The position numbers and the translations under genes were made by a program. The notes below the pieces were generated by a model. The model ran no database searches, was not told the origin of the DNA, and saw nothing but the letters and a program-made list of their open reading frames with translations. Shown here piece by piece: positions 1 through 64,000 of a DNA stretch of 64,000 bases. This stretch comes from a phage, in sequence record PZ445527.1; one strand, 5' to 3'. How positions within the stretch are numbered: the stretch's first letter is position 1; every line of letters starts with the position of its first letter.

Positions 1-1235
1 TCTTTAATGTTAGCATTACGATCATCAAGCCAACGGGATAGCGCCAAATCGTGATTCGATTCAACAATGATTGTTTGAGAAAAATCGCGCTCCATCGATT
101 CCAGCACGCGACCGGTATCGATAAGATCATCCAGAATTTTATCACGTCCAGCGGCGTACTGTTTTGCTAGGAATACACCGCTGGCGCGATTGTGATGGTT
201 GCGTGATGTAAAATCATGCACGTCATGCACGAATTGATATTTTGGTTTAAGAATATCAAGCAAGCTATTTTCGCCAGCCCATGACGCTGCGGCGCAATCG
301 TCATCTAATTTTTCGGCGTGTATGTCACCATATTGCAAGCCTAAAACATGCCCCGACGTTTCATAGCATCCGGCGGGAGTGGCGCAAATATTCAAATCGT
401 AAAACACGCCGCTTTCATCCATCGTTTCAAGCTGGCGAACAAAAAATTCTCCGTCTTCGTCGAACTCGACAACAAGCGCGCCAAAGTTATGCAGCGCCTC
501 CGCTTTCTGTCCTGCTTTCTGCTGGATGTAATTTTTTAGCGTTGCCGTTCCGGTTGAATACATACGGCGCACTACTTCACCTTTTAAAGCTGGAACGCTT
601 TCGGCGGTGATTTTAGCCGCTCCAATTGCCAGACCTTCAAGATTAAGCGCGGTTGCAGTTTCAGCGAATCCAGAAAGCGGATAGTCTGCGGTAGGTAAAA
701 CGTTAATTTCAGCCATGAAAGCAAAGCGGCGGTTATTTAAAAATACATTCTTATTGCAGATATATTTGTCAAAAGCGGAATCATATTTGATTCCGTTGGC
801 GCCCTCGCCATTTTGAAAACCGTTTTTGTTATAAATAAACTTGCTAACCAGCAAATCAGCGCCGATAAATTGGGCATATTGCTCCAGTGAGGCCAAAAAG
901 TTTTTATGCGGGAACGTATTATTCTGAATCGATGTAATAATAAAGCGTTTTCCCTGCTTTACTTCCCATTGCTCGATCGTGCTAGAAATAACTCCAGCGG
1001 CTTCAGGGCGGTCATCGTTTTTTATGGCTTTTGCTACTTTCGCCGCTTTTGGTTTCGCTGGTTTATTTGCTTCCAGCCAGTCACAAATCGCAGTGGAATG
1101 TTTTGCAGTATCGTAAACCGCTTTTGATATATCGTCGCATACTTCCAGCTTAGTAGCGCGCAGACGTTTACCGTAGAAATTGAAATCAGCGGCAAGGTTG
1201 AGGATCTGGGTTTGTTTTTCTGCGGAAATAACCAT
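1..1235 (-). CDS. metallophosphoesterase-like protein, 3' end truncated by window edge (possible T5 A1-like pre-early protein)
   Basis: Uninterrupted minus-strand reading frame from ATG at 1235 to the window start (over 410 codons), GGAG upstream; phosphoesterase-like motifs GDIH, HDVHDF, ESNHD. Not in the ORF track because no stop lies in the window. Confidence 0.5.
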   Translation of the reverse strand, partial: MVISAEKQTQILNLAADFNFYGKRLRATKLEVCDDISKAVYDTAKHSTAICDWLEANKPAKPKAAKVAKAIKNDDRPEAAGVISSTIEQWEVKQGKRFIITSIQNNTFPHKNFLASLEQYAQFIGADLLVSKFIYNKNGFQNGEGANGIKYDSAFDKYICNKNVFLNNRRFAFMAEINVLPTADYPLSGFAETATALNLEGLAIGAAKITAESVPALKGEVVRRMYSTGTATLKNYIQQKAGQKAEALHNFGALVVEFDEDGEFFVRQLETMDESGVFYDLNICATPAGCYETSGHVLGLQYGDIHAEKLDDDCAAASWAGENSLLDILKPKYQFVHDVHDFTSRNHHNRASGVFLAKQYAAGRDKILDDLIDTGRVLESMERDFSQTIIVESNHDLALSRWLDDRNANIK

Positions 1236-1332
1236 AATAATAAAACTCCATTAAAGGGATTAAAAACGTTTGTTATTGGCAAATATTGCCAGATATAACG
1301 CCTCAAATAATAGGCGTTATAATTTGCAATAT

Positions 1333-1548
1333 TTAACTAATTGGCATTAGGCTAGAACTAACCCCACAAGCAATGGCGGCTATTAAACAAAGTAAGCCCA
1401 ACCGCTTTGCTAATTTAGCTTTACGCTTAAAATAATACGAATCCAGATCATTTTGGAAGTATGCAAATAATAATGAGGCCGCCATAATAAATAAGCCTAG
1501 AATGAGGGATTCAGTAGGGTAAAAGACCATTTTAATAACTCCAGTCAA
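1333..1548 (-). CDS. small membrane protein (71 aa)
   Basis: ORF track; two hydrophobic segments. Confidence 0.45.
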   Translation of the reverse strand: MTGVIKMVFYPTESLILGLFIMAASLLFAYFQNDLDSYYFKRKAKLAKRLGLLCLIAAIACGVSSSLMPIS

Positions 1549-1586
1549 AGGAAATTATAGCGGGGAATATTCCCCGCTAATTAAAT

Positions 1587-1994
1587 TTATTCGCCTGCGG
1601 CTTGTTTTACTTCATCGGCAACGCCTAACAGCTGCGCCACGGCGTCCAGCGTTTCTAATTTTGCGCTTTCCAGGGATGCCAGATCGTCAACGTCTTTGAT
1701 AATGCCGGAATCAATGGCATGTTTTGCAATAACGCGCACGTAATGCGCTTTGCGGATAGAACTACCGCCGCCAACTTTGCGCGGCTTATCGCTTTTCTGA
1801 TACGCTTTCGCGCTGGTCAATTTTGAGCGAACGGACACGGGAGAAGTCGCGCCAACTGCTTTTGCAATTTCTCTCAGGCCGTCGCTGTTGGCGAACTCCA
1901 AGCCGTTCTCATTGATTAGCTGTTGATACATGGTAACAGCCTGCTGGGTGTTTTCTTCATTCCAAGAGAATTTTGCGGTTTTAACGTTAGTCAT
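1587..1994 (-). CDS. hypothetical protein 135 aa (possible pre-early A2-like DNA-binding protein)
   Basis: ORF track; size and position next to the A1-like gene; no motif recognised. Confidence 0.45.
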   Translation of the reverse strand: MTNVKTAKFSWNEENTQQAVTMYQQLINENGLEFANSDGLREIAKAVGATSPVSVRSKLTSAKAYQKSDKPRKVGGGSSIRKAHYVRVIAKHAIDSGIIKDVDDLASLESAKLETLDAVAQLLGVADEVKQAAGE

Positions 1995-2090
1995 GATATA
2001 AACTCCAATTAATTTAATTTAAGGGATAAGATTAACACAATGTTAATCGTTATATACCCCGAACTGCTGGGGTATATAAAGTTAACACTA

Positions 2091-2342
2091 TTACGCTACA
2101 GCTTCCCATTTTTCGTTACGTTGAACAACCTTTACAACGTCGCCGGATTTAACGCGAACGTTATAAATAGTTTTCCCGTTGTTACTCCGTTCCGTTTCAG
2201 CGTAAACCGCATCAATTACATCAAACGGCATAAGCGACGCGCCTTTAATGCGTTCGGCTTTTCCGGTTAGTTCATCCGTTTTAGTAACGAAAGGAATGAA
2301 GACGGATTGACCAATTTTCGGCGCATTAGTAACGTTTTTCAT
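2091..2342 (-). CDS. hypothetical protein 83 aa
   Basis: ORF track; GGAG 8 nt upstream of ATG; inverted repeat attacctg/caggtaat at 2378-2404 upstream. Confidence 0.45.
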   Translation of the reverse strand: MKNVTNAPKIGQSVFIPFVTKTDELTGKAERIKGASLMPFDVIDAVYAETERSNNGKTIYNVRVKSGDVVKVVQRNEKWEAVA

Positions 2343-2569
2343 AGTATAAACTCCAGTTTATTTCGTGGATTGTTCCGCATTACCTGCTAAAAAGTAACAG
2401 GTAATAAGAAAAAATCCGCTCGCCAATATAATCAATTTAAAGAACTCCACTCAGGCCGCTATATCCCGTTAGGGGGCGGGGCACATTTTGGCAAGTACCG
2501 GCCGTCAAATTGTATCAAGTTATCGCTCTTATCGAACTGGGTACATCTTAAAGCCTATCGGCTAGGGTG

Positions 2570-2773
2570 TCAAACTATTTTTTGCAGTTTTTTATGATTT
2601 TCCTTCAGGTCGATCATAATATTTCGCCAGATCATTTCTAGACCTTGCTGGCGGCCTTTCTTGTACTGCTTAAATCGATATTTTACCGATCTTTGCGCTA
2701 TTGTCAATAGCTTTCTAGTATTGCCATCCAGTTTTTTGGCTGGTTTACCAGTGACTAATAAAGTTTGTTTCAT
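2570..2773 (-). CDS. hypothetical basic protein 67 aa
   Basis: ORF track only. Confidence 0.3.
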   Translation of the reverse strand: MKQTLLVTGKPAKKLDGNTRKLLTIAQRSVKYRFKQYKKGRQQGLEMIWRNIMIDLKENHKKLQKIV

Positions 2774-3446
2774 ATCTGCGATCCCTTATAATGTAATAAG
2801 TTTGCCGCCGATAGACTTTAAGATATACCCAATTTTTAAAGAGCGCGGCGGTAAACTTCCCGCCGTGTAGTTCGTCATTGCCGCCCTACGAGATAAATAA
2901 TAACAAATGCCAAAAATGGCGCAACCTTATTTTTGTAAAGAAACGTAAAGAAAGCAAATACTCGCACCGCGTCCGGCGATTGCCCAAGTTTAAAGGAAAC
3001 GGGCGCGCGGATACCATAAAATCCAGCAGATAGGCAAGTAATTTTTTCATTTATATTTGCCTTGCCCTACTTGATTTTTCTAGAATCCATCAGGTGACGA
3101 TAAACGGGCTATCCCTTTATGATGGGATACCTGAAAAATTTACCTCGTTGTAGGACGTTTTAGGCCGCTTATTTTCGAGTTAACAAATATTTAACAAAAG
3201 CAAAATTGAAAAATAGTTGTAAAAGGTATTGACTTTTAAAAATCAAGATTAAACGAGTTATTTTATAAAATTAATTAATTGACTTTTATTTGTTGTTGTG
3301 TACTAGAAAGATAGCAGACTAATAATTACTAGAATGATAATCATGCTGGTGGATTGTAACAGCCTGAACCATTAGCAGACTACTAATTCCGGAAAATCTC
3401 ATTAGCCAACTAACTATTTCCTGAGTTATAATATAAACATAAATTA

Positions 3447-3610
3447 ATGAGAAATAATAACTATAAAAATAATCACCATTATAATAATAACTATAAAAAT
3501 AATAACTATAAAAATAATCGCCATTATAATAATAATTATAAAAATAATCGCCATTATAATAATAACTATAAAAATAATCACCATTATAATAATAACTATA
3601 AGAAACTATC
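3447..3610. repeat. about 4.5 tandem copies of a 30-bp AT-rich unit (aataactataaaaataatcRccattataat)
   Basis: Direct reading of 3456-3590; copies differ at 1-2 positions, one half-copy inserted. Confidence 0.85.
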
Positions 3611-3639
3611 GGTCTAAGTGAGAATCACTATCATTTAAG

Positions 3640-3721
3640 TTATTCACAAAGTTATCCACAGCACAAAATGATTTGACACGATAGGCGGCGATATAAGGGC
3701 TTATCCACAGACTTATCCACA
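3640..3721 (+). promoter_or_regulatory. cluster of four DnaA-box matches (ttattcaca 3640-3648; ttatccaca 3652-3660, 3701-3709, 3713-3721)
   Basis: Matches to DnaA box consensus TTATNCACA, three perfect TTATCCACA. Confidence 0.6.
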
Positions 3722-3731
3722 GGTTTTCCTA

Positions 3732-3747
3732 CTGTATAAATATACAG
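3732..3747. promoter_or_regulatory. LexA (SOS) box-like palindrome CTGTATAAATATACAG
   Basis: CTGT-N8-ACAG with AT-rich spacer, flanked by ta...gg; immediately downstream of DnaA boxes. Confidence 0.55.
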
Positions 3748-3963
3748 GGTAAAAAGGTAGTGTTAACGACTGCAATCAATTTTAAGCGGCCTAAATCGCT
3801 TTCTAACGAGCTAAATGATGCGGGGTAATATTAAAGTAAAGCCTCCACCCGTTGCCCTGGGTGAAGGGTATTGATATTTCTACTTTTACCGTTAACAACG
3901 AAAACGAGTAATAATTAACCTAATGTAAAGTTTTGTAAAGGTCGCCATAATCGGTGGCTTTTT

Positions 3964-3972
3964 TGTTATAAT
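3964..3972 (+). promoter_or_regulatory. candidate extended -10 promoter (TGtTATAAT) for the small-gene cassette
   Basis: TATAAT at 3967-3972 with TG at -15/-14; weak -35. Confidence 0.3.
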
Positions 3973-4031
3973 GCCCCTACACCGTTTGAGGACGGTTGAA
4001 AATTTTCCCAAAAAAATTTTGGAGGCTTAAA

Positions 4032-4262
4032 ATGGTTGCGTATTCTTCTTCTGACGCTCTTTTCACTGGAAAAGGCTGGGTATCAAATCGCTGGATCATT
4101 CAAGAAATGGTGCGGGAGTTCGGCATTGCTAAAACTTACACTACCATTCAGGCGCTTTATGATAATGATCAAATCGATCAGCAAACGGCGGGCTTTTTGC
4201 TGGATACCCTGAAGGCGGAACATTGTACTAAAAAACAAGCCGCCAAAATTGCTTTAATGTAA
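4032..4262 (+). CDS. hypothetical protein (about 76 aa)
   Basis: ORF track frame 3996..4262; start moved to ATG 4032 preceded by GGAGG at 4021-4025. Confidence 0.5.
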   Translation: MVAYSSSDALFTGKGWVSNRWIIQEMVREFGIAKTYTTIQALYDNDQIDQQTAGFLLDTLKAEHCTKKQAAKIALM

Positions 4263-4270
4263 CTAATAAC

Positions 4271-4289
4271 GGGGCGTTATTTTCGCCCC
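4271..4289 (+). terminator. GC-rich stem-loop (ggggcg-ttatttt-cgcccc), possible terminator
   Basis: Perfect 6-bp GC stem right after stop at 4262; no clear U-tract. Confidence 0.35.
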
Positions 4290-4310
4290 ACTAACTAGGG
4301 GGGAATGAAA

Positions 4311-4457
4311 ATGGTTATTTTTCGATCAATTCTGGCGGGTATCTTGGGCGCTGTTTTATCACTTTTTGCCATAGCTTTCGGCGTTCACGCGGTTATTGTT
4401 GGCGCGGGTATCGCCGTTTTTTCTTATTTGCTGGGCTGCATGAGTAAAGGGGAATAA
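4311..4457 (+). CDS. small membrane peptide (48 aa)
   Basis: ATG at 4311 after gggggga; hydrophobic sequence MVIFRSILAGILGAVLSLFAIAFGVHAVIVGAGIAVFSYLLGC; below ORF track size cut-off. Confidence 0.45.
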   Translation: MVIFRSILAGILGAVLSLFAIAFGVHAVIVGAGIAVFSYLLGCMSKGE

Positions 4458-4459
4458 AA

Positions 4460-4672
4460 ATGATCCGCAACGTTTCTCTTGCTCGTTCGAAAGGCTTTAA
4501 GCTGGTGGACGTTAACACGTTCGAGCGGGAAGATTGTAAAATTGAATATATAGCACGGAATAAAAACGCCTTCCGTGTTACTGAAAAGAAATTCGATAAG
4601 CGCGGCAACGTGATCGCTGAAACGGTTAGACACTTTGCCACCTTTTACGCGGCCTTTCGTGGGGTACTATGA
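4460..4672 (+). CDS. hypothetical protein 70 aa
   Basis: ORF track; aagggga upstream; start overlaps previous stop. Confidence 0.5.
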   Translation: MIRNVSLARSKGFKLVDVNTFEREDCKIEYIARNKNAFRVTEKKFDKRGNVIAETVRHFATFYAAFRGVL

Positions 4673-4794
4673 AAAGCGTTGTTATTGTTATCCTTGCAAT
4701 GGTTGGCGGTTTTACCGCCACCTTATTTAAGAATGATCCCCTTTCATTGGGGATTTTTATGCTTTTATCTGGTTACCTGATTGGGAGGTTATAA
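4669..4794 (+). CDS. small membrane peptide (41 aa)
   Basis: ATG at 4669 overlapping previous stop (ctATGa); hydrophobic MKSVVIVILAMVGGFTATLF... Confidence 0.4.
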   Translation: MKSVVIVILAMVGGFTATLFKNDPLSLGIFMLLSGYLIGRL

Positions 4795-4795
4795 A

Positions 4796-5140
4796 ATGGT
4801 AATTTATGAAGGCAATCGCTTTGTTACTAATTGCCGCCCGGCATTGTTAGCAAACTACTTAAACCAGCTTTCTCCTGAATATAAGGGCGTTGTTAATATT
4901 TACGAGGGAAAAGCGCATTATAAGATTAATGCGGTCGTTGCCCGTGAACTAGCGTTTCAATTTTTGACCTTTGCATCTTGTGATATTCAGGTCATGGGGG
5001 AGGCGTTAATCGCAGAAAATGAAAATGATTTTATTAATATTTTTCGCAAAGTATGCACCGAGCGCCTGATAATGAAAGGCGCATATATTCAATCCACTGC
5101 GGATAGTATTGAAACAGCGTTTCGAAAGGTGGCACAATGA
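4796..5140 (+). CDS. hypothetical protein (114 aa)
   Basis: ORF track frame 4781..5140; ATG 4796 preceded by GGGAGG. Confidence 0.5.
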   Translation: MVIYEGNRFVTNCRPALLANYLNQLSPEYKGVVNIYEGKAHYKINAVVARELAFQFLTFASCDIQVMGEALIAENENDFINIFRKVCTERLIMKGAYIQSTADSIETAFRKVAQ

Positions 5141-5155
5141 AATTATATATTTTCG

Positions 5156-5434
5156 TTGGTAATAGTAAGGCAGCTAATGATTCCGCTGGGGGCGATAACG
5201 TTCGCCACTATTGGCAAAAATATATTTACTAGGGTTATTATGAGCAATAAAATTATTATAACTAAAACTACCACAATGGTAGACGTTTTTTACGTGCCCG
5301 ATACGCCGGAAAACCGGCAAGCGGTCGAGCGGGGTGATTATGGTAGCGTTATTTATGATGCCGATGGCTATTATCGGCATTTGGTCGATTCCTATGGGGA
5401 AGAGGAGAAGATCACGCATCGACTACCAGACTAA
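5156..5434 (+). CDS. hypothetical protein, start uncertain (possibly internal ATG near 5240)
   Basis: ORF track; acidic C-terminal half; followed by a GC hairpin at 5441-5470. Confidence 0.35.
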   Translation: MVIVRQLMIPLGAITFATIGKNIFTRVIMSNKIIITKTTTMVDVFYVPDTPENRQAVERGDYGSVIYDADGYYRHLVDSYGEEEKITHRLPD

Positions 5435-5469
5435 TAATAACGGGGCGCAACTATCAGGGAGTGCCCCCA

Positions 5470-5516
5470 ATTCTCAAATGAGAATCATTCTCAAATGAGA
5501 ATGATTCTCATTTGAC
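5470..5516. repeat. imperfect palindromic repeats built on tctcaaatgagaatCattctca
   Basis: Direct reading; same aatgagaat motif family recurs at 5840-6030. Confidence 0.7.
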
Positions 5517-5707
5517 CGCGCCCGCGATGGTTAGCCTGCTAATGATTAGGGTGTTACGTGTCGCCTTGTGTGATCGTTAGCTCGCTAACTAATTTTCAAG
5601 CCTCCTCCAATTTTGCCCTTGTTTTAGTATCCCCGCCAAAATTAAACGCGTTAGAATGCGATTCAGGACGTTTTAGCGGTATATTAGAATTATTCACTGC
5701 ATAGGAA

Positions 5708-5727
5708 TACTGTATAAATATACAGTA
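5708..5727. promoter_or_regulatory. LexA (SOS) box, 20-bp consensus-like tACTGTATAAATATACAGta
   Basis: CTGT-N8-ACAG with TA flanks; second copy of the 16-mer at 3732-3747. Confidence 0.6.
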
Positions 5728-5747
5728 GAATAACCTGGGGATAAGTC

Positions 5748-5817
5748 TGTGGATAACGCTTCAAAATGGCTAGGATTCTGTCAAGTCAAATCGTGCTGTT
5801 GATAAGTCTGTGGATAA
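5748..5817 (-). promoter_or_regulatory. two DnaA boxes in inverted orientation (tgtggataa at 5748-5756 and 5809-5817), each within gataagtctgtggataac
   Basis: Reverse complement of TTATCCACA; the 18-bp context is the inverse of cttatccacagacttatcc at 3700-3718. Confidence 0.6.
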
Positions 5818-5839
5818 CTTAAATAACAGTGTTTCTCAC

Positions 5840-6030
5840 TTCCGTTTTTAAATGCGAATCATTATCATTCGTATTCCACTATCTAACCGATAATCATTCC
5901 ACTTTTTAAATGAGAATCGTTTCACTTCTTGAATAGTTCTCATTCCCTTTCTTAAATGCGAATAATTATCATTCGCATTTCACTTTTTAAATGAGATTGA
6001 TTCTCATTATCATTCGCATTCAGGCGAGCA
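5840..6030. repeat. cluster of degenerate repeats (ttttaaatgMgaat / tcattatcattcg units)
   Basis: Direct reading: at least 4 copies of ttttaaatg[c/a]gaat and 3 of (t)cattatcattcg. Confidence 0.65.
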
Positions 6031-6050
6031 GGGCAATTGCCCTGCGCTTT

Positions 6051-6653
6051 TGTGCAAATCCGACATCTGCTCCAAGGGTTACGTGCTGGCGTGTATGTGC
6101 AAATCCGACAATTTTTGGTAGTGTGCAAATCCGACCCGAAAAATTTTTATAGTGTGCAAATCCGACGACGAATCTGTCTCCCAAAAACTCCAGCAATCAC
6201 GAACTGCGTTCGAATCCTGTGGGATATGTGCAAATCCGACATGGTTTTTCTAGGATTAAGATGTGCGAATCCGACAAGATTTTTGTGACTTCGATTGAAG
6301 GGTGTGTGATTGTGTGGGTTTGAGGAGAAGATGAGAGAGCGAGAGAAATTTTGGGACTAGAAGGATGTGGGCGCAGGATTGGTGCGGAGCACCTGATTTG
6401 CGGGGATTTTGGGGAAGATGTGGGATAATTTGGGAAGATTTGAGATAGGTGCAGAAAAAGTGAAATTTTATTAGCAAAATGGGGCAAAATAGCTTGACAA
6501 GTGAAAATTTCTGTGGCTCTAAAAACTCAGGCAATCATGGGCCTTCGGCCCGAAATAATGCTGCTATTTTCAGGAGAGTAGGAGTTCCTAAAAACTTAGG
6601 CGTTTGTGCAAATCCTACCATAAATTTCTAGAATATCAATGTGCAAATCCGAC
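6051..6653 (+). repeat. iteron-like array: 8 dispersed direct copies of TGTGCAAATCCGAC (6051, 6106, 6122, 6153, 6227, 6263 variant, 6605 variant, 6640)
   Basis: Six exact 14-mers plus two 1-mismatch variants, all same orientation, in non-coding DNA. Confidence 0.85.
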
Positions 6654-6689
6654 AGTAATTTCTGGAAATGTGTTTTCGAAAAATGTCTC

Positions 6690-6790
6690 CTAGAAATAAC
6701 CGCCCTCCCTATAACCGCCCTATATTAACCGCCTATTGCTAGAGTTTCTAGGAACAATGAAAACCGCCTGAGTTGACTAAAGTTTTCATA
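6690..6790 (+). repeat. four copies of a short aaccgcc(c/t) motif
   Basis: ataaccgccct, tataaccgccct, attaaccgcct, aaaaccgcct within 100 bp. Confidence 0.5.
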
Positions 6791-7189
6791 AAAACTTAGG
6801 AGTCTAGAAGAAAGTGTTGTGCCATCCTAGCAGATGAGCGGCAACAGGTGTATCATCTTGAATGTAAATTATATGGTCAAAAGTTTTACTTTTATTTTAA
6901 ATATAAGATCCCCCAGGGTTCTCATATAGAGCTTTGCCCCCGCCAGAAGGTCTCGTGATGTTTCTAGCAATTTATATTAAATTACTTATTAACTTGTCCT
7001 GTCGCTCCGTATCCTCCGCTACAAGTTAGTAATTTTAAATTACTGAACCACCACACCTTCTGTGTGGCAACTCTAAATGGTTAATTCTATTAACTCATAG
7101 AGTTATGATAACATACATTTAGCTATCTGTCAACGAAAGTTTGTATTTGAGTCTCGGTACAGGTATTGTGCACCGAGACATGCAGAGTA

Positions 7190-8074
7190 TTATAATAATT
7201 CTTGGTATGCTTTTTGATACGCCTCAGTATCTGTAGGTGTATCTTTTGCTAACGCAATTAGTTCATCTGTTATCTGAACATTCGTACTATAACGTTGGTG
7301 GAACTCTTCTGGGATTTCTAGGTATCTATTTATGAACGCTGCAGCAAGCGGTGTAACTAACCCAATTTCTAGGGATAACTTAACTTGTTTCTCATAAATT
7401 AAATATTGAGAGTCAGATGGGGTTGGTGGGGTTACATCAACTTTTTCTGGTTCTTTTTCTGGAAGCAATGGATTGTTATACAATGCTTCATCTGGAAGCA
7501 CAGATTTACGCTCTTTAAATATATAAGTTTCTAGATCCGATGCTTTAGATCCTGAGTAAACAGCGAAGATGCTAGCTTTACCTTGAGATGCCCTAACTGG
7601 TAAGTAACTAGTAGGATAGCTCCTTAATGCATCGTGGAATGGACTTCCTGAGTATTTGTACGTATCCCCATAGAGATCATCAATATTCATTCGTTCATCT
7701 TCAAAGATATGGAAAGAGCTAAATGATGGAATGGTGAAGTATTCCATCTGTAACCCATAAACTAAGAAACGATGTGCATATGCGCTAATCTTTAAGACTG
7801 TAAATGCTTTCTCACCTTCTTTATAAGAATTGCCCTTTGAAGTAACTTGATAACGCTTACAAAACATCTCTACTAGACGTTTCTCATTAATATTGAGTGA
7901 GGAATATAAACGTCCATTTAGCCCTAGAAGGGCATCAAACATAAATGCTAACTTATCTTTTTCTTCTTGGGACAGTTCTGGAAATGGTAATACTTTCGCA
8001 TTAGGAACATTATTGTTCTCTTTAGGTTTTGTTTTACCAGCATTTTGTCTTAGCTTATCTTTAAAGTTATACAT
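7190..8074 (-). CDS. hypothetical protein 294 aa
   Basis: ORF track; first gene of the long leftward block. Confidence 0.6.
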   Translation of the reverse strand: MYNFKDKLRQNAGKTKPKENNNVPNAKVLPFPELSQEEKDKLAFMFDALLGLNGRLYSSLNINEKRLVEMFCKRYQVTSKGNSYKEGEKAFTVLKISAYAHRFLVYGLQMEYFTIPSFSSFHIFEDERMNIDDLYGDTYKYSGSPFHDALRSYPTSYLPVRASQGKASIFAVYSGSKASDLETYIFKERKSVLPDEALYNNPLLPEKEPEKVDVTPPTPSDSQYLIYEKQVKLSLEIGLVTPLAAAFINRYLEIPEEFHQRYSTNVQITDELIALAKDTPTDTEAYQKAYQELL

Positions 8075-8153
8075 TATTATCTCCCGTTTTTAAGGTCTGG
8101 ATGACCTTCTTTTTATTTTAGAGCCTCCATAGAGGCTCGTGTATTAGGAATTA

Positions 8154-8765
8154 TTAATCCTTTTTACTTTCGTTAATAACAGCCCCTAATGCTTCCATAA
8201 TTGCATCTTCTAAACTTCCATGTTTATCAGGATTGCTTAAGTGAATAGTATAAACAGAATTCCTAGAAACTCCAGAGTCCGCTGGTGCTACGCTTTTCAT
8301 GTCAGATTCAAAAGCTTCTTGAGTATGTTTCAATTGTACAGAAGGTCCATAATCTTCACCAACTCGGTAGGACTGATTAGACGACAGTGTACCACCACAT
8401 GGAACATTGTGCAAATCCGACGTTATTTTAGGGCTGTTCCACATTGTAATTGGCCCTGACTGCCACGGATCTCGAATAGTCACAGGAGTACTAGGACGGT
8501 TAACCTCAGTCTTCACAAGTTTATAGCCAGCATCGATTAGTGTATTAATTAGATTATCAGCTGGGATGCGAGCTTTGCCAAAGATCTTACGAGCGTTGTT
8601 GAGCCTACCTTCAAAATCTTTACATGCTTTAATATTAGTGTGCGCAAAGGTTAGCTTCATAGATTTGAACTGTACAGTGGCAGTTAAATCTTTAAAAGCA
8701 TAATCCCACGTATTCAGTTCATGATCTGGTACTACTTGAATAGATTGCTGTGCATATAAAGTCAT
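8154..8765 (-). CDS. hypothetical protein 203 aa
   Basis: ORF track; contains one copy of TGTGCAAATCCGAC at 8408-8421. Confidence 0.6.
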   Translation of the reverse strand: MTLYAQQSIQVVPDHELNTWDYAFKDLTATVQFKSMKLTFAHTNIKACKDFEGRLNNARKIFGKARIPADNLINTLIDAGYKLVKTEVNRPSTPVTIRDPWQSGPITMWNSPKITSDLHNVPCGGTLSSNQSYRVGEDYGPSVQLKHTQEAFESDMKSVAPADSGVSRNSVYTIHLSNPDKHGSLEDAIMEALGAVINESKKD

Positions 8766-8950
8766 TATTTATTCTCCAGTTTGTCTAACATCTTATGAGC
8801 TGCTAGGTTATATTGTTTAAGTTCACGATTAAGGATTTGGTTCTCACACTTTAGTTCTAGGTTCTCCTTGTTAAGGAGATTGCAGATTAGTAGAAGTGCT
8901 AGTATAACTAGCAGAGAACCTACGAGCATTAAAAGAAAAAGAGTTTCCAT
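8765..8950 (-). CDS. small membrane protein 61 aa
   Basis: ORF track; N-terminal hydrophobic helix; overlapping stop/start. Confidence 0.5.
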   Translation of the reverse strand: METLFLLMLVGSLLVILALLLICNLLNKENLELKCENQILNRELKQYNLAAHKMLDKLENK

Positions 8951-9183
8951 TATTTAATTCCCATGTAACGTTTGAGATACATGATGAAGTCTTCTGTTGT
9001 ATGTTCTACGCTACCCTGAACCACAAACAACTTTAAAGCCTCACGCTGTAATTTAAGAGCAGCTAACTCACCGCGTAATTTTGTTATATCTTCCGCTAGT
9101 TCTCTAGCTCTGCGCATAATAGCAAATGATACAGATGTTACAATAAATAACATAACTGCTAAAATAATTACTATGAACTCCAT
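8950..9183 (-). CDS. small membrane protein 77 aa
   Basis: ORF track; N-terminal TM segment then charged helix. Confidence 0.5.
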   Translation of the reverse strand: MEFIVIILAVMLFIVTSVSFAIMRRARELAEDITKLRGELAALKLQREALKLFVVQGSVEHTTEDFIMYLKRYMGIK

Positions 9184-9461
9184 ATTAACATCCAGCTCTT
9201 ATCGTATATTTGGGCATGTTCTACTAATTCATTTATTGATATAGAATTATCGTAGATACTCTCTAGTAAACATTTTCTGTCAAATTTATCTACCAAATAC
9301 TCCGCGCCATTTATCACTACCCTATATAGCTCTGGAACTAAGGGGTGTTTGTTTGGTATTGGGCGACTGCCTAAGTCTATTTCATTATATCCCCACGTTG
9401 TTTTAAATAGTTTGTTACTAAGTGCTGCTAGTGGGTTTGACCATACAATATAGCTACTCAC
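9171..9461 (-). CDS. hypothetical protein 96 aa
   Basis: ORF track. Confidence 0.45.
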   Translation of the reverse strand: MSSYIVWSNPLAALSNKLFKTTWGYNEIDLGSRPIPNKHPLVPELYRVVINGAEYLVDKFDRKCLLESIYDNSISINELVEHAQIYDKSWMLIWSS

Positions 9462-10002
9462 TATTTATCTCCATTCTTAACTTTGAAAACTTATTATACC
9501 AAACTATGTAATTATCGTCAATTACAAATTTATGATAACATGCTGGTACGGTATAAGTTCCATAATCCGTGACACGCTGCACAACCTTGTGTGCGCACAG
9601 TCGACATCCATGCCCTTCTAAATGAGATCTAGCAGTTTGCCAGTAATAACCATCATGGTCTGGACAATAGATCTCGACTTGCTGTTGCATTGTCTTATAA
9701 TTTACACGCTCATACCCGAAGAAAGCCCCGTGAGCTGCAATAGCTTTCTTGATAAATATAAGGTTTAGCGCTTCTTGCTGGAAGTCGGGATGTAGCTGCT
9801 TAATTTTAGTTCTATTAATAGACCCATCCGATTTGATGAACCTATTTATTGGAAAGTTGTTAGCTTCCTCGATTAATAATTCATTTACTTTCTCTCTCAT
9901 ATTAGATACTCTCACAACTAAGGTGGAAACATTCGTAAGCATCCCCAGTAAACTCTTTATCTTGTAATAAACACTTAGCCTGGTCTTCCGGTACTCCAGC
10001 AT
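9454..10002 (-). CDS. hypothetical protein 182 aa (Cys/His-containing, HGCRLCAH)
   Basis: ORF track; start may be internal. Confidence 0.5.
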   Translation of the reverse strand: MLEYRKTRLSVYYKIKSLLGMLTNVSTLVVRVSNMREKVNELLIEEANNFPINRFIKSDGSINRTKIKQLHPDFQQEALNLIFIKKAIAAHGAFFGYERVNYKTMQQQVEIYCPDHDGYYWQTARSHLEGHGCRLCAHKVVQRVTDYGTYTVPACYHKFVIDDNYIVWYNKFSKLRMEINSE

Positions 10003-10105
10003 CTAATAATTGTTGTTTACTTGGCTTTTCAGCAAATACCTTTACAAAATACTCGCCATCCTGATTATACTCATTTATATCTCTAGTAAGGACATATACT
10101 TGCAT
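9902..10105 (-). CDS. hypothetical protein 67 aa
   Basis: ORF track; overlaps 5' end of previous ORF so one start is probably wrong. Confidence 0.35.
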   Translation of the reverse strand: MQVYVLTRDINEYNQDGEYFVKVFAEKPSKQQLLDAGVPEDQAKCLLQDKEFTGDAYECFHLSCESI

Positions 10106-10123
10106 TTAAAGTTCCTTGAAAAC

Positions 10124-10153
10124 ATAAAAGGCCAGAACAATTAAGTCCTGGCC
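10124..10153 (-). terminator. rho-independent terminator (ggccag...ctggcc stem, U-tract)
   Basis: 6-bp stem at 10130-10153 followed on minus strand by UUUU (plus aaaa 10126-10129). Confidence 0.55.
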
Positions 10154-10161
10154 TCCTAAAA

Positions 10162-10533
10162 TTAATGAAGTTGTTTACCACTTCTTAACATAGTGGCCGT
10201 TTCCATAAGACCTAGCGTAGCATCACGCTTATTGATCTGTTTACCAAGTTCATCAGTACGTTTACTGATGTAAGCATTAATAGCCATATTCATAGCTGTA
10301 GCGAGATCTTCTTTGGTTATCTCTTCATCGTCTAAAGCTAATTTAGCCAAAGAATCAAATGTGCTAGAGAGTCCTATAAGATCTGAGGTTTCTCCAGCCA
10401 AAATAGGATTAATATTATCTACTGTTACTTCTAGCATGGAGTTGACAATATCTTCACCGTCTATTAGACCAGTTTCAATATTACTCTCCCACTCCTTCAT
10501 CTGCTCCAATAATGGATTTTTCTTTTCTGTCAT
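10162..10533 (-). CDS. hypothetical acidic protein (about 123 aa)
   Basis: ORF track 10162..10599; start moved to internal ATG to avoid 119-nt overlap. Confidence 0.45.
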   Translation of the reverse strand: MTEKKNPLLEQMKEWESNIETGLIDGEDIVNSMLEVTVDNINPILAGETSDLIGLSSTFDSLAKLALDDEEITKEDLATAMNMAINAYISKRTDELGKQINKRDATLGLMETATMLRSGKQLH

Positions 10534-10942
10534 GGTAGAGGTTTCCTGTGTCAGTCGGTAAGAAGGATGATTGCGTTTTAGGTGGATGTTGCTTAGCAAT
10601 CCAGTTAAGAATCAGCACGCGACTAGGAACAATATCGGTGTTATACCAAAAATCGTGAACCCATTGACGAGCGTCTTCAAACTTACCAAATTTATATGCT
10701 TTCTTAAACAATTCAAATCCAAAACAATCTGGTGTAAAGTCTACTTCGCGATATTGAATTACTTTAGAACCAGTTAGGTCTTGGATCGCTGCATTAATTT
10801 CTGTATGTGAGAATTTTGTTTCATGAAACTTATTAAAGAATCGGTAGTTGAAGCGTCCGTTCGTTTCGACAAACAACTGGATGAAAAGATCGTTAAATTG
10901 GTTATCAAACCAGTAATTCTGTAGTTGTTGTAGTGCTGTCAT
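10481..10942 (-). CDS. hypothetical protein 153 aa
   Basis: ORF track. Confidence 0.5.
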   Translation of the reverse strand: MTALQQLQNYWFDNQFNDLFIQLFVETNGRFNYRFFNKFHETKFSHTEINAAIQDLTGSKVIQYREVDFTPDCFGFELFKKAYKFGKFEDARQWVHDFWYNTDIVPSRVLILNWIAKQHPPKTQSSFLPTDTGNLYHDRKEKSIIGADEGVGE

Positions 10943-11139
10943 TTACGAACCCCGTTAATCGCCATAATGATGCCTTCGTACATAAAAGGAAGTAGCCCAG
11001 AAGTATAGAATATACTTTCCGTTATTCCTAGATGTCGAAAAAGTACATTAAATAACGCTGTTAGAAATACAATCTGAGGCAATAATACAAAATACTCAGT
11101 TACAATCTTTGGTGCCTGATAAACAAGACGTTTTATCAT
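10939..11139 (-). CDS. small membrane protein 66 aa
   Basis: ORF track; hydrophobic. Confidence 0.45.
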   Translation of the reverse strand: MIKRLVYQAPKIVTEYFVLLPQIVFLTALFNVLFRHLGITESIFYTSGLLPFMYEGIIMAINGVRK

Positions 11140-11238
11140 TGTTTTTAAGTCTCCTTATTACTTTGGCCTGCTCCACAATAATGAAAACTGCGAGCACTAA
11201 TAGTGCTATTAGCCCCGCAGTAATTGGTACTAAATCAA

Positions 11239-11583
11239 TCATGGGAGACGCCATACGTAATTAGCTGTCTGTAGGACCATAGGAGTACCATTATGGTGCA
11301 TTACTACAGACGTTGGAGAGTAACTATTCGCCAGTTCTGTACGAACCATCTCACGTTCTTCTCCAGTTTCAATATTTTTAACAACCACCTTCATTTTGAG
11401 AGGTGTCAGTTCAGAGAGCGGTTTCCAAGAGTCCTCAATTTCAATTCCTACCTTTTTCTCAATTAACATGAGAACTTCTAGTGTATCATCTGGAATACTA
11501 ATATTATTATTTACAAACTGTAACAGCTCATGCAAAGTATTTAATTCGTTGAAATTAAGTTTCATCTTTAAGAATATCCTCAA
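11239..11583 (-). CDS. hypothetical protein 114 aa
   Basis: ORF track. Confidence 0.5.
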   Translation of the reverse strand: MRIFLKMKLNFNELNTLHELLQFVNNNISIPDDTLEVLMLIEKKVGIEIEDSWKPLSELTPLKMKVVVKNIETGEEREMVRTELANSYSPTSVVMHHNGTPMVLQTANYVWRLP

Positions 11584-11800
11584 TCATATCACAGGACTGT
11601 TGCAATTCGTCAGCAATGCGCTTAACATCGGTCTTCGTCACTTTACCGATTAACATCACTAGTAGCATAGAAAATATAACAAGGGGAACTGGAATAACAA
11701 ATAATGCTACCTTAACTACATTCTTTGGTGCCCATGTATGGTATTTAGTAACTAGAACTCCCACCACGATTAGATAAAATGCTAGAATAAACATCATCAT
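11555..11800 (-). CDS. small membrane protein 81 aa
   Basis: ORF track; two TM segments. Confidence 0.5.
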   Translation of the reverse strand: MMMFILAFYLIVVGVLVTKYHTWAPKNVVKVALFVIPVPLVIFSMLLVMLIGKVTKTDVKRIADELQQSCDMIEDILKDET

Positions 11801-12078
11801 TTTTTAATCTCCGTAATTATCTGTGCACGCATTACTTTATTAGGTAATTTTGTATTCCCAGCTATTGCTTCAATATTATTTAGTTTTTCTTTAAGAATAT
11901 CTGAGCGTCTTTGTGCTAATTCAATATCTTGCTCTTGCTCTAGTAACCGGTGGTGTAGCCCATCATTAGTAATGAGCATACTTTCCATGTTTTTTCGTGC
12001 GTTTACAATCCCAATAACTCCACCAATCGCTACTAGCGTAGTAAGAACCAGTAACCCAATAAGAATTTCAATCAACAT
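11797..12078 (-). CDS. membrane-anchored coiled-coil protein 93 aa
   Basis: ORF track. Confidence 0.5.
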   Translation of the reverse strand: MLIEILIGLLVLTTLVAIGGVIGIVNARKNMESMLITNDGLHHRLLEQEQDIELAQRRSDILKEKLNNIEAIAGNTKLPNKVMRAQIITEIKK

Positions 12079-12241
12079 TAAATGTCCTTACATTTTTCAT
12101 TGTTTGGAACTAGTTTACACATCTCCACATTTAACTCGTGGATAGAATTGTCTAGTTCTTCTAAACGTGTGTGAAGAAAAACTATACTATATATTAACAC
12201 TCCTAAAAGGAGTGACAGCATAAAAATGGATAGTCTTTCCA

Positions 12242-12538
12242 TTATTTCTTACCTTTCAGTTGTTTAACTTCACGCTCAAAGCTAGCTGCACGGCGTTCTG
12301 CCACTGCTTGATGCTCCTTAGCAAAGCGTGCCTCTTGTTTTGCTAAGTTAAAGGCCATAGCGTTCTTGTTAAGAGAATCATACATCTTCTTCATCGCCGG
12401 AATAGACATTTTCATCAGTTGCCCCTCAAATCCTTGCATGTCGAGGAGAATTGCTAATACATTGGCCATTTCAGTCTTGGTAAGGTTAGAGGCGTCGAAG
12501 TCTTTAGTCATGTTTTCCATTAGAATTTCCTCTCTCAT
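12242..12538 (-). CDS. hypothetical protein 98 aa
   Basis: ORF track; consensus promoter immediately upstream. Confidence 0.55.
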   Translation of the reverse strand: MREEILMENMTKDFDASNLTKTEMANVLAILLDMQGFEGQLMKMSIPAMKKMYDSLNKNAMAFNLAKQEARFAKEHQAVAERRAASFEREVKQLKGKK

Positions 12539-12553
12539 TAATTTATGAACTTA

Positions 12554-12582
12554 TTATACAGAATTTTGAGGTTTAAAGCAAC
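12554..12582 (-). promoter_or_regulatory. sigma70 promoter, T5 early type (TTGCTT-17-TATAAT)
   Basis: Minus strand reads TTGCTT, 17-bp spacer, TATAAT; AT-rich upstream; gene start about 20 nt downstream. Confidence 0.7.
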
Positions 12583-12598
12583 TGAATTTTTTAATTAC

Positions 12599-13030
12599 TT
12601 ACCAATCGTTAACAACACCAGAGAACTCAGAAGCAAAAACTTTCTCAAATTTTTCTGCAATTTCAGGATGATCCTTACAGATCAACTCAATACATGCTTC
12701 TGGAGTCATTCCTTCGTCTTCAGGATCACCATAATACTTGTCCCAAAGATCGTCAGGGATGATGTGCTCTGCCAAATCTTGGAAAGAGATTAGCTGATAA
12801 CGTTCTGCTTCCTCAGGGATAAGGATTTCACAAAGATCTTTATCTATATCACTACGGTAATCAGCAATTAGCAGGGCATTGCAAGCATGACACTCCCAAA
12901 CCATCAAGCGTTCAGAAATAGAATTAGACTTATCCTGAATGTAGGACTGAAACAGGGTTCGAAAAGTAGCTTTAACTTGTTCAAACTTATCTGCTGCTGC
13001 AAAAACTAGAGCTTTATCAACTTTGTTCAT
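12599..13030 (-). CDS. hypothetical acidic protein 143 aa
   Basis: ORF track. Confidence 0.55.
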   Translation of the reverse strand: MNKVDKALVFAAADKFEQVKATFRTLFQSYIQDKSNSISERLMVWECHACNALLIADYRSDIDKDLCEILIPEEAERYQLISFQDLAEHIIPDDLWDKYYGDPEDEGMTPEACIELICKDHPEIAEKFEKVFASEFSGVVNDW

Positions 13031-13060
13031 TTTGTTTCCTTCTCATCAATTTATAAAGTA

Positions 13061-13089
13061 ATTATACAGAAACTTAGGCATTTTAGCAA
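13061..13089 (-). promoter_or_regulatory. sigma70 promoter, T5 early type (TTGCTA-17-TATAAT)
   Basis: Minus strand TTGCTA(17)TATAAT then gagaagga SD and ATG at 13030. Confidence 0.75.
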
Positions 13090-13197
13090 ATAAAACTTTT
13101 AATTAAAATGCCTAATCCTGTACTAATAGCAATACAAATGATTATAAGTATTGCTACTGCTTGTATGACTCGTTTAATGATAACCTCAGCTATATAC

Positions 13198-13719
13198 TTA
13201 GACATTTAACATCCAGCTAGTTTTATCATGGGAAGTATACTTACCACTCATGATGTCTTCCAGGCGTACTGGTGATTTTGCATACTCTACACAAACGTTA
13301 ATATAACGAGGGTCTCCCATTAACTCAAAGTGAGTATGCCCATGTAAGTTCTTTTTACCCCTCAGCTCCTCTGGATGTACTGGAGCATGGGAAAGCCAAA
13401 AGTTTTTATACTTAACTAGGGATTGTACATTATCTACTACTCCTACTAAGTCTTTGAAAGATAACCCTTCTCGTTCTAAGTCGTGGTTCCCCAAAACTAA
13501 TATAGTTCTAACATTGCTAAAGAGTTTTTCGAACTTTTCCAAACCATTTCTAGATACAAATGCATCTCCTAAAATATAAAATACTGTACGCTTATCTTTC
13601 ATGGATGTAATAGTATCCATAATAAATTCATCATGCTCTTCCATAGTAGAGAAGATTGGTCTGAATTTAGTAATATTTGCATGTCCTAAATGGAGATCAC
13701 TCCAAAAGCAAACTTTCAT
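13198..13719 (-). CDS. metallophosphoesterase (calcineurin-like) 173 aa
   Basis: Motifs DLHLGH, GDAFVSRNG, GNHD, HGHTH. Confidence 0.7.
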   Translation of the reverse strand: MKVCFWSDLHLGHANITKFRPIFSTMEEHDEFIMDTITSMKDKRTVFYILGDAFVSRNGLEKFEKLFSNVRTILVLGNHDLEREGLSFKDLVGVVDNVQSLVKYKNFWLSHAPVHPEELRGKKNLHGHTHFELMGDPRYINVCVEYAKSPVRLEDIMSGKYTSHDKTSWMLNV

Positions 13720-14594
13720 TAAAGGATCCTCTGTACACCACAGCTATTATTTTTGTCAGTGGTAAATGCTGTGATTTTGCCAGTTTCATCATTAACCTGC
13801 GCAACCGTCAACTGCCCGTTGAAAACACCGCCAGTATCAAGATAAACACGGTTTTTATAAAGAAGTGGGTAAGGTACTCCAGTATGCCCGTGAAACACGA
13901 AATCTATCCCTTTAACTTCTGGCACTTCCACCATATATTCTTCTTTAAATCCTGCATAACGCTGGAAATAGGGGTGTTCCTCAACATTTTTAGACAAGTG
14001 GAAGCCTATTTCTTGGATTACATCTCGATCCCATAAATATGGTTCAACATGGTATCCAGGAGGGTCATGTGGGTCTTCCTTAGCTGCTTCTACTTGTGCA
14101 ATAAGGTTATCCCATACTGGGGTTTCAACTTCGTTACCACATTCTTTGTACATAAAAGGTACACCACCATGAACAACACCATATTTCTTGCCACGATGTT
14201 TAACAGTTAGGAATACTGGCATTTTTTCAGCCATGTCTTCGGCAATATTTTTAATGGTATCTGCATCTAGTTCATTCATAGCCCACATACCACCGTTATA
14301 CATCCAGTTAGCCCAATCTCCTACAATCATAAACTGGTCATGATTTCCACGAACGCTACAGAAACGTGGATTATACAGGAATTTGGCTAAAACTTGTAGG
14401 TTCTGCGTGCCTCGATCAATTAAATCTCCCACGCATACAACGCAATCTTTCTTGCCGTTATAGCCAGCTAATTGTAGTGCATCTTCTAGCAAATCGTTGC
14501 ATCCATGAATATCACCAACAAAGAATAAGTTAACATCATCAGGTACTACTAGTGTTTTATGTACATTAAATTCTTTTTTCATAATTATTCCCAA
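13719..14594 (-). CDS. serine/threonine protein phosphatase (calcineurin-like) 291 aa
   Basis: Motifs GDIHGC, GDLIDRG, GNHD, HGG; size typical of phage Ser/Thr phosphatases. Confidence 0.8.
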   Translation of the reverse strand: MGIIMKKEFNVHKTLVVPDDVNLFFVGDIHGCNDLLEDALQLAGYNGKKDCVVCVGDLIDRGTQNLQVLAKFLYNPRFCSVRGNHDQFMIVGDWANWMYNGGMWAMNELDADTIKNIAEDMAEKMPVFLTVKHRGKKYGVVHGGVPFMYKECGNEVETPVWDNLIAQVEAAKEDPHDPPGYHVEPYLWDRDVIQEIGFHLSKNVEEHPYFQRYAGFKEEYMVEVPEVKGIDFVFHGHTGVPYPLLYKNRVYLDTGGVFNGQLTVAQVNDETGKITAFTTDKNNSCGVQRIL

Positions 14595-14830
14595 ATAACA
14601 TTTAAAATAGTTGTACCATAGTTATTCGATAGTTTGAGAGTATAACCCTCTTTATTGAGGGCTTTTATAGCCTCATAACTAATTTCGTCACGATTAAGCT
14701 GTACAAAGGAACCTCCAATCTCGACAGAAGATACTATCCTCCGCTTAACCCATCTATACGTTTTCTTTCGGCTCTTAAGGAGTGCAGCTCTATTAACCCT
14801 AGCTAAATGTTTTGCTTGCTCTGCTAACAT
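14585..14830 (-). CDS. hypothetical protein 81 aa
   Basis: ORF track; promoter upstream. Confidence 0.5.
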   Translation of the reverse strand: MLAEQAKHLARVNRAALLKSRKKTYRWVKRRIVSSVEIGGSFVQLNRDEISYEAIKALNKEGYTLKLSNNYGTTILNVIWE

Positions 14831-14857
14831 TTAATCCTCCTATCAATCTATATAAAT

Positions 14858-14886
14858 ATTATACCAAAATTTTTAGCAAAAAGCAA
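14858..14886 (-). promoter_or_regulatory. sigma70 promoter (TTGCTT-17-TATAAT)
   Basis: Minus strand TTGCTT(17)TATAAT then ggagg SD. Confidence 0.7.
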
Positions 14887-14927
14887 GTAAAATAAAAGCC
14901 TGATCCGCTAAGATCAGGCTTGGTTTA

Positions 14928-15224
14928 TTAATCCTCTGGATTATCATCCAGGAAATTTTTAATAGCTTCGTGCATAGTTTCCTTACGAAGCTGACGTCCA
15001 ATCAAAATATGGTTAGCTTCTACTCGACCATTAGGTAAGCGATCTGCCAGAACTACTACAGGTACTTGACGTACACCAAATTTCTGCATTAATTCTGTAT
15101 TATCAGTCTCTTTATGGACTTCCAAGTTATAGTCATTGACTACTTTATCAAATACTGGCTCGAAAAGAGCACAAGGACGACACGTGGAACCTTTTAATAA
15201 ATAAATAATTTTGCTCATATACAC
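14928..15224 (-). CDS. thioredoxin/glutaredoxin-like redox protein 98 aa
   Basis: CxxC motif (STCRPC) near N-terminus, size of NrdH/Trx-like proteins. Confidence 0.55.
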   Translation of the reverse strand: MYMSKIIYLLKGSTCRPCALFEPVFDKVVNDYNLEVHKETDNTELMQKFGVRQVPVVVLADRLPNGRVEANHILIGRQLRKETMHEAIKNFLDDNPED

Positions 15225-15231
15225 TCCTATT

Positions 15232-15771
15232 TTACTTGTTAAGCTCTTCTAAATCTGGTATATATCCAAGAAACTCCTCAATTAAAGCGTACTCCCCAGC
15301 AATCTCCTGTCTAGACTTATTCGCTAAGTCTACTGCCAGAGCTAAGTCTTCATAATTGAAGGTTCCTTTCATACGTTTTCGGCCTGTTTCATCCGTAATT
15401 TGAACTCTCCATTTCTGCCTATCTTTAGCCCACATAACATTTGCATATCCAGATTTGGACTTTCTATGCTTCTTATTACGACAATTTTGTGGTTTAGATG
15501 CAGAACGTAAGTTTTTCCATCGGTTATTTTGTGGATTTCTATCTATGTGATCCACAAATTCAGGTATATATCCTTCCATATATAGGAAGGCCCATCTATG
15601 GGCTCCCTGCCTCTCCCCTTCCACCATTATCATTATGTAATCATTGTTATATAGAGTTCCAGCTTCCATTCCCCTCTTTACATACTGATTATTACCATCT
15701 ATCTTCCAGGTAAATATCCCGGTTTCTGGATTATATTCTAGTAATTCTTTTAGTCTTTCTTGAGTGATCAC
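15232..15771 (-). CDS. HNH homing endonuclease (AP2-like N-terminal domain) 179 aa
   Basis: N-terminus MITQERLKELLEYNPETGIFTWK, HNH-type His/Asn core; paralog of 39016..39558. Confidence 0.7.
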   Translation of the reverse strand: MITQERLKELLEYNPETGIFTWKIDGNNQYVKRGMEAGTLYNNDYIMIMVEGERQGAHRWAFLYMEGYIPEFVDHIDRNPQNNRWKNLRSASKPQNCRNKKHRKSKSGYANVMWAKDRQKWRVQITDETGRKRMKGTFNYEDLALAVDLANKSRQEIAGEYALIEEFLGYIPDLEELNK

Positions 15772-16172
15772 AATTTATTAATGGCCTCTAAGAAGTTTTT
15801 CATGCACTTAACAGTTGCGGTGCTGAGGTCTAGAGTAGTTCCTAAACATTCTGTTAATGCTGCCTGGTAAGGCGCTTTTAAACGCCCTTCAGGGACTTCT
15901 ACCTTTTTGTAGGTTTTATTCTTTACTTTATCTAGCATAGCTTCAAGAACATTGAGAGGCAACTTCGCACCCTCAATATTCACACCAAGCATTTCGGTCA
16001 GCATGTTATTAAGATCAATACGAGTAAGTTTCTTGCCTTTAGACATAGTAGTTCCTGCCTTCTTCTCAAGTTTTTTACGCTCTGGTGAATCGAGGTCACG
16101 TAATGCGATGTTCAACTCATATGGAGCCATGTTATAATGTTCCGCCATTTGAGTGTAGAAACGATCAGACAT
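15768..16172 (-). CDS. hypothetical protein 134 aa
   Basis: ORF track. Confidence 0.55.
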   Translation of the reverse strand: MSDRFYTQMAEHYNMAPYELNIALRDLDSPERKKLEKKAGTTMSKGKKLTRIDLNNMLTEMLGVNIEGAKLPLNVLEAMLDKVKNKTYKKVEVPEGRLKAPYQAALTECLGTTLDLSTATVKCMKNFLEAINKL

Positions 16173-16247
16173 AGTATATACCTCTCTTAACTAATTTATG
16201 TATATATTATATAATAACTAGGGCTAAAAGTCAACTACTTTTTTATC

Positions 16248-16664
16248 TTAATCTACTGCATGTATAAATCTTTTCCTAACTAGATACATAGTTATTGGGT
16301 AAATTGAGTACATAAGTATAGGGGAGAAAAGGGTGAAATACGCTGTAACTCCCCCAGCTAACATCAAAGGTATTAATGCTAGAGTAAGGGCCATAAGAAT
16401 CATACCGAATGAAACAGCCAAAGCTATGGATATAGGATTCTCTAGTTCCATCCATAACCAACAATATTTCGTATCTCTGTGGCAATTGCATTTACAAACG
16501 CCGAATAAACCCATAATTATATACTCTAGTCCGTGAATAACCTTTATTAATAAGCTATTTCGGGTAGTTAATGCAATGATAGTAAAGACTATCATTAAAA
16601 CGAATACTACTAGACTTATTTTCCAAATACCTAGCAGCATCATAGTGAATAGTTCTGCAAACAT
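16248..16664 (-). CDS. multi-pass membrane protein (lysis-associated, holin candidate) 138 aa
   Basis: Several hydrophobic helices; immediately downstream of endolysin. Confidence 0.5.
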   Translation of the reverse strand: MFAELFTMMLLGIWKISLVVFVLMIVFTIIALTTRNSLLIKVIHGLEYIIMGLFGVCKCNCHRDTKYCWLWMELENPISIALAVSFGMILMALTLALIPLMLAGGVTAYFTLFSPILMYSIYPITMYLVRKRFIHAVD

Positions 16665-16705
16665 GGCTTTCTCCTATCTTCAAAAGTTATTAAAGCCCCC
16701 TTTGC

Positions 16706-16730
16706 CTAAAAAGGCGGGAGTATTCCCGCC
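16706..16730 (-). terminator. rho-independent terminator (ggcggga-gtat-tcccgcc + U-tract)
   Basis: 7-bp GC stem at 16713-16730, UUUUU on minus strand. Confidence 0.65.
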
Positions 16731-16739
16731 GTATCTTAC

Positions 16740-17153
16740 TTAAATCAATTCTATATGTGGGCCATCAAAAGTACCACGTTGGATTTCATCCTTATAACTT
16801 CCGTTCTGGTTCCAATCACCACCCCATCTAATCTTTACCCCTAGCTCTTCTGCTGCCTTAAAGAAGGCATCTGCCACTAATTTGAATGATTCTAAATCAT
16901 TCCAATCAATCTTCCCATTTTTAAGAGGAGCAAAGTCAACGGCCAGCCCTTGTACGTGTTTTGACTTGCTCGGGTCTTTTAAAAACGAGGTTCCATTCTT
17001 AATATTTTGGGCGCTTTGTTCTAAGGAACGTAATCCTTCTGTAATTGTAAAATCATATGGGCTTAATTCTAAAGCTCTATGAGTTACTCTTACTAAATCT
17101 GGATGAACACCCTTTAATCTATCTAAACTTCTTTTACTAAATTTAAAACTCAT
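16740..17153 (-). CDS. lys: endolysin, L-alanyl-D-glutamate peptidase (peptidase M15 type), T5 endolysin-like
   Basis: 137 aa, same length as T5 endolysin; conserved blocks LELSPYDFTI, NGTSFLKDPSKSKH, DFAP, GKIDWNDLE. Confidence 0.85.
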   Translation of the reverse strand: MSFKFSKRSLDRLKGVHPDLVRVTHRALELSPYDFTITEGLRSLEQSAQNIKNGTSFLKDPSKSKHVQGLAVDFAPLKNGKIDWNDLESFKLVADAFFKAAEELGVKIRWGGDWNQNGSYKDEIQRGTFDGPHIELI

Positions 17154-17860
17154 ATTGACCTACCTAAAGACCTCTGTTGTGGGGAACAGAGCTTTGCTAA
17201 ATATTCCTTGAACTGTTCAGAATCAGCTGTATCTACCGGATTATCTTTCCAAGCAATACCAATGTACCCAGCATAGATATTTTTTAGATTGAAGTATGGA
17301 CAAGTGTATATGTAATTAAAAGTAATGTTTTTAAACGCAGGTATATTTAACCCCATATATTTATTTACTCTTACACTTAAATCCGATGCGTAGTTAAAGC
17401 CCTCTAAATGACGTCTGTATAATTCAGACGTTTTATTTACCGCTTTATCGGCCAAGTCAGCCCTATCTAATTGCGCATTACTTTCCCATGCAATAATATT
17501 GGAATAATCATTGATAGCATCTGGTTTATACTTGACTACAAAAACAGCATCTGCACCCGTCTGAGAGAAGAGAACCATGCTCTTTTCCCTCGCCACATTA
17601 GGGAAGTTATCTATCCTCTGGGTTTGTAAATCCTGTAAAACTGCAGACGTGGAAAAAGTCTTTAAGAATGACATCACTTCACTAGTATTACTAACGAATA
17701 AGAAAATAATGACAGCAACTAAGATAGTTAGCAGACGTTTAAGAAGCGATGCTGGGTCTTTCGCTTCTTGGAGCAGTACTGTTAATAATTGTAAGAACTT
17801 TTCCAATTTGTAACCTCCTCTAACCAGTACCATTATACTAATTTTGGAGGAAAATTTCAA
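17150..17860 (-). CDS. membrane-anchored protein 236 aa (possible holin/lysis regulator)
   Basis: N-terminal TM helix (LLTILVAVIIFLFV); directly upstream of and overlapping endolysin. Confidence 0.5.
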   Translation of the reverse strand: MKFSSKISIMVLVRGGYKLEKFLQLLTVLLQEAKDPASLLKRLLTILVAVIIFLFVSNTSEVMSFLKTFSTSAVLQDLQTQRIDNFPNVAREKSMVLFSQTGADAVFVVKYKPDAINDYSNIIAWESNAQLDRADLADKAVNKTSELYRRHLEGFNYASDLSVRVNKYMGLNIPAFKNITFNYIYTCPYFNLKNIYAGYIGIAWKDNPVDTADSEQFKEYLAKLCSPQQRSLGRSI

Positions 17861-17962
17861 TGGGTTTTTAAATGTTATACTTGGAGCACAAAATTATGTC
17901 GTTGTCAAGAAGAATTTTAGATAAAAGAAAAGCCAGGGTACTTAACCCTGGCTTAAAATTAC

Positions 17963-18562
17963 TTACTCTTCGTTGCGCTCCTCGGATTGAGGTAACTGCG
18001 CTTTATTATATTGCTCAGATCGATATTTTGCCAAGATTTCAATACGTTTATGGATTTCCTTGCTATCTAGATAGATATTTTTGTTGTCTTTTACCATCTC
18101 GTCGATTTCATCTATTGAGAAGAACGGATAGTAGACATCTAGCATCATATCTTCTACGAACTTGTTGTAAGATTCATAGGCTTTCTTGATTTCTTGACCT
18201 TTCTCACAGAACCCGCCAGAGAACGTGTGTCCCATTAGCGTAGCATGTGGATGTACTACCCATCCATGACAAGATAGGAAAATTGTGCAGTAAGCAGAAG
18301 CACTAGGACCAATCAGGTGTCCTATAACTGTTCCACGGCAATTAGCAATTAAGTTAGATAACTGTGCAGCGGTATCAACATAGCCACCAGGGCCATTAAT
18401 CATCAGATTAATTTCATCGTCCTCATTTGCCTGCATAAGTACCATTGATAAATCACGGTATTCATCCGGCGGACCAAGTTCTTCATCAAAGAAAAAGGTA
18501 TACTCGTTAGATTGGCGAATAGAGTGGAACAGGTTAGTCTTTTCTTCTTTTTTATTAGTCAT
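17963..18562 (-). CDS. ClpP-like serine protease 199 aa
   Basis: ClpP-type blocks (INGPGGYV, GHLIGPSASAYCTIFL). Confidence 0.65.
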   Translation of the reverse strand: MTNKKEEKTNLFHSIRQSNEYTFFFDEELGPPDEYRDLSMVLMQANEDDEINLMINGPGGYVDTAAQLSNLIANCRGTVIGHLIGPSASAYCTIFLSCHGWVVHPHATLMGHTFSGGFCEKGQEIKKAYESYNKFVEDMMLDVYYPFFSIDEIDEMVKDNKNIYLDSKEIHKRIEILAKYRSEQYNKAQLPQSEERNEE

Positions 18563-18574
18563 AGCGATCCTTGA

Positions 18575-19327
18575 TTATCCAACTAGTGGTTCTAGCTCTA
18601 AGTCACAGAAGTTATACACTTCTAGTTTAAGGTTATTGATACCATCGAATTTATTAACTAATTCATGAGTAATATATTTTGCAGGAATACCACTTTCAGA
18701 TGGATGATCTGATTTAATAGTGAACTTCTGCTCAGCGGGCACTACATTTACTAGTAAAGAATCCATATCTAAATGGTTTGTTTCTCTGAGTAACTCTCCT
18801 TCATTGGGGAATCTCACATCTGTTATTACGGCGACATCTGGGTCGTCTTTAGCGATGGATTGCTCCAGAATTATGAGCCAAATGCGTTCATGTACTAGCT
18901 GCCTTCCTAGCTCTGTTCCTACGAGCTGTAACATTTTTCTCGGAGAAATAAATAAACTATAAAGTCCATCTTCTTTATTCTCTGAGATAAGTTGTTGAGG
19001 ATTAAGATATTTTTCCTCAAAAATAGGCCAAACGTACGAGAAGTCCTCAAACTTATCGATACCATATTTAAACCATACGTCTCTAGCTCGCTCCAATTGA
19101 TATTGTGTGACCGTAAACCATTGGTCAATCTCTTTCCCCCTGCGCTCTCCTAGAAACTCTGGAGTTACCCCGAGGATTACGGATGCAAGCTCATAAACTG
19201 GTTTAGCAAAACTGTAACGACGTGGTAAACACGTTGGATACGTGTCATTACACCAATCGATAATTAATTTTGCAACGGTATCTTTTCCTGCACCTGCCTC
19301 GCCATGTAAACCTACTAATACTGACAT
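18575..19327 (-). CDS. deoxynucleoside monophosphate kinase 250 aa
   Basis: P-loop GEAGAGKDT at N-terminus, size similar to T4 gp1-type dNMP kinase. Confidence 0.7.
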   Translation of the reverse strand: MSVLVGLHGEAGAGKDTVAKLIIDWCNDTYPTCLPRRYSFAKPVYELASVILGVTPEFLGERRGKEIDQWFTVTQYQLERARDVWFKYGIDKFEDFSYVWPIFEEKYLNPQQLISENKEDGLYSLFISPRKMLQLVGTELGRQLVHERIWLIILEQSIAKDDPDVAVITDVRFPNEGELLRETNHLDMDSLLVNVVPAEQKFTIKSDHPSESGIPAKYITHELVNKFDGINNLKLEVYNFCDLELEPLVG

Positions 19328-19680
19328 TAATCTTTCCTATTGTTAATGGGTGGATAGTAAATTAAGCAACGTTTTTCTTGTAAATCTTGGCGATAGAAGC
19401 AAACCATACTAGTCAATCGTGAGATATATGAATATTCTGCCTCCCGACATTTTGCTAACATATTCCAATCTTTATATGGTACAACAACTACTACACCATC
19501 TTCGCCATTTGTAGCTAATTTCTTTTCGAATTTGAAATCAAAGCTACAAGGCTGAAGTCCTTTAGGCCAATCTACATGAGCTGTTGGTAGCTCATGTGTA
19601 GGTTCTGGCTTTACTTCTTGTGCACAGCCTGTGATTGTGATTGCGGCTGTGAGCAGTATTCCACACTTCCAGTTAAACAT
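19327..19680 (-). CDS. putative lipoprotein 117 aa
   Basis: Signal peptide with lipobox-like ITGC. Confidence 0.5.
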   Translation of the reverse strand: MFNWKCGILLTAAITITGCAQEVKPEPTHELPTAHVDWPKGLQPCSFDFKFEKKLATNGEDGVVVVVPYKDWNMLAKCREAEYSYISRLTSMVCFYRQDLQEKRCLIYYPPINNRKD

Positions 19681-20054
19681 GCTAATCTTTCCTCGAACTC
19701 CTTACTCTGCTTTTTAGCAATTAATGTAACCAATCCAGGCTTTGCAGCTATAATATCTTGACGACTAAGTGCTTTATCAAGCTGGGAGATCTTCTTATCA
19801 AGATCTTGTTGGGAAATATTATGGAAAGTGAAATATTGATTCATACGTGTTTCACGTTGTTCACTTTCAACTTTAATCTTGTTTAAGGAAGTTTCTAGAG
19901 TAGAGATCTTTTTAGTAGCTACTGCAAGATCACCTGATAGAGTCTCAACCTTATTAACTAAGTGATAAGCACCGAATCCGATGCCTATCGCTAGACCTGC
20001 TCCCAGGATATACCATTTACCTTGCCATAGAGAACTAATAAAGTTTTTTATCAT
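19611..20054 (-). CDS. membrane-anchored coiled-coil protein 147 aa
   Basis: ORF track; TM helix then coiled-coil-like region. Confidence 0.45.
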   Translation of the reverse strand: MIKNFISSLWQGKWYILGAGLAIGIGFGAYHLVNKVETLSGDLAVATKKISTLETSLNKIKVESEQRETRMNQYFTFHNISQQDLDKKISQLDKALSRQDIIAAKPGLVTLIAKKQSKEFEERLACLTGSVEYCSQPQSQSQAVHKK

Positions 20055-20731
20055 CTTTTCATATTCCTGAATGACGTAACCGTATCAAATCCATGTGCTG
20101 CTAGGCGGTCTTTATCAGAAGTGGTAATAATATCTGGTTCTCCTGTTCCAAGTACACCCCAAATATACTGCTCGATTCTTTGGTGCAGCCGATATAGGTT
20201 AGGTTCCACACTCTGCCACGGAATACCTGATAGGTGTAGACGCGGATTAGTTATAACCTTGAAGTATTTATTGTTATCTTTATCATTTGGAACTAATGAA
20301 TCTAGAACTGCTAACGGTACTCTTAACTCAGTTAAGGCTTCTTCAGCTTTGGGGGTAACTTCTTCTTGCCATGCTAAGATAGACTCTTTTGGCTTCCCCC
20401 TATTTATGTCTAGCAAAGAAAACCCTGTTGACCATCCCTTCTCCTCCAAAATTTCTAACGCCTCGTCCAAACTGAAGGTTTTTACTTGGGTATCCAGTAC
20501 ATCAATGTGGTATAACCAGTAAATCTCCCCAGCTAGGAAGAAAGGCAAAATTTTAAAGTAGCCAATCTTTCCCTCAATACGAGCAATCCTACGTTCTTGC
20601 ATGATCATATAGTTGTCATCATCTGGGGCTTTTATTGTTAGCTCTTCAGTTTTACGTTCCCAAACGCGATCGGGGTCGAACAAACTGTTCTGCAAATCAT
20701 ACACATCTACGAATTTAGAGATGATTCTCAT
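20051..20731 (-). CDS. hypothetical protein 226 aa
   Basis: ORF track; promoter upstream. Confidence 0.6.
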   Translation of the reverse strand: MRIISKFVDVYDLQNSLFDPDRVWERKTEELTIKAPDDDNYMIMQERRIARIEGKIGYFKILPFFLAGEIYWLYHIDVLDTQVKTFSLDEALEILEEKGWSTGFSLLDINRGKPKESILAWQEEVTPKAEEALTELRVPLAVLDSLVPNDKDNNKYFKVITNPRLHLSGIPWQSVEPNLYRLHQRIEQYIWGVLGTGEPDIITTSDKDRLAAHGFDTVTSFRNMKR

Positions 20732-20762
20732 ATTTAATCCTCTTGCCTCAATCTATGAATAT

Positions 20763-20791
20763 ATTATACAAAAGTTTGGGCATCTATGCAA
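20763..20791 (-). promoter_or_regulatory. sigma70 promoter (TTGCAT-17-TATAAT)
   Basis: Minus strand TTGCAT(17)TATAAT. Confidence 0.65.
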
Positions 20792-20804
20792 CTAAAATTT
20801 TATT

Positions 20805-20840
20805 ACAAAAATAGCCCAGTCGCAAAAGTGCAGGCTGGGC
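20805..20840 (-). terminator. rho-independent terminator
   Basis: Stem gcccag/ctgggc with U-tract on minus strand. Confidence 0.5.
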
Positions 20841-20885
20841 TTTGTCATTATTTGCTTTTGCTAGTAAGTTGACTTAGTGTCAATC

Positions 20886-21266
20886 TTATGTAATATTAGT
20901 TTCTCTAGCTTTGCGTAGTACCCCTGCATTTCTCCATAACTTAATATCGTCTACTGTTTCTTTATAAGGAGCTATGGTAAAACCTAGTGGGCCAGCACTA
21001 AATAATCCTAAGAATCCTATTGCACGCATATAGAATAAACATTCTTCGCCTGTCATTTCTTCAACTGCTTTTCTTTGTTTTTCGTTTTCAAACTCGTGAT
21101 CCTTGTTGTCTATACGAAGGTGTTTAATGAACCATTCAGCAGAATATTCATCTAAGTGTCTAAGTATGGCTACTGCATACCCAGCACCAATTAAAAACCA
21201 AGTGGTAACAAGAATTAATACTATAGTCATATCATCTCCAGTTAAGGTCAGCGACCAACTCACCAC
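20886..21266 (-). CDS. membrane protein 126 aa
   Basis: ORF track; two TM helices. Confidence 0.5.
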   Translation of the reverse strand: MVSWSLTLTGDDMTIVLILVTTWFLIGAGYAVAILRHLDEYSAEWFIKHLRIDNKDHEFENEKQRKAVEEMTGEECLFYMRAIGFLGLFSAGPLGFTIAPYKETVDDIKLWRNAGVLRKARETNIT

Positions 21267-21340
21267 TTACCGCACTAAGGGGCACGACTCCCTTATCCGT
21301 AACAGTTGCAGGTGACGCAACTCGGTCCTACGCGAGTTCT

Positions 21341-21625
21341 TTAAGTATTCTGCATTTCTGCTTTAAATTTTCTCATATTACGGGTTTTTCGGTAATAGAA
21401 AAATACAGATGTTGGGCCTAAAAGAATGTCTATAATAAATATTGCAGATCTAGCACACCTGAGCAACGTTTTATCATCAAGAGGTGCTAGGTCTGATGGA
21501 CGTGTTTTATGTACAACATATAAGATCACATCTTTATTCTTGGAGATGAATAAATCATCTATTAGACTATAAATAGCAACCACAGAGCCGATGACGAACC
21601 AAAGAGCAAATGGAGAAACAATCAT
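21341..21625 (-). CDS. small membrane protein 94 aa
   Basis: ORF track. Confidence 0.45.
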   Translation of the reverse strand: MIVSPFALWFVIGSVVAIYSLIDDLFISKNKDVILYVVHKTRPSDLAPLDDKTLLRCARSAIFIIDILLGPTSVFFYYRKTRNMRKFKAEMQNT

Positions 21626-21918
21626 TTCAGATCCTTTTCATTAATTAAAATATTTGTAAATAATGGAGTATTTCCTAAACTCATAGTAGGTCCAAATGTT
21701 TTCATAGCTACCCATAACTGCATAGTAATCATGCCATCTTTAATTTCTGGATCTTTATACTCCTCGATACGTTTTTTAGCAAAGGCAACTACATCTGGAG
21801 TGCTGCCATTCTTTATAACATGATCATGCCAAAATTGTGCATCCTCACTACGCAGGAATGTTAAGATGTCCTTAGTTGCTGGAATCTGCACTGTGCTATT
21901 GATGTTTAGCTTTTTCAC
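21622..21918 (-). CDS. hypothetical protein 98 aa
   Basis: ORF track. Confidence 0.5.
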   Translation of the reverse strand: MKKLNINSTVQIPATKDILTFLRSEDAQFWHDHVIKNGSTPDVVAFAKKRIEEYKDPEIKDGMITMQLWVAMKTFGPTMSLGNTPLFTNILINEKDLK

Positions 21919-22315
21919 GTTCTTCTCTCCGACGTTTGCATTCTTTCATCATATGAGCTGCTACTACTTCATGGTAGTAGTCATTAATGTTATCTTCTGG
22001 CAAGAAATGCTTAATAGTCTCTAGCTGACAAATAACTCGATGAAGATGATTATTTGGTAGACACAATTTCATACCTGCAACAAATCCAGAGAAGCCTGGA
22101 ACACTGAACATGGGTTGGGCTTCTACTCTACCTTCAGAGTTGATATTAAGCTCAATTGAGATACCCATTTTCATGCTATAAAGCTGGCAGTATTCCCCAT
22201 TACCAGATCTTGACCAAATAGTGAAGTCTTCATCAATTTGATCTTGGATTTCTGTAATTGCAAATTTAATTCTAGGATCTAAATTATTCATCTTCACCTT
22301 CAAAGTCGCAATCAT
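21896..22315 (-). CDS. hypothetical protein 139 aa
   Basis: ORF track. Confidence 0.5.
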   Translation of the reverse strand: MIATLKVKMNNLDPRIKFAITEIQDQIDEDFTIWSRSGNGEYCQLYSMKMGISIELNINSEGRVEAQPMFSVPGFSGFVAGMKLCLPNNHLHRVICQLETIKHFLPEDNINDYYHEVVAAHMMKECKRRREEREKAKHQ

Positions 22316-22584
22316 AACGACAAGTAAAAGAACTAGAGCTATTAGTACGTTGAGTAGTTATCTCACCGCGTTTGCTAATGGTAATAGCTGGTGTAGAGAA
22401 ATTTTTGTTAGTGTATACCTCTACTTTACCATTACGTTCCCTAACATCACGAACTTTACCATACTCGGTAATAATACCATTCTGTTGTACCCTAACATTC
22501 CCATTTTTCATAAAAACTTTGGTAGATGCTAGAGAACCGAAACTAACTGCTGAAACCATCAGTGCAATAATAAACTTATTCATC
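22284..22584 (-). CDS. secreted protein (about 100 aa)
   Basis: ORF track 22284..22694; start moved to ATG with GAGGAAG SD giving signal peptide MMNKFIIALMVSAVSFGSLAST. Confidence 0.45.
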
Positions 22585-22857
22585 ATGGTCTTCCTCATTG
22601 CAGTCACGGCATACATCATAATCATTGAAGGAATGTTCGTGGGCTTCACACCACCAAGAACAAGAATCACAGAGGAATATTTCGGTTTTCTCAAGTGCTT
22701 GGCCTAAAAGATCATCAGCTTCCTCAGCAGTAATCTTCAATCCACATACATCTGCCACACGTTCTTTAATTAAGCGACCTGCCTCATGGTAAGACATACA
22801 GGTTCCAACAACACTATGCTCGACAACGTGAATAGCACAGTCTAGACGAGTTTTCAT
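22576..22857 (-). CDS. Cys-rich hypothetical protein 93 aa
   Basis: ORF track; CxxC pairs near C-terminus. Confidence 0.5.
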   Translation of the reverse strand: MKTRLDCAIHVVEHSVVGTCMSYHEAGRLIKERVADVCGLKITAEEADDLLGQALEKTEIFLCDSCSWWCEAHEHSFNDYDVCRDCNEEDHDE

Positions 22858-22887
22858 TTCAAACCTCTCTCATCAATTTATAAATAT

Positions 22888-22916
22888 ATTATAACAAGAA
22901 AAGAGAGGTTTAGCAA
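22888..22916 (-). promoter_or_regulatory. sigma70 promoter (TTGCTA-17-TATAAT)
   Basis: Minus strand consensus. Confidence 0.7.
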
Positions 22917-22933
22917 ATGAATTATTTCAGAAA

Positions 22934-23281
22934 TTAGTCGTAGCACCACCATAACCCACGCTTACGCATGTCATGATCGCGATTATAGTCGTAATTTTCT
23001 GGATCTTTCATCACGCGGTGGAGTTCTTGACGATTCCCTTGACGAACCATTTTATTAGAATGCCACTTAACATTCTTACTAATGGAATTCCAGTTATAAC
23101 CATCCTTTTTCTCATTACGAATGGTTGCTTCCTTCATTTCTTTTTTGATGTCGTCCCAGGATTTAGCATAAGTAACACGAATCCAGTAGCCATTTTCTTT
23201 TAGGAAAGAATATTCTTGAGAGAATTGTTCTTTAGACTTCCACCACTGATCACCAGATTGTTTACGATAAGTACGGCTCAT
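22934..23281 (-). CDS. hypothetical basic protein 115 aa
   Basis: ORF track. Confidence 0.5.
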   Translation of the reverse strand: MSRTYRKQSGDQWWKSKEQFSQEYSFLKENGYWIRVTYAKSWDDIKKEMKEATIRNEKKDGYNWNSISKNVKWHSNKMVRQGNRQELHRVMKDPENYDYNRDHDMRKRGLWWCYD

Positions 23282-23402
23282 ATTACCTCCATTAAGTCTT
23301 TTAAACTAACCTAATGTGGATGAATTTTGTTATACATATATTATGTACCTTTATACAGAAAAACCCCAGACTACTTATTCAATAGCTGGGGTTTGTTATT
23401 AA

Positions 23403-23714
23403 TCACAGATCGGGGCGCTTATCTTCTAAACAGTCCGAGCTAATATCTTCTCCGAATCCTACGAAGCCATCAAATTCATTTGAAATATCCGTAATCATTG
23501 CTTCCATTTTCCTAATCTCCGAGGTTTTCATCCCTGCTTTACTATTCTTAAAGTGTTTGCGAGGATTCCCGCACATCCAACAAGAACAGATACAAGGAGT
23601 AGTAGTGATAATACCTAACCGTTTAGGGCTTTCTTCATGCGGGAAGACTGTCCAATATTTCTTGCGGTTGTTCTTCACACGTTGCCGGTGATGACGTCTT
23701 AATGCTCGATCCAC
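23403..23714 (-). CDS. Cys-rich hypothetical protein 103 aa
   Basis: ORF track; CICSCWMCGNP cluster. Confidence 0.5.
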   Translation of the reverse strand: MDRALRRHHRQRVKNNRKKYWTVFPHEESPKRLGIITTTPCICSCWMCGNPRKHFKNSKAGMKTSEIRKMEAMITDISNEFDGFVGFGEDISSDCLEDKRPDL

Positions 23715-23795
23715 ACATTTCTCCTAAAACTTGGGAGATAAATGGAGTTTGCTCGACTACCTTACGTAGTTCGTAGAAACCGTATCCAAGCCCCA

Positions 23796-24164
23796 TTACA
23801 TCGCCTGAGTAAATGTACGACTAATAACGTCGTTCTGCTGTTCACGCGTCAGTGCGTTAAAACGCACAGCATAACCAGAAACACGAATGGTTAGCTGAGG
23901 ATATTTTTCAGGATGTTTCTGAGCATCCAAAAGCTGGTCACGACTTAACACATTGACATTTAGGTGTTGACCCCCTTCAATTTGAGGGGCGACTTCCACC
24001 TTGACTTCACGAAAGGATTCGGGGTCAAAGTGAGGTGTGATACCTTCTAGATCCTCAACTAGAACTTTTTGTTTAAGTTCACCATCTTTAGAGTATAATT
24101 GAATAATCTGATTATTATGAACAATATTAATTACGCCAGATTTAAGATTTTGATATGCTTTCAT
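23796..24164 (-). CDS. grcA: autonomous glycyl radical cofactor (GrcA/YfiD-like)
   Basis: C-terminal half closely matches remembered E. coli GrcA blocks ([30 protein letters not shown]). Confidence 0.8.
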
Positions 24165-24529
24165 TAGATCTCCCTGATGTTAGAATTTGGCTCAGCTTTT
24201 TGTTAACCCAGAAGCAAGATAAAAACTGGAAGGCAGGCTTGCTTTTCTCTTAACCACTAGGCTACTTTTGGGTGCTAGCATTCCGGTGAGATTGATGGTC
24301 TCGGTTAAGAAGAAAAACACGGGACTTCTGTTTTAACGTCGTGCTCCCGGATTGATGCGACTACGTGATTGCTCGCGCTAAGACAATGGCTATCTAAAGT
24401 CTTAGCTTCTACATTTATACTCCTGGATAGCATGGAGTTGCAGTCTACTTCCTGCTGTCACGCCCGGTCATTTATAGAATGTGGACTCTCTTCTCAGCAA
24501 GTTCTGGCACTATGGCCTGATCTTCTGTT

Positions 24530-24603
24530 TGGTAGTTAGTAGTGGAATCGAACCAGGTTCCACGGTTTACAAGACCGTTGCATCGCCAGCAATGCTTTAA
24601 GAG
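24530..24603 (-). ncRNA. tRNA-like remnant: anticodon arm with UGU (Thr-like) plus imperfect T-arm, no matching 5' acceptor strand
   Basis: acggt-cttgtaa-accgt arm with U33/A37, then GGTTCGATTCC-like loop and CCA; acceptor pairing not found. Confidence 0.3.
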
Positions 24604-24996
24604 CTATCGTTGTCTTGTTGAAACTCTATTTCTGGCCCTATGCGTAGAGGTCATAGAGTGGCAGTTAGGGCAGAGAATCTTTAGATTTTCTGGAGAACAG
24701 TTAGTTGCATCTCCATCTATATGATCTACCTCAGTTAAAACTGCTCCGTCAATTGGATGTTTCCCATCCCAACCACATACTTCACAAGCAGTACCACGAG
24801 TATCCCACAGCCACTTCCTAACAAAAGGTTTTAATTGTGCAGCTTTACCAGTATAACCAGGTTCTTCACCTGCCAGCCACTTTAATACTTTTTGCTTTGT
24901 CTGGTACTCCTGCTGACAAGCAGGACCACAATACTTACCTGCGGAACCTCTACTTTTAGGTTTTGTGATTCCGCAATTTAAACAAGTAAACTCCAT
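24604..24996 (-). CDS. HNH endonuclease 130 aa
   Basis: HNH core (HIDGD...N...NL..LCPNCH) with zinc-finger cysteines. Confidence 0.75.
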   Translation of the reverse strand: MEFTCLNCGITKPKSRGSAGKYCGPACQQEYQTKQKVLKWLAGEEPGYTGKAAQLKPFVRKWLWDTRGTACEVCGWDGKHPIDGAVLTEVDHIDGDATNCSPENLKILCPNCHSMTSTHRARNRVSTRQR

Positions 24997-25160
24997 GTTG
25001 CTTCCTATTTCAACGGGATTTCTTTTTCAATAACAAGGGCTTATCAGTCATAACTGTCATTGCCATTTGTTGTAGAAATTCAAAGGTGAAGGCTACACGT
25101 TCTTCACCAATCTCTACTTCTACACGTTTCTTTTGTTTGTCAACCTTTAATTTTAGGCTA

Positions 25161-25382
25161 TCAGCCATCTTCGGATTCTCGTTGCTCGGCTACTGCTAGC
25201 CAGTCTGGTAAAAGAAACTTAGTACGAAACTCTTCATACGTTTCTTCTGGATAAAAGCTAAAACCCCCTTTCTCATCATTCAAGATAACAGAGCCGTCAG
25301 TTTGTTCATATGCTCGATATGTTTCTCCAATAATGATAACTCGCTTATCAGTACTTTTATTACGAAACTCAAAAACGTGCAT
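25161..25382 (-). CDS. hypothetical protein 73 aa
   Basis: ORF track. Confidence 0.45.
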   Translation of the reverse strand: MHVFEFRNKSTDKRVIIIGETYRAYEQTDGSVILNDEKGGFSFYPEETYEEFRTKFLLPDWLAVAEQRESEDG

Positions 25383-25398
25383 AACGTTTCCTTAAAGT

Positions 25399-25474
25399 TG
25401 GAGCGGCTAGAGGGAATCGAACCCTACTCAGCGAGGCTTGGAAGGCCTGCGACACAACCCGTGTGCTTAACCGC
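25399..25474 (-). tRNA. tRNA-Gly (anticodon UCC)
   Basis: Hand fold: 7-bp acceptor (one G-U), T-loop GGTTCGATTCC, anticodon loop CTTCCAA, encoded CCA. Confidence 0.55.
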
Positions 25475-25482
25475 TTATTGTT

Positions 25483-25560
25483 TGGCAGGGGATATTGGAT
25501 TTGAACCAATGATCTCGACTTCAAAGGCCGTTGTGCTAACCGTTACACTACTCTCCAATT
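25483..25560 (-). ncRNA. tRNA-like 3' fragment (canonical T-arm + acceptor 3' strand + CCA) without a pairing 5' acceptor strand
   Basis: ATTGG-TTCAAAT-CCAAT T-arm followed by atcccct-g-CCA; no complementary 5' strand within 100 nt. Confidence 0.3.
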
Positions 25561-25648
25561 GTTTGGCTGGAGTGCCTGATTCAATCCCAGGCACCTTCGG
25601 AGTCAGAGGCCGACGACTTGACAATTGATCTACACCTCAAGAATACTA

Positions 25649-25885
25649 TTAACTAGATGCTGGTTCTGCTGGCTGAGATACAGCAGGCTGTTCTAATGTA
25701 TCTGGTGCTGATACAGAGAAAAGAGCTTGTAATGCTGCAATATCACGCTCGTAAGTTTCAATACGAGTAGTAAGAGTATCTACCATCTGTTTATGATAGG
25801 CTAAGTTATTCTGAGATTCATCTCGAAGGGTTTGCAGTTCTGCAAGACGTGTTAACATAATTTCACTAATTAAAGCATTACTCAT
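25649..25885 (-). CDS. hypothetical coiled-coil protein 78 aa
   Basis: ORF track. Confidence 0.5.
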   Translation of the reverse strand: MSNALISEIMLTRLAELQTLRDESQNNLAYHKQMVDTLTTRIETYERDIAALQALFSVSAPDTLEQPAVSQPAEPASS

Positions 25886-26075
25886 TTGTTTCTCCTAAAT
25901 TTTCCGGTTCTTCTAAACGTTTGCCTTCATGATCTACTCGAATAACTCCGCATCCTTCGCAAATCACAACTGCACCATAACCTTCTTTGACTTCAGCTTC
26001 TGTAATCAAACCAGAAAGATCACCAGTATCTCTGCCCCACATATCAATGGAGCATTGTTTGCAGAAATCAGCCAT
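25878..26075 (-). CDS. small Cys-containing protein 65 aa
   Basis: ORF track; CKQC...CEGC. Confidence 0.45.
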   Translation of the reverse strand: MADFCKQCSIDMWGRDTGDLSGLITEAEVKEGYGAVVICEGCGVIRVDHEGKRLEEPENLGETNE

Positions 26076-26100
26076 ATTTTATTTCCTATTTAAGTTAATT

Positions 26101-26177
26101 TGGGGTGGCTAGTGGAACTCGAATCCACATAGGCCTGATTCACAATCAGGATCATTAACCAATTATGATATAGCCAC
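26101..26177 (-). tRNA. tRNA-His (anticodon GUG)
   Basis: Perfect 7-bp acceptor, D-stem TCAT/ATGA, anticodon stem CCTGA/TCAGG with loop TTGTGAA, T-arm GTGGA-TTCGAGT-TCCAC, encoded CCA. Confidence 0.75.
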
Positions 26178-26543
26178 AATTGAAAACTCGCAGGGTTAGC
26201 GAAACCATCCTCAATTAGCATGTTCTAGAATACTAATCAAGTTATCTCCTATTGCACGCAGCTCAAGACGAGTACGAATTTTCAATTGTGGCGGCTCTCA
26301 GAAACTCTTCTATTCTAGCCTCAGAAGCTTACCCCCGAACGCATGTCGGGAAAGTCTTTCCAAGCGCATCAAATAGCACCGTTACACTTTGAGCCATTGA
26401 TGTATCAAGGAATAGAAGGACTTGAACCTTCATGAGTTAGACCATTTAACTCAACCGCTTTTTAGGGTATATTTCTAGGAGTGGATGTTCCTAGTAAACC
26501 TATTCGGCAGTCCCGTCTACCAATTCCGGCATATTCCAAGATT

Positions 26544-26638
26544 TGGAGGTAGGTAAGGGGATCGAACCATTACACCGTATCACTACGGTCAACCGATTTC
26601 AAGTCGGAGTCCATCGCCAGCCGTTGGATTGACCTACC
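26544..26638 (-). tRNA. tRNA-Ser (anticodon UGA), type II
   Basis: 7-bp perfect acceptor, anticodon loop CTTGAAA, long variable arm (ACCGTA/TACGGT), T-loop TTCGATC, CCA. Confidence 0.7.
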
Positions 26639-26650
26639 TTATAAATTGTT

Positions 26651-26735
26651 TGGTGGGTTAGGAGAGACTCGAACTCTCACGCACTTAAGCAAGGGCTTCT
26701 AAGACCCTCGTGGCTACCAATTACACCACTAACCC
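26651..26735 (-). tRNA. tRNA-Leu (anticodon UAG), type II
   Basis: 7-bp perfect acceptor, anticodon loop CTTAGAA, long variable arm, T-arm GAGAG-TTCGAGT-CTCTC, CCA. Confidence 0.7.
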
Positions 26736-26741
26736 CTAATT

Positions 26742-26816
26742 TGGTGGACAGTAGGAGAGTCGAACTCCTCACTCCTGAGTGCAAGTCAGGTATTTTCCCA
26801 GATAAACTAACCGCCC
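26742..26816 (-). tRNA. tRNA-Ala (anticodon UGC)
   Basis: Acceptor GGGCGGT with G3:U70 wobble (Ala identity element), anticodon stem CCTGA/TCAGG loop CTTGCAC, T-arm AGGAG-TTCGACT-CTCCT, CCA. Confidence 0.7.
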
Positions 26817-27055
26817 AAATTCTTTAATTTACTAAGGCTATTAGCTCGGCGTAACTACAGCACCTTCGCTTCAAGCGGAAGGAACCGCGTCATCTCGCAA
26901 ACCCAATACACTATTCAGTTGCCGCTGAATCTAGTGGACTAATCTAGAACTTCTCCCGAGTCGTAGGGATCGTGCTTTTTGGCAGCCAGTCCTAGGTCGA
27001 GCTAATACCTTAGTGAATTATGATGAGGATTTCTCCCATATCAATTTATATAAAT

Positions 27056-27084
27056 ATTATAACAAGAAATTAATCATCAAGCAA
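27056..27084 (-). promoter_or_regulatory. sigma70 promoter (TTGCTT-17-TATAAT) driving the tRNA block 26101-26816
   Basis: Minus strand consensus upstream of untranslated spacer and tRNAs. Confidence 0.65.
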
Positions 27085-27158
27085 TTGAGTTTTTCTTGAA
27101 ATTGGTAGCGGGTTCCAGTACTGCCCTGGACTTACTTAGCTTATGAGACTAAGAAGAA
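27083..27158 (-). ncRNA. tRNA-like sequence with CAU anticodon, 1:72 mismatch and non-canonical T-loop
   Basis: Acceptor 6/7 bp with CCA, anticodon loop CTCATAA; T-loop GGCAGTA lacks the T-psi-C pattern. Confidence 0.3.
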
Positions 27159-27165
27159 CTCTATG

Positions 27166-27260
27166 CCTTCCACCCGCAATTGTTTGGTTATTCTAGACAG
27201 GATTCGAACCTGTTATCACTTGTGCGGACTTACGAGAACCATTCTTTCACTCGAATCGAA
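27166..27260 (-). ncRNA. region with two T-loop-like motifs (GGTTCGAATCC and CGTTCGATTCG) that does not fold into a canonical tRNA
   Basis: Hand folding failed to find anticodon arm/acceptor pairing. Confidence 0.25.
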
Positions 27261-27431
27261 CGAGCTTCTGCCCTAGCCAAGCTGGTTTCCCCATCAACCA
27301 CGCTAGAATGTTTGATTGTTTTCAGTGCAAGAGTCCGAGTCTTGGACACGACCGTTTCGCAAGTACATAGGCAGCTTATCATGAGTCAGCACTTCCGAAT
27401 TGCTAGCCCCGTGTTCTGCACTGAAATTTTA

Positions 27432-27779
27432 TTAGTTTAACCGTAAAGTATTATCTAATTCACCATTAATTGTTCGGCATTCCTCTGGAATTGCTGGTGT
27501 GGCCTTGTATTCCCACCACTCAGCACCATCATATTCCCCACGTTCTAGCCAAGTTCCGTCGGCAAACCATACATTACCATAAAGTAATTGTCCACCGTAT
27601 CCAGAATCATACTCAAAGTCTAGGTTATCAAGAAAATCCTCAATATCTTCTTCTGTATAGCCTAAAGGTAATACCCAAACTTTTTTATCCCCATAATACC
27701 CGAATTCTATTTTAATACACTTAATTTTAGAATTGGTATTTTTTAAGGCAAGTAACAACTCTTCTTTAGCATTACGCAT
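27432..27779 (-). CDS. hypothetical protein 115 aa
   Basis: ORF track. Confidence 0.55.
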   Translation of the reverse strand: MRNAKEELLLALKNTNSKIKCIKIEFGYYGDKKVWVLPLGYTEEDIEDFLDNLDFEYDSGYGGQLLYGNVWFADGTWLERGEYDGAEWWEYKATPAIPEECRTINGELDNTLRLN

Positions 27780-27804
27780 AGTATATTCTCATACTGAATT
27801 AATT

Positions 27805-27881
27805 TGGCGCGACTGATGGGATTTGAACCCACATTCCCTCCCGTGATAGGGGAGTACCATTACCAAGCCAGCCACGGTCGC
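27805..27881 (-). tRNA. tRNA with unusual anticodon loop CTATCAC (anticodon AUC if folded conventionally)
   Basis: Acceptor 6/7 bp + CCA, T-arm GTGGG-TTCAAAT-CCCAT, anticodon stem CTCCC/GGGAG; A34 is atypical. Confidence 0.5.
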
Positions 27882-27890
27882 ATAATTTAT

Positions 27891-28076
27891 TTACTCAGCT
27901 TTGAGTTTTTCAATAGCTGCATTAAGTTCTTTAAGAAACTCTTTTCGTACATTAAGACGATTGAGACTTACTAGTATATCATGTTTAAGTTCTTCGATGT
28001 ATTTCTTCTCAACTTCAATATTGTTGATAGTGCTATCACGATGAACTTCTAGCTGCGCAATCACATTCTTGGACAT
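27891..28076 (-). CDS. hypothetical coiled-coil protein 61 aa
   Basis: ORF track. Confidence 0.4.
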   Translation of the reverse strand: MSKNVIAQLEVHRDSTINNIEVEKKYIEELKHDILVSLNRLNVRKEFLKELNAAIEKLKAE

Positions 28077-28178
28077 GCTTGTTTCCTCAGTTATTAATGA
28101 AAATGGTATCTGTGGCTGAATTAGATGTCAGCAATGATAGCTGGTTGGCTACCGGTTTACTTAACTCTACACAGAATT

Positions 28179-28260
28179 TGGCGGGCCGTGTAGGATTCGA
28201 ACCTACGTTGTCTTTCGACACGGATTAACAATCCGCCGCCAAACCGCTTGGCTAACGACC
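28179..28260 (-). tRNA. type II (long variable arm) tRNA with anticodon GUU
   Basis: 7-bp acceptor (one G-U), D-stem GCCA/TGGC, anticodon arm GCGGA-TTGTTAA-TCCGT, extra arm GTC-GAAA-GAC, T-arm GTAGG-TTCGAAT-CCTAC, CCA. Confidence 0.55.
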
Positions 28261-28416
28261 CTAAAAAATTTATATTGCTGACTAGGGTTTTCACCTAGAC
28301 GGAGTTAGCACCGTAGCGTGTAGCGGCATACCTCTCCAAACCGTGCCTCATCTTTCAATTACGGAGACAGTGTTCCTACGCGTGCCTGAATTGATTTAAC
28401 AATTCTTTCAGCAAAT

Positions 28417-28492
28417 TGGACGACCGCATGAGGATTGAACTCACATAAAAAGGATTTGCAATCCTTCGCCTAAGCCATTCAGCCAACGGTCG
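28417..28492 (-). tRNA. tRNA-Cys (anticodon GCA)
   Basis: 7-bp acceptor, anticodon stem AAGGA/TCCTT loop TTGCAAA, T-loop TTCAATC, CCA; 5' end overlaps stop of ORF 28479..28670. Confidence 0.65.
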
Positions 28493-28670
28493 ATTTATCT
28501 TGTTTTTCGAGATCTTCAAACTCTAAATCATTGAAGTTCCCTAGAGTACGGGTATAGAACCCATCCCCTGCGTCATAGCCTGATTTACCACAATCACACA
28601 TTTTAAATTCGCGCAGGTGTGTGAAAACATGTTCAGAACCACAACACTTAAATCTAACTAATCGTTTCAT
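28479..28670 (-). CDS. small zinc-finger-like protein 63 aa
   Basis: ORF track; CC...CDCGKSG. Confidence 0.4.
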   Translation of the reverse strand: MKRLVRFKCCGSEHVFTHLREFKMCDCGKSGYDAGDGFYTRTLGNFNDLEFEDLEKQDKSTVG

Positions 28671-28698
28671 TAGCTTCTCCAGTTCAATTTATGTAATT

Positions 28699-28727
28699 AT
28701 TATATAGAACTTTTGGGAACTAAGCAA
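28699..28727 (-). promoter_or_regulatory. sigma70 promoter (TTGCTT-17-TATAAT)
   Basis: Minus strand consensus. Confidence 0.65.
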
Positions 28728-29009
28728 CTACATTTTTTAAGAATTTGATGCCTTTCTTTTTCTTCTTATATTTCCACGTTAATGGATTCTGTCGATTATG
28801 AACGCTTGAGATCTTTGTCTCGTCAAAGTTCTTCAATATCATGTAATCACAAGATAATTGTTCTAGTGGAATGTGATCACCGTCAAAAGCGTATACATAA
28901 GGCTGTTGACTAGCACGATAATGATAGACTTTGTTAATTCTACGTTTCAGCGACTTATCCGCGCAGTAAATAAAGAAGTTTTAAGGGTGCATCAGCATCT
29001 CCTTCAATT

Positions 29010-29093
29010 TGGTGCATCGTGCTGGATTTGAACCACCAACCCCGAAGGGCACGGATTTACAGACCGCTGCAATAGCCATTCTGCCAACGATGC
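29010..29093 (-). tRNA. tRNA-Tyr (anticodon GUA), type II
   Basis: Perfect 7-bp acceptor, anticodon loop CTGTAAA, long variable arm (CCC-TTCG-GGG), T-loop TTCAAAT, CCA. Confidence 0.7.
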
Positions 29094-29221
29094 ACATTTA
29101 AAAGTATTCAAATACTAGTTTAAACACTTTTAAATATGTTTCCAAATTAGATAACTATTATACCAAGTTTTAAGGCACTGAGCAAGTCAGATTTTGAAGA
29201 ACTTGCTCAGTGCTGTATTAG

Positions 29222-29506
29222 TTAGTCGAACTTAGGAGTGACAGATAAGGAGAACGGAAGTTCAAAAACTTCTTCACCCTCATTACTAACGGTAACTACA
29301 CGACCTTTAAGTTCAGACATTAAAATATCAATATCAGCTTTTGCATCTGGAGCCATGCCAGCTTCAATACATTTAGCTTTAACTTCCGGTAAAAGCTCTA
29401 CGTTATAGAGATAGAGCCACTCAATCTCACCTTCCCAGTCTTCCCAGTCTTCCCAGGATTTGCAGATTGCACTTTCAATACCAGTTGCTACAACACGATT
29501 TTGCAT
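29222..29506 (-). CDS. hypothetical acidic protein 94 aa
   Basis: ORF track. Confidence 0.5.
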   Translation of the reverse strand: MQNRVVATGIESAICKSWEDWEDWEGEIEWLYLYNVELLPEVKAKCIEAGMAPDAKADIDILMSELKGRVVTVSNEGEEVFELPFSLSVTPKFD

Positions 29507-29596
29507 TCGTTAACTCCTTCATCAATTTATATAACTATTATACCAGAAATTTAAAGCAAAAGGCAAGTACATTTTTAAAAATTCTGTTTGGAGGAG

Positions 29597-29803
29597 CTAA
29601 ACTCCAGATTCTTCTGCCAAGTCTAGACTAATAAGAGTTATAGCCATAATTGCTGCACCGTGTTCTTTTTCTCCGGTGTTTTTAGCAGAGTCTATAATAT
29701 CCTTAATCTGTTCGTAATAACTTTTTACTTCTTGTTCAATGCCTGCCTCGGCTATCATGCCTTTAGTCATGAGTCGTTGCATGGTAATTTCAGTATTAGC
29801 CAT
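29597..29803 (-). CDS. hypothetical protein 68 aa
   Basis: ORF track; GGAG SD. Confidence 0.5.
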   Translation of the reverse strand: MANTEITMQRLMTKGMIAEAGIEQEVKSYYEQIKDIIDSAKNTGEKEHGAAIMAITLISLDLAEESGV

Positions 29804-29963
29804 GTTGTTTCTCCAGTTTCATTTTTAATAGTTTACAAATGAAATCAACGTCTTCATCCGTGCCTAGATCTCTATCTTCAAGGGTTGCCTTGAAATTTTT
29901 TGTTAGTTCCATAAGAATAACTTCCCTGGAACGACGTGTTGGCGGGGGTGGATGTCTATACAT
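29796..29963 (-). CDS. small proline-rich protein (55 aa)
   Basis: ATG with AAGGA SD, MYRHPPPPTRR...; below ORF track cut-off; overlaps next start by 8 nt. Confidence 0.4.
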   Translation of the reverse strand: MYRHPPPPTRRSREVILMELTKNFKATLEDRDLGTDEDVDFICKLLKMKLEKQHG

Positions 29964-29978
29964 CTTATTTCCTTAATT

Positions 29979-30053
29979 TGGTGGGTCGGAGGAGAATCTA
30001 ACTCCTACTCGTTAGCTTATGAGGCCACCGCTTTAACTTTAAGCTACCGACCC
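29979..30053 (-). tRNA. tRNA with CAU anticodon (Met or Ile-lysidine type) and atypical T-loop TTAGATT
   Basis: Perfect 7-bp acceptor GGGTCGG/CCGACCC, CCA, anticodon loop CTCATAA, T-stem AGGAG/CTCCT. Confidence 0.55.
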
Positions 30054-30059
30054 TATGTT

Positions 30060-30148
30060 TGGCGGAAGAAGTGGGAATCGAACCCACAAGGCTATATTTC
30101 AAACCGACAGATTAGCAATCTGCTGCAATACCGTTATGCTATTCTTCC
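30060..30148 (-). tRNA. tRNA-Ser (anticodon GCU), type II
   Basis: Perfect acceptor GGAAGAA/TTCTTCC, anticodon arm GCAGA-TTGCTAA-TCTGT, long variable arm, T-arm GTGGG-TTCGATT-CCCAC, CCA. Confidence 0.7.
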
Positions 30149-30162
30149 GAATTTATAAATAT

Positions 30163-30191
30163 ATTATATTAGAAATTTAGCTTCATAGCAA
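30163..30191 (-). promoter_or_regulatory. sigma70 promoter (TTGCTA-17-TATAAT) overlapping the 3' end of the upstream gene
   Basis: Minus strand consensus; would drive tRNAs 30148-29979. Confidence 0.6.
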
Positions 30192-30687
30192 GAAAATTTT
30201 TCAAGTTTTCGGTAGACATCTCATCCACATCTACAGGAGAAACAAATCCATTTAATTGTCTAGCAAATTTTTTACCAGCAGGATCATTATCCCCAACAGC
30301 TACCAATTTAAAAGGTAGTAATTTCAATTGCTTTAATAGCGCTTTTCCTGGAGAAGAACCCAACATTGCCAAGGCTGGATAACCAGCGTTATGTAACGCA
30401 ACTGCCTTAAATACAGATTCAGCAATCAATACCACTTTTTCATCTCCATTGAGAGTTTCTAGTCCCCATACACACTGTGTAGTAGAATAAGTAAAATATC
30501 TAGCTTCAAAGGGGCACTTACCATGACCTTTTGGAGCAGAAGGATTATAAGTCTGATAGCCTCTCAACATCCCAGAGAAGTCATACAATGGGACTGTTAG
30601 CCATCCTTCCGGGCTTAACCAGCAATGATATTTATCTGTATCAAACCCTCTAGATAAGAGATGTTCTGTTAGTTCATCAACAGTCAT
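30169..30687 (-). CDS. Toprim-domain protein 172 aa
   Basis: Conserved Glu (LIAESVF) and DxD (VGDNDPAGKK) spaced as in Toprim folds. Confidence 0.5.
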   Translation of the reverse strand: MTVDELTEHLLSRGFDTDKYHCWLSPEGWLTVPLYDFSGMLRGYQTYNPSAPKGHGKCPFEARYFTYSTTQCVWGLETLNGDEKVVLIAESVFKAVALHNAGYPALAMLGSSPGKALLKQLKLLPFKLVAVGDNDPAGKKFARQLNGFVSPVDVDEMSTENLKNFLAMKLNF

Positions 30688-30724
30688 ATTTGATCCCCTA
30701 GTTAGTTGTATAAATACATTATAC

Positions 30725-30758
30725 AGAAAAGCCCTGCGCTCTCCAGTGAACGCAGGGC
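30725..30758 (-). terminator. rho-independent terminator (gccctgcg...cgcagggc + U-tract)
   Basis: 8-bp GC stem followed by UUUU on minus strand, downstream of 30784..31731. Confidence 0.65.
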
Positions 30759-30783
30759 TTACTTCGAATATTACGTGTGGGTA

Positions 30784-31731
30784 TTACTTGTTACGCATAT
30801 CCATAATCATTTGGCCATCGTAACCAGTGCCAACCACAGTCTGCGGTACACCACCTTGATACTTCTGAGCACGAATCATTTCAACTTCTAGTTGCTTCCA
30901 GCGAATCATCTCAGGAGTAATGGTACGTTGCAGAGCGGCGTTAGCTTCAGCTTCTTTCTTAGCTGCGTACAGTTTAGCATCTGCATCACGTTCGTTTGCA
31001 ATAGCTTGGTTGTTACGAGCTTCACGATCTGCTTCTGCTTGTTTAACCTTCTGCTGTGCTTCTTGTTCAACACGAGCCAACTCAGCTTTCGCAGCATTAA
31101 CTTGTTCTTCACGAACTTTGGTATTCTGTACCTGTTCCATGATTACAGGCGGCAAAGTAATATCCTGAAGGAACACTTGCTTAACTGTGTAACCATAAGG
31201 GCGTGCATACTCTTCAACTTCCTGTTGAATTGCAGTTTGCAATTGAGCCTGAATTTTAGCATCAAACAAATCTTGTGCTTTAGGTACAGACTTACCAAAC
31301 TCACGAATAGTAGACAGTAATTTTTCAGTTACATACTTGTCTAGTGCCTGATCCTGAGTACCTGCATTAATACGGTTAATCGGTGCCTTAGAACCATCAA
31401 ACTGCAACATAACAGTCAGGTCAACAGTGGATTTAAACTTATCCTGACTAGGAACCTGAAGTTTATCTAATTTTACAGCAATATCTTTTGTACTGAAAGT
31501 ATCGAAAGATGCAAACGGGTTTACAATATGGAAACCAGGTAATACTGGATTAGGGTCTACTTTACCAAGAAATGTTTGGGTTTTAACCGTACCATCAGAA
31601 ACAATAGTATATGAATTAAAAGCTAGGATTAAACCTGCTAAACCAACTACAGCACCAATACCCCAACGTTTAATAGTACGGATTACTTTCTGCTCAGAAG
31701 TCAGTTCTTTCATATTTTTAGTAGCAAACAT
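30784..31731 (-). CDS. SPFH/band-7 (prohibitin/HflK-like) membrane protein 315 aa
   Basis: N-terminal TM helix, SPFH-like core, long Ala/Glu/Gln-rich coiled-coil C-terminus. Confidence 0.6.
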   Translation of the reverse strand: MFATKNMKELTSEQKVIRTIKRWGIGAVVGLAGLILAFNSYTIVSDGTVKTQTFLGKVDPNPVLPGFHIVNPFASFDTFSTKDIAVKLDKLQVPSQDKFKSTVDLTVMLQFDGSKAPINRINAGTQDQALDKYVTEKLLSTIREFGKSVPKAQDLFDAKIQAQLQTAIQQEVEEYARPYGYTVKQVFLQDITLPPVIMEQVQNTKVREEQVNAAKAELARVEQEAQQKVKQAEADREARNNQAIANERDADAKLYAAKKEAEANAALQRTITPEMIRWKQLEVEMIRAQKYQGGVPQTVVGTGYDGQMIMDMRNK

Positions 31732-31765
31732 ATATTTCCTTTGTTTTAGTTACAGTTAATAAAAT

Positions 31766-31839
31766 TGGCCGAGGTGACAGGATTCGAACCTGCATAAAGG
31801 AATTTAGAAGACTCCTGCCTCTCCCTTAGACTACACCCC
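31766..31839 (-). tRNA. tRNA-Arg (anticodon UCU)
   Basis: Acceptor 7 bp (one G-U), anticodon loop CTTCTAA, T-loop TTCGAAT, CCA. Confidence 0.6.
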
Positions 31840-32343
31840 GTTTAAGTATTTTTAAGAACTCTCGTAAAAACTCTTAAAAATACAGACGATACCGGGAGAG
31901 TCATAAGTCTCACTCATTAAGTATTTCAAGACAAAATACAGTAACGTCTATTATTTTCCAGTTTAAGTCAGGGTGACTTAGTGGTTATGTCCTGCGGTAT
32001 ATTGAGGACTCGGTTAGGCTTGGGGTCATGACTTCCCGCCTTTTGCTGCTACTCAACAGGAGTTATCGCGAATTACCTGTGCTATTGTGCACCATTAGTG
32101 ACATCTCTCATGCCAGCATTTCCCACTTTGTGGATAGCTTGAAAAACTACTCCGATACGGAGAAAGAACTTCACTATCCTAGAATACCTTCTAAAGTTCT
32201 TCTTTAGCCTGGACATAGTTAAATCGTAATAAAACTATTCAGCAGACCGGTTGGTTAGTCTGGAACCAACTACCGCGTGGTTTAGGCAGTGCGCAACTAA
32301 CCTCGGAAGCTTTTACGTTAAAAGCACCAGTTATCCAGTTCTT

Positions 32344-32416
32344 ACCGACCGTAGGATTCGAACCTACATCTTCCACCAGTTACGGCTTGATAATACCAAT
32401 TATACTAGGACGGCAG
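32344..32416 (-). ncRNA. tRNA-like sequence (canonical T-arm GTAGG-TTCGAAT-CCTAC, no CCA, anticodon arm not resolved)
   Basis: Hand fold incomplete. Confidence 0.35.
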
Positions 32417-32490
32417 TGTTACTACATAAGTGATTTCCACACCCCACTATTTATAAATTAGAAAAGAATTACTCTCTAATTTATGAATAT

Positions 32491-32519
32491 ATTATACAGA
32501 ATTTATAAGCATTTAGCAA
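32491..32519 (-). promoter_or_regulatory. sigma70 promoter (TTGCTA-17-TATAAT)
   Basis: Minus strand consensus; transcribes leftward into 32416-31766. Confidence 0.7.
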
Positions 32520-32527
32520 ATGAATTT

Positions 32528-32962
32528 TTAGAAAAACTCGCTAGCAATCAAGGCGGCTGTTTTACCATCATAACGCCCTGTAAACTCTGCCTTAATAGTT
32601 TTCATTAAGAGAGCTTTGGTAATACCTGGGTTTAGCTTAACCAATTCTGCAAAGTATTTACGAATTTCAGTTTCAGTTAACTGTTGCAGTGCATAATCAT
32701 GCTCTAAACGCGCTAAAAGATCTAAGTATTCAGCATCAGGGGTATAGTCAACATTCGATTTTTCAGCAGCAATCCGTGTATTCTCAATTGCTTTGAATTG
32801 TGATTTCAACCAGTTAGTAAACTCCAGCTCAGTTACGCAATCTTTATCAATACGTTGCAGGTCTCCTAGAACCGTACTTAGATGCTTAACTGATACAGCG
32901 TCACCACTTTTGCGAGCAGCTTCAATCAACTCTCGCAGTACATAAAGCATATTCATGCCCAT
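32528..32962 (-). CDS. hypothetical protein 144 aa
   Basis: ORF track. Confidence 0.55.
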   Translation of the reverse strand: MGMNMLYVLRELIEAARKSGDAVSVKHLSTVLGDLQRIDKDCVTELEFTNWLKSQFKAIENTRIAAEKSNVDYTPDAEYLDLLARLEHDYALQQLTETEIRKYFAELVKLNPGITKALLMKTIKAEFTGRYDGKTAALIASEFF

Positions 32963-33132
32963 TATTTCATCCCCAATGCTTGGTTGAAAGATTGTTCCGT
33001 CATAACTGCTGAGACTTTGGCGAAATCAAACTTTTTAGGGTTAGTAGTGATCTCAGCAACGTTGGAAGTTTTAACAGTTTTCGTAGTACGAATACCGCGA
33101 GTGTTAACACCAATGACGATCAAGTTTTTCAT
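32962..33132 (-). CDS. small protein (56 aa)
   Basis: ATG at 33132 with GAGAGGAAG SD; stop overlaps next start (TAATG); below ORF track cut-off. Confidence 0.5.
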   Translation of the reverse strand: MKNLIVIGVNTRGIRTTKTVKTSNVAEITTNPKKFDFAKVSAVMTEQSFNQALGMK

Positions 33133-33163
33133 ATTTCGCTTCCTCTCATTAATTTATGAAAGT

Positions 33164-33192
33164 ATTATACAGAAGTTTAAGTATTTAAGCAA
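33164..33192 (-). promoter_or_regulatory. sigma70 promoter (TTGCTT-17-TATAAT)
   Basis: Minus strand consensus. Confidence 0.7.
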
Positions 33193-33200
33193 ATAAATTT

Positions 33201-33650
33201 TTAAGTTTTAGTGACAACAGGCTTATAAAATGTATGTCCCTTAATCTTAGTTGTTTTCTTAAACTTCTTTGTCCAGTACGGTTTATCTTTACCACTATGG
33301 AAGTATAAAGCTCCATGTGTAGGATCTTGTGGTAAATCAACGTAGTATATCACTCTAGCTAAATTCTTGGCGGTTTTCCAAGCCTCATCGGTTTTATCAA
33401 CTTTTGGTCTCTTAGATACCCAAGAGAACTGGTTAGACTGATATACTACTTTACAGTAGGAATCTGGGAATTTACCGGAGTTTACACGGTTTTTAGTAAC
33501 ATGTGCAATCGCCGTCATTCCCTTTATGCCCTCACCACGACTTTCGAAATAGATATTTTTAGCAATGCAATCTATTTCTTTTGCATCGTGCGATGCCTGA
33601 CTACTAAAGCTGAAGGTAAGGGCAGCTACTAAAAGCAAAGCTGCCTTCAT
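33201..33650 (-). CDS. SleB-like cell wall hydrolase with signal peptide 149 aa
   Basis: Signal peptide MKAALLLVAALTFSFSSQA; hydrolase_2/SleB signature NIYFESRGE...AHVTKNRV...FP.SYC.VV.Q.NQFSW. Confidence 0.7.
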   Translation of the reverse strand: MKAALLLVAALTFSFSSQASHDAKEIDCIAKNIYFESRGEGIKGMTAIAHVTKNRVNSGKFPDSYCKVVYQSNQFSWVSKRPKVDKTDEAWKTAKNLARVIYYVDLPQDPTHGALYFHSGKDKPYWTKKFKKTTKIKGHTFYKPVVTKT

Positions 33651-33662
33651 TCTTTTTACTCC

Positions 33663-34484
33663 TTAAAATAGATCATATTCTAATCTATTGGGATTTTCTC
33701 GGTATCCATAAGACGTAAGAGTACCCCTCATATACTCTGCGTCAACAGGATTAGATGTTACTAGAACCACTTTTAGTGGTCTTTGACCTAAAAATAGTAT
33801 ATGATCTAATAAGTCTTTTCCTTGTACCTCTGGATCTCCTAAATCTGAGTCCATAAATAAATAGGATCCTGTGAAACTAAATATATCTGATAGTTCCAGC
33901 GCACCTATAACTGTACGACAAATAATGGACATTTCAGGTAGATCTCTAACATCGTCTATTAGAATATTGGTCTGCTTCCCAATTTCTGCATTACATAAAC
34001 CATTTACTAGTTTTTCTCTTTCCCCTTTAGCTTGTTCGAAAGTGGTGAAGCCAGGAGATACGAAAAACTTTCCACCTAATGTAATGCTATACACAAAACC
34101 CTCTGGGAGTAGTTCTACACCTACGGTTTTATTAGTATTAATCCTATTTAACTTAAAATTTGTCTCTCTTAGATTAATAATTCTGTTATCCCACGGTATA
34201 GTATTTATATGGTCGATCATATAAGGCGGCTCTTCACCATAATGGAGCAACCACGCTATTCGGTGTCCATAAATAATTGTGGGTTTATTATCTAAGAGCA
34301 AACTAACTCTGATGTACCCATCAGAGTTCTTACTACATATTTCTCTCCCAGCATATAGGGTGTGCCAAGTTTTATTCTTGTATTTATTAGGCTTATAAAA
34401 TAATTTACCGGTATAAGGATTATACTCTATAATTTCTCGAATATAATCTATATATGGTAGTATTTGTTTTTGTAATTTACCCAT
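33663..34484 (-). CDS. HNH endonuclease domain protein 273 aa
   Basis: N-terminal AP2-like segment and HNH motif (GHRIAWLLHYG...IDHINTIPWDNRIINLR). Confidence 0.6.
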   Translation of the reverse strand: MGKLQKQILPYIDYIREIIEYNPYTGKLFYKPNKYKNKTWHTLYAGREICSKNSDGYIRVSLLLDNKPTIIYGHRIAWLLHYGEEPPYMIDHINTIPWDNRIINLRETNFKLNRINTNKTVGVELLPEGFVYSITLGGKFFVSPGFTTFEQAKGEREKLVNGLCNAEIGKQTNILIDDVRDLPEMSIICRTVIGALELSDIFSFTGSYLFMDSDLGDPEVQGKDLLDHILFLGQRPLKVVLVTSNPVDAEYMRGTLTSYGYRENPNRLEYDLF

Positions 34485-34514
34485 AATAGCCTCGTTTCAT
34501 CAATTTAAAAATAT

Positions 34515-34543
34515 ATTATACAGATAACTTAGTAAATTAGCAA
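34515..34543 (-). promoter_or_regulatory. sigma70 promoter (TTGCTA-17-TATAAT)
   Basis: Minus strand consensus. Confidence 0.7.
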
Positions 34544-34926
34544 ATACATTTTTAAATTGTGAAACTAGTAAACCGATAAACAGCCTAGAGGCGCCACAGG
34601 CCATATCTTACGAGCCATGTACCTTTGATCTAGGGTTTGAATCATCAACGAATACTTTGCATCTTTTAGCTTTAGAAGTTTAGAAGTTTGAGTTCTTTAA
34701 ACTTTTCAGCTTTCATACTTAAATGTTGATCTTTGAAGTTGTGTCGGTAATATCAACGACGCTTTGTTTTTACGTGTCAGATTAAGTGTCTGATGTAATA
34801 AACATAATCTCCAATAGATTATACTTTATAGTATGGTCAGCGGTCTTATTTAACCTCGTATTTCAACCGCTGCTGCGAGGTAAGATGCTTGGGCTTTCGT
34901 CTACCGATTTACTAGCTTTTAAATTA

Positions 34927-35565
34927 TTACTCTACTTCAATGAAGGTAGAGGCGTTAGACTCGGACAGAACAAAGTCAACATTTGTTGCAAAGTCCTGAT
35001 ATTCCTCGTCATGCTGTTTAATCAGCTTCTCCAGCTCCAGCGGATCAATCAAGAATGGAGTATTCTTGAGTTCCAACAGGTTGAGCTGCATTTTAACTTC
35101 ATCTTCGGAAGTTTTCTTATCGCGGGTAGCCATGCTATCCTGCAAACGCTCATATTTAGCATCAAACTGTGCTTTCTGCGTATTAAACTTAACTGTAGCG
35201 GCATGGAACTGCTTACGCATGTTAGCCAGCAGCTGAGCTTTAAGCTCCATAGAACGCTTAGCTTCAATTGCTTCCGCAACAGTCATCTTACGAGAGCCAA
35301 TCTCAACGATTGTTTCCGCATTGCTTTTAATCAGAGCAGCTTTGATACGATCACGCTGGGACATCATATCCAGCAGAGACTGGAAATCAGTCTTAATACG
35401 GGTAGACAGATCAGCTACTTCGATTGCAGCGCCAACTACAACCTGGTTTTTATCCTTACCTTCACCAACAGCGATCAGAAGCTGTTGTTCAGTAGCTTTA
35501 CGGATTTTAGCTTCCAGAGATTTGATGGTTGCCAGAGCACGAGTTTTAGAAATACGAGTAGTCAT
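34927..35565 (-). CDS. hypothetical coiled-coil protein 212 aa
   Basis: ORF track; chosen over antisense plus ORF 34786..35598 on context. Confidence 0.55.
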   Translation of the reverse strand: MTTRISKTRALATIKSLEAKIRKATEQQLLIAVGEGKDKNQVVVGAAIEVADLSTRIKTDFQSLLDMMSQRDRIKAALIKSNAETIVEIGSRKMTVAEAIEAKRSMELKAQLLANMRKQFHAATVKFNTQKAQFDAKYERLQDSMATRDKKTSEDEVKMQLNLLELKNTPFLIDPLELEKLIKQHDEEYQDFATNVDFVLSESNASTFIEVE

Positions 35566-35618
35566 TATTTGCTTCCTTATATGAAGTTTGAGATTTGAAT
35601 TTGTTTAAAGTTGGTCTA

Positions 35619-35801
35619 TTACAGACCAATTGCCAGCAGAGTGCGTAGAACAGTATCGTTACTGTTATCAATTTTAGGATTAGCACGATTTAGCAGATCA
35701 AAGATCTTCTGGACACCTGATTGACGTTCAGCCATACGACGGCTACCCAGATTACGAGTAGCTTTCTTACCATTTTTACGAACATTTTTAGATACTGGCA
35801 T
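35619..35801 (-). CDS. small basic protein 60 aa
   Basis: ORF track. Confidence 0.45.
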   Translation of the reverse strand: MPVSKNVRKNGKKATRNLGSRRMAERQSGVQKIFDLLNRANPKIDNSNDTVLRTLLAIGL

Positions 35802-35872
35802 ATTTGTTTTCCTTTTATTGTTCTCTCAAATTTATGAATATATTATACAGAATTTTGGGGGCCGGAAGCAAA

Positions 35873-36574
35873 TCAAATTTTCATTTTTTCGATCATAGCT
35901 GCAACACAATAGCTCTCAACTAAGGCATCGAATGCTGGGTCATGTTTAACTGGGTAGATCCCATAACGAATGGTGTCCATCTTCTCCATTTTAGCTTTTG
36001 CCCAGCTAATCCCCTCTGCTTCTAGGTCTTTGTAGTTATAACCAGCCTGCATCCAGAGATTGCGGAGAGATCGAACATTACCCAAGTTCCAGAATTTCCA
36101 CGGAACTATTTCTTCATTGGTTCCAGCATGGAAAGTGTTTGCAGAGTAGATAGTCATATCAAACTCTGGGCCGTTGCCATAATACAAAGCATTCTCTCCT
36201 AGAGCCAACTCCATAATATTTTGAGCCATAGAGTAAGCAGCATAGTTAGAGCCGAGTTTATTAGTACAATGATGTTTACCGTTTTGGAATGCAATCAGCT
36301 TTGGATTACGTTCGTTCATAGCTTCCATAATGTGGAGAGCAGACGGACTATTTTTAGCTTGATCCATCCAGAATGCTAGAGTAGATGCTGTAACTTTAGC
36401 ACCAGAATTAAACTGATCTTGCACATCCAAAGTAACAAATACTAGATCAGGATCTTTATCAATTCCGTGCATAGCCACAAAAGCGAAAGAAGGCATTGCG
36501 ATATGAGTAGTACCACAATCTCCTGGAGTTCCTAGAGATTCAATATCTAGCATACCAAATGGTTTTACTTTCAT
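35873..36574 (-). CDS. DEDD-type 3'-5' exonuclease (T4 DexA-like) 233 aa
   Basis: N-terminal D-x-E motif (MLDIESLG), C-terminal H...D (HDPAFDAL). Confidence 0.55.
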   Translation of the reverse strand: MKVKPFGMLDIESLGTPGDCGTTHIAMPSFAFVAMHGIDKDPDLVFVTLDVQDQFNSGAKVTASTLAFWMDQAKNSPSALHIMEAMNERNPKLIAFQNGKHHCTNKLGSNYAAYSMAQNIMELALGENALYYGNGPEFDMTIYSANTFHAGTNEEIVPWKFWNLGNVRSLRNLWMQAGYNYKDLEAEGISWAKAKMEKMDTIRYGIYPVKHDPAFDALVESYCVAAMIEKMKI

Positions 36575-36602
36575 AACTTATCCTTTATTGTGTAGAAAAC
36601 TA

Positions 36603-36824
36603 TTAAAGAGCTGTCTCTTTAATAGACTCCCACTTCTTGGGGTCTTTAAAACCAGGAAGCATACCCTCACTGACATCCCAGTTCTCCTCCACATAGAGGT
36701 CCTCTAAGTCTAACTCATCTACTGCTAGATCCATTACCTCATGACTAGAAAGTCGTGTATAATCCCTAGCTGACTTATGGGTACTAGCACGGTTAAAATC
36801 ATTCTTTGCTACAAAATTACGCAT
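36603..36824 (-). CDS. hypothetical protein 73 aa
   Basis: ORF track. Confidence 0.45.
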   Translation of the reverse strand: MRNFVAKNDFNRASTHKSARDYTRLSSHEVMDLAVDELDLEDLYVEENWDVSEGMLPGFKDPKKWESIKETAL

Positions 36825-36834
36825 AGTTTCTCCA

Positions 36835-36857
36835 AATAAGAGGGGCTTTCGCCCCCT
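36835..36857 (-). terminator. stem-loop aggggc-tttc-gcccct, possible terminator
   Basis: 6-bp GC stem downstream of 36866..37081. Confidence 0.4.
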
Positions 36858-36865
36858 GATTTAAA

Positions 36866-37081
36866 TCACTTGCCCAGCAGTTTAAGGATATTTTCCATAA
36901 TAGTTTGGGCAGATTTTTCACTCTTGTTGGTTTCAGCCAACTTTAAAGCGAGTTCTTCCTGCTGTTTCTGAATATCCGCAGCAATTTTTTGATCAGCCTC
37001 AATACGAGCTTGAAGCTCATCAGTGATAGTGGTAAAGGAAGCAACGATTTCAGTAACAGAACGTGGTTTCTTAGAGAACAT
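36866..37081 (-). CDS. hypothetical coiled-coil protein 71 aa
   Basis: ORF track. Confidence 0.45.
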   Translation of the reverse strand: MFSKKPRSVTEIVASFTTITDELQARIEADQKIAADIQKQQEELALKLAETNKSEKSAQTIMENILKLLGK

Positions 37082-37144
37082 AAAAATATCCTTGATTAGT
37101 TAGAGAATTAGTAGATTCTAGGGGCAGAAGCCCCTATTTATCTA

Positions 37145-37660
37145 TTACTTCGCTTTACGTTTACGAGCTGGTTTAGCAGATTTACGAGCAGAATCACCCG
37201 TGAACTTAATGCCTACACCGTAACACAGAGCACGAACATTATCTTTACTATACTCTACGCCAAAGATATTTGGCTTAACAGAACCAAACTGTCCACGAGT
37301 ATCACGCAATACATCTGCCGTTGGTTTGCGTTTCTGGTTAACTGCTTTCTCGTAATCTTTCATGGCCATGCCATTACGAGGGAACAATTCTGCTCCAGCA
37401 TTGAAACTCAGTGCTACGGGAACAGATTTGTGACCGTAACCCTGTACATAGGTCACAAGGCGGGTTACAGAACGAGTAGCATTCTTAGCCTTCGGCTTTT
37501 GACGAATCGGAGCCGGACGATTCAGTGCCTGTGCAGCTTGAGCATCAGTAGGGTGCTTGCGCAGGTGGCGTTCCAGACGAGCTTTGCGGTTAGCCTCAGT
37601 CTGAGGGAAAGTTTTAACTGTAGTAGCTGCTTGAGTTTTTGCGTTTTTCTGCTTAGCCAT
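37145..37660 (-). CDS. basic hypothetical protein 171 aa (Lys/Arg-rich termini)
   Basis: ORF track; possibly nucleic-acid binding. Confidence 0.55.
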   Translation of the reverse strand: MAKQKNAKTQAATTVKTFPQTEANRKARLERHLRKHPTDAQAAQALNRPAPIRQKPKAKNATRSVTRLVTYVQGYGHKSVPVALSFNAGAELFPRNGMAMKDYEKAVNQKRKPTADVLRDTRGQFGSVKPNIFGVEYSKDNVRALCYGVGIKFTGDSARKSAKPARKRKAK

Positions 37661-37698
37661 TATTTGTTTTCCTTTTTGTTTATCAATTTATGAAGTAT

Positions 37699-37727
37699 AT
37701 TATACGGTAATTTGAAGCGTTTAGCAA
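37699..37727 (-). promoter_or_regulatory. sigma70 promoter (TTGCTA-17-TATAAT)
   Basis: Minus strand consensus. Confidence 0.7.
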
Positions 37728-37735
37728 ATGAATTT

Positions 37736-38185
37736 TTAATTTATTAACTGTAAGCTTCTTTTAATTTCAGACCTTACCTGCATCAAAAGAACTCCTAAAG
37801 TATTGTCCCCGATGCCTCGGCAAACACCCCAATATGTATCTCCCCAGGTATTTCCTTCGATCAAAGTTGCATTTTTTGTTGCTAACAGTTTGTCCCTCAA
37901 ATCAGGGATTGCAAACTTTAACCGTAAAAGCTCTAGCATTACGTCATCTTTTACCTTATCCCAGTCAGAGCGCAGAGTTAATTTACGTCCCCTACGTTTG
38001 GCAACTCCTGCATTTAGGGAGCGCAGTACATGAGCTACATCATCTTTTTGGTCGGATTTCATAGCCTGAAAAGCATGTTCTACAGTATCAGCATGCCATA
38101 TCTCATTTAGATATTCGAAAGTAATTGGTGATAAATAAAAGTTAGATAAAAAACTATAAGTACCTTTAAATTCAGTAATCTTCAT
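37736..38185 (-). CDS. NADAR (YbiA-like, DUF1768) domain protein 149 aa
   Basis: NADAR pattern: FLSNFY, EHAFQA.K, KRRGRK, RSDWDKVK, GNTWGDTYWG, LG..LM.VR. Confidence 0.7.
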   Translation of the reverse strand: MKITEFKGTYSFLSNFYLSPITFEYLNEIWHADTVEHAFQAMKSDQKDDVAHVLRSLNAGVAKRRGRKLTLRSDWDKVKDDVMLELLRLKFAIPDLRDKLLATKNATLIEGNTWGDTYWGVCRGIGDNTLGVLLMQVRSEIKRSLQLIN

Positions 38186-38466
38186 TTTTTACGCCCCGCA
38201 TCTTTAGCCTCCTCGGCTGTATAGATATACTGATAAGCCCCTTTGGAGTAGGCTGGAGCAGTACACATTTTCTTACGCTCAATCTCTTCTTGAGCTTTTC
38301 TTTCGCGTTCAGCTAATTCTTCATCCAGATAAACTAAACGTTGTTCTGGAGGAGGTGGAAGACGTGTTTCTGGCTCACCAATATTAGCCTTTCTTATTTG
38401 ACGAGGTGATTGTGCACGTTTTCTCAACGGTTTAAATCCTAATGAATTTGAGTTATAAATTCGCAT
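38182..38466 (-). CDS. hypothetical protein 94 aa
   Basis: ORF track. Confidence 0.5.
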   Translation of the reverse strand: MRIYNSNSLGFKPLRKRAQSPRQIRKANIGEPETRLPPPPEQRLVYLDEELAERERKAQEEIERKKMCTAPAYSKGAYQYIYTAEEAKDAGRKK

Positions 38467-38542
38467 AAAGCCCTCCTCACTTTCAATACGAATATTATAC
38501 TAAATTAGAGGGCTTTAAGCAAGAAGATTTTTAATTTATTTA

Positions 38543-39019
38543 TCACATCTCGGCAAGTTCTTGCTCAGTAATAACAGTATTACATAATGCGTCAACTTCT
38601 TCATTACCTCTAATACCTGAGTGCCCTTTAACCTTAATAAAGGTAGGGTTAGTATTATGAAAATTAATATACTGTTGGGTTAGTTTAAATGCTTCTTGCC
38701 ATAGTTCTAAATTGAGAGGAGCTTCACCATCTCCCTTCTTCCAGCCTTTCTTCTGCCAAGACCACATCCAGCTTTCCATACCATTTTTACAGTATGCAGA
38801 ATCAGTGTAGATTATAACTGGACGTTTATCATTCTTAGTAGCCCAGCGCAGAACTTCAACAATAGCTGTAAGTTCCATTTCATTGTTTGTGGTTTTTGGA
38901 CTGAAACCCGACTTAGAACCCAAACGTTCGTCATTAGGATCATAAACTACGAAACCCCAAGCACCTAAACCAGGATTACCTTTACAAGCCCCATCTGTAT
39001 ATATATGAAATGTACTCAT
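38543..39019 (-). CDS. rnhA: ribonuclease H (RNase HI type) 158 aa
   Basis: N-terminal FHIYTDGACKGNPG...WGF and conserved acidic residues. Confidence 0.8.
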   Translation of the reverse strand: MSTFHIYTDGACKGNPGLGAWGFVVYDPNDERLGSKSGFSPKTTNNEMELTAIVEVLRWATKNDKRPVIIYTDSAYCKNGMESWMWSWQKKGWKKGDGEAPLNLELWQEAFKLTQQYINFHNTNPTFIKVKGHSGIRGNEEVDALCNTVITEQELAEM

Positions 39020-39558
39020 TTATTAAGTTCCTCTAAAATAGGGGGTGGTTTTGTGGAATCAAAAGTTTCTATAACAGCGTTTTTACCGTGTAACTGTAGA
39101 CGAAGTTCATTGGCACATTGAATGGCGGATTCTAGGTCTTTGTACTCAAAATAACCACCATATACTGACTTTTTATCGGAGTCTCTAACATGTACTTGCC
39201 ATTTCTGATTTTGCCTATTCCAGCTAATTCCTAGATAACCAGATTTACTTCTAGTGGTTTTATTTCTCTGATTCTCTTGGTAATTAGATTTCCTGAGATT
39301 AATCCATCTATTATCATCTCGTATGCGGTTTATGTGGTCTACCATTTCCGGTAGATAGCCTTCCATATAGAGAAATGCTAGCTGATGCGCATAATATGGA
39401 TTTTTATCCACGGATATAGTTATATATCCGTCTTTTCTTAGATGACCAGCAATACTTCCTATTTTTCCGTTTCTACCCCTGACTCCCGTCCTTCTAGTAA
39501 ATATTCCGGTATCGGGGTTATAATCGAATAGTTCTTTTAATCTTTCTTGTGTGATCAT
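39016..39558 (-). CDS. HNH homing endonuclease (AP2-like N-terminal domain) 180 aa
   Basis: Paralog of 15232..15771 (same MITQERLKEL...YNP.TGIFT start). Confidence 0.7.
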   Translation of the reverse strand: MITQERLKELFDYNPDTGIFTRRTGVRGRNGKIGSIAGHLRKDGYITISVDKNPYYAHQLAFLYMEGYLPEMVDHINRIRDDNRWINLRKSNYQENQRNKTTRSKSGYLGISWNRQNQKWQVHVRDSDKKSVYGGYFEYKDLESAIQCANELRLQLHGKNAVIETFDSTKPPPILEELNK

Positions 39559-39938
39559 TCATCTAACCATCCTATGTCTATACTAAGTAATGCTTTTATT
39601 CCTGTAATACCTGTACCATAGGTATTATATCGAATAGCACTTCTGCTCTTTACTTCAAGTATATTTTCATACTCTGTATTTTCTAGAATTTCTGTAGATA
39701 TACCTAAATATCCTGATTGATCTTCCTCGTCCCAACCCATATCTTCTAGAAGATTTAGACGTAATTCTACCTTCTCATCTCCATTGCCTACAGAGTAGTA
39801 GTCTTCTAAAGTCCTGAATTTAGAAGTGATAGAGTCTAGTATTAATAATATCTGTTCCTTAGTAATAGTTTCTTTATCACCCTGTAAGTAATTGGAGTAA
39901 TTCAGAAGGGCTTGTTCTAATTCAATTTCTTTACTCAT
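39555..39938 (-). CDS. hypothetical acidic protein 127 aa
   Basis: ORF track. Confidence 0.5.
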   Translation of the reverse strand: MSKEIELEQALLNYSNYLQGDKETITKEQILLILDSITSKFRTLEDYYSVGNGDEKVELRLNLLEDMGWDEEDQSGYLGISTEILENTEYENILEVKSRSAIRYNTYGTGITGIKALLSIDIGWLDE

Positions 39939-40038
39939 TTTATTATCCTTTTGTACTTATTGAGTATATTATATTTAAAATTATACCTAATAAGCAGGTA
40001 CAATTTCAAATATAATAGCCCCGAAAGGGCTATTTGAG

Positions 40039-40878
40039 TTAAGAAGACATCTTAGCTTTAAGAGCTGGGTGAGGATCATACCCCTCCAAATGGAATGACC
40101 AAGCTGCCGTATTATTTTCTAGTAAGTCGTAAAGATCTACAAATTCTGGCATTACTAGAGTCGGTAAAGGACGAGGTTTACGTTTTACCTGTTCTTCTAC
40201 CTGTTCCATGTGGTCATTATAGATATGAGTATCGCCGCCACTAAAGATAAGGTAGCGAGGTTTTAATCCTGTCAGTTTTGCTAATATATGCGTTAATAAA
40301 GCATAACTAGCAATGTTGAAAGGTAAACCGAGGAAACAATCCACAGAACGTTGTGTCCATTTAAGATCTAGGTATCCATCGTTACTTACATAGCACTGGA
40401 AGCCGTAGTGACAGGGTGGTAATGCCATTTTATCAAGTTCAGCTACGTTCCATGCAGATACTAGGTGTCTGCGACCATGTGGGTTATTTTTGAGTCCCTC
40501 AATAAGTTCTATAATCTGATCTCGTCCACCAAAGTTGCGCCATTGTTTACCATATACTGGCCCTAGATTACCTTTGTCATAACCCATACTTATGGCTTGG
40601 TCTTCGTAGTTTGGAGTCCATATAGTCCATTGCCCCTCATCACACCCAAAAGTGAATACACGTAGATCATGAAGATTTGTGGAACCAGACAAGAACCATA
40701 AAAGTTCTCCTACTACTGATTTCCAGGCCAGGCGTTTAGTAGTTACAGCCGGGAACCCTTCACGTAGATCGAACTTAGCATAGGAATCAAAAATTGAAAC
40801 TGTGCCTGTTCCTGTACGGTCATTACGGGGTTCACCTAGTAAAATTACATCTGTCAAAATTTTTAAGTATTGTTGCAT
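40039..40878 (-). CDS. thyA: thymidylate synthase (ThyA type) 279 aa
   Basis: Conserved ThyA blocks (GxxxxDRTGTGT, catalytic-Cys region LPPCH, GLPFNIASYALLTHI). Confidence 0.9.
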   Translation of the reverse strand: MQQYLKILTDVILLGEPRNDRTGTGTVSIFDSYAKFDLREGFPAVTTKRLAWKSVVGELLWFLSGSTNLHDLRVFTFGCDEGQWTIWTPNYEDQAISMGYDKGNLGPVYGKQWRNFGGRDQIIELIEGLKNNPHGRRHLVSAWNVAELDKMALPPCHYGFQCYVSNDGYLDLKWTQRSVDCFLGLPFNIASYALLTHILAKLTGLKPRYLIFSGGDTHIYNDHMEQVEEQVKRKPRPLPTLVMPEFVDLYDLLENNTAAWSFHLEGYDPHPALKAKMSS

Positions 40879-41411
40879 TAATAAGTAACCAATTCCTGTA
40901 CAAATCGCAGGCTGTTATCACTGTTTGCGCCAACTGCATAGACTAATCGAGTGGATTCATAGTTATAATCCAGTATCATACTATCTAGGTGTGTATCTGC
41001 CTCTAGCTTCTGTTCGCTAAAGATTGTAGATACAAAAGCACTTTCAATATGCCCATGTTGGTACATTTCTAGAAGAAGACTAGCTCCACCTAGAACTACT
41101 GTTTGCTGATCTTTTAGAAAGGTAGGTAATGTATCACCTATCATTGATATGGGAGTGTAAATATCGTGTGTAATATCGTCTGGCAGTGGACGATCAGCAC
41201 GAATAAATAGGTCAGAAGCTCCAATCATACGTTCCCTAACGGTATATGGAAGAGCTAAATAAGTACCCGCACCAATGATGATATTATCGGGATTCAACAC
41301 GTCCAGTTGGGAATAGAAAGCATTCAGCTCTTCCTTGAAGGAGCCCCAAGGAAGCTTACCCCGGAGGCCGAACTCCCCATTCGGCCCAACTGCATACATT
41401 GCTGTAATCAT
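40878..41411 (-). CDS. frd: dihydrofolate reductase 177 aa
   Basis: DHFR-like N-terminus (IGxxGxLPW), size, position between thyA and nrdB. Confidence 0.75.
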   Translation of the reverse strand: MITAMYAVGPNGEFGLRGKLPWGSFKEELNAFYSQLDVLNPDNIIIGAGTYLALPYTVRERMIGASDLFIRADRPLPDDITHDIYTPISMIGDTLPTFLKDQQTVVLGGASLLLEMYQHGHIESAFVSTIFSEQKLEADTHLDSMILDYNYESTRLVYAVGANSDNSLRFVQELVTY

Positions 41412-42553
41412 AGGAAATCTCCAAATTCATTACCCAAATCTTTCAGGGTATCCATAGACGTTTCTGTGACTTGACCTACACGGTAGGCTGCACCAATCTG
41501 GATTTCTTGTGGAGCAGGCTGTAGAGAGGTAGTATCCAACCAGTTCATGATCCACGGAATAGGGTTTTTGGTGATTACTGGTAAGTGACTAGGCCATTCT
41601 ACACCAATGTGCATAAATGCATTACGCCCCACAAAGTACAGATATTCTTCTAGAAGTTCTGCATTCAAACCAATCAGACTACGACCTTTGAAGATGAAAT
41701 GACCCCATTCAATTTCAGTTTTCAGAGTTTTCAGGAGCTGTGCTGGTGCTTTAGCCACTGCTTCATCTACCAGATCTTTGTCAAACTGCTGGAACATAAT
41801 CTGGATGATTGTTTTAGACATCTGCGTGTGAAGGGCCTCATCCTTAGCAATCAACTGCAGATTTTTAGCAATACCTTGCAGAATATCGTTCTCTGCTAAC
41901 GCAAAGGTACATGCAAAGGATGCGTAGAACTGCATTGCTTCCAGACCGTAGATTGCAAAATAAGCATCTAACAGTTTAGCCTGAGTTTCACGCTTAACTT
42001 CAGGGAACTCAGTTTCTGGGTATGTATTGTCACCACGATGATCACGTACTGCGATGAAATACTGACCTAACTGGTACAGTTCATCAAATAGTTCAACAGA
42101 ATCTGCGATACGTGCAAATGCTTCTTGGTTTTTAGTTACAGAATCAATAAATTCTGCCGGATCAGTCAACACATTACGAATAATATTGCTATAGGCACGA
42201 CTATGCAGGTCTTCAAAGTAGCTCCACTGTTTTAGCATTCCTTCCAGTTCAGGGCGGCTTACAAGCGGCATAATAGCTGCTTCAGGTGCGCGACTAATGA
42301 AAGAATCTGTTTGGGTCTGCCATGCTAAGTTCAGGAGTGTAATTTCCTGAATTTCACGAGGGAGGTTAGGCCATTGTTTCTTATCAGCCTCTAAACTGAT
42401 TTCTGTCTCAGTCCAAAATTGAGAGCGTTGCAGAAGTGCCAGACGCTCTAATTCTGGATGTGCTACGCGTACATAATCTGCGATACCTAGAGAATCGCCC
42501 AGGAAAAGATCAGCGTTAGTATGATCCCAATTCAGGTTTAGTAAAGTAGTCAT
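41408..42553 (-). CDS. nrdB: ribonucleotide reductase class Ia small subunit (NrdB) 381 aa
   Basis: Di-iron/tyrosyl-radical R2 blocks, size, adjacency to nrdA. Confidence 0.85.
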   Translation of the reverse strand: MTTLLNLNWDHTNADLFLGDSLGIADYVRVAHPELERLALLQRSQFWTETEISLEADKKQWPNLPREIQEITLLNLAWQTQTDSFISRAPEAAIMPLVSRPELEGMLKQWSYFEDLHSRAYSNIIRNVLTDPAEFIDSVTKNQEAFARIADSVELFDELYQLGQYFIAVRDHRGDNTYPETEFPEVKRETQAKLLDAYFAIYGLEAMQFYASFACTFALAENDILQGIAKNLQLIAKDEALHTQMSKTIIQIMFQQFDKDLVDEAVAKAPAQLLKTLKTEIEWGHFIFKGRSLIGLNAELLEEYLYFVGRNAFMHIGVEWPSHLPVITKNPIPWIMNWLDTTSLQPAPQEIQIGAAYRVGQVTETSMDTLKDLGNEFGDFL

Positions 42554-42619
42554 TGATTTTCCTCTTTCTCACTATTTCAGGAATATTATAGCAAATCAGA
42601 TAGCGATTAGCAAGTAAAA

Positions 42620-43126
42620 TTATAAACTATCAAGCTCCAATAGTTTAGCATCACGCCATTCTATAGCATCCTCTAATTCTTTAAATGTTTTTGTATATTT
42701 TACGCCTTTACGAGCTATCTGGACTTGATATGATCCACTAGCTTTTTGATGAATATTTTTAATACCTAGCTTATTGTCTTTATGCGCCCCGACATTCTTT
42801 CCGTTACTGAATCTATCAGAAGCTACTAGGTTAATAGCTCTATTATCATGTCGTATTCTATTATCGTGGTCTACTTCAGGTGGCAGATACCCATGAATTT
42901 TAGCAAAGATTACCCTATGGGCTAAGTAGGGGTATCCTTTAATATTTAATACTATATATCCTGTAGATTTATCTAAGGAGCCTGCTGGTTTTCCGGCATA
43001 TTTGGTATTAAATGTTTTATTATCTCTAGGTCTATGAGTCAATATTCCAGTATATGGATCATAATCAAATAATTTAGCTACCTCTAGATGATCTTCTAAT
43101 GTTTTTGACATAATTATAATTTCCAA
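42620..43126 (-). CDS. HNH homing endonuclease 168 aa, free-standing between nrdA and nrdB
   Basis: AP2-like N-terminus (FDYDPYTGILTHR) and His/Asn core (EVDHDNRIRHDNRAINL). Confidence 0.7.
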   Translation of the reverse strand: MEIIIMSKTLEDHLEVAKLFDYDPYTGILTHRPRDNKTFNTKYAGKPAGSLDKSTGYIVLNIKGYPYLAHRVIFAKIHGYLPPEVDHDNRIRHDNRAINLVASDRFSNGKNVGAHKDNKLGIKNIHQKASGSYQVQIARKGVKYTKTFKELEDAIEWRDAKLLELDSL

Positions 43127-43175
43127 CCAATTAGTATAAAAATAAGAGGGTTATAATTAACCCTCTTTACTAGTT

Positions 43176-46100
43176 TTATAAGGTGCAGCCACCTGAAGAA
43201 CATCCTGTAGTTTCTCCAGCTCCTCCACCATTCGCAGTGTTAAAGTTAGCATAATACCAGGTTTTTATACCATACTTAACCGCAGTCATAAAGTCACGAA
43301 CTACTACTGGGCCAGGGATGATTTCATTCTCGAATTTAGAGTAATCATAATACATCTGGAAACTTGATGACTGACTCAAGAATTTTTGGTAAACGGCGTT
43401 CCACTTGATCCACTCAATACGATCTACATCATAGGCCAGTTTATAGCTCATGAGAGTATCCCAATCAGTTGCACCTGGGGCAATTGCAATTACTTTATTC
43501 ACTGCACTACCCTTGATAGATACAATCTTACGAGGTGGTTCAATAGAGTTAGTAACGCCTAACAGAACAGAGGAACTTTCTCCCGGCATCTGCGCAGTCA
43601 GAACAGAGTTACGCATACCGTATTTCAGAATGTCTGCACGCAGAGATTCCCAATCCATTTCTAGACCTACGGATACCAGCTCATCAACAGTTTTCTTATA
43701 CGTGTCGATTACCAGAATTCCTTTGGATGGTTTAGTACGATTAAACCATTCACATGCACCTTGTTCTTTAGCCAGACGTACAGAGGCTTTATGTAGGAAG
43801 TAAGACAGTTTTTCAGCTTCACGATGAATCCAGTTACGTGCTTCAACGCCTTCATAAGCCAAACCTTCCGCCGCCATTGCACCTGCTGCGTTCATCAGAC
43901 CAATACCAACATTACGACGTTTCTTAGCCGTATATTCCATAGTTGGGAACGGATAATCCTGAATTTCAATGATGGTATCAACGAATTTCAGGAGGATGTA
44001 GCAAGTTTTCTCCCACTCAGCCAGAGATTCCATGCGTCCTAGTACAACACCACCTAAGTTACACAGAGATACTTCACCAATATCCTCTGGCTTCATTTGA
44101 TCAAGCTGCTCTTTTGTCTTATACAGCTCTGTGATATGATGGAACGGGCGTGTAGGCTGAGTAATTTCTACACAGTTACCCGCTAAAATGCCATTAAATA
44201 CACCTAAGTTTAATTTAGGTTCTGTAAAGCAATAAGTATCACTAATACGACCAGTAAACTCAACGTTAGTTACAGTTACAAAACGGGTTGCGTCTCTATT
44301 GGGGCGTGTTAGGTTTAAGAGTTTCTCTTTATCCAAAGAGAGTCCTAAATCTTTAAGTTTCCAGAAGCCACTACTCCCCACAATAAGCCTACTAGTCTCC
44401 TTGCAGTGGTATAGTTTACTAGTACCAGTACCATCTGGTAACTCGTGGTCACCTTCTTTGCGTCCTAAAATAATCTTGCTAGTAACCCCCAATTCTAGTA
44501 ACAAATCCTTCACTTTACTTAGAAAATCAGGCTCTGCCGAAGCAACCACAATACTAGGAGTTGTGCCATTTTTCTGTATGCAGCCATCTGCATCTAAATA
44601 TCCCTCTAACCATTTGATACGGCTATCAATAGTATACTCTGGGCCAGGTACAAAATACTTCGGCATTAAATCAGACTTAACAATATAGCTCAGTCTACCT
44701 GTGCTGTCCAGTAATCCACTTCCCTGAATTTCTGCGTCAATTTTATCCACTAATGGTAGTTTGCCACCTTTTTCATAGAAGTACAGCTTAGGTTCTCCAT
44801 GTCTTCCATAAGTTCCATCTCCAGTGAAGAAACCGTTAGTATAAGGAGATTTTAGTACCATATTTCCATGATCTACAATAGGATTACTAAATTTAGGCAT
44901 TTTCATACCTACTTGCAAGTCTACTGCTCGTACCTCTTCTAGCCCCTGTTTGAAAGAGGTACGACGATCCTCTCTGACATATTTGGGCTGGTGGTAGAAC
45001 TTATGATAAAGAGTAGATTCAATAGTAGATCCATCAGAGAATGTGATTTTTATCAACTCCTGAGCTTCCCCAGTTTTAGTAGGGATAACTGTTGACCATT
45101 CTTGTCCGTTCCAAATCTCTACTTCTTTACCAACTAAATCAATAATCTCTATGTTACCATTTTTGGTTAAAATTTTTGTTTCTGGAGCTACACAAAGGTT
45201 TGTCATACGGATTGGATCAAGGAAGTTACCGTGACGATTAGATTCCCCGATGTGGTGCGCATACATACGTCCTGTTTCCATTCGGATACGTAGCCAAGTA
45301 TCTAGGATTTCTTTTGCAGAGACTTTAGGAGCTGCTGGAACTGTTTTTCCTTCGTGGTCGATCTTTGTAAGAGATGCCACACGTTTCTCCGCTGCCACGT
45401 AGATTTCTTCAAATTTAGCCTCGTCATCACTATAAAACGCTTCATGAACTTCTGGAGCATAGAAGTATGACATTAGCGTAATATCTTCATTTTTCAGATA
45501 ACGTTTTAACAAAAGATTGTTGAAGCTCAGAGAATAATCCATCTTATCAATTTTATTCTCGTCTGTAGCACGTTGTTGCTTAACCTGCATCAACTGAATG
45601 ATTTCAGGGTCAAAGTATGGATAAGACACTGTAGCAGAACCACCACGAGTTTGCTGAGTATTGGCCTTTACTGAGCGATCAATGTGTCGATAATATGGCA
45701 GTTTTCCGGAATGCGGGAATGCCCCATTTCGCACCGGATCAGCAATTGATCTGCTTTCAAGATGATACCCGATTCCCGCTCTGGCTGCAACCATTTTGAA
45801 GACGATGTGCTCGGCGGTGTCGATTGAATCCAACGTGTCAGTGGAATCCACGAGGCAGCAACTAGCAAATCCACGGTCACTAGAGCGCAGACCAACCAGT
45901 GGCGGCGTAGGAACGTTGATTTTGTGGAGCGACATTGCGTTGTAGAGGTCGATTGCATCTAGAATTGTCCAGTTAGGTTGAGATAACATCGCCATTGCCA
46001 TACCCATGTAGGCAAACTGCGGAGTTTCATAAATTTCACCAGTGGCTATGTTGCGGCGGGAATACTTATCAAAGAACTGCTTCAGTCCACCACTAGTAAA

Positions 46101-46523
46101 AAGACGGTCACGATCATGGTCGATAACCTGATTCAGAGCTTCAAATTGCTCATCGGTAATCCATGCACTCATGTCTTCCCATGCACCTACGCTAACCATG
46201 TGGTCATGGAAGAAGCGCAGAGAAGGTGGTTCGAAGGAATCATAAAGGCGTTTACGCATTTGCGCAAGACGTAATTCCTTTGCTGGCACATCGTATGCTG
46301 GGTTATCTTTGATAAGGCTTTCAGCAGCCTTAATTAATGCGTCCATCAGAGTGTCGGAATCTACAACCCCTTTAGGCAGAGTTTTTTGAGCAGCCATAGT
46401 AATGGCTGACCAACTTACATCAACTGTTTTGCAACCATACTCTGCCCAACCATTGAGTTTTTCAGGAGCAAAGTCTTCTACAGTACCGTCACGTTTAATT
46501 ACTTTTTCAATGCGATGGCTCAT
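43176..46523 (-). CDS. nrdA: ribonucleotide reductase class Ia large subunit (NrdA) containing a 340-aa intein
   Basis: ATP-cone start MSHRIEKVIKRDG (ORF track start trimmed to ATG 46523 behind a consensus promoter and SD), catalytic-site motif TNLC...VEI interrupted by intein; extein about 776 aa. Confidence 0.9.
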   Translation of the reverse strand: MSHRIEKVIKRDGTVEDFAPEKLNGWAEYGCKTVDVSWSAITMAAQKTLPKGVVDSDTLMDALIKAAESLIKDNPAYDVPAKELRLAQMRKRLYDSFEPPSLRFFHDHMVSVGAWEDMSAWITDEQFEALNQVIDHDRDRLFTSGGLKQFFDKYSRRNIATGEIYETPQFAYMGMAMAMLSQPNWTILDAIDLYNAMSLHKINVPTPPLVGLRSSDRGFASCCLVDSTDTLDSIDTAEHIVFKMVAARAGIGYHLESRSIADPVRNGAFPHSGKLPYYRHIDRSVKANTQQTRGGSATVSYPYFDPEIIQLMQVKQQRATDENKIDKMDYSLSFNNLLLKRYLKNEDITLMSYFYAPEVHEAFYSDDEAKFEEIYVAAEKRVASLTKIDHEGKTVPAAPKVSAKEILDTWLRIRMETGRMYAHHIGESNRHGNFLDPIRMTNLCVAPETKILTKNGNIEIIDLVGKEVEIWNGQEWSTVIPTKTGEAQELIKITFSDGSTIESTLYHKFYHQPKYVREDRRTSFKQGLEEVRAVDLQVGMKMPKFSNPIVDHGNMVLKSPYTNGFFTGDGTYGRHGEPKLYFYEKGGKLPLVDKIDAEIQGSGLLDSTGRLSYIVKSDLMPKYFVPGPEYTIDSRIKWLEGYLDADGCIQKNGTTPSIVVASAEPDFLSKVKDLLLELGVTSKIILGRKEGDHELPDGTGTSKLYHCKETSRLIVGSSGFWKLKDLGLSLDKEKLLNLTRPNRDATRFVTVTNVEFTGRISDTYCFTEPKLNLGVFNGILAGNCVEITQPTRPFHHITELYKTKEQLDQMKPEDIGEVSLCNLGGVVLGRMESLAEWEKTCYILLKFVDTIIEIQDYPFPTMEYTAKKRRNVGIGLMNAAGAMAAEGLAYEGVEARNWIHREAEKLSYFLHKASVRLAKEQGACEWFNRTKPSKGILVIDTYKKTVDELVSVGLEMDWESLRADILKYGMRNSVLTAQMPGESSSVLLGVTNSIEPPRKIVSIKGSAVNKVIAIAPGATDWDTLMSYKLAYDVDRIEWIKWNAVYQKFLSQSSSFQMYYDYSKFENEIIPGPVVVRDFMTAVKYGIKTWYYANFNTANGGGAGETTGCSSGGCTL
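44175..45194 (-). mobile_element. intein (340 aa) with LAGLIDADG homing-endonuclease domain, inserted at the NrdA catalytic Cys
   Basis: Starts with Cys (CVAPETKIL) right after TNL, ends ...ILAGN followed by +1 Cys (CVEITQP), restoring NLCVEI; LAGLIDADG-like blocks FFTGDG and LEGYLDADG. Confidence 0.8.
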
Positions 46524-46561
46524 TTGGTTTTCCTTTTTATAGTTATCAGGATTTAAGGAAT

Positions 46562-46590
46562 ATTCTACATTATTATTGGTCATTAGGCAA
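46562..46590 (-). promoter_or_regulatory. sigma70 promoter for nrdA (TTGCCT-17-TAGAAT)
   Basis: Minus strand; followed by AAAAGGAAAA SD and ATG at 46523. Confidence 0.6.
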
Positions 46591-46667
46591 ATAAAATTTT
46601 CTGATAGAAAAGGCCCGAGTATTTTCATACCCAGGCCCTCTGTGTTGTCAGTCTAGTTTTTGGCCAC

Positions 46668-46865
46668 TTAAGTTCTCAGCAGAATATCTATCGAGGTACT
46701 TAGTTCACTATAATTGAAGGGCCGATTTGGATTTGAGGTTACAATTTTCCACGCTAGGGTAGTCTTAGGACTTTCTTCCCCTTCCTTACGTGTAATCATA
46801 TTAGCAGCGCTCAGTGAAGTACGATGTATTTTAGTTTTTCGGTGTAGATGTACAACGTCTCCCAT
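46668..46865 (-). CDS. hypothetical protein (about 65 aa)
   Basis: ORF track 46668..46934 trimmed to ATG 46865 with GGGAAGG SD to remove overlap with phoH. Confidence 0.35.
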   Translation of the reverse strand: MGDVVHLHRKTKIHRTSLSAANMITRKEGEESPKTTLAWKIVTSNPNRPFNYSELSTSIDILLRT

Positions 46866-46866
46866 A

Positions 46867-47628
46867 TTACACCTTCCCCATGTCTTTAAAAATATCGTAG
46901 AATGCTTTAGACTCAGCAGAACGAACGTTATCAATTAATTCGATCATTGAGAATGGAGCATTTTCATATTTCTCATAAACTTCCATAAGAAGTGCTAGAC
47001 CTGAGTCACCTTTAATGTCTTTCTGAGCTATATCCCCGCAGATAATCAAACGGCAGTCTTGTCCTACACGAGTTAGGAGACAAACCATTGCCTCAACGGA
47101 AATATTCTGAGCTTCATCGACAATTACATAGGAGTTGTTGAAAGTTCTGCCACGAGCATGTTCTATAGCCAAAAATTTAATTTTCTGACGTTCGACATAT
47201 CCCTTATAGGCATGATCACCGATGGCCCATTTCATACCATCAGCTATTGGCTCCAACCAAGGCTCTAGCTTTTCGGCTAGATCACCAGGAAGCATACCAA
47301 GAGACTTACCTAGAGGTTCATTAGGACGTACGAGAATCACTTGCTCAATATCTGAGTGAATGTCTACGAGTTCCTGAGCTGCAAGAACGGACGGAATAAA
47401 GGTTTTACCAGTACCTGGCTCACCGATACCCACAGTCACTGTGTTGTTCTTGATCATATTGATATATGATTTTTGCTCGCGGTTTTTACCTACTAGGGAT
47501 TTAGCAACTGGGTTAGCGTAATCATTAGAAAAATCAGCCTGAATTACGTTATTCTCATATTTGTTGCCACGCTTTCTTGAACCATTGCGGTTCTCTCTTT
47601 TTTGACGTGCTTTTCCCATAAATAACAC
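46867..47628 (-). CDS. phoH: PhoH-like ATPase 253 aa
   Basis: Walker A GEPGTGKT and PhoH-family blocks. Confidence 0.85.
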   Translation of the reverse strand: MLFMGKARQKRENRNGSRKRGNKYENNVIQADFSNDYANPVAKSLVGKNREQKSYINMIKNNTVTVGIGEPGTGKTFIPSVLAAQELVDIHSDIEQVILVRPNEPLGKSLGMLPGDLAEKLEPWLEPIADGMKWAIGDHAYKGYVERQKIKFLAIEHARGRTFNNSYVIVDEAQNISVEAMVCLLTRVGQDCRLIICGDIAQKDIKGDSGLALLMEVYEKYENAPFSMIELIDNVRSAESKAFYDIFKDMGKV

Positions 47629-47694
47629 TCCTATAGTGTACTTCGCTTCTAACAGAGGATCAACAAAAGATCTTGTTTATCAACTTACAAATAT

Positions 47695-47723
47695 ATTATA
47701 CCAGTATATACAGTAAAAAGCAA
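47695..47723 (-). promoter_or_regulatory. sigma70 promoter (TTGCTT-17-TATAAT) for phoH
   Basis: Minus strand consensus. Confidence 0.7.
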
Positions 47724-47895
47724 CTACAATTTTAAATAAGCCTATGATATTGCATTTAAATAAAAAATTTGCTTGCTTATAGAGGTAGAAATATGATACT
47801 AGATAATCATTTATTTATATGTAAAAATACTATGCTGTATAGCATCAATAAAAATTGATAAAAATCAAAAGTCAAATAGTATTAGAAAAATGTAG

Positions 47896-47924
47896 TTGAC
47901 GTATGGGGTGGAATTATGTATAAT
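47896..47924 (+). promoter_or_regulatory. sigma70 promoter (TTGACG-17-TATAAT), first rightward promoter
   Basis: Near-consensus, AAGGAG SD and ATG 47946 downstream. Confidence 0.7.
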
Positions 47925-47945
47925 ATGTGAATTAAGGAGAATTTA

Positions 47946-48611
47946 ATGGTAAGAAAGAAAATAACTACAGAAGATGTGAACTTAGCACTTGCTCCCAGAG
48001 GAATAATTATGCTAAGCACGTATATATCAGCTAAATCCAATGCTATATTTAAGTGCTCTAATGGGCATAGTTGGGAGGCTAGAGTAGATAATGTAAAAGG
48101 TGGGAGAGGTTGCCCTTATTGTGCTAGTCGTACTTTAGATCTTAAAGAGGTAAATGAATCCTTAGCTGCTCGTGGAATAAAGATGGAAGGTAAATACATC
48201 AATTCTAAGAGTAAAATTATGTTCAGCTGTGAGAATGATCATAGGTGGGAGTCTACCCTTGATAGTGTTAGAAATCATAATTCTGGTTGTCCTATATGTT
48301 TATTAGAGAAGGATAATTATCCTACTAACGTATATATTTTAGTAAGTAGTATGGGAACCAAAATAGGGATGTCTAGCAGAACTAAAGATAGACTCAGAGA
48401 TATTAAAACTTCTTCTAACATACATGATTTAAAAATATTTAAGGAATATAGCTTTTCAGATAGATCAAAAGCTGTGCGTATTGAAAGAGAAGCCCATTTA
48501 CAGTTTAAGGAATATAATTGTCAGTACAAAGATTTTGATGGTGCTACAGAATTTTTTAGTATTGAGCCAGAAGTAGTAGCAAGGTTTATTGAGGAAATAA
48601 TTAATGAATAA
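47946..48611 (+). CDS. zinc-ribbon repeat + T5orf172 (GIY-YIG-related) domain protein 221 aa
   Basis: Two C..GH.W....G.GCP.C repeats (CSNGHSWEARVDNVKGGRGCPYC; CENDHRWESTLDSVRNHNSGCPIC) and a KIGMSSRTKDRLRDIKT segment. Confidence 0.6.
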   Translation: MVRKKITTEDVNLALAPRGIIMLSTYISAKSNAIFKCSNGHSWEARVDNVKGGRGCPYCASRTLDLKEVNESLAARGIKMEGKYINSKSKIMFSCENDHRWESTLDSVRNHNSGCPICLLEKDNYPTNVYILVSSMGTKIGMSSRTKDRLRDIKTSSNIHDLKIFKEYSFSDRSKAVRIEREAHLQFKEYNCQYKDFDGATEFFSIEPEVVARFIEEIINE

Positions 48612-50451
48612 AGATGAATTGATTAGAAACTGCAAAGAAATTATTGAGGGTTCTGCTGATGAAGAGCTTCTCTTTAATAATGCGAATAAACCCTCTGAGC
48701 GTTTCCCTACACAAAGGGATATGCTTGCAGGGGAATTGAGTAAATATCTGATTCTAGAAGAAATGCCAATTCAGATTCGAAATGCTCATATGATTGGAGA
48801 TATTCATTTCCATGATGCTGACTATGCTGCATTAGGCATGACTAACTGTTGCCTAGTAGCCCTGGAAGATATGTTGAAAAATGGTATGAAAGTTGGTAAT
48901 GCTGAAATTAGTACACCAAATTCTATTACTACTGCGGCGGCTATTACTGCTCAGATTATCACTCAGGTTAGCTCCCATCAGTATGGTGGTACTTCTGTAG
49001 ATCGCCTTGATGAAGTATTAGCCCCTTATGTTCGTAAGTCCTATGATAAAAATCATGCGTTTGCAAAACGTTGGACTAAGGATGAAGCTAAAGCATCTGT
49101 AATGGCTACGGAGATGACTGAAAAAGAAGTCTATGACGCTTGCCAGGGTTTAGAATATGAAATCAATACCATGTTCAACTCTAACGGTCAGAGTCCATTT
49201 ATTACCTTTGGTTTTGGTCTAGGAACTTCTTGGGAAGCACGTCTAGTACAGAAAGCAATACTGAAAGTACGCATGGATGGTTTAGGTATCAATAAACGTA
49301 CAGCTATCTTCCCGAAACTGGTATTTGTACTTCGTGATGGCGTAAATATGAAACCAGGGGATGTTAATTATGACATCAAGAAGTTAGCTATGAAATGTAC
49401 TGCTGAACGTATGTATCCAGATTATATCAGCTATGATAAGGTTGTGGAAGTTACTGGAGACTATAAAGTTTCTATGGGCTGCCGTTCATTCCTAGCTGCT
49501 GCAGAAGATGGTGAAACTGCCGGTCGTAATAACTTAGGTGTTGTTTCTGTAAACTTGCCTAGAATTGCTATCGAAGCTGAAGGAAATATTGACCTATTCT
49601 TTGATTTGCTTGAGCTACGTGTAGATACAGCATTAAAAGCGTTGGAGTGGAGAGTTGATCGCTTAAAATACATTCAAGCTAAAGCTGCACCCATCCTCTA
49701 TATGTCAGGAGCCTTTGGATTACGCTTAGGGCCTGATGAATATGTATTCGATCATTTCTATAACCGTGCTTCTGTATCTCTAGGGTATATTGGTTGCCAT
49801 GAAATGCTACAGTTCATGTTTGGCAAAGATGTAGACACAATGTCCGAGACCTGCATCAAGTTTGTTCAGCGTGTATTGCAGTACATGCGGGATAGAGTCG
49901 ATCAGAAGAAGGAAGAAACTAAGTTAGGTTATAGCCTGTATGCTACACCATCAGAGTCCCTATGTGATCGCTTTTGTCGTCTAGACCGTGAATATTTCCC
50001 GGAGCATGAAGATATTCTGTCCAAAGGATACTACACTAACTCTCACCACCTTGATGTGGAACGTAAAGTTGCCCCTAACGTGAAATTTGATTATGAATCT
50101 AACTTTACTCCGATTGCTTCTGGTGGGTGTATCTCTTATGTAGAACTACCAGATATGAAACGATTCCCGGATGCACTGGAATGGGTTATTAATTATGCTG
50201 CTAGTAAGGTTCATTACTTCGGTATTAATACTCCAGTGGATTCCTGTGGTAAATGTGGATTCTTAGGTGAAACAGTAGCATCCGAAGATGGATTCAAGTG
50301 CCCTATCTGTGGTAATCATGACCCTGAAACTCTTGAAGTAACTCGTCGAGTTTGTGGGTATCTTGGAAATCCAGGTGCTCGTCCGTTTAACCCAGGAAAA
50401 CAACATGAGGTTATGGGCAGGGTGAAACATCAGGATATTCGAGCTAAATAA
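48604..50451 (+). CDS. nrdD: anaerobic ribonucleoside-triphosphate reductase (NrdD) 615 aa
   Basis: C-terminal glycyl-radical motif RVCGYLG and Zn site CPICGN; size. Confidence 0.9.
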   Translation: MNKDELIRNCKEIIEGSADEELLFNNANKPSERFPTQRDMLAGELSKYLILEEMPIQIRNAHMIGDIHFHDADYAALGMTNCCLVALEDMLKNGMKVGNAEISTPNSITTAAAITAQIITQVSSHQYGGTSVDRLDEVLAPYVRKSYDKNHAFAKRWTKDEAKASVMATEMTEKEVYDACQGLEYEINTMFNSNGQSPFITFGFGLGTSWEARLVQKAILKVRMDGLGINKRTAIFPKLVFVLRDGVNMKPGDVNYDIKKLAMKCTAERMYPDYISYDKVVEVTGDYKVSMGCRSFLAAAEDGETAGRNNLGVVSVNLPRIAIEAEGNIDLFFDLLELRVDTALKALEWRVDRLKYIQAKAAPILYMSGAFGLRLGPDEYVFDHFYNRASVSLGYIGCHEMLQFMFGKDVDTMSETCIKFVQRVLQYMRDRVDQKKEETKLGYSLYATPSESLCDRFCRLDREYFPEHEDILSKGYYTNSHHLDVERKVAPNVKFDYESNFTPIASGGCISYVELPDMKRFPDALEWVINYAASKVHYFGINTPVDSCGKCGFLGETVASEDGFKCPICGNHDPETLEVTRRVCGYLGNPGARPFNPGKQHEVMGRVKHQDIRAK

Positions 50452-50459
50452 GCTAATCA

Positions 50460-50490
50460 GCCAGGTTGCTAGTCGACCTGGCTTTTATTT
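50460..50490 (+). terminator. rho-independent terminator after nrdD
   Basis: Stem gccaggt/acctggc followed by TTTT. Confidence 0.7.
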
Positions 50491-50493
50491 TAT

Positions 50494-50522
50494 TTGCTTT
50501 CAGCTAAAAATATATGTATAAT
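50494..50522 (+). promoter_or_regulatory. sigma70 promoter, T5 early type (TTGCTT-17-TATAAT)
   Basis: tatttgctttcag...gtataatagatttataaatttgagagg closely resembles T5 PN25 as remembered. Confidence 0.75.
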
Positions 50523-50550
50523 AGATTTATAAATTTGAGAGGAGAAGACT

Positions 50551-50931
50551 ATGAAAGTAAAACCCTATATAGTTGAGTCTACGTGCGGGAGTTTCCATCT
50601 AGGAGTGGATGATATTGCAGAAGCTATCTTTGCTGCTACAGGTGATTACTCCCATATAGGGGGTGCTGCATACCCCACCGTTATTGGTGATTGGGCGGAA
50701 ACAAATCTAGATGTATCACCATATAGCTCACATTGCTTGTTTGATGAAGACAGAGATGAGGTAAAATGTAATCTTGAATTTGTATACAATAGAGTACTAA
50801 AAGTCTATCAACACAGTGTTGAGGGATATGAAGATATTACTGGAAGTATTAAACAATATCTTAAAGATGTATACTCTAATTTTTCTGATGAAGACCTGGA
50901 AACAGTTGCAGTGGAGTTTAATAATGACTAA
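50551..50931 (+). CDS. hypothetical acidic protein 126 aa
   Basis: ORF track; SD gagaggaga. Confidence 0.6.
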   Translation: MKVKPYIVESTCGSFHLGVDDIAEAIFAATGDYSHIGGAAYPTVIGDWAETNLDVSPYSSHCLFDEDRDEVKCNLEFVYNRVLKVYQHSVEGYEDITGSIKQYLKDVYSNFSDEDLETVAVEFNND

Positions 50932-51157
50932 GAATGTGAAACACCTTAAATATCGCTTAATCTATAACGGACGTATGGAAACTGAAGAGCTAGCTCAATT
51001 AGCTATTAACTCTAGTGAGGTTATGGTGCGTGCGCTAGCAATTGAAAAGTTGCGTGCTTCTTATGAAAGCCGTATTATGCAACTGGAGGAAACCCTTTAT
51101 GGGCTTCTTGAATCAGAAGCTAAAAGCAACCCAGAGGATAGACCTACTAAGCAATAA
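50926..51157 (+). CDS. hypothetical protein (about 77 aa)
   Basis: ORF track 50816..51157 trimmed to ATG 50926 overlapping previous stop. Confidence 0.45.
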
Positions 51158-51211
51158 AAGGTATGCATATTATGGAATAATTTTACCCCAAAACATTATC
51201 GAAGGATTTAA

Positions 51212-52051
51212 GTGAGGAACTGTACAGTGCGTAGATTAATTATTATTAGCGGTGCAGGTTTGAGCGTTGAAAGTGGTGTACGAGCCTTCCGTACTGATAC
51301 TGCTAGTGGTAAAGCATTGTGGGATGATTATGACTTAGAAGAGGTATGTAATATTCATGCCTTTCGTGGTAATTTTTATCATAAAACCCATATGTTTTAC
51401 AACAAGCGTCGTGAAGAGCTAAAAACTATTGAACCCAATCTTGCGCATCTTCGTATTGGTGAGTGGTATAAACAATACCCAGGTCAAGTAGTAAACTTGA
51501 CTACTAACGTCGATGACCTTATTGAGCGTGCTGGCGTTCCGCATAGTGACATTCTACATATTCATGGGTATTTAAAAGAGGTTGTTGTAGCTGACAGCTA
51601 CAATAGCAGTAATAAACGAGTTATTGATGTTGGGTATAGCTCTATTGACCCAGATGATTATAAATGGGTTAAACCTAATGTAATCTTCTTTGGTGAGCAT
51701 GCTCCAGCGTACGCAGAAATGTACAATATTTTTGATGGTATTACCAGTCAAGATATGATCGTTGTAGTTGGTTGCTCTAACCAAGTAATTAACTTCTACT
51801 GGGAATTATTCCCTGTTCTTAATTTGACTGCTGCCAAATTAATGGTAGTTAACTACTATGATAGTGCCCTAGCGACAGAGCCAGGCTATCAAGGTATGAC
51901 TCGTAGTGAGATGTACCAGCTGGAAGAACGCGGTATCCCTTACTGGAGTAAAGGGGCTGTAGATGCCTTCAGTGACCCTGATTTTATTACTCGTGTAGAA
52001 GCTCATCTAGAGGGTAGACCTTATATGCCGGGGAAACAAATATGTCCATAA
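51212..52051 (+). CDS. Sir2-family (sirtuin-like) NAD-dependent protein 279 aa, no zinc-ribbon cysteines
   Basis: GAGLSVESGVRAFR, TNVDDL and HIHG blocks; GTG start with GAAGGA SD; no CxxC pairs. Confidence 0.75.
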   Translation: MRNCTVRRLIIISGAGLSVESGVRAFRTDTASGKALWDDYDLEEVCNIHAFRGNFYHKTHMFYNKRREELKTIEPNLAHLRIGEWYKQYPGQVVNLTTNVDDLIERAGVPHSDILHIHGYLKEVVVADSYNSSNKRVIDVGYSSIDPDDYKWVKPNVIFFGEHAPAYAEMYNIFDGITSQDMIVVVGCSNQVINFYWELFPVLNLTAAKLMVVNYYDSALATEPGYQGMTRSEMYQLEERGIPYWSKGAVDAFSDPDFITRVEAHLEGRPYMPGKQICP

Positions 52052-52224
52052 TTAAATCTGTGTATACACACCCTGATGATATATTTGTATGGGCGGATGG
52101 TAGTTGGTGCTATCGCTGTGAGCTGTGGGAAATGGACTATAAATCCGATGACTATGGTGTCATATATGTTGATACGGTTGAGTATGATACGTTCTTAGAA
52201 AGGGACAAAAGTGGAAATAAGTAA
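52042..52224 (+). CDS. hypothetical protein 60 aa
   Basis: ORF track. Confidence 0.4.
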   Translation: MSIIKSVYTHPDDIFVWADGSWCYRCELWEMDYKSDDYGVIYVDTVEYDTFLERDKSGNK

Positions 52225-52719
52225 TACTCCGATTATTTTTCTAGACATTGATGGGGTGCTCAATTCGAGCATCTCCCACCATCATGCACCTGATGATGAA
52301 AAGATTTTCTTTGGAAGTGACTGGGTTTTCAAACCGCTTCTCAAGGCTTTTCAGGACTTTATTCGTCCTTCTCCGATAATGATTGTTGGAGTATCCTCAT
52401 GGTTCTCTGTCAGGAATGAGGTGGAGAACGTTCACATTATGACCGGATTAGGTCTTATCGATCGTTTTCTAGGTACAACGGATTTTACAGGGGGGTGGAT
52501 TATCTAGGGGTAATTCTGTTCTTCGTTTCGTTGAAAAGCATAAGCTCAAACATTGGTGTGTGCTGGATGATGCTGGTGCTATGATGTATCAGTATCCAAC
52601 AGTTATAGTCAATGGTAGGACTGGGATAAATCTTCAAGATTTAAAAGCTGTTAGCTATATGCTAGAATTTAGCCCAGATCTTGAAATGTGTAAATCCTTA
52701 CAACAATTTAAGGTGTAAA
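52211..52719 (+). pseudogene. HAD-like hydrolase gene split into two frames at a G6 tract (52490-52495)
   Basis: N-terminal ORF 52211..52507 carries HAD motif I (FLDIDGVLN); downstream frame to stop 52717-52719 continues with a WCVLDDAG-type motif; one fewer G would fuse them. Confidence 0.5.
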
Positions 52720-52720
52720 T

Positions 52721-53149
52721 ATGTTCAATAATGTATTCTCTAAAGAAGCTAACCCAATTTTGGTTAACTTTTGGCGTACTCTTCCAGCCAACCTATACAA
52801 TGAGGCTATTAATGCTCTGAAAATATGGTGTGAGAATAATGAAATCTCCTTTGCTTTTAAAGGTGAGATTGAAGAGGCTCCGTGTATTGGTTTAATTGTG
52901 CAGGTGGAGGATGGTCTTGAAGAGATTGTCGGCTGGAAAGAGTTAGATGAAATGGGCTTGGTTTTTGCATTAAACTATAAGCTGTTTATGCCTAATAAAC
53001 ACCGTATTGTTGTTAATTATAAAACCAGTGAATCTCCTGGTTTTCAAGTTAATGAACGGTATGGTTGGTCTTACTCACCAGAAGAGGTAAATGATGGTAT
53101 CCAAAAACTTCGCCGTTTTGGTTATCAAATTCCGGGTTTAACTGCCTAA
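52721..53149 (+). CDS. hypothetical protein 142 aa (paralog of next gene)
   Basis: ORF track; shared blocks PCIG...MGL..ALN..LF...PGL with 53159..53545. Confidence 0.6.
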   Translation: MFNNVFSKEANPILVNFWRTLPANLYNEAINALKIWCENNEISFAFKGEIEEAPCIGLIVQVEDGLEEIVGWKELDEMGLVFALNYKLFMPNKHRIVVNYKTSESPGFQVNERYGWSYSPEEVNDGIQKLRRFGYQIPGLTA

Positions 53150-53158
53150 GGAGGCACA

Positions 53159-53545
53159 ATGGAACAAGTATATTGGCGTCAGATTGATCCTAGTTTAGTG
53201 AAGCGTGCAGAGAAGCTGCTACAACGTTGGTTGGGGGTAAGACAAGCCTCCTTCACTTTTCCGGAGCAGCAAACGGATGATCCCTGTATTGGTGTTTTCC
53301 TATCAGGCTACGCTAGGGAATTGGATTGGAATGAGTTGTCTGCTATGGGTTTAATTGTTGCACTAAATTTCTTTTTGTTCCATCCACGTGGTTTGGCCAT
53401 ATGTCGTGTGCCTGATGACGGTTGTTCGCCCCATCTTTTACAGGTGAAAGATGATACTTGGGAGTACACTCCAGATATTCTCAAAGAAGCCAAAGAACAA
53501 TTGAATCGTGTTGGAATCTATGTTCCAGGCCTGAATGATGAATGA
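53159..53545 (+). CDS. hypothetical protein 128 aa (paralog of previous gene)
   Basis: ORF track; AGGAGG SD. Confidence 0.6.
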   Translation: MEQVYWRQIDPSLVKRAEKLLQRWLGVRQASFTFPEQQTDDPCIGVFLSGYARELDWNELSAMGLIVALNFFLFHPRGLAICRVPDDGCSPHLLQVKDDTWEYTPDILKEAKEQLNRVGIYVPGLNDE

Positions 53546-53568
53546 TTTTTATTAGCTGAACTCTAATT

Positions 53569-53593
53569 GCCGAGTCATTTTGGCTCGGTTTTC
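53569..53593 (+). terminator. rho-independent terminator
   Basis: Stem ccgag/ctcgg with TTTT. Confidence 0.55.
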
Positions 53594-53636
53594 TCTATGC
53601 TCAAAGACACTGGTAGCAGCCCCTGGAAAAATCTAC

Positions 53637-53665
53637 TTGCATGATGCTCAAAATCTTGATATAAT
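53637..53665 (+). promoter_or_regulatory. sigma70 promoter (TTGCAT-17-TATAAT)
   Basis: Consensus spacing; followed by a 590-nt untranslated leader. Confidence 0.7.
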
Positions 53666-54259
53666 ATTTATATTGAATTGAGAGACATTAGTAAAAATTG
53701 ATTTTGCTAATTTTTCTTAGTGAAGCTGACAAGGGATTTACGGCGAGAGGAATCGATGACCCGTAAATAGCTGCATAAGGTACGTTGCTAGAGCTTTACG
53801 AAAAAGTTTTTTCTTGTTTACAATCCGCGATACGGAACAGTTAGGCTGCCCCATTAAGGGTTGTTTTAACTATTACTAGTGTTTATATTGCATTAGTTAA
53901 TCTTCAATTAAGTGATCTGTGTACCCTGAATTCGGAAAGGTAAATCCAAACCGTGCATATTTAGCTCGTTATATAGGCAGAGTTTTATATGGGGGTGCGA
54001 ACGAAAAGAGCAGCGAATGGCGGCACGTACAGTAGTCACCTACCAATAGGATAGTGAGGACAAATAGAATCGGCTTAGCGGCCAATGACCTAGGTTCTAT
54101 TCTGTATATGAGCGAAGAGAGCACAGCACTGAGATATGATAACTTATTCATATTGTTTGATGATAATTGATGTTTACGTAAATAGTAGTAATAGTTGTTC
54201 TATTCTTTCTGAATAGTCCTAAAGAAAAGATTTCGATTAACCAACACAGGAGTATTATT

Positions 54260-57049
54260 GTGTTTTCTATCCTCCAAGGTCACGCCGGGTTTTCTCGTGA
54301 TTTAGCAACAGGTATTTGGCGAGAAATCAAAGCGGAAGATTATACCTTTGCCAAGCGATTCTCGAAAGAGCATCCAGAAGGTAAACCAGCTTCTATGCCC
54401 TTCAAATTTGATGTAATAGAAGAGCACGACCCACAAAGCCTTGCAGAAATGTTACCACTTATGAGACGTTTAACGTCTGACCCTCATATCGTTGCGGTAC
54501 GAGGTCGATGTCTTGCACCTAAAAATAATGTGCGACGTAAGAAAGATAACTTTAATGTATCTAATCCTAGTAATATTATTGCTATGGACGTGGATGGTAT
54601 CCTAGATACCGGTGGGTACGACAAATTTAACCTTGTTGGTATGGCCCGCCACATTATTAAGATGTTGAATAGTATTAGTGAGGATATGTTTCCTCTTGAT
54701 GCAGGCTTTATAGCTCATGCATCGTCTTCGGCTGGGCTAAAACCAGGTATCCGAATGCACTTAATGCTAGAATCTAACGTCAAGGTAACTCAGGGTCAGC
54801 TAAAGTTCTTATTTACATCTATCAATGATAGTAGTAAGCAAAAATTTGGTTTTGATATTGCCGACCTAGCTTATTATTCATCTGTCCAGCTCCACTATTT
54901 TGCCAACCCCTTATTTAGCGATGGTATTGTTGATCCGTTTAAAGCGGAGAGTAAGCCACGTCTGGTGTATGTTAAAGGTTCGAAAGTAAATTTGCCCAAT
55001 AATCTGGTTGACTATGAAACAACTAGAGGGGAGTTTAAAGAGGAATTCTACTCTTTACTCGATCAAATTAAAGGCAAAAAGATTGCTTCCGATAAAGTAG
55101 AAGAAACCATTAGCGAGTTAGAAGAGGCTGATGATGGAGTGTACTTGCGTATTATCCCCAAACTATACCATAGAGCATTAGAGGATGGTGTTGATTTTGA
55201 ATGGCTAGAACGTGAGATTAAACCAGCTTTATCTGAATATATTGCAACTAAAGATAACAGCCGTAATATTCAAGATTACTTTAATAACGGTCGTAAGCAG
55301 GCTCTCAAAGCGTTTGTTAATAATTCTAAACGTGAGATTCCATTAAATCTGAAAGGTGTTCCACTTAAGAAATTAGAAGTGGATTCTCCACCAGAAGTTC
55401 CATACCTGAAGATTAACATTGTGCCCCCAAAAGGCCATATAACATTTGTTAAGGCAAGTCTTGGTACTGGTAAAACTACGGCAGTAACTAAATGGCTGGA
55501 CGCAGGTGTTCTTCCGGGCAACTTTTTAGCAGTTACAAATACTAGAGCACTGGTATCTTCAAATGCTAAGAAATTTAGTGCAGGACAATATGATAAGTCT
55601 GTAGATATGCTTAATTTTAAACGTGGAGCTATTGATCGTATGTCCACAACTATTCACTCTTTACATAAGTTCAAAAGTTTTATTGGGCAAATAGACACCA
55701 TTTTTATTGATGAATGTGACGCTGTAATGAATGACCTATTATTCGCCCCAGTTGTTAAGCAACGTCGCGAGTGTATTCAAGTTCTACGTGACATCCTCAT
55801 GACAGCTAAGACTGTAATCTTATCCGATGGTGATATTAGTGCGGAAACAATTGAAGCATATGGTTCTTTGATTGAGTTCGATAAACCAGTTGCATTCTAT
55901 AATCATCACCGTAAGATGCTGTCAAAAGCTCATGCTTATGAGTTCCCTGATGAATCTAGTATTTGGGTTGCACTTCAGACCTCTCTAGAGATGGGTGAGA
56001 AATCTATTCTGGTATCTGATTGTGGGCCGGATGAACTGAATGAGAAGGGCATGGCGTTGCGTCGTAATACGGGTGCGTTAGTTAAGGAAATCCACTCAAA
56101 CTCTACGTCTGATGTAGATATTCGACGTATTCTGGATTACACAACTAATGAGTTAATTGACCAACAAATTGATTGCTTATTATGTAGTCCATCCGTAACG
56201 AGTGGTGTTGACTTCAACTATTTTGATAACGTATTCGTTATTACTAGAACCTCAAACCAAGCGCCAAACATGCGTTTTCAAGCAATCAGGCGCGACCGTG
56301 GTGCTCAGAATATCTATTATTTTATTGATAAATCCACTAGTGGGTTCTCTGCAGGTTCTGAACAATATAATATTGATGAAGGTTGGCTGGAGTTAGCACA
56401 GCAATTATACGCACGTCGCAGAGAGCTGGAATCTAGGAACTATACTAGTACTTTACGTTATTATTTGCTTGATCAGGGTGCAACTATTGATATTTTCAGC
56501 GAAAGCTGGGGAACTATTGAAGGTGCTGGTAAAGAGTACACAGAAGAGCGAATCAAAGCTATTCTGCACTCAACTCCTGATTATTGTGCTCCACGTCATG
56601 CGGATGCGTATGAAGCTAAACTACTTCTTGTCCGCTATTATCATCTTGAGTCTATTAAAGATGTAACAGTTGAGCATGTTGAACAATATATCAAAGATAA
56701 GCCGAATGATCGAGCTGCATTCTTCCATAAGATGCACGAGATGTTCTGGGAAGATATTAAGAAGTGTTCAAATGTGACCATTAAACCATTCATAGAAGCT
56801 CTGAAGGGTAAGAAGAAGGACTTCTTCCTTAAAACAGGTCAGAGTGCTAACCCAAAATATGCTAGAATGTATCTTGGTATGATGGGTATTGGTAAGGATA
56901 TGAACACTGAAAATATTGTAGACTGGTACAGAACCTATTGTAAAATCGAGTGTATGCCAATTCCTTTCAAATTCATGACAGAGGAAGAGAAGGCTATGGC
57001 AGAAGAAGTAATGTCAGAGCTAGGTGCTAGAAATGACAGTGAAGAATAA
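54260..57049 (+). CDS. Walker A/B NTPase, helicase-like; possible replication origin-binding protein 929 aa
   Basis: Walker A (VKASLGTGKTTAV), Walker B (IFIDECDAV); GTG start with ACAGGAG SD. Confidence 0.65.
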   Translation: MFSILQGHAGFSRDLATGIWREIKAEDYTFAKRFSKEHPEGKPASMPFKFDVIEEHDPQSLAEMLPLMRRLTSDPHIVAVRGRCLAPKNNVRRKKDNFNVSNPSNIIAMDVDGILDTGGYDKFNLVGMARHIIKMLNSISEDMFPLDAGFIAHASSSAGLKPGIRMHLMLESNVKVTQGQLKFLFTSINDSSKQKFGFDIADLAYYSSVQLHYFANPLFSDGIVDPFKAESKPRLVYVKGSKVNLPNNLVDYETTRGEFKEEFYSLLDQIKGKKIASDKVEETISELEEADDGVYLRIIPKLYHRALEDGVDFEWLEREIKPALSEYIATKDNSRNIQDYFNNGRKQALKAFVNNSKREIPLNLKGVPLKKLEVDSPPEVPYLKINIVPPKGHITFVKASLGTGKTTAVTKWLDAGVLPGNFLAVTNTRALVSSNAKKFSAGQYDKSVDMLNFKRGAIDRMSTTIHSLHKFKSFIGQIDTIFIDECDAVMNDLLFAPVVKQRRECIQVLRDILMTAKTVILSDGDISAETIEAYGSLIEFDKPVAFYNHHRKMLSKAHAYEFPDESSIWVALQTSLEMGEKSILVSDCGPDELNEKGMALRRNTGALVKEIHSNSTSDVDIRRILDYTTNELIDQQIDCLLCSPSVTSGVDFNYFDNVFVITRTSNQAPNMRFQAIRRDRGAQNIYYFIDKSTSGFSAGSEQYNIDEGWLELAQQLYARRRELESRNYTSTLRYYLLDQGATIDIFSESWGTIEGAGKEYTEERIKAILHSTPDYCAPRHADAYEAKLLLVRYYHLESIKDVTVEHVEQYIKDKPNDRAAFFHKMHEMFWEDIKKCSNVTIKPFIEALKGKKKDFFLKTGQSANPKYARMYLGMMGIGKDMNTENIVDWYRTYCKIECMPIPFKFMTEEEKAMAEEVMSELGARNDSEE

Positions 57050-57266
57050 AAAATGGGAAACAAGGAAGCTTCCAGTAAAAGAACGTAAAGTTCCTGTTTA
57101 TGATACTTCGGAAAAGCTATGTAGGGTGGTTCCTGCTAGACTAGCTGGCATCCCTAACATATCCGAGTGGTTACTTAAACAACGGAGGACTAACGTATCT
57201 CTTCGCATAGGGTTTGAGTTAGATAAAGTATATGCTGAACTTTCTTCTTTGCTCAAGGAACAATAA
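57033..57266 (+). CDS. small hypothetical protein (start uncertain)
   Basis: ORF track 57024..57266; overlaps end of helicase gene. Confidence 0.3.
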   Translation: MTVKNKKWETRKLPVKERKVPVYDTSEKLCRVVPARLAGIPNISEWLLKQRRTNVSLRIGFELDKVYAELSSLLKEQ

Positions 57267-57838
57267 TGTTTATAAGAATTCCTAAATTTCCTGACTATGC
57301 AGTGAATGAAAATGGAGAGGTGTATTCTTTTCTCTCCTACAAGTTTCTTACTCCAGGTCAAAATACTGCTGGGTACTTACAAGTTAATTTAATGAAGGAC
57401 GGTCCCCCTATAAATATGAGGGTGCATAGGTTAGTAGCCTATTGTTTTGGACTACTTCCTGGGTTAGAATCAGAATTGGTAGTAGACCATATAAATGATG
57501 ATAAGTTAGATCCTAGACTATCTAACTTGCAGGTATTAACCTACAGAGCTAATGCAATAAAATTTCATAATAAAAATTGGAGAGAACATCCAGATTTCCT
57601 AGTAGAAATTAAGAAATTAGAAAGTATGGGCATAACTAAAGCAGCTGCATCCTATAGGCGCAAGGCTATGCTTAAATACATTGTGGCTGTTCCCTCTAGT
57701 GATACTCTAACCTTAGAATTAATAGAATCTACATATCAGAAAACCAATTCTTGGAGAAAAACTGCTAGAGTGCTTGGATTTAAAAGCGCCCCAGCTATTC
57801 TTTATAGATATAACAAGCTGAAAGCAGCTTCTTTATAA
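57266..57838 (+). CDS. HNH homing endonuclease 190 aa
   Basis: NUMOD4-like N-terminus (IPKFPDYAVNENGEVYS) and HNH core (VVDHINDDKLDPRLSNLQVL). Confidence 0.7.
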   Translation: MFIRIPKFPDYAVNENGEVYSFLSYKFLTPGQNTAGYLQVNLMKDGPPINMRVHRLVAYCFGLLPGLESELVVDHINDDKLDPRLSNLQVLTYRANAIKFHNKNWREHPDFLVEIKKLESMGITKAAASYRRKAMLKYIVAVPSSDTLTLELIESTYQKTNSWRKTARVLGFKSAPAILYRYNKLKAASL

Positions 57839-57844
57839 ATTTAT

Positions 57845-57873
57845 TTGCATAGTTCAAAAAATTTCTGTATAAT
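57845..57873 (+). promoter_or_regulatory. sigma70 promoter nearly identical to T5 PN25 (TTGCAT-17-TATAAT)
   Basis: tttctgtataatagattcataaatttgagagaggagtt matches the T5 PN25 promoter/leader as remembered. Confidence 0.8.
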
Positions 57874-57904
57874 AGATTCATAAATTTGAGAGAGGAGTTT
57901 AAAT

Positions 57905-58609
57905 ATGGCCGGTTCTCGCAGAAAGAAACATATCCATGAAATCCCGGATGAAGTCTTTAAAAAAGTTATAGAGCATCTGGAGAACGGTGGTACTAAGAAA
58001 GCAGCATGTGAAATGCTCGGCGTATCATCCAATCCGACTATGGAAAGGATGATAGAAGAGTGGCAAGATCGCCAAATTCAAGTTGCCGAGATGAAGAAAA
58101 AGAAACGTGGTACACTCATTGAAGGTATTGAGTTGGCCAACGTTATTGAACAGTATCTATCTGGTGATTCTTTTGAAGAGATTGCCGATCGTAATTACCG
58201 CTCTGTAGCAATGGTTAAATCCGTTCTGGAACGCTATGGTGCTCTGCTTCGTTTGAACGATATTGTAGATCCATTGAATCCACCAATTATTCCTGATGAT
58301 GCTGTAGCAGAAGAATTTGAGGTAGGTGAGCTTGTTTGGGTTCCTGGATACCAGTGTATCGGTGAAATCAAAAAAGCAATGGATAACCCTGTTGGTTGTT
58401 ACCGTGTATGGCTTCTATCAGAAGGCAAACAACAGAACGTTCATTATATGAATTATGAATTAGCTTCTGTAAAGCATTTGGAAAAGCTAGGGGTAGACGT
58501 AAAATCTCTGGGGTATAAATGGTCCCGGGAAGAAGTTATCACACTGATTAACGAAGCTGTTAAGGCCGCCTTGAAACTTGATAAAGAAAAAGGAAAACGC
58601 CGTGAGTAG
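57905..58609 (+). CDS. hypothetical protein 234 aa with N-terminal HTH-like segment
   Basis: ORF track; downstream of PN25-like promoter with strong SD. Confidence 0.65.
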   Translation: MAGSRRKKHIHEIPDEVFKKVIEHLENGGTKKAACEMLGVSSNPTMERMIEEWQDRQIQVAEMKKKKRGTLIEGIELANVIEQYLSGDSFEEIADRNYRSVAMVKSVLERYGALLRLNDIVDPLNPPIIPDDAVAEEFEVGELVWVPGYQCIGEIKKAMDNPVGCYRVWLLSEGKQQNVHYMNYELASVKHLEKLGVDVKSLGYKWSREEVITLINEAVKAALKLDKEKGKRRE

Positions 58610-58838
58610 ACTAACTGATTTACTTAAAGATGGAGATGTAAAATATCTCCAACGGGATAGCTGGGAAAATAATAAAGAGTATACTGTACTATTGAAGTTT
58701 GACGTAGACAGTAATACTGTACGCCAATACGTGTGGATGCCTTCAGACACTACTCTGCTGCCTAGTGATGAAGAGGTTGAATTAACACTAGATGAAGCTC
58801 TAGCGGATGATTGGGAGATTGTTGAGCTAGATGTGTAG
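58602..58838 (+). CDS. hypothetical acidic protein (about 78 aa, GTG start)
   Basis: ORF track 58578..58838; GTG 58602 with AAGGA SD. Confidence 0.45.
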   Translation: MSRLTDLLKDGDVKYLQRDSWENNKEYTVLLKFDVDSNTVRQYVWMPSDTTLLPSDEEVELTLDEALADDWEIVELDV

Positions 58839-58858
58839 CAATTACCGAAAAATTTCAG

Positions 58859-58887
58859 TTGCTTAATCCTACAATTCTTGATATAAT
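58859..58887 (+). promoter_or_regulatory. sigma70 promoter (TTGCTT-17-TATAAT)
   Basis: Consensus. Confidence 0.7.
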
Positions 58888-58944
58888 ATTCTCATAGTTT
58901 GAAAGAACTATTCTGTTTAATTCTTAATTAAGGAAATATAAAAT

Positions 58945-59355
58945 ATGACTACTCCAACTCAGTGGACTGATGAACTGTTCGAAAAAATGTCTTCCGAATA
59001 TGTTGCTCGTATGGAGCAATTCCCAGAGGATGAACGTCCGAGTGTTAGCATGGAAATTGTTAGCGAAATTGCCCAGGAAAATGGTGTAACTCCGAACGGT
59101 TTTCGTATGAAGCTGACTAAAGCAGGTTTGTATATCAAGAAAGCTGCTGGTTCTACTTCTAAATCTAGCGCATCTACTGGAGAAAAAGCTTCCGGTGGTT
59201 CTCGTACCTCCAAAGCCCAGGCCCATGCCGACCTTCGTTCAGCATTCTCTGACGCTGGCTTAGCACCAGATTTTCTGGATGACGCAATTATCGACAAACT
59301 GACCGGTAAAGCGGCCGCTCATCTGGCAGAAGCAATCCGAGCTATCACTAAGTAA
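58945..59355 (+). CDS. hypothetical protein 136 aa
   Basis: ORF track; strong SD AAGGAAAT; codon usage like the D5-like gene. Confidence 0.6.
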   Translation: MTTPTQWTDELFEKMSSEYVARMEQFPEDERPSVSMEIVSEIAQENGVTPNGFRMKLTKAGLYIKKAAGSTSKSSASTGEKASGGSRTSKAQAHADLRSAFSDAGLAPDFLDDAIIDKLTGKAAAHLAEAIRAITK

Positions 59356-59369
59356 TAGGGAGATTATAC

Positions 59370-59657
59370 ATGAACAAACAAGAAATTATCTCCGCATGTG
59401 AAGCCTATAATGAATTCTATCTCCATTATGAGAAACTACGCCAAAAAGGTACTACGTATCTTCAGGGTACTATGGATTTTTCTGATAAGTACCTAAGTAA
59501 ACGTTTTGCCCAGGAGCGTATCCGTCAACCAAAAGATGACGAAATTCTAGTGTTTAGTCGCACTAATGACAGCTTCCGTTTTATTCCTGTAGCGAAAGTT
59601 CGTCGTGTGACTAGCCTCCAATCAGAGTTAGATCGTGCTTCTCCAGTAGGCCGATAA
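59370..59657 (+). CDS. hypothetical protein 95 aa
   Basis: ORF track. Confidence 0.55.
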   Translation: MNKQEIISACEAYNEFYLHYEKLRQKGTTYLQGTMDFSDKYLSKRFAQERIRQPKDDEILVFSRTNDSFRFIPVAKVRRVTSLQSELDRASPVGR

Positions 59658-59667
59658 GAAAACAATT

Positions 59668-59690
59668 AGCCCCTATATGGGGCTTTTTGT
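59668..59690 (+). terminator. rho-independent terminator (agcccc-tatat-ggggct-TTTTT)
   Basis: Perfect 6-bp stem and T5 tract. Confidence 0.7.
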
Positions 59691-59707
59691 GTATTTGGGA
59701 TATGTAA

Positions 59708-60016
59708 ATGAGCGAACAGGTAAATCAAAACTATGAGGGACACGTTGATGACCAGTCCATCATACTTTGGGAGAAGGAGGGGGAACAAGTAAGATTAACA
59801 GTATCTGAATTTCGTGGGAATCTATACATGGGTATTCGTTACTGGCTTCTTGATATTAATGATGAGTGGTTTCCAACGAAATCTGGCTTCTCTTTTCCTT
59901 ACACCCTAGAAACAACATCACAGCTTTTCTATGCGTTTACACAGATTCTTAGCGAATCTGAGGTTTTACATGAAGTACAGAAACGAGCTGAAGAACTCAA
60001 AGCCAAGAATGCCTAG
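59708..60016 (+). CDS. hypothetical protein 102 aa
   Basis: ORF track. Confidence 0.55.
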   Translation: MSEQVNQNYEGHVDDQSIILWEKEGEQVRLTVSEFRGNLYMGIRYWLLDINDEWFPTKSGFSFPYTLETTSQLFYAFTQILSESEVLHEVQKRAEELKAKNA

Positions 60017-60030
60017 TTCTTGGCTTTTTC
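60002..60030 (+). terminator. rho-independent terminator (gccaagaa...ttcttggc-TTTTT)
   Basis: 8-bp stem overlapping stop codon, then T5 tract. Confidence 0.65.
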
Positions 60031-60043
60031 TTTATAAATGTAT

Positions 60044-60072
60044 TTGCTTTCAACTCAGTTTTGTTATATAAT
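60044..60072 (+). promoter_or_regulatory. sigma70 promoter (TTGCTT-17-TATAAT) for ligase
   Basis: Consensus. Confidence 0.7.
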
Positions 60073-60103
60073 ATTTATATAAATTAATGAGAGATATAAA
60101 TAA

Positions 60104-61075
60104 ATGACTAATGTAAAAGAATTTATTAAACGCTGTCAAGAAGCATATTATCAAGGCATGTCTTTAATCTCTGATGAAGAATATGATCGTCTGGTAAAAC
60201 GCTTCCCGTTAGAGGAAGAGATCGGGCCTAAGGGTGATATTCCACACCTATATCGTATGTATTCTTTACAGAAAGTTTATTATAATCGTGGGGATAAACC
60301 ACCATTCAATCCTTTAGGTCAGGTGGAAACCGATAAGTTAGATGGTTGTGCAATTTCTCTGCTATATATTAACGGTGAATTTGTTCAAGCATTAACCCGT
60401 GGTAACGGTATTCTGGGGAATGATGTCACAAGCAACGTAAGATTGCTGAACATCCCTAAAAAGATTTCCCAAAAAGTACCTACCCAAATCACTGGTGAAG
60501 TTCTAATTACAAAGGAAGTAGAAAATAAACGTAACTTTGCCTCTGGTGCTATTAACCTCAAAGATAGCAATGATTTTGTACAACGCATTGGAGAAGGCGG
60601 TTTAATTTTTGTTGCTTATGGTATCCAATGTTCTGCTGAATCTGTAGGTATTACAGAAGCATACTTAAAAGATATGCTTTGGCTAGAGAATGAGAACTTC
60701 TTAACAGTTGTTAATGTACGTTCCTTCTTTAAATGGATTCCAACCGACGGTAAAGTTGTTCGTATTAATGATAATAATAAATTCTTCCGCGAAGGGTGGA
60801 CTAATAAATTCCCTCGTGGAGCATTCGCTATTAAAGAGGATGAAGAAGGCGAGATTACAACTCTTACTAAAGTTGAATGGGCGACAGGAGCGTCTGGTAA
60901 AGTAACTCCAGTTGGTTATTTCGAACCGGTAATTATTGATGATGCAGTTATTACAAAAGCCACCCTTAATAATGTAGATTATATTAAATCACTAGATTTA
61001 GAGATCGGATGTCAGATTAGAGTAGTACGTGCAGGCGGTGTGATACCAAAGATTGTGGAAAGAGTTTATGAATAG
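60104..61075 (+). CDS. NAD-dependent DNA ligase, N-terminal part (adenylation + OB-fold) 323 aa
   Basis: Adenylation motif KLDG (ETDKLDGCAISL) and LigA-like blocks; ends before the Zn-finger/HhH/BRCT region. Confidence 0.8.
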   Translation: MTNVKEFIKRCQEAYYQGMSLISDEEYDRLVKRFPLEEEIGPKGDIPHLYRMYSLQKVYYNRGDKPPFNPLGQVETDKLDGCAISLLYINGEFVQALTRGNGILGNDVTSNVRLLNIPKKISQKVPTQITGEVLITKEVENKRNFASGAINLKDSNDFVQRIGEGGLIFVAYGIQCSAESVGITEAYLKDMLWLENENFLTVVNVRSFFKWIPTDGKVVRINDNNKFFREGWTNKFPRGAFAIKEDEEGEITTLTKVEWATGASGKVTPVGYFEPVIIDDAVITKATLNNVDYIKSLDLEIGCQIRVVRAGGVIPKIVERVYE

Positions 61076-61709
61076 CGGAGTTTATCCACTGATAGTAAAA
61101 GGATATAAATATGTTGGCTATTCCAGAAATATTGATAGAAGGTTTAAGGAGCATACATATACTTATGTTACTAATCTAGGTCATATAGACTCCCATATCC
61201 CGAGAAACTTACTAGGTGTACAGGTACAGAAGTCAGATATAAGCATAGAAATTCTAGAGTATATTTCTCCGGAAGAGAGTACTGATGTATTTTTAAGGGC
61301 AGAAGATTTGTGGATACAGAGGATTTGTCCAGAGCTAAATACAAACGTTCCTTTATCTAACTTAGTCGAAGCAGTAGAATATTGTATTTCAAACCCATCT
61401 GAAACGTATAAATCAGCGGCCTCAAAGTTCAACATTACACCTAAAATGTTAGAGCATGTTGCCTCTGGAGGATATAACTCCTTAGGATGCATTTTATCAA
61501 GAAGTACTTTAGAACTATTTCGTAGTAAGAAATATAAAGAACTAATATTAGTACACGAAAATGGGGCTAGGTTTGTAGCGACGTCTTACCTTGAATTACA
61601 TAGATTATCTGGGCTAGATAGGCATAGAATATCTGACCTACATAAAGGCAAGTACCCCACCTTTAAAGGGTGGACCCTTTTAACCCCATCTACCATATCG
61701 GAATTATAA
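61068..61709 (+). CDS. GIY-YIG homing endonuclease inserted between the two ligase ORFs
   Basis: GIY-YIG motif near N-terminus (GVYPLIVKGYKYVGYSRNIDRRFKEH); ATG 61068 overlaps ligase stop. Confidence 0.7.
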   Translation: MNSGVYPLIVKGYKYVGYSRNIDRRFKEHTYTYVTNLGHIDSHIPRNLLGVQVQKSDISIEILEYISPEESTDVFLRAEDLWIQRICPELNTNVPLSNLVEAVEYCISNPSETYKSAASKFNITPKMLEHVASGGYNSLGCILSRSTLELFRSKKYKELILVHENGARFVATSYLELHRLSGLDRHRISDLHKGKYPTFKGWTLLTPSTISEL

Positions 61710-61810
61710 AGTGGTTATTGACATTTTCGCCGCTTAGGTATATACTATTATCATTCAGTTGAGGGATAGAAAGTTATGGCGAGGGTAAGCAAAGTTAATT
61801 AAAATTGTAG

Positions 61811-61839
61811 TTGCTAAATGCTTAAATACTTGCTATAAT
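61811..61839 (+). promoter_or_regulatory. sigma70 promoter (TTGCTA-17-TATAAT)
   Basis: Consensus upstream of second ligase ORF. Confidence 0.65.
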
Positions 61840-61869
61840 ATTTATATAAATTGATAAGGAAGAAATTTG

Positions 61870-62637
61870 ATGAAAATCGAAATTCCAACACAATGTCCCT
61901 CTTGTGGTTCTAAGCTAGATCTTGTCAACGGACAATTATTCTGTCGTAATAAGTCCAACTGTCCAGCGCAATCAAGTAAGTTAATTGAGAACTTCTGTAC
62001 AAAAATGAAGTTAAAGGGCTTTGGCCCAAAAACTATTGAGAAGCTGGAGCTGACGAAGATTTCAGAACTATTTTACCTAACCGAAGAAGATTTGGTTAGA
62101 GCCGTGGGTAGCAAGGTTGCCGCTAAGTTAATTAGCGAATTAAATACTAAAGTTCGCGGAGACATTGACTTTGGTTCAGTTCTCGGTTCTTTAGGAATCC
62201 CTCTGATTGGAGAGGTTGCAGCAAAGAAATTATCCCAAAATTGCACTAGCTTCCACGATGTGAAGGCTGACGGCAAGGCTGGAGAAAACTATAAAGCCTG
62301 GCTAAATTCCCCACAAGGCAAGGATGTAATCGAATTACCGTGGAAATTCTCAAAGGGTGTTAAAGCTGACATCATTACTGATGGTCTAGTAGCTCAACCA
62401 AATGGAATCGCGGTATGTATTACCGGATCTTTGCAAGATTTTGCAAATAGAACGGATGCAACAAACTATTTAGAAAGTCTAGGGTATACGGTTAAGAAAT
62501 CCGTTACTAAAGACGTCAAATACCTAATCTGTGAGGATGAATCAAAACGTTCTTCCTCATCTTATAAGAAAGCCGAAACGAATGGGATAGAAATCCTGTC
62601 GATTAAAGAACTATTGGAGAAAAATAATAATGTCTAA
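61870..62637 (+). CDS. NAD-dependent DNA ligase, C-terminal part (Zn-finger, HhH, BRCT-like) 255 aa
   Basis: Cys4 zinc finger (CPSCGSKL...CRNKSNCPAQ) then HhH- and BRCT-like segments. Confidence 0.8.
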   Translation: MKIEIPTQCPSCGSKLDLVNGQLFCRNKSNCPAQSSKLIENFCTKMKLKGFGPKTIEKLELTKISELFYLTEEDLVRAVGSKVAAKLISELNTKVRGDIDFGSVLGSLGIPLIGEVAAKKLSQNCTSFHDVKADGKAGENYKAWLNSPQGKDVIELPWKFSKGVKADIITDGLVAQPNGIAVCITGSLQDFANRTDATNYLESLGYTVKKSVTKDVKYLICEDESKRSSSSYKKAETNGIEILSIKELLEKNNNV

Positions 62638-63397
62638 ACTGAACTGGAACGTAGAAGGTGTAACCGAGTCTCTGAAAGCAAAAGCCACTGCTCTGGGTGT
62701 TGCTGTAATCTCTCAAGAACAAGTAGCTGCTATCGCTGCTGAACTGGCCGCTGAAACTGGTAAAGATGTTACCGCTCGCTCTGTTGGCTCTAAACTGCGT
62801 AAAGAAGGTTTTGAAGTACAAAAAGCTAACGAAGTACAGAAATCCCCGTGGACTCCTGAGCAGGAAGCTGAACTGGTTGATTTCCTGAACGCTCATGCTG
62901 GTCAGTATACCTATGCTGAAATCGCTGCTGCTGTAGCTGGTGGTCAGTTCGGTGCTAAGCAGGTACAGGGTAAGATTCTGAGTCTGGAAATGACCGCTTC
63001 TGTTAAACCAACCGAAAAAGCTGCTGCTGTTCGTTCCTTCACTCCGGATGAAGAAACTGATTTTGTTAATCAGGTTGTTGCTGGTGCTACTATTGAAGCT
63101 ATCGCTGCTCACTTCGGTCGTAATATCAAGCAGATCCGTGGTAAAGCTCTGAGCCTGCTTCGTGAAGGTCGTATCGCTGCTATGCCGGTACAGGAAACCT
63201 CAAGTGCTAAAACTCGTGAAGATCTGTTAGAAGGTCTGGATCTGGTTAACATGACTGTTGCTGAGATCGCTGAGAAAACTGGTAAGTCTGAGCGTGGTGT
63301 TAAATCTATGCTGTCTCGTCGTGGTCTGGTTGCTAAGGACTATGATGGTGCCGCTAAGCGTGCTAAACTGGATGCAAAAGCTGCGGCTGCTGAATAA
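62630..63397 (+). CDS. abundant DNA-binding-like protein with four internal repeats (possible T5 D5 analogue) 255 aa
   Basis: Four repeats of a motif ([KR]..G.....L.[KR].G), biased high-expression codons; size matches the 29-kDa T5 D5 protein as remembered. Confidence 0.5.
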   Translation: MSKLNWNVEGVTESLKAKATALGVAVISQEQVAAIAAELAAETGKDVTARSVGSKLRKEGFEVQKANEVQKSPWTPEQEAELVDFLNAHAGQYTYAEIAAAVAGGQFGAKQVQGKILSLEMTASVKPTEKAAAVRSFTPDEETDFVNQVVAGATIEAIAAHFGRNIKQIRGKALSLLREGRIAAMPVQETSSAKTREDLLEGLDLVNMTVAEIAEKTGKSERGVKSMLSRRGLVAKDYDGAAKRAKLDAKAAAAE

Positions 63398-63414
63398 TCT
63401 GGTAAATTAAACCT

Positions 63415-63446
63415 AAGGGGTGGGGGCTATGCCTCTACCCCTTTTT
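63415..63446 (+). terminator. rho-independent terminator (aggggt...acccct-TTTT)
   Basis: Stem-loop plus T-tract right after stop. Confidence 0.65.
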
Positions 63447-63480
63447 GCATTTAGAAGGCACGAAAGCGTGCAAAGGAGAA

Positions 63481-64000
63481 TGACCTTGTTTAACGTGCAA
63501 GCTGTAGTGTTGAAGATGCTTCTAGCTTCCGAACAGAAGCAAATAGCATTGGAAACATTCTCAAAACTGCATAAAGATCATTTTAATGACGCTTTCTCCT
63601 CAATTTACCAAGCCGTCCAGAATTATTATAAAAAATATAACGCAATGCCGTCCATTGACGCACTTATGCTTGAGGCCAATAGGAACGCCCGCCTTTCTCA
63701 AGCTCTAGTCGTCTTAGCTAACACTCAAATTCCAGAAGTTAGCATGGAACAGGCACTTGAAGTCCTAGAGGCCGAGTATACACAGGATTTATTCCTGAAG
63801 CTTCTAGAAACAGACGTGCTTCAAGATTTAACAATGCTGGATCAGGGAGAAATTCTTAACCGAGTTGCCTCCCTTCACTTAAAATTAGAAGAGAAAGTAA
63901 CGAATACTGGAAAAGTATTCAACGCAGATAACATGCGTATTTTCCAGAGAGAAGAAGATACCAAACTGAACTTAATCGCTCTTGGTATTTGTAATGAGTT
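63481..64000 (+). CDS. hypothetical protein, 3' end truncated by window edge
   Basis: ATG 63481 behind AAAGGAGA SD; open to window end. Confidence 0.5.

Follow-up and report, generated by a model that had tools for sequence, protein, structure and literature searches.

The unusual tRNA-like elements in the tRNA cluster of this T5-like phage probably form a mixed set with four separate origins: two recombination hybrids, one decayed tRNA, one conserved variant, and ordinary tRNAs or stable-RNA homologs. The two hybrid genes would have arisen by recombination inside short segments common to tRNA genes. In the decayed tRNA-Gln(CUG), a hairpin-loop inversion would have flipped the T-loop, and point changes would have removed G19 and two stem pairs. 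The element carrying a CAU anticodon would be an alternative allele of the T5 'fMet' tRNA and not a remnant, while the other elements would be ordinary tRNAs or homologs of the stable RNAs annotated in T5. All these oddities belong to kinds that are already known, and no new type of system is involved.

The tRNA cluster and its mosaic structure

The window (the whole 64-kb stretch of DNA analysed) holds the tRNA cluster of a T5-like phage (Demerecviridae) with about 92-94% identity to its nearest database relatives. Sequence comparison matched it to T5-like phages and to their annotated tRNAs and stable RNAs. All tRNAs and tRNA-like elements of the window lie on the minus strand. The region would correspond to the early-gene tRNA cluster, a known hot spot for mosaic recombination and free-standing HNH genes. 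A sliding best-match map showed that the best-matching relative changes every 100-400 bp across the region, and published T5-like relatives show the same fine-scale mosaicism among themselves. The background rate of private changes in the region is 0.65%.

Canonical tRNAs were recognised with the Rfam RF00005 covariance model (gathering score of 29 bits) and with ARAGORN at default settings. Folding was carried out with RNAfold, pairing was checked pair by pair on Infernal alignments, and junctions were searched for in phage records, IMG/VR and JGI metagenomes. The original prediction had suggested that several of the elements may be tRNA remnants left by homing-endonuclease insertions, split tRNAs or processing signals, unless automated tools should resolve them as ordinary tRNAs. 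The remnant reading holds for the Thr/Met1 deletion hybrid at 24530-24604, and also for the decayed tRNA-Gln(CUG) at 25564-25639, but not for the elements at 27103-27178 and 29979-30053. The tools returned an ordinary tRNA outright for 29979-30053, and in part for 25483-25557. Parentage, crossover positions, uniqueness in the searched databases and the loss or retention of pairing are direct observations for each hybrid; 'dead', 'weak' and 'maintained', as used below for the functional consequences of the odd elements, are our reading of the sequences.

A Thr/Met1 hybrid at the edge of an HNH cassette

The hybrid pseudo-tRNA Thr(UGU)/Met1 (24530-24604, minus strand) was resolved by comparison with the alleles of relatives, its Rfam score and its fold. 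Nucleotides 1-49 (24556-24604) are those of the HdH2-type tRNA-Thr(UGU), and nucleotides 50-75 (24530-24555) come from the 3′ end of an S124/L027-type tRNA-Met1. The two parts are joined at an 11-nt T-loop microhomology, GGTTCGATTCC, at 24544-24554: the element matches the HdH2 tRNA-Thr base for base as far as the T-loop, and continues beyond it as the Met1 3′ end with its native downstream flank ACCAAACAGAAGAT. Two sampled parents and a single crossover account for every base of the hybrid. The junction was not found in phage records, IMG/VR or JGI metagenomes. In all relatives the two halves are separated by ~520-720 bp. A deletion of roughly 0.5-0.7 kb would have fused tRNA-Thr nucleotides 1-49 to the Met1 3′ end at the microhomology, and would have taken with it most of Met1, the whole tRNA-Ile(GAU), an ORF and the Thr 3′ end.

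The T-loop, ACCA end, UGU anticodon arm, unpaired acceptor strand and adjacency to an HNH gene that had been predicted for 24530-24603 were all borne out. Only 2 of the 7 acceptor-helix positions can pair, and the T-loop alone conforms to the canonical pattern (T54-Psi55-C56-R57-A58). The element scores 24.5 bits, below the Rfam gathering score, and is not called by ARAGORN at default settings. RNAfold gave no cloverleaf, with a folding energy of -15 kcal/mol compared to -26.5 kcal/mol for the intact HdH2 tRNA-Thr. With no acceptor helix, its product is most likely a dead pseudo-tRNA.

The adjacent gene encodes a predicted free-standing HNH endonuclease of 130 aa (24604-24996, minus strand; Pfam HNH and HNH_3), and the final G of its TAG stop codon is nucleotide 1 of the hybrid tRNA. 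The protein is 99% identical to the HdH2 endonuclease. The gene is rare and sporadic, with ≥95% identity confined to 9 phage records. HdH2 and MET_P1 have it, and T5, K16, K20 and bux lack it at the same site. As an intact ORF with a nuclease domain whose presence varies among otherwise collinear relatives, it conforms to a free-standing homing endonuclease gene. Moreover, the flanking sequence is co-inherited, as in a co-conversion tract: a Thr allele with compensated anticodon-stem changes occurs in all three HNH-bearing genomes and in none of about 21 HNH-less ones. The HdH2-like block (97-100% identity) is confined to 24544 to ~25036, with its edges at 24544-24554 and 25011-25036. The right-hand crossover zone (25011-25036) contains a 25-nt stretch, tatttcaacgggatttctttttcaa, identical in all relatives; the multiple alignment and the best-match map show that the window tracks HdH2 to the left of it and K20/K16 to the right. 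The left edge coincides exactly with the Thr/Met junction.

Insertion of the HNH gene was considered as the event that broke the tRNA and was ruled out, because the same gene adjoins an intact tRNA-Thr in HdH2 and MET_P1; the lesion is on the 3′ side of the hybrid, far from the HNH gene. The proposal of a remnant left by homing-endonuclease insertion thus fails as an insertion into the tRNA and survives indirectly, in a junction that is the edge of the HNH block. The position of this junction fits a homing or repair event resolved ectopically, and gain of the HNH cassette by break repair would have triggered the Thr/Met deletion. The link between the two events is circumstantial, and the breakpoint beside the HNH gene could be a coincidence, given mosaicism at 100-400 bp. 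The T5 tRNA cluster contains the HNH genes F-TflI, II and IV (PMC2330249), T5-like genomes differ from one another mainly through homing nucleases (PMC10644984), and boundaries of genetic exchange between phages carry nuclease genes (PMC10448857).

A hybrid tRNA-Gln(UUG) and a decayed tRNA-Gln(CUG)

Comparison of alleles identified the tRNA-Gln(UUG) gene (25483-25557, minus strand) as a single-crossover hybrid. Nucleotides 1-37 are of the K20/L035 type and nucleotides 28-75 of the T5 type. The crossover lies within CGGCCUUUGA, a 10-nt overlap running from the 5′ strand of the anticodon stem into the anticodon loop. Each half matches a single allele class at 100% identity; the whole gene was seen in 0 of 35 loci, and its junction was not found in IMG/VR. 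Crossover of two diverged tRNA-Gln(UUG) alleles would have joined acceptor strands with no shared co-evolution. Acceptor pairing had been predicted to be absent from this element (given as 25483-25560). The gene is nevertheless called by both ARAGORN and Rfam (44.6 bits, above the gathering score), and has a canonical T-loop and a D-loop with G18-G19. The Infernal alignment revealed non-standard pairs at 1:72, 4:69, 7:66 and 27:43, with 4 of the 7 acceptor positions paired and three unpaired; the acceptor helix is therefore weakened but still there. The folding energy (z = +0.83) is no better than that of shuffled sequences. The known GlnRS identity elements G2:C71, G3:C70, G73 and the UUG anticodon are retained, and the hybrid is probably still a weak tRNA.

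The neighbouring tRNA-Gln(CUG) (25564-25639, minus strand) was recognised as decayed from its Rfam score, its private changes and comparison of its T-arm. Its T-loop is inverted (GAUUGAA), G19 is lost (G19U), and pairs 3:70 and 13:22 are broken. It scores 20.0 bits, under the gathering score, with 6 of 7 acceptor positions paired, one G·U included. When its T-arm was compared with the K20 allele, 8 of 17 positions were mismatched in direct orientation and 2 of 17 as the reverse complement. The gene is canonical in 26/26 relatives, and the present form was not found in IMG/VR or metagenomes. The best relative is only 86-88% identical, compared to 98-100% in the flanks, and at least seven private changes, against the 0.65% background, make the excess a local one. 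This divergence is ~14 times the background and beyond neutral decay alone, so that part of it may stem from an unsampled allele.

A conserved CAU element without a canonical elbow

A 76-nt cloverleaf at 27103-27178 (minus strand) was identified by its pairing and by locus comparison as an allele, here termed F-type, of the T5 'fMet' tRNA. The predicted CAU anticodon, 1:72 mismatch (U1·U72) and non-canonical T-loop (GGCAGUA) were confirmed, but the coordinates given (27083-27158) were off by 20 nt. Together with A73, the element has the D-loop CAUAGAGU; neither this loop nor the T-loop shows the canonical T-loop and G18-G19 nucleotides. The acceptor helix is paired at 6 of 7 positions, the mismatch at 1:72 being common to the T5 allele. 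Compared with T5 tRNA-fMet, the acceptor stem and anticodon arm are shared, whereas the D and T arms are entirely different and still pair. Six stem pairs differ from the T5 type on both sides with pairing kept, a compensatory argument that compares two allele classes only, as the near-identical F-type sequences give no covariation within the type.

F-type and T5-type alleles occupy the same locus and are mutually exclusive (5 and 24 sampled loci, respectively). The F type replaces the 'fMet' tRNA of T5 in about 60 relatives; a 101-nt query spanning it (27090-27190) matched 57 phage records at ≥95% identity. The sequence is 100% identical in DT57C and phA11, and nearly invariant in ~57 genomes while the flanks vary. 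The lone variant seen, A11G, still pairs with U24. In DT57C and phA11, the two F-type records whose annotation was viewed, the element is not annotated, and it has no Rfam tRNA match even at E ≤ 10.

The F type resembles the bacterial initiator tRNA-fMet in its CAU anticodon, 1:72 mismatch, G2:C71, C3:G70, G4:C69, A73 and A11:U24. Unlike the bacterial tRNA, it does not have three consecutive G:C pairs in the anticodon stem (UUAGU/GCUAA; CUAGU/GCUAG in the T5 allele), carries GGCAGUA in place of a TPsiCRA T-loop, lacks G19, U8 and A14, and is not recognised by the generic tRNA covariance model. The preserved acceptor stem and anticodon arm, together with D and T arms that differ but still pair, point to a structurally maintained cloverleaf RNA without the canonical elbow nucleotides of the D-loop and T-loop. 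Tentatively, with an intact cloverleaf and with the methionine and initiator identity elements of its acceptor and anticodon arms intact, it might act as a working initiator-like tRNA or as a mimic of a tRNA that replaces the canonical 'fMet' tRNA in ~60 sequenced T5-like genomes, with an elbow that is deliberately non-canonical, possibly as an escape from an elbow-recognising host enzyme or defence nuclease.

The element could also simply be a decayed pseudogene of the T5 'fMet' tRNA, a possibility that we regard as doubtful. The failure of the Rfam model, the loss of the elbow-building U8, A14, G19, T54, Psi55 and A58, and a D-stem that is not part of the RNAfold minimum-energy structure would all be expected of such a pseudogene. 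However, 9 of 9 D- and T-stem pairs are kept though essentially every base of these arms differs from the T5 type, and the chance of keeping nine pairs is ~(6/16)^9 = 1.5e-4. The unchanged acceptor stem and anticodon arm, the near-invariance between variable flanks and the pairing retained by the A11G variant also argue against decay, as do the similar T-loops of a few unrelated phage initiator-like tRNAs (e.g. GUCGGUA in L097).

Ordinary tRNAs and homologs of T5 stable RNAs

The tRNA at 29979-30053 (minus strand) is an ordinary tRNA-Ile2(CAU). It obtains the top Rfam tRNA score in the region (60.6 bits, above the gathering score) and matches the tRNA-Ile(CAU) annotated in phage DT57C at 100% identity; ARAGORN labels it Met. 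The unusual T-loop noted in the original prediction (TTAGATT in the DNA) is present, but as UUAGAUU it departs from the canonical loop only in C56, the D-loop has G18-G19, and the tRNA is not an odd one.

The original prediction overlooked the decayed tRNA-Gln(CUG), a tRNA-Gly, and homologs of RNA1 and RNA2. The tRNA-Gly(UCC) (25399-25474, minus strand) is of the T5 type, atypical but genuine: its sequence is that of T5 tRNA-Gly1 and of at least 14 relatives (100% identity), and its minimum-energy fold is a cloverleaf. ARAGORN skips it at default settings. According to the T5 record (NC_005859), a derivative of the T5-type tRNA-Gly with a swapped anticodon suppresses amber codons effectively.

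Homologs of the T5 stable RNAs RNAIII, RNAI and RNA1 lie at 26179-26540 (minus strand), assigned by synteny and identity with T5: window positions 25903-26544 are 96% identical to positions 4009-4649 of the T5 locus, where these RNAs are annotated as misc_RNAs. The RNA1 homolog (~26397-26540) contains a weak tRNA-like match at 26407-26476 (22.2 bits). The homolog of RNA2 (27187-27310, minus strand; misc_RNA rna2 in T5) ends in ACCA and combines an acceptor-like helix of 7 bp with two hairpins resembling T-arms. Its identity in 28 relatives is 97-98%, and Rfam gives its 3′ part 20.6 bits. The T5 record calls RNA2 a 'tRNA-like stable RNA with unknown functions'. The homologs of rna1 and rna2 are 93-98% identical to their T5 counterparts and in the same order.

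Comparison with known systems

The cluster resembles that of T5 (NC_005859) in gene order, strand and most sequences (82-100% identity), and in the tRNA-like stable RNAs found at the same positions; those of T5 are RNA1, RNA2, RNA3, RNAI, RNAIII, RNAIV and RNA2H. Both clusters have a dispensable, defective Gln(CUG) gene adjoining HNH genes, tRNA-Gln2(CUG) of T5 being a pseudogene overlapped by the HNH gene hegD. In contrast to T5, this genome lacks eight T5 tRNAs and has an HNH gene that is missing from this site in T5, and its two hybrid genes and inverted T-loop were seen in no other record searched.

Like the free-standing homing endonucleases of T5 (F-TflI, II and IV, HNH) and T4 (SegB, GIY-YIG), the HNH ORF sits between a tRNA and a small ORF, is sporadic among close relatives and travels with flanking sequence. 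Its stop codon lies against the 5′ end of a tRNA, in the manner of segB and tRNA-Arg in T4 (PMC2330249). However, a protein search showed that the predicted enzyme is none of the named F-Tfl enzymes, and that its closest relatives outside T5-like phages are in jumbo and T4-like phages.

In the present cluster the crossovers are placed in the parts of a tRNA that are conserved most, namely the T-loop and the anticodon loop, and the Gln(CUG) hairpin has a reverse-complemented loop on an unaltered stem. Both kinds of event are known, as recombination of tRNA genes within conserved segments and as small inversions of hairpin loops between inverted repeats. What differs here is the base-level detail, with both parents among the sampled sequences, and the position beside a mobile nuclease gene.

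Alternative explanations for the hybrid and decayed elements

The hybrid and decayed elements could instead be kept as RNA processing signals or tRNA-like stable RNAs, which we consider unlikely. They might serve RNase P, RNase Z or RNase E as entry sites and in this way shape the early polycistronic transcript, and the HNH mRNA, for example, might be controlled through cleavage at its stop codon. T5 accumulates the tRNA-like stable RNAs RNA1, RNA2 and RNA3 from the same cluster, the window retains RNA1 and RNA2 at 96-98% identity, and the HNH stop codon overlaps hybrid tRNA nucleotide 1. Support also comes from T4, where SegB expression has been proposed to be limited by tRNA-maturation cleavage that separates the last codon from its stop codon, and from a similar transcript-processing role proposed for the T5 HNH genes (PMC2330249). 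However, the acceptor helix needed by RNase P is lost in the Thr/Met hybrid, whose orphan 3′ strand has no partner within 470 nt upstream. Moreover, the hybrid forms are unique to this genome, and therefore nothing shows selection for them.

That the odd junctions are artefacts, arising from chimeric assembly of at least two co-infecting T5-like phages or from sequencing errors, is improbable. The genome is absent from the searched collections, its best-matching relative switches every 100-400 bp, and three unique elements fall within ~1.1 kb. Yet the identities at the junctions (10 and 11 nt) are too short for a strain switch by a k-mer assembler, each half of a hybrid matches a real allele at 100% without indels, and the flanking ORFs are all intact, the 130-aa HNH gene included. 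A private-change rate as low as 0.65% elsewhere, and the equally fine mosaicism of the published relatives themselves, also speak against an artefact. The suggestion of split or permuted tRNAs joined in trans is barely credible. One element does have good 5′ three-quarters, including the anticodon arm, and a non-matching 3′ end, but this 3′ end is fully accounted for by Met1 sequence and native downstream flank. The complementary halves proposed for split tRNAs (the Thr 3′ end at ≤4 mismatches in 22 nt, the Met1 5′ part and either tRNA-Ile half) were absent from the 64-kb window.

Implications

The region offers examples, at base resolution, of the erosion of a phage tRNA cluster. The few nucleotides common to all tRNAs in the T-loop and anticodon loop serve as portable homology, at which deletions and crossovers between alleles occur. 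Such events yield genes whose helices no longer match, and one of the junctions is the edge of a mobile HNH cassette. Automated tRNA counts in T5-like phages are wrong in both directions: the tRNA-Gly and the F-type CAU RNA are missed, and the compromised Gln hybrid is accepted. These errors bear on work on phage tRNAs as a counter-defence against host tRNA-cleaving systems, and the F-type allele lends itself to inexpensive, concrete tests.

The tRNA cluster and its relatives

A 3.1-kb region of the cluster is matched at 80-99% identity by several hundred T5-like phages (Demerecviridae, Markadamsvirinae). The highest coverage of this region by any single record is 73%, and the best relatives of another 24-kb stretch in the window reach just 92-94% identity. 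The DNA therefore comes from a T5-like phage that is not in the collections searched. In this cluster the T5 record annotates about 25 tRNA genes, four HNH endonuclease genes, a tRNA-Gln2(CUG) pseudogene and stable RNAs, with RNA1, RNA2 and RNA3 described as 'tRNA-like stable RNA with unknown functions'. Homologs of RNA2 and RNA1 are found here at 27187-27310 and at about 26397-26540, respectively. Default ARAGORN called 12 tRNA genes in the window; Rfam recovered these 12 and one more above threshold, with several further sub-threshold matches. The tRNA genes are all encoded by the minus strand. Relaxed thresholds or the intron mode of ARAGORN gave many spurious calls on both strands, and this output was kept for fold display only. 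A promoter and terminator scan of 23700-27500 returned a number of sites not above that of shuffled sequence.

A tRNA-Thr/tRNA-Met hybrid next to an HNH gene

The element at 24530-24604 (minus strand) is a hybrid whose nt 1-49 derive from tRNA-Thr and whose nt 50 onward derive from Met1, the first tRNA-Met of the cluster. The original description is correct: the anticodon arm has UGU, a T-loop is present and the sequence ends in ACCA. The acceptor pairs at only 2 of 7 positions. No cloverleaf fold was obtained, and with 24.5 bits the element does not reach the Rfam gathering score of 29 bits. Nucleotides 1-49 match tRNA-Thr(UGU) of the T5-like phage HdH2 without a difference, and the remainder corresponds to the 3′ end of Met1 followed by the native downstream flank of Met1. 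In Salmonella phage S124, the Met1 allele is an exact match to this 3′ part, including the T-loop GGTTCGATTCC, which is also present in tRNA-Thr. Given the HdH2 Thr and S124 Met1 matches, a single crossover within 11 identical nucleotides explains every base of the hybrid. Among the relatives, about 520-720 bp always separate the two halves, an interval that contains most of Met1, tRNA-Ile(GAU), an ORF, a promoter (P11 in the T5 annotation) and the 3′ end of tRNA-Thr. The missing pieces of this interval were not found anywhere in the 64-kb window, nor was an upstream partner for the orphan 3′ strand. These results therefore give no support to a split tRNA. In 50,697 phage records the junction was not detected, nor did exact-pattern scans find it in IMG/VR or in JGI metagenomes.

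The adjacent ORF (24604-24996) matches the HNH domain, and the G of its TAG stop doubles as nt 1 of the hybrid tRNA. The gene is rare, with 9 records at ≥95% identity, and is missing at this site in T5, K16, K20 and bux. HdH2 and MET_P1 carry the same gene (99% identity) beside an intact tRNA-Thr, so the break in the tRNA was not caused by insertion of this gene. The original suggestion of remnants left by homing endonucleases is supported as regards the remnants; the HNH gene is linked to them only indirectly.

In a sliding best-match map, the HdH2-like stretch (97-100%) is limited to 24544 to about 25036. Its left edge is the Thr/Met T-loop junction and its right edge is a 25-nt stretch with the same sequence in all relatives. 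The tRNA-Thr allele linked to the HNH gene (24556-24604 here; 2987-3061 in locus L001; 3258-3332 in locus L002) stands apart through a block of compensated changes in the anticodon stem, which reads ACGGU/ACCGU instead of the GUUGC/GCAUC of all relatives without the HNH gene. This block could represent a nuclease target site made immune. HNH genes F-TflI, II and IV are located in the T5 tRNA cluster (PMC2330249), homing nucleases are the main source of differences between T5-like genomes (PMC2330249; PMC10644984), and nuclease genes are found at boundaries of genetic exchange between phages (PMC10448857). We infer that a homing cassette was acquired by break repair, one end being resolved ectopically in the paralogous T-loop; the block edges and the linked Thr allele form the pattern expected from such an event. 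Between a glycyl-radical cofactor gene and the tRNA remnant lies a non-coding stretch of about 350 bp (24174-24529) that matches only Epseptimavirus-like relatives (bux, S124, HildyBeyeler), and neither T5 nor HdH2.

Two altered tRNA-Gln genes

The sequence at 25483-25557 (minus strand) had been described as lacking a pairing 5′ acceptor strand. This was overstated, as the tools call it tRNA-Gln(UUG) with 44.6 bits, but non-standard pairs are indeed present. The Infernal alignment places such pairs at 1:72, 4:69, 7:66 and 27:43, and the fold is no more stable than that of shuffled sequence. Nucleotides 1-37 show 100% identity to the allele class of K20 and loci L033-L035, and nucleotides 28-75 to that of T5, the two matches overlapping in CGGCCUUUGA. 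The whole hybrid gene was found in none of 35 loci, and its junction was not found by an exact-pattern scan of IMG/VR. Recombination between alleles is again the cause: U1·U72 is already present in the T5 allele, and the mismatches 4:69, 7:66 and 27:43 stem from the joining of strands that had not co-evolved.

A decayed tRNA-Gln(CUG) homolog (25564-25639, minus strand; 20 bits), absent from the original list, was also identified. Its best relative shows 86-88% identity, against up to 98-100% for the flanks, and it carries at least seven changes private to this genome, compared with a regional rate of 0.65%. Conserved features are altered (G19U, mismatches A3·C70 and C13·A22, and the entire T-loop). 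Compared with the K20 allele, the 17-nt T-arm shows 8 differences in direct orientation and only 2 as the reverse complement, which indicates a hairpin-loop inversion followed by two C-to-U changes. A search of the window for an ectopic donor of this T-arm found none. The alleles of relatives are canonical in 26 of 26 cases; T5's own copy is a pseudogene, consistent with a dispensable Gln(CUG) gene. Exact-pattern scans of IMG/VR and of JGI metagenomes gave no match to the Gln(CUG) junction.

Odd junctions of this kind could in principle be produced during assembly. Such an origin is improbable, since the identical stretches at the junctions span only 10 and 11 nt and no ORF is disrupted.

An alternative allele at the T5 fMet locus

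The non-canonical element with a CAU anticodon is real, although it had been placed 20 nt too low, at 27083-27158; its true span is 27103-27178 (minus strand). This 76-nt sequence, here called F-type, can be drawn as a regular cloverleaf. The acceptor stem UGCGGGU/ACCCGCU, with U1·U72, is followed by A73 and CCA; the D-stem AAGG/UCUU encloses the D-loop CAUAGAGU; the anticodon arm is UUAGU-CUCAUAA-GCUAA, the variable loop has 5 nt, and the T-stem UCCAG/CUGGA closes the T-loop GGCAGUA. The acceptor stem and anticodon arm are shared with the tRNA annotated in T5 as 'initiator tRNA fMet', which occupies the same locus. The T5-type and F-type alleles (24 and 5 sampled loci, respectively) never occur together in one genome. 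As the MAFFT alignment put the T-arms of the two alleles out of register, the stems were compared by hand. The D and T arms are entirely unlike those of T5-type in sequence, yet the stem pairs are kept in 9 of 9 cases, 6 of them with changes on both sides. The sole variant seen, A11G, retains pairing with U24.

A 101-nt query spanning the element (27090-27190) is matched at ≥95% identity by 57 phage records, and the 76-nt element is 100% identical in DT57C and phA11, whose records do not annotate it. F-type genomes also lack T5.065, tRNA-Lys and tRNA-Val, and the F-type discriminator, CCA and 3′ flank are those of tRNA-Val. A deletion hybrid with tRNA-Val or tRNA-Lys was considered as a source of the D and T arms and rejected: the arms match nothing, and the likeness to Val is confined to the discriminator, CCA and 3′ flank.

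The anticodon arm UAGUCUCAUAAGCUA (27134-27148) lacks the three G:C pairs of initiator tRNAs and recurs in the initiator-like tRNA genes of more than 90 viral contigs that are unrelated (IMG/VR loci L036-L155). Five of these tRNAs, F-type included, have non-canonical T-loops (e.g. GUCGGUA) that keep C56, R57 and the terminal A. The 15-mer scan with this arm retrieved mostly unrelated phage Met tRNAs and is used as context only, not as covariation for F-type. The Rfam tRNA model does not detect F-type, and a plain pseudogene is a possible but less likely reading. Judging from its sequence, the element is not a remnant of anything, and we conclude that it is probably a structurally maintained RNA.

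Other tRNA genes of the cluster

The TTAGATT-containing sequence at 29979-30053 (minus strand), listed as an oddity, is an ordinary tRNA-Ile(CAU), with 60.6 bits and identity to that of DT57C. A tRNA-Gly at 25399-25474 (minus strand), missed by default ARAGORN, is identical to T5 tRNA-Gly1; according to the T5 record, an anticodon-swapped derivative of tRNA-Gly1 is an effective amber suppressor. The tRNA-Tyr at 29010-29093 was considered as a Tyr/Phe hybrid and found to be an intact K20-type allele. In the tRNA-Asn (28179-28261, minus strand; 83 nt) the variable arm is unusually long for this tRNA type, and the HdH2 tRNA-Asn is annotated at equal length.

Private changes occur in several other genes. 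The tRNA-Asp (27805-27881, minus strand) carries G8U, G34A and G67A, each present in 0 of 28 relatives; G34A gives anticodon AUC in place of GUC, and G67A a C6·A67 mismatch. Inside the homolog of the T5 stable RNA 'RNAX', 32343-32414 (minus strand) scores 35.5 bits as a tRNA, above the Rfam gathering score; it has no CCA end, and a private A5U breaks pair 5:68. Further private changes affect the T-loop of tRNA-His (26118), three sites of tRNA-Ser(UGA) (26569-26639) and two adjacent T-loop sites of tRNA-Cys (28433-28434). The private-change rate in tRNA genes (about 1.2%) is no lower than the regional 0.65%, which suggests that purifying selection on these tRNAs is weak. Between 24000 and 32500, tRNA-Ile1, Ser2(GGA), Val, Lys, Pro, Phe, Trp and Glu of T5 are missing, and, Met1 being destroyed, the only methionine-type tRNA-like gene left is that of the F-type CAU RNA.

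The original observation is confirmed in part: the four sequences singled out comprise one ordinary tRNA, one compromised yet recognisable tRNA and two truly non-canonical elements. Everything here belongs to kinds that are already known. Pseudogenes of phage tRNAs, mosaicism associated with homing nucleases and the tRNA-like RNAs of T5 have all been established before, and the hybrids resolved to the base, like the F-type allele that had gone unannotated, add modest new instances.

Follow-up and report, generated by a model that had tools for sequence, protein, structure and literature searches.

Phage T5 carries among its tRNA genes a set of small stable RNAs that were reportedly first described in the 1980s by the group of Ksenzenko, Kryukov and Bayev. 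The records of T5 (AY543070) and st0 (AY692264) annotate them as misc_RNA genes: in T5, the interval from tRNA-His to tRNA-Ser1 holds rnaIII, rnaI and rna1, that from tRNA-Ala to the promoter P13b holds rna2H, and both records also annotate rnaIV, rna2 and rna3. In its notes the T5 record speaks of 'stable RNA with unknown functions', and rna1 is called a 'tRNA-like stable RNA'. This label has stood for decades, and our literature search found no paper that gives a function for these T5 RNAs. The T5 tRNA region itself is deletion-prone and non-essential (PMC12483538), and it has been described as an anti-defence region (PMC12483538; PMC11464382; preprint 10.1101/2023.03.15.532788), in which tRNA-Lys counters PARIS, tRNA-Tyr counters Retron-Eco7, and Rad counters retrons (PMC11464382; 10.1101/2023.03.15.532788). 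Small stable RNAs are also known from phage T4, as 'RNA species I and II' (PMC2330249).

The window that we analysed is a stretch of 64,000 nucleotides of phage DNA (sequence record PZ445527.1). By megablast, its positions 24100-28600 match about 500 T5-like phages, with Salmonella, Escherichia and Klebsiella as hosts, at 80-96% identity. The phage therefore belongs to the Demerecviridae (Tequintavirus/Epseptimavirus group), and this part of the window is its tRNA region. ARAGORN predicts 12 tRNAs, and the genes of the cluster all lie on the minus strand and are read leftward. The preliminary description had pointed to two main spacers in this cluster (26178-26540 and 26817-27055), and to two more at 28261-28416 (28262-28416 in our analysis) and 24165-24530, as devoid of canonical tRNAs and of ORFs of 60 aa or more. 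Both statements hold: ARAGORN and Rfam at gathering score find no tRNA in the four intervals, the tRNAs that Rfam adds at this score all lie outside them, and the mechanical ORFs within them have 30-56 aa. The sole Rfam match at E<=10 in the main spacers is a partial tRNA at 26407-26476 (22.2 bits for a gathering score of 29), which corresponds to the variable-arm hairpin and T arm of RNA1; besides this sub-threshold match, no family was found in the flagged spacers at gathering score or at E<=10. The start of the first spacer needs a correction of one base, since 26178 is G-1 of tRNA-His according to the T5 annotation.

The misc_RNA genes of T5 and st0 fall exactly within these spacers (see the table). 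The lengths of the four RNAs match those in T5, and the positional order is also that of T5, with tRNA-Ser1, RNA1, RNAI, RNAIII and tRNA-His on one side and P13b, RNA2H and tRNA-Ala on the other. Given the BLAST identities with the T5 features, known T5 genes thus account fully for both main spacers, and RNA1, RNAI, RNAIII and RNA2H of the window are, on sequence grounds, the same genes as those of T5 in a close relative. These four RNAs are already known, being annotated in T5 without a function, and from that annotation they can be taken to be stable. Among the contents that had been suggested for the spacers, ncRNAs are represented by RNAI, RNAIII and RNA2H, structured non-coding RNAs listed as stable RNAs in the T5 GenBank annotation, and degenerate tRNAs by the tRNA-like RNA1. 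The cluster differs from that of T5 in several respects: it lacks the T5.063 ORF, which in T5 lies between tRNA-Ser1 and RNA1; it lacks the block from P13a through tRNA-Pro, tRNA-fMet, tRNA-Lys and tRNA-Val; and it lacks RNAIV, in the place of which stands a clearly degenerate tRNA(CAU)-like sequence (27104-27186) that we compared with RNAIV and rejected as a homologue.

Features of the tRNA cluster, with positions in the window and counterparts in T5 (BLAST identity)
Feature	Positions	Strand	T5 counterpart	Remarks
Predicted structured RNA region, ~370 nt	24165-24533	-	absent from T5	between tRNA-Thr-like gene and grcA-like gene
RNAIII	26179-26284	-	rnaIII, 100% over 106/106 nt	
RNAI	26289-26395	-	rnaI, 99.1% over 107/107 nt	
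RNA1	26396-26540	-	rna1, 93.8% over 144/145 nt	
RNA2H extended duplex, 3' strand CCUUAGUAAAUU	26826-26837	-		pairs with 27008-27019
RNA2H	26836-27007	-	rna2H, 98.8% over 172/172 nt	
RNA2H closing-helix extension, 5' strand AAUUCACUAAGG	27008-27019	-		pairs with 26826-26837
5' leader hairpin of the P13b transcript, GAUAUGGGA-GAAA-UCCUCAUC	27022-27042	-		conserved in promoter-bearing homologues
P13b-like promoter	27029-27103	-	P13b, 86.7% over 75 nt	
RNA2	27187-27310	-	rna2, 96%	
RNA3, putative tRNA-like RNA of T5	28104-28176	-	rna3, 98.6%	
'X150', predicted tRNA-shaped RNA	28275-28414	-	none	in spacer 28262-28416

Conservation, which the preliminary description had named together with stable expression as the point on which its suggestion would stand or fall, is extensive: the segments are kept across hundreds of T5-like phages, with compensatory base-pair changes, and 500 phage records match the spacer 26178-26540, of which 262 do so over >=80% of its length. 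The comparison is based on about 40 distinct sequences out of roughly 500 GenBank T5-like genomes. Homologues came from 63 IMG/VR loci, from five metagenome contigs, and from GenBank records of Yersinia, Obesumbacterium, Pectobacterium, Klebsiella, Enterobacter and Salmonella phages. Pattern scans of IMG/VR and a metagenome scan for wider homologues returned T5-like and BIS47 sequences only; 51 of the 56 metagenome matches to the 17-mer are chance matches.

The alignment of 21 distinct RNA1 sequences from Tequintavirus, Epseptimavirus, Sugarlandvirus and Hongcheonvirus gives a cloverleaf: its acceptor stem has 6 bp, its D arm is of the Leu type, and a variable-arm hairpin and a T arm complete it. 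The T arm is canonical (GAAGG-UUCAAGU-CCUUC), the variable-arm hairpin is long (6 bp) and has an invariant loop, and the D loop (GGAAUUGGUAGAC) matches that of E. coli tRNA-Leu, which is of the type-II kind. RNA1 has a tRNA body, in which the T stem, of 5 bp and with a 7-nt UUCRANY loop, stacks on the acceptor stem and the D arm has GG; this arrangement is not found in RNAI, RNAIII or RNA2H. In place of the anticodon arm stands a long three-helix arm with an invariant terminal loop (GAACAUCCACUC), the 8 nt at the tip being ACAUCCAC; there is no anticodon, a 5-bp anticodon stem with a 7-nt anticodon loop is not found in RNA1, and the gene does not encode the CCA. Comparison backs the fold: 99.2% of alignment cells hold standard pairs, versus 42-49% in slid controls, and 14 of the 36 pairs show compensatory changes, values that none of 500 shuffles reached. 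ARAGORN does not call RNA1 a tRNA unless it may insert an 'intron' of 41 nt, and the anticodon is then arbitrary. We rejected this 'tRNA-Phe(aaa)' as an artefact of the tRNA-like scaffold because its supposed anticodon falls within a variable internal loop, which the covariation model places elsewhere.

The same sequences bear on the third suggested content of the spacers, small proteins, be it the 34-aa ORF at 26329-26433 or the ORFs that GenBank records name. Mechanical ORFs of 25-46 aa are indeed present, several records label the region 'hypothetical protein', and the Stitch record adds an RBS. Yet the small-ORF check finds ORF sets that change with the lineage and are not conserved in frame. 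The 34-aa ORF takes its start codon from within the RNA1 T arm, with no Shine-Dalgarno visible upstream in the sequence, and is reduced to 16 codons in Epseptimavirus. Its variable sites are spread evenly over the three codon positions (11, 13 and 14 of 34 each), with no third-position excess, and RNAI differs by 7 nt between lineages (107 or 100 nt). The substitutions follow instead the pattern of paired RNA helices. On conservation, codon-position pattern and indels we reject small proteins encoded by the spacers, a reading that we consider extremely improbable; as the comparison across relatives shows, selection acts on RNA structure, not on coding.

RNAI has a different architecture. It is rod-like, with invariant ends (GGCUCAAAGWGUAACGGUGC ... 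GARGAGUUUCKGAGAGCC) that include an acceptor-like terminal helix of 5 bp, and its middle is variable but compensated, with six compensatory pairs. A 3' R-CCA is encoded in 25 of the 26 distinct sequences of the alignment. RNAIII folds into a 12-bp closing helix with three hairpins, i.e. a four-way junction (single-sequence fold, z = -2.85), and its 3' end directly adjoins tRNA-His on the 5' side of the latter. Identity is 96-100% among all loci that carry RNAIII, which leaves it without covariation, and its few substitutions fall at predicted unpaired positions. When the window is compared with Epseptimavirus, identity is higher for RNAIII (96%) and tRNA-His (98.7%) than for the flanking coding genes (86-89%) and RNA1 (80%). 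This high identity may reflect selection, or else recent recombination or gene conversion driven by homing endonucleases. RNAIII is missing from some relatives, e.g., Yersinia phiR2-01. The 'terminators' that a generic scan calls inside RNA1 and RNAIII are two structural hairpins of these RNAs.

The spacer 26817-27055 includes RNA2H and a part of the P13b-like promoter, the hexamers of which can be read from the sequence (-35 TTGCTT at 27084-27079; -10 TATAAT at 27061-27056). The leftward, promoter-driven context proposed in the preliminary description thus finds support in homology to an annotated T5 promoter. The call rests on that homology because a generic promoter scan of the window stays at background level (22 found versus 15.9 +/- 4.9 expected). 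RNA2H has a 10-bp closing helix and three arms around a four-way junction (single-sequence fold, z = -2.64), with 48 predicted pairs, nine of them compensatory. In Epseptimavirus, two peripheral hairpins are swapped for unrelated hairpins and the core is invariant. The closing helix continues beyond the annotated ends, where a further 12 bp bring the duplex to about 22 bp with one bulge and one mismatch. These flanks are conserved past the annotated ends in all homologues, including those that have no upstream promoter, and in the window they show one compensatory change, from G-C to A-U. The annotated ends are staggered, the CC at 26836-26837 being a 3' overhang of RNA2H. RNase III leaves staggered ends with a short 3' overhang, and the RNA2H duplex has the corresponding features, namely a length of at least about 20 bp and mature ends staggered in this way. 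If the annotated T5 ends are real, we infer that this duplex could be an RNase III processing site. Further upstream, the GAAA-capped leader hairpin also shows compensatory changes among the promoter-bearing homologues. A mini-ORF that overlaps this leader hairpin, MGEILIIIH, was considered as a leader peptide of an attenuator and rejected, since its frame and sequence change in relatives.

Together, the best explanation is very probably that the main spacers hold four T5-annotated stable RNA genes within one early, leftward, polycistronic transcript. Transcription would start at the P13b-like sigma-70 early promoter and would run through the leader hairpin, RNA2H, tRNA-Ala, tRNA-Leu, tRNA-Ser, RNA1, RNAI, RNAIII and tRNA-His, in this order, and the RNA-processing machinery of the host would excise the stable RNAs along with the tRNAs. 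RNA2H would be freed from its ~22-bp duplex by a staggered cut of the RNase III type. RNase P might cut the 5' ends of RNA1, RNAI and tRNA-His; for the first two we propose this because RNA1 is tRNA-shaped and RNAI has an acceptor-like helix and an R-CCA. The 5' cuts that mature RNAI and tRNA-His would then define the 3' ends of the elements upstream of them and would release RNAIII.

Similar elements occur at the other two flagged spacers and next to them. Two of these, X150 and the region 24165-24533, are absent from T5, and sequence comparison indicates that they are conserved structured RNAs, unannotated in nearly every related record that we examined. X150 matches 220 phage records, and nearly all of the matches listed have no annotated feature there. 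Its predicted fold opens with an acceptor-like helix of 7 bp (UUGCUGA/UCAGCAA), followed by a 2-nt linker, a D-like hairpin and a 1-nt linker; a long arm carrying two inner hairpins follows, and a T-like arm (CUAGG-UGAAAAU-CCUAG) completes the tRNA shape. Pairing is kept in 96.2% of the alignment cells and 12 of the 39 pairs are compensatory, which none of 500 shuffles reached. Unrelated Klebsiella myoviruses (Mydovirus, Vequintavirinae) carry homologues of the same fold within their tRNA clusters. Beyond its own homologues, the covariance model of X150 has just two weak full-length matches, one in L026 (2347-2430, E = 0.028) and one in L068 (8682-8764, E = 0.69), the latter coinciding with a tRNA-Lys gene. 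The region 24165-24533 is covered by >=80% in 149 phage records, and 16 of its 96 predicted pairs are compensatory. Its core, a two-hairpin module at about 24372-24440, is shared with Klebsiella and Pectobacterium T5-like phages and can be aligned across subfamilies. Outside the flagged coordinates, RNA2 is a tRNA-like cloverleaf in which an expanded anticodon arm holds a second T-arm-like hairpin. Compensatory changes affect 16 of its 27 pairs, and T4-like Acinetobacter phages have homologues of its core. The single-sequence fold of RNA3 has z = -3.47.

One may ask whether such RNAs are functionless relics, i.e. tRNA genes decayed or disrupted by insertions, and spacer RNA, that persist as stable by-products of tRNA processing. 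A number of observations fit this view. RNA1, RNA2 and X150 retain the tRNA scaffold and have lost the anticodon loop, the presence of RNAIII and RNAIV varies among relatives, and the sequence that replaces RNAIV in the window is tRNA-like and clearly degenerate. The T5(123) mutant, with a deletion of 29191-32442, is viable (PMC11464382); this interval contains all four T5 RNA genes (30284-30644 and 31808-31979), so that T5 grows without RNAIII, RNAI, RNA1 and RNA2H. Three arguments nevertheless make relics an unlikely explanation. First, relics should decay, whereas compensatory changes keep the helices of these RNAs across four Demerecviridae lineages and their loops are invariant. Second, hairpins are replaced by hairpins at the periphery while the core remains fixed. 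Third, X150 and the RNA2 core are found in unrelated phage families, always inside tRNA clusters, which argues for acquisition and retention.

The elements could also act in cis, as processing platforms or leaders that set the order or efficiency with which neighbouring tRNAs mature, or the stability of these tRNAs, their accumulation being incidental. RNase III might, for instance, cleave RNA2H as a 5' leader, while RNAIII might present tRNA-His, with its G-1, to RNase P. This would be in line with the position of RNA2H right after the promoter and with its long closing duplex conserved beyond the ends, with the abutment and co-conservation of RNAIII and tRNA-His, and with the embedding of every element between tRNAs. 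However, X150 and the RNA2 core stand beside different tRNAs in different phage families and yet retain their internal domains, RNA2H is present in some phages that have no promoter upstream of it, and a mere spacer needs no invariant internal loops. We regard a purely local role as quite unlikely.

Our guess at a function, speculative and held with little confidence, is that the RNAs are dispensable accessory RNAs of the anti-defence/tRNA island of T5-like phages, mimics of tRNAs or decoys for host factors that bind tRNAs; defence nucleases and enzymes of tRNA processing or modification would be the candidate targets. The sequences of the four RNAs hold nothing that points to a specific binding partner. 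A broader idea, also speculative and on balance doubtful, is that RNA1, RNA2 and X150, and perhaps RNAI, RNAIII and RNA2H, represent a class of 'tRNA-scaffolded' effector RNAs exchanged among phage families. The tRNA body would provide processing and stability, and the conserved domain grafted onto it instead of an anticodon arm would bind and neutralise host factors, such as defence nucleases that target tRNAs. The modules would pass horizontally among the tRNA islands of Demerecviridae, of rV5-like Mydovirus and of T4-like Acinetobacter phages. Antisense regulation and coding are less likely functions. For the former, the longest complementarity of the RNAs to minus-strand transcripts of the window is 11-13 nt, which is at chance level, and we rejected antisense action on these transcripts on this ground.

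Our analysis adds a few modest points to what the T5 annotation had recorded: 1) folds supported by covariation; 2) a duplex of the RNase III type around RNA2H; 3) two conserved elements that T5 does not have; and 4) tRNA-scaffolded modules that unrelated phage families share. The RNAs are located in a tRNA-rich region that recent work views as an anti-defence island. The comparative evidence shows selection on their folds and the presence of at least two related elements in unrelated phage families, and the question of their function is therefore experimentally tractable. For annotation, the consequence is practical, since most records of T5-like phages leave these loci blank or fill them with spurious 'hypothetical proteins'.

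Apart from the T5 RNAs themselves, the known RNAs with which these elements can be compared are of three kinds. The first is the canonical tRNA (RF00005), from which RNA1, RNA2 and X150 retain, in the same arrangement, an acceptor stem, a D-type arm, a T arm and the linkers of 2 nt and 1 nt. Where the tRNA has its anticodon stem-loop, they have a larger conserved domain; no element qualifies as a canonical tRNA because this stem-loop is missing and the scores are below threshold. The second comprises RNAs in which the anticodon arm has given way to a grafted structured domain, as in engineered 'tRNA scaffold' RNAs, in the tRNA-like domain of tmRNA and in YrlA Y RNAs. Such grafts give processing by tRNA enzymes and high stability. 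The likeness to the T5 RNAs is one of functional analogy only: the Rfam scans gave no match to a tmRNA or Y RNA family, and a partner gene such as Rsr was not identified. The third kind is that of the T4 species 1 and 2 RNAs (rnaC and rnaD). Profiles of all our elements leave rnaC and rnaD unmatched in the T4 tRNA region (nhmmer, every E > 0.1), and we rejected them as sequence homologues. Like the T5 RNAs, they are small and stable, and they lie in a phage tRNA cluster and are co-transcribed with tRNAs. A single-sequence fold of rnaC predicts, as in RNA1, a T arm of canonical form (CCGGG-UUCGAAU-CCCGG) together with a variable-arm-like hairpin and an expanded arm. The T4 species 1 and 2 RNAs appear to be the nearest analogues outside the T5-like phages.

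Two structured RNAs of this tRNA cluster are missing from T5, the reference phage (GenBank AY543070): X150, a tRNA-shaped RNA, and a region of some 370 nt upstream of the grcA-like gene. X150 matches 220 phage records, nearly all of which, among those listed, carry no feature annotated under the match, and Mydovirus phages of Klebsiella (BIS47, P8734) also carry it inside their tRNA clusters. The region upstream of the grcA-like gene has a two-hairpin core common to Demerecviridae subfamilies, along with a putative promoter (TTGCTG, 18 nt, TATAAA); it may comprise several stable RNAs or else serve as the 5' leader of the grcA-like gene. That gene is variously mis-annotated in related records, as ribonucleotide reductase or formate-lyase.

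Features of the window and of two comparison sequences
Feature	Location	Strand	Remarks
GrcA/YfiD-like glycyl-radical protein gene	23796-24164	-	95% identity to T5.056
Conserved structured RNA region	24165-24533	-	between tRNA-Thr-like and grcA-like genes
Sub-threshold tRNA-like sequence (tRNA-Thr-like)	24534-24604	-	24.5 bits; 79% identity to T5 tRNA-Thr
tRNA-Gly(UCC)	25399-25474	-	100% identity with T5 gene
Sub-threshold tRNA-like sequence	25567-25639	-	20 bits
Degenerate tRNA(CAU)-like sequence	27104-27186	-	
tRNA-Asp	27805-27881	-	anticodon AUC, loop CUAUCAC
X150	28275-28414	-	conserved, with compensatory changes
172-aa ORF	30169-30687	-	directly downstream of tRNA-Ser(GCU)
RNA2 homologue	L167 2464-2568		counterpart of RNA2 in the window, 27187-27310 (-)
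T4 species 1 RNA (rnaC)	L168 (T4 tRNA region) 1409-1547		

ARAGORN made no call for tRNA-Gly(UCC), despite its complete identity to the T5 gene, and Rfam gave only a sub-threshold tRNA-Sec match there. The tRNA-Thr-like sequence touches an HNH endonuclease ORF (24604-24996) where that ORF stops, and the other sub-threshold sequence lies at the site of the pseudo tRNA-Gln2 of T5. The anticodon of tRNA-Asp is GUC in T5 and in all 50 homologous copies from the fetched relatives, whereas the window phage has AUC; possible explanations of this G34A change are an error in sequencing, inactivation of the tRNA and altered decoding. The degenerate tRNA(CAU)-like sequence, present in only three fetched loci, combines an acceptor stem (GCGGGU/ACCCGC), a CU-CAU-AA loop and an ACCA end with an aberrant T loop. 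T5 has RNAIV at this spot; identity with RNAIV was rejected, as the two have no homology. By position the 172-aa ORF corresponds to T5.076, a Toprim/primase-like protein, and it probably encodes 'Rad', the anti-retron protein described in the preprint by Azam et al.

The expanded arm of RNA2 holds a second T-arm-like hairpin, and homologues of its core were found in 14 records of T4-like Acinetobacter phages, including Acj133, where the homologue is flanked by tRNA-Gly and tRNA-Cys. The RNA2 homologue in Enterobacter phage KKP_3711 is mis-annotated as tRNA-Arg(ccg). In T4 itself, the rnaC fold, predicted from a single sequence, combines a canonical T arm with an expanded arm and with a hairpin that resembles a variable arm. 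T4 rnaC would have the architecture of T5 RNA1, to which it showed no sequence similarity.

Follow-up and report, generated by a model that had tools for sequence, protein, structure and literature searches.

The 64-kb stretch of phage DNA analyzed here, which we call the window, carries on its minus strand, at 27805-27881, a tRNA gene that appears to have an adenosine at the wobble position of its anticodon. An earlier note on this DNA read the anticodon as AUC from a fold drawn by hand and left two ways out: either the fold was wrong, or the phage tRNA has non-standard decoding. The locus raises two questions, namely whether A34 is really there and, if so, whether it changes what the tRNA does.

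The gene, its fold and its orthologues

ARAGORN called a tRNA-Asp with anticodon atc at 27805-27881 on the minus strand. The 77-nt gene, which encodes its own CCA, reads GCGACCGUGGCUGGCUUGGUAAUGGUACUCCCCUAUCACGGGAGGGAAUGUGGGUUCAAAUCCCAUCAGUCGCGCCA on that strand. The Rfam model RF00005 matched 27808-27881 of the same strand with a score of 44.5 bits, where the gathering score is 29 (posterior 1.00; E=3e-6 over the full 64 kb), and the match covered model positions 1-71 of 71. In the Rfam alignment the acceptor stem is GCGACCG/CAGUCGC, with a single mismatch (C6.A67), and the D stem is GCUG/UGGU. The anticodon stem CUCCC/GGGAG closes the loop C-U-A-U-C-A-C, the T arm is GUGGG-UUCAAAU-CCCAU, the discriminator is G and the CCA is encoded. 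The molecule forms a complete cloverleaf, with helices of 7, 4, 5 and 5 bp, U33, a T loop of the type UUCNANU and CCA, and 20 of its 21 pairs are standard.

Both the Rfam alignment and alignments of orthologues place the anticodon stem-loop CUCCC-CUAUCAC-GGGAG at 27838-27854 (minus strand). The anticodon AUC occupies 27845-27847 on the same strand, by ARAGORN and by the orthologue alignments. A34 itself is at 27847, where the plus strand has T and the relatives have C, which corresponds to G34. The plus strand could form a DNA hairpin here, with this C in its loop. The hand fold was correct, as ARAGORN and Rfam returned the same stem and the same loop, and the reading of the anticodon as AUC with A34 at 27847 was borne out by both programs; automated folding gave no standard anticodon. 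We rejected an alternative fold or register with a standard anticodon because ARAGORN, Rfam and inspection agree and because a 5-bp anticodon stem forms in no other register. The minimum-free-energy (MFE) structure that ViennaRNA predicts for the window sequence is not a cloverleaf, and the same holds for the consensus sequence of the family. Two further Rfam matches at the locus, to mascRNA (E=0.022) and, on the plus strand, to Plastid-ycf2 (E=0.38), were below threshold and were set aside as tRNA-shape or chance matches. ARAGORN found no second, normal tRNA-Asp within the 64-kb window.

The window belongs to a T5-like phage (Tequintavirus), and the stretch of ~8 kb around its tRNA cluster has 93-96% identity to Tequintavirus genomes of Salmonella and E. 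coli. The tRNA differs from the tRNA-Asp of many Tequintavirus records at 3 of 77 positions (96.1% identity). Its position is also the one it has in T5, BF23 and Salmonella phage 5, between two small ORFs that relatives' annotations identify. Upstream is a 61-aa ORF (27891-28076, minus strand; DUF7337), a homologue of the T5-group 'ORF trn 2.9', and downstream is a 115-aa ORF (27432-27779, minus strand), a homologue of T5p065 / 'ORF trn 2.10'. Because there are only three mismatches and the flanking ORFs are the same, we identify the gene, on sequence and synteny, as the orthologue of T5 tRNA-Asp (tRNAD). The tRNA-Asp(GUC) genes of T5, BF23 and other Tequintavirus/Demerecviridae share with it not only the slot and 74 of 77 bases but also an unusual body (a G.U-rich D stem and C2-G71), the T loop, the discriminator G and the encoded CCA. 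They differ in having G34, G8 and G67, whereas the window has A34, U8 and A67, the last of which leaves the C6.A67 mismatch.

The gene is part of a phage tRNA cluster (25483-32414, minus strand) in which we counted 12 ARAGORN tRNAs and one tRNA-like match found by Rfam only. These 12-13 genes compare with ~24 in T5 and 24-28 in some relatives, and the reduced set closely resembles that of Salmonella phage Kenya-K38. Two ARAGORN calls in the cluster, tRNA-His (26101-26177) and tRNA-Ser(tga) (26544-26638), fall below the Rfam gathering score. At 32343-32414 (minus strand) Rfam recognized a tRNA (35.5 bits) for which there is no ARAGORN call in the window. ARAGORN gives its counterpart in T5, BF23 and LmqsSP1 as 'tRNA-Ser(act)', another A34-type anticodon; record AY587007 lists the counterpart as a pseudo-tRNA, and in AJ604531 it falls within 'RNAX'. 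Near this end of the cluster, the ORF at 32528-32962 (minus strand) carries in relatives the annotation 'GatB domain containing protein / tRNA amidotransferase'. A Pfam search of this ORF returned no family at E<=0.01, and the annotation may be weakly founded; as there was no Pfam match, we drew no link from the ORF to Asp/Asn-tRNA metabolism.

Rarity and origin of A34

The aligned orthologues of the window tRNA-Asp have the anticodon GTC, with phage 5 as the exception. ARAGORN gave GUC for 40 of the 42 tRNA-Asp calls in the related loci, and the remaining two calls both come from the one phage 5 record, which is present in duplicate. Among 620 tRNAs called by ARAGORN in 44 related loci, the only other cases of A34 outside tRNA-Arg were the phage 5 tRNA-Asp and a pseudo-tRNA, which agrees with the earlier statement that A34 is rare outside tRNA-Arg(ACG).

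Larger collections gave the same picture. A 30-nt probe with A34, searched against 50,697 phage records, had a 100% match in one record only (AJ604531.1), whereas the same probe with G34 matched 613 phage records at 99% or more. No phage record matched 41 nt of the window's anticodon region at 100%. Using a pattern with N at position 34, we found G34, G8 and G67 in all 24 IMG/VR copies and in all 12 metagenome copies. The A34 pattern had no copy in IMG/VR and none in 185,579 reference genomes, and the combination U8/A34/A67 was found in no other record of the phage, IMG/VR, metagenome and reference-genome sets searched. Across all orthologues examined there is no variation in the anticodon stem, with its five pairs, or in the loop outside position 34.

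Because the orthologues read GUC almost without exception, we regard A34 as a lineage-private G-to-A transition and not as a designed feature. The suggestion of non-standard decoding went too far: judged by its orthologues, the window tRNA-Asp is not a conserved non-standard decoder. We consider it likely that the window has a point-mutant, lineage-private allele of a tRNA-Asp gene which the phage can do without; the tRNA is probably poorly aminoacylated and drifting, and at most an Asp decoder of GAU only. The case warns annotators that an unusual anticodon within a phage tRNA cluster can come from a private point mutation of a dispensable gene, and comparison with orthologues reveals such mutations at once.

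The one other record of this orthologue with AUC, AJ604531.1, is the tRNA region of Salmonella phage 5, and its depositors annotated the gene with "codon recognized: GAU". The AUC allele had already been deposited and annotated for phage 5, and the window provides a second, more heavily mutated and apparently independent case. The two copies lie on different haplotypes: phage 5 has A34 on a G8/A45/G67 background with an intact body, and the window has U8/G45/A67. When 24 sequences were aligned over 1017 nt, phage 5 was only the twelfth-closest to the window, and a single site, 27847 itself, was exclusive to the two. Because the haplotypes differ and no further site in the 1017 nt is shared exclusively, A34 probably arose independently in the two phages, with recurrent mutation as the most parsimonious account. 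Descent from a common A34 ancestor was rejected on the same ground, and gene conversion from a phage 5-type copy would need a tract shorter than ~37 nt.

An allele that is this rare could also be an artefact. The three changes, or A34 alone, might be a sequencing or assembly error or a mutation acquired in laboratory passage, in which case the natural phage would have a GUC tRNA-Asp. Consistent with this, the three-base combination is unique to the window, all three changes are G-to-A or G-to-T on the tRNA strand and sit inside a local run of such changes, and a laboratory strain, T5 st0, has a comparable anticodon mutation in its tRNA-Thr. We nevertheless find an artefact quite improbable, in view of the private substitutions of the wider region and of phage 5, which was sequenced independently by the Sanger method and carries the same, explicitly annotated A34.

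We counted private substitutions over ~8.3 kb (8260 nt) of the tRNA region that was covered by at least six relatives. The window has 46 (0.56%), with a natural, transition-dominated and roughly strand-balanced spectrum. Sixteen of them fall in ORFs, where nine are synonymous and seven, mostly conservative, are non-synonymous, and the ORF lengths equal those of T5. The balanced, transition-dominated spectrum, the synonymous excess and the intact ORF lengths mark this, as far as substitution patterns can tell, as real evolution under purifying selection and not random error. For the same reasons (a balanced spectrum over 8.3 kb and coding changes enriched for synonymous ones) a strand-biased damage artefact was rejected as a general explanation.

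The local pattern is more uneven. Within the 1-kb neighbourhood of the gene there are six strictly private changes. Read on the tRNA strand, each of them is a G>A or a G>T, and so is the A34 change that phage 5 also has. The run of private substitutions extends over 27018-28123, where 9 of 10 (27847 and 27874 counted in) replace a plus-strand C by T or A and the exception is a G>T at 27074; the run may be due to chance, to strand-specific damage or to a patch acquired from a lineage that has not been sampled. Elsewhere in the region, two tight intergenic clusters, one of 7 private sites in 18 nt (30700-30717) and one of 5 private sites in 29 nt (25617-25645), have the look of short replaced segments, not of point mutations that arose one by one.

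Companion substitutions and dispensability of the gene

Apart from A34, the alignments identify two further private substitutions in the tRNA. One is G67A (27814, minus strand), which turns the pair C6-G67 into a C.A mismatch. The other is G8U (27874, minus strand). Position 8 of tRNAs is almost universally U. Every other compared copy of the T5-family tRNA-Asp has G8, together with a D stem containing three G.U pairs, and the private change in the window is a change to the canonical U8.

The effect of G67A on the structure is clear from the family alignment. Among its 10 distinct variants, 99.5% of 210 stem cells form standard pairs, and the sole unpaired cell is C6.A67 of the window. Compensatory double changes occur at six pairs, all of them contributed by one divergent metagenomic lineage. 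The cloverleaf energy is -26.6 kcal/mol for the consensus and -19.6 kcal/mol for the window, and nearly all of the 7 kcal/mol lost is due to G67A. With all three changes together, a register-shifted helix becomes the MFE structure. The Rfam score drops slightly, by 2.2 bits, from 46.7 to 44.5 bits.

The number of private changes in the gene is also higher than expected. Three were observed in 77 nt, against ~0.43 expected (Poisson P ~0.01), and the same excess has P ~0.04 under the intergenic rate of ~1%. The other 12 tRNAs of the window, ~1 kb in total, carry ~5 private changes together, mostly in loops.

Damage to tRNA genes is seen in other phages of this group. For instance, Salmonella phage Kenya-K38, a close relative whose reduced tRNA set almost equals that of the window, has lost tRNA-Asp outright. 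Its orthologue (locus L005, 4024-4140) is chimeric, and no tRNA was called there: the anticodon arm (GTC), the T arm and the 3' acceptor strand are intact, and the 5' acceptor strand and D arm have been replaced by a different tRNA-like D-arm sequence. The Kenya-K38 copy is clearly broken, whereas the window copy is still a good tRNA by score. In T5 st0 (AY692264, locus L006, 1671-1745) the annotated tRNA-Thr has TAT and is called Ile(tat) by ARAGORN; it differs from the tRNA-Thr(TGT) of T5 ATCC 11303-B5 by one base, G35A (UGU to UAU). A metagenome contig (locus L034, 3548-3621) has an orthologue of the T5-family tRNA-Val(tac) with three substitutions and a malformed anticodon loop, which ARAGORN reports as 'tRNA-??? 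(tt)'. These three cases show that damaged or anticodon-mutated tRNA genes are carried by viable T5-like phages. It is classical knowledge that the T5 tRNA region can be deleted, and the st0 deletion is annotated in a T5-family record.

Because the gene is dispensable and the host tRNA-Asp(QUC) covers both Asp codons, tRNA-Asp in the lineage of the window may be drifting under relaxed constraint. Some observations do not fit simple decay. G8U goes towards the canonical U8, the opposite of what decay predicts. The tRNA is well above the Rfam threshold and has kept its CCA, its T loop and all stems other than the acceptor stem. Three changes somewhat exceed even the intergenic rate, as noted above. 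In addition, the same G34A occurs on a different haplotype in phage 5, and a wobble-base change that recurs in this way could reflect selection rather than drift. An anticodon matched to GAU could also be useful.

Charging, decoding and possible selection

Five strong determinants, G73, G34, U35, C36 and C38, define aspartate identity, and the effect of those in the anticodon is strongest in Bacteria (PMC9976931). The window tRNA-Asp keeps four of the five (G73, U35, C36 and C38) and has lost G34. It also has G10, which belongs to the Asp identity set of E. coli. The minor determinant G2-C71 is absent, and this is not specific to the window: the window has C2-G71, as do 9 of the 10 distinct aligned variants, and the divergent metagenomic variant does have G2-C71. 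From these determinants, the window tRNA-Asp is probably poorly charged by AspRS, and it may be poorly functional.

What a charged fraction would read depends on whether A34 is modified. Tgt inserts queuosine in place of G34, so that A34 cannot be modified in this way. A34 is, however, the position at which TadA acts, and the resulting I34 reads U, C and A. On this basis the tRNA could have an altered meaning, either because A34 is converted to inosine, which would place Asp at GAA too, or because another synthetase charges the tRNA; either would be true recoding. We judge recoding to be extremely improbable. TadA is highly specific for the anticodon loop of tRNA-Arg2, and inosine at any level was detected in only 3 of 15 A34 tRNAs tested in E. 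coli (PMC11066159). The window loop CUAUCAC lacks the tRNA-Arg2-type context (A34-C35-G36) of TadA substrates. In E. coli, an orthogonal tRNA with AUC decoded GAU (3.5% reassignment), and decoding of GAC, GAA and GAG was not above the detection limit (PMC11066159). As for another synthetase, the body of the window tRNA keeps the Asp features G73, U35, C36, C38 and G10, and no other identity set appears to fit.

The engineered M. jannaschii tRNA used in that work (PMC11066159) is like the window tRNA in having AUC and U33 in an enterobacterial cell. It differs in that an orthogonal synthetase charges it without regard to the anticodon, whereas the phage tRNA-Asp depends on the host AspRS, which reads G34.

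The ORFs of the window contain 563 GAU and 190 GAC codons, that is, GAU makes up 75% of the Asp codons. If charged, the window tRNA-Asp would at most insert Asp at GAU only, which would narrow decoding without any recoding. A tRNA-Asp restricted to GAU would not be useless, given this codon usage.

The reading we prefer, a mutant allele drifting in a dispensable gene, would then work as follows. The tRNA would still be transcribed and processed like its neighbours. Its A34 would stay A, being neither convertible to queuosine nor a substrate of TadA. Loss of the G34 identity element, together with the weakened acceptor stem, would make it a poor substrate for AspRS, and any charged fraction would insert Asp at GAU only, leaving the code unchanged. 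The phage would tolerate the mutant, since single T5-type tRNA genes are dispensable and the host tRNA-Asp(QUC) reads both Asp codons.

The apparently independent origin of G34A in the window and in Salmonella phage 5 is the one point of possible specialist interest, and it speaks for an adaptive reading. A34 might give an Asp-charged, Watson-Crick decoder of the dominant GAU codon, and it might also evade a factor that depends on G34 or Q34, such as a colicin-E5-type nuclease or the Tgt-dependent queuosine modification. The predominance of GAU fits this reading, and experiments in E. coli show GAU decoding by an AUC anticodon (PMC11066159). YGU is an absolute requirement of colicin E5, for which tRNA-Asp ranks second among substrates (PMC1635277); given this requirement, UAU would resist the nuclease. 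Mutations in the anticodon loop have been proposed as a means by which phage tRNAs evade tRNases (PMC10264068), and G34A in the window removes the YGU motif.

We still think adaptation unlikely. The window differs from the phage tRNAs proposed to evade nucleases in that the other three E5 targets of the same phage, the tRNAs for Tyr (gta), His (gtg) and Asn (gtt), keep G34, so that escape from an E5-type nuclease through tRNA-Asp would be pointless. There is one other A34 record against hundreds with G34, and no clade has retained the allele. G34 is a strong determinant for AspRS (PMC9976931), and G34A is accompanied by the stem-breaking G67A. Our literature search found no Asp-specific anticodon nuclease in phage defence, nothing on AJ604531 and nothing on 'tRNA-Asp' with 'anticodon AUC', and the PARIS AriB paper does not mention tRNA-Asp.

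A more specific form of the adaptive reading holds that G34A in the T5-family tRNA-Asp is a recurrent, selected escape allele. Its A34 would be unmodified, it would be charged well enough to serve GAU, and it would be invisible to a host factor that depends on G34/Q34-U35, whether a colicin-E5-like or a hypothetical Asp-directed anticodon nuclease or a Tgt-dependent step. We give this version little credence. If it were true, it would mean a natural A34 tRNA working in a bacterial split codon box. More generally, an allele that was functional and selected would provide a rare natural case of A34 in a tRNA for a two-codon box, and it would bear on the debate over whether phages carry tRNAs for codon supply or for evasion of host defences that target tRNAs. 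Since two separate T5-like phages carry an identical substitution at the wobble base, they offer a cheap, well-defined pair of alleles for such a test.

Another tRNA of possible interest for decoding occurs in divergent T5-like metagenome clusters (L036, 326-400; L037, L043 and L044). One of their tRNAs has the anticodon CTA; ARAGORN lists it as 'tRNA-Pyl (cta)', and it is possibly an amber-suppressor tRNA. The same clusters also hold a tRNA-Asp whose acceptor stem has been fully rewritten by compensatory changes.
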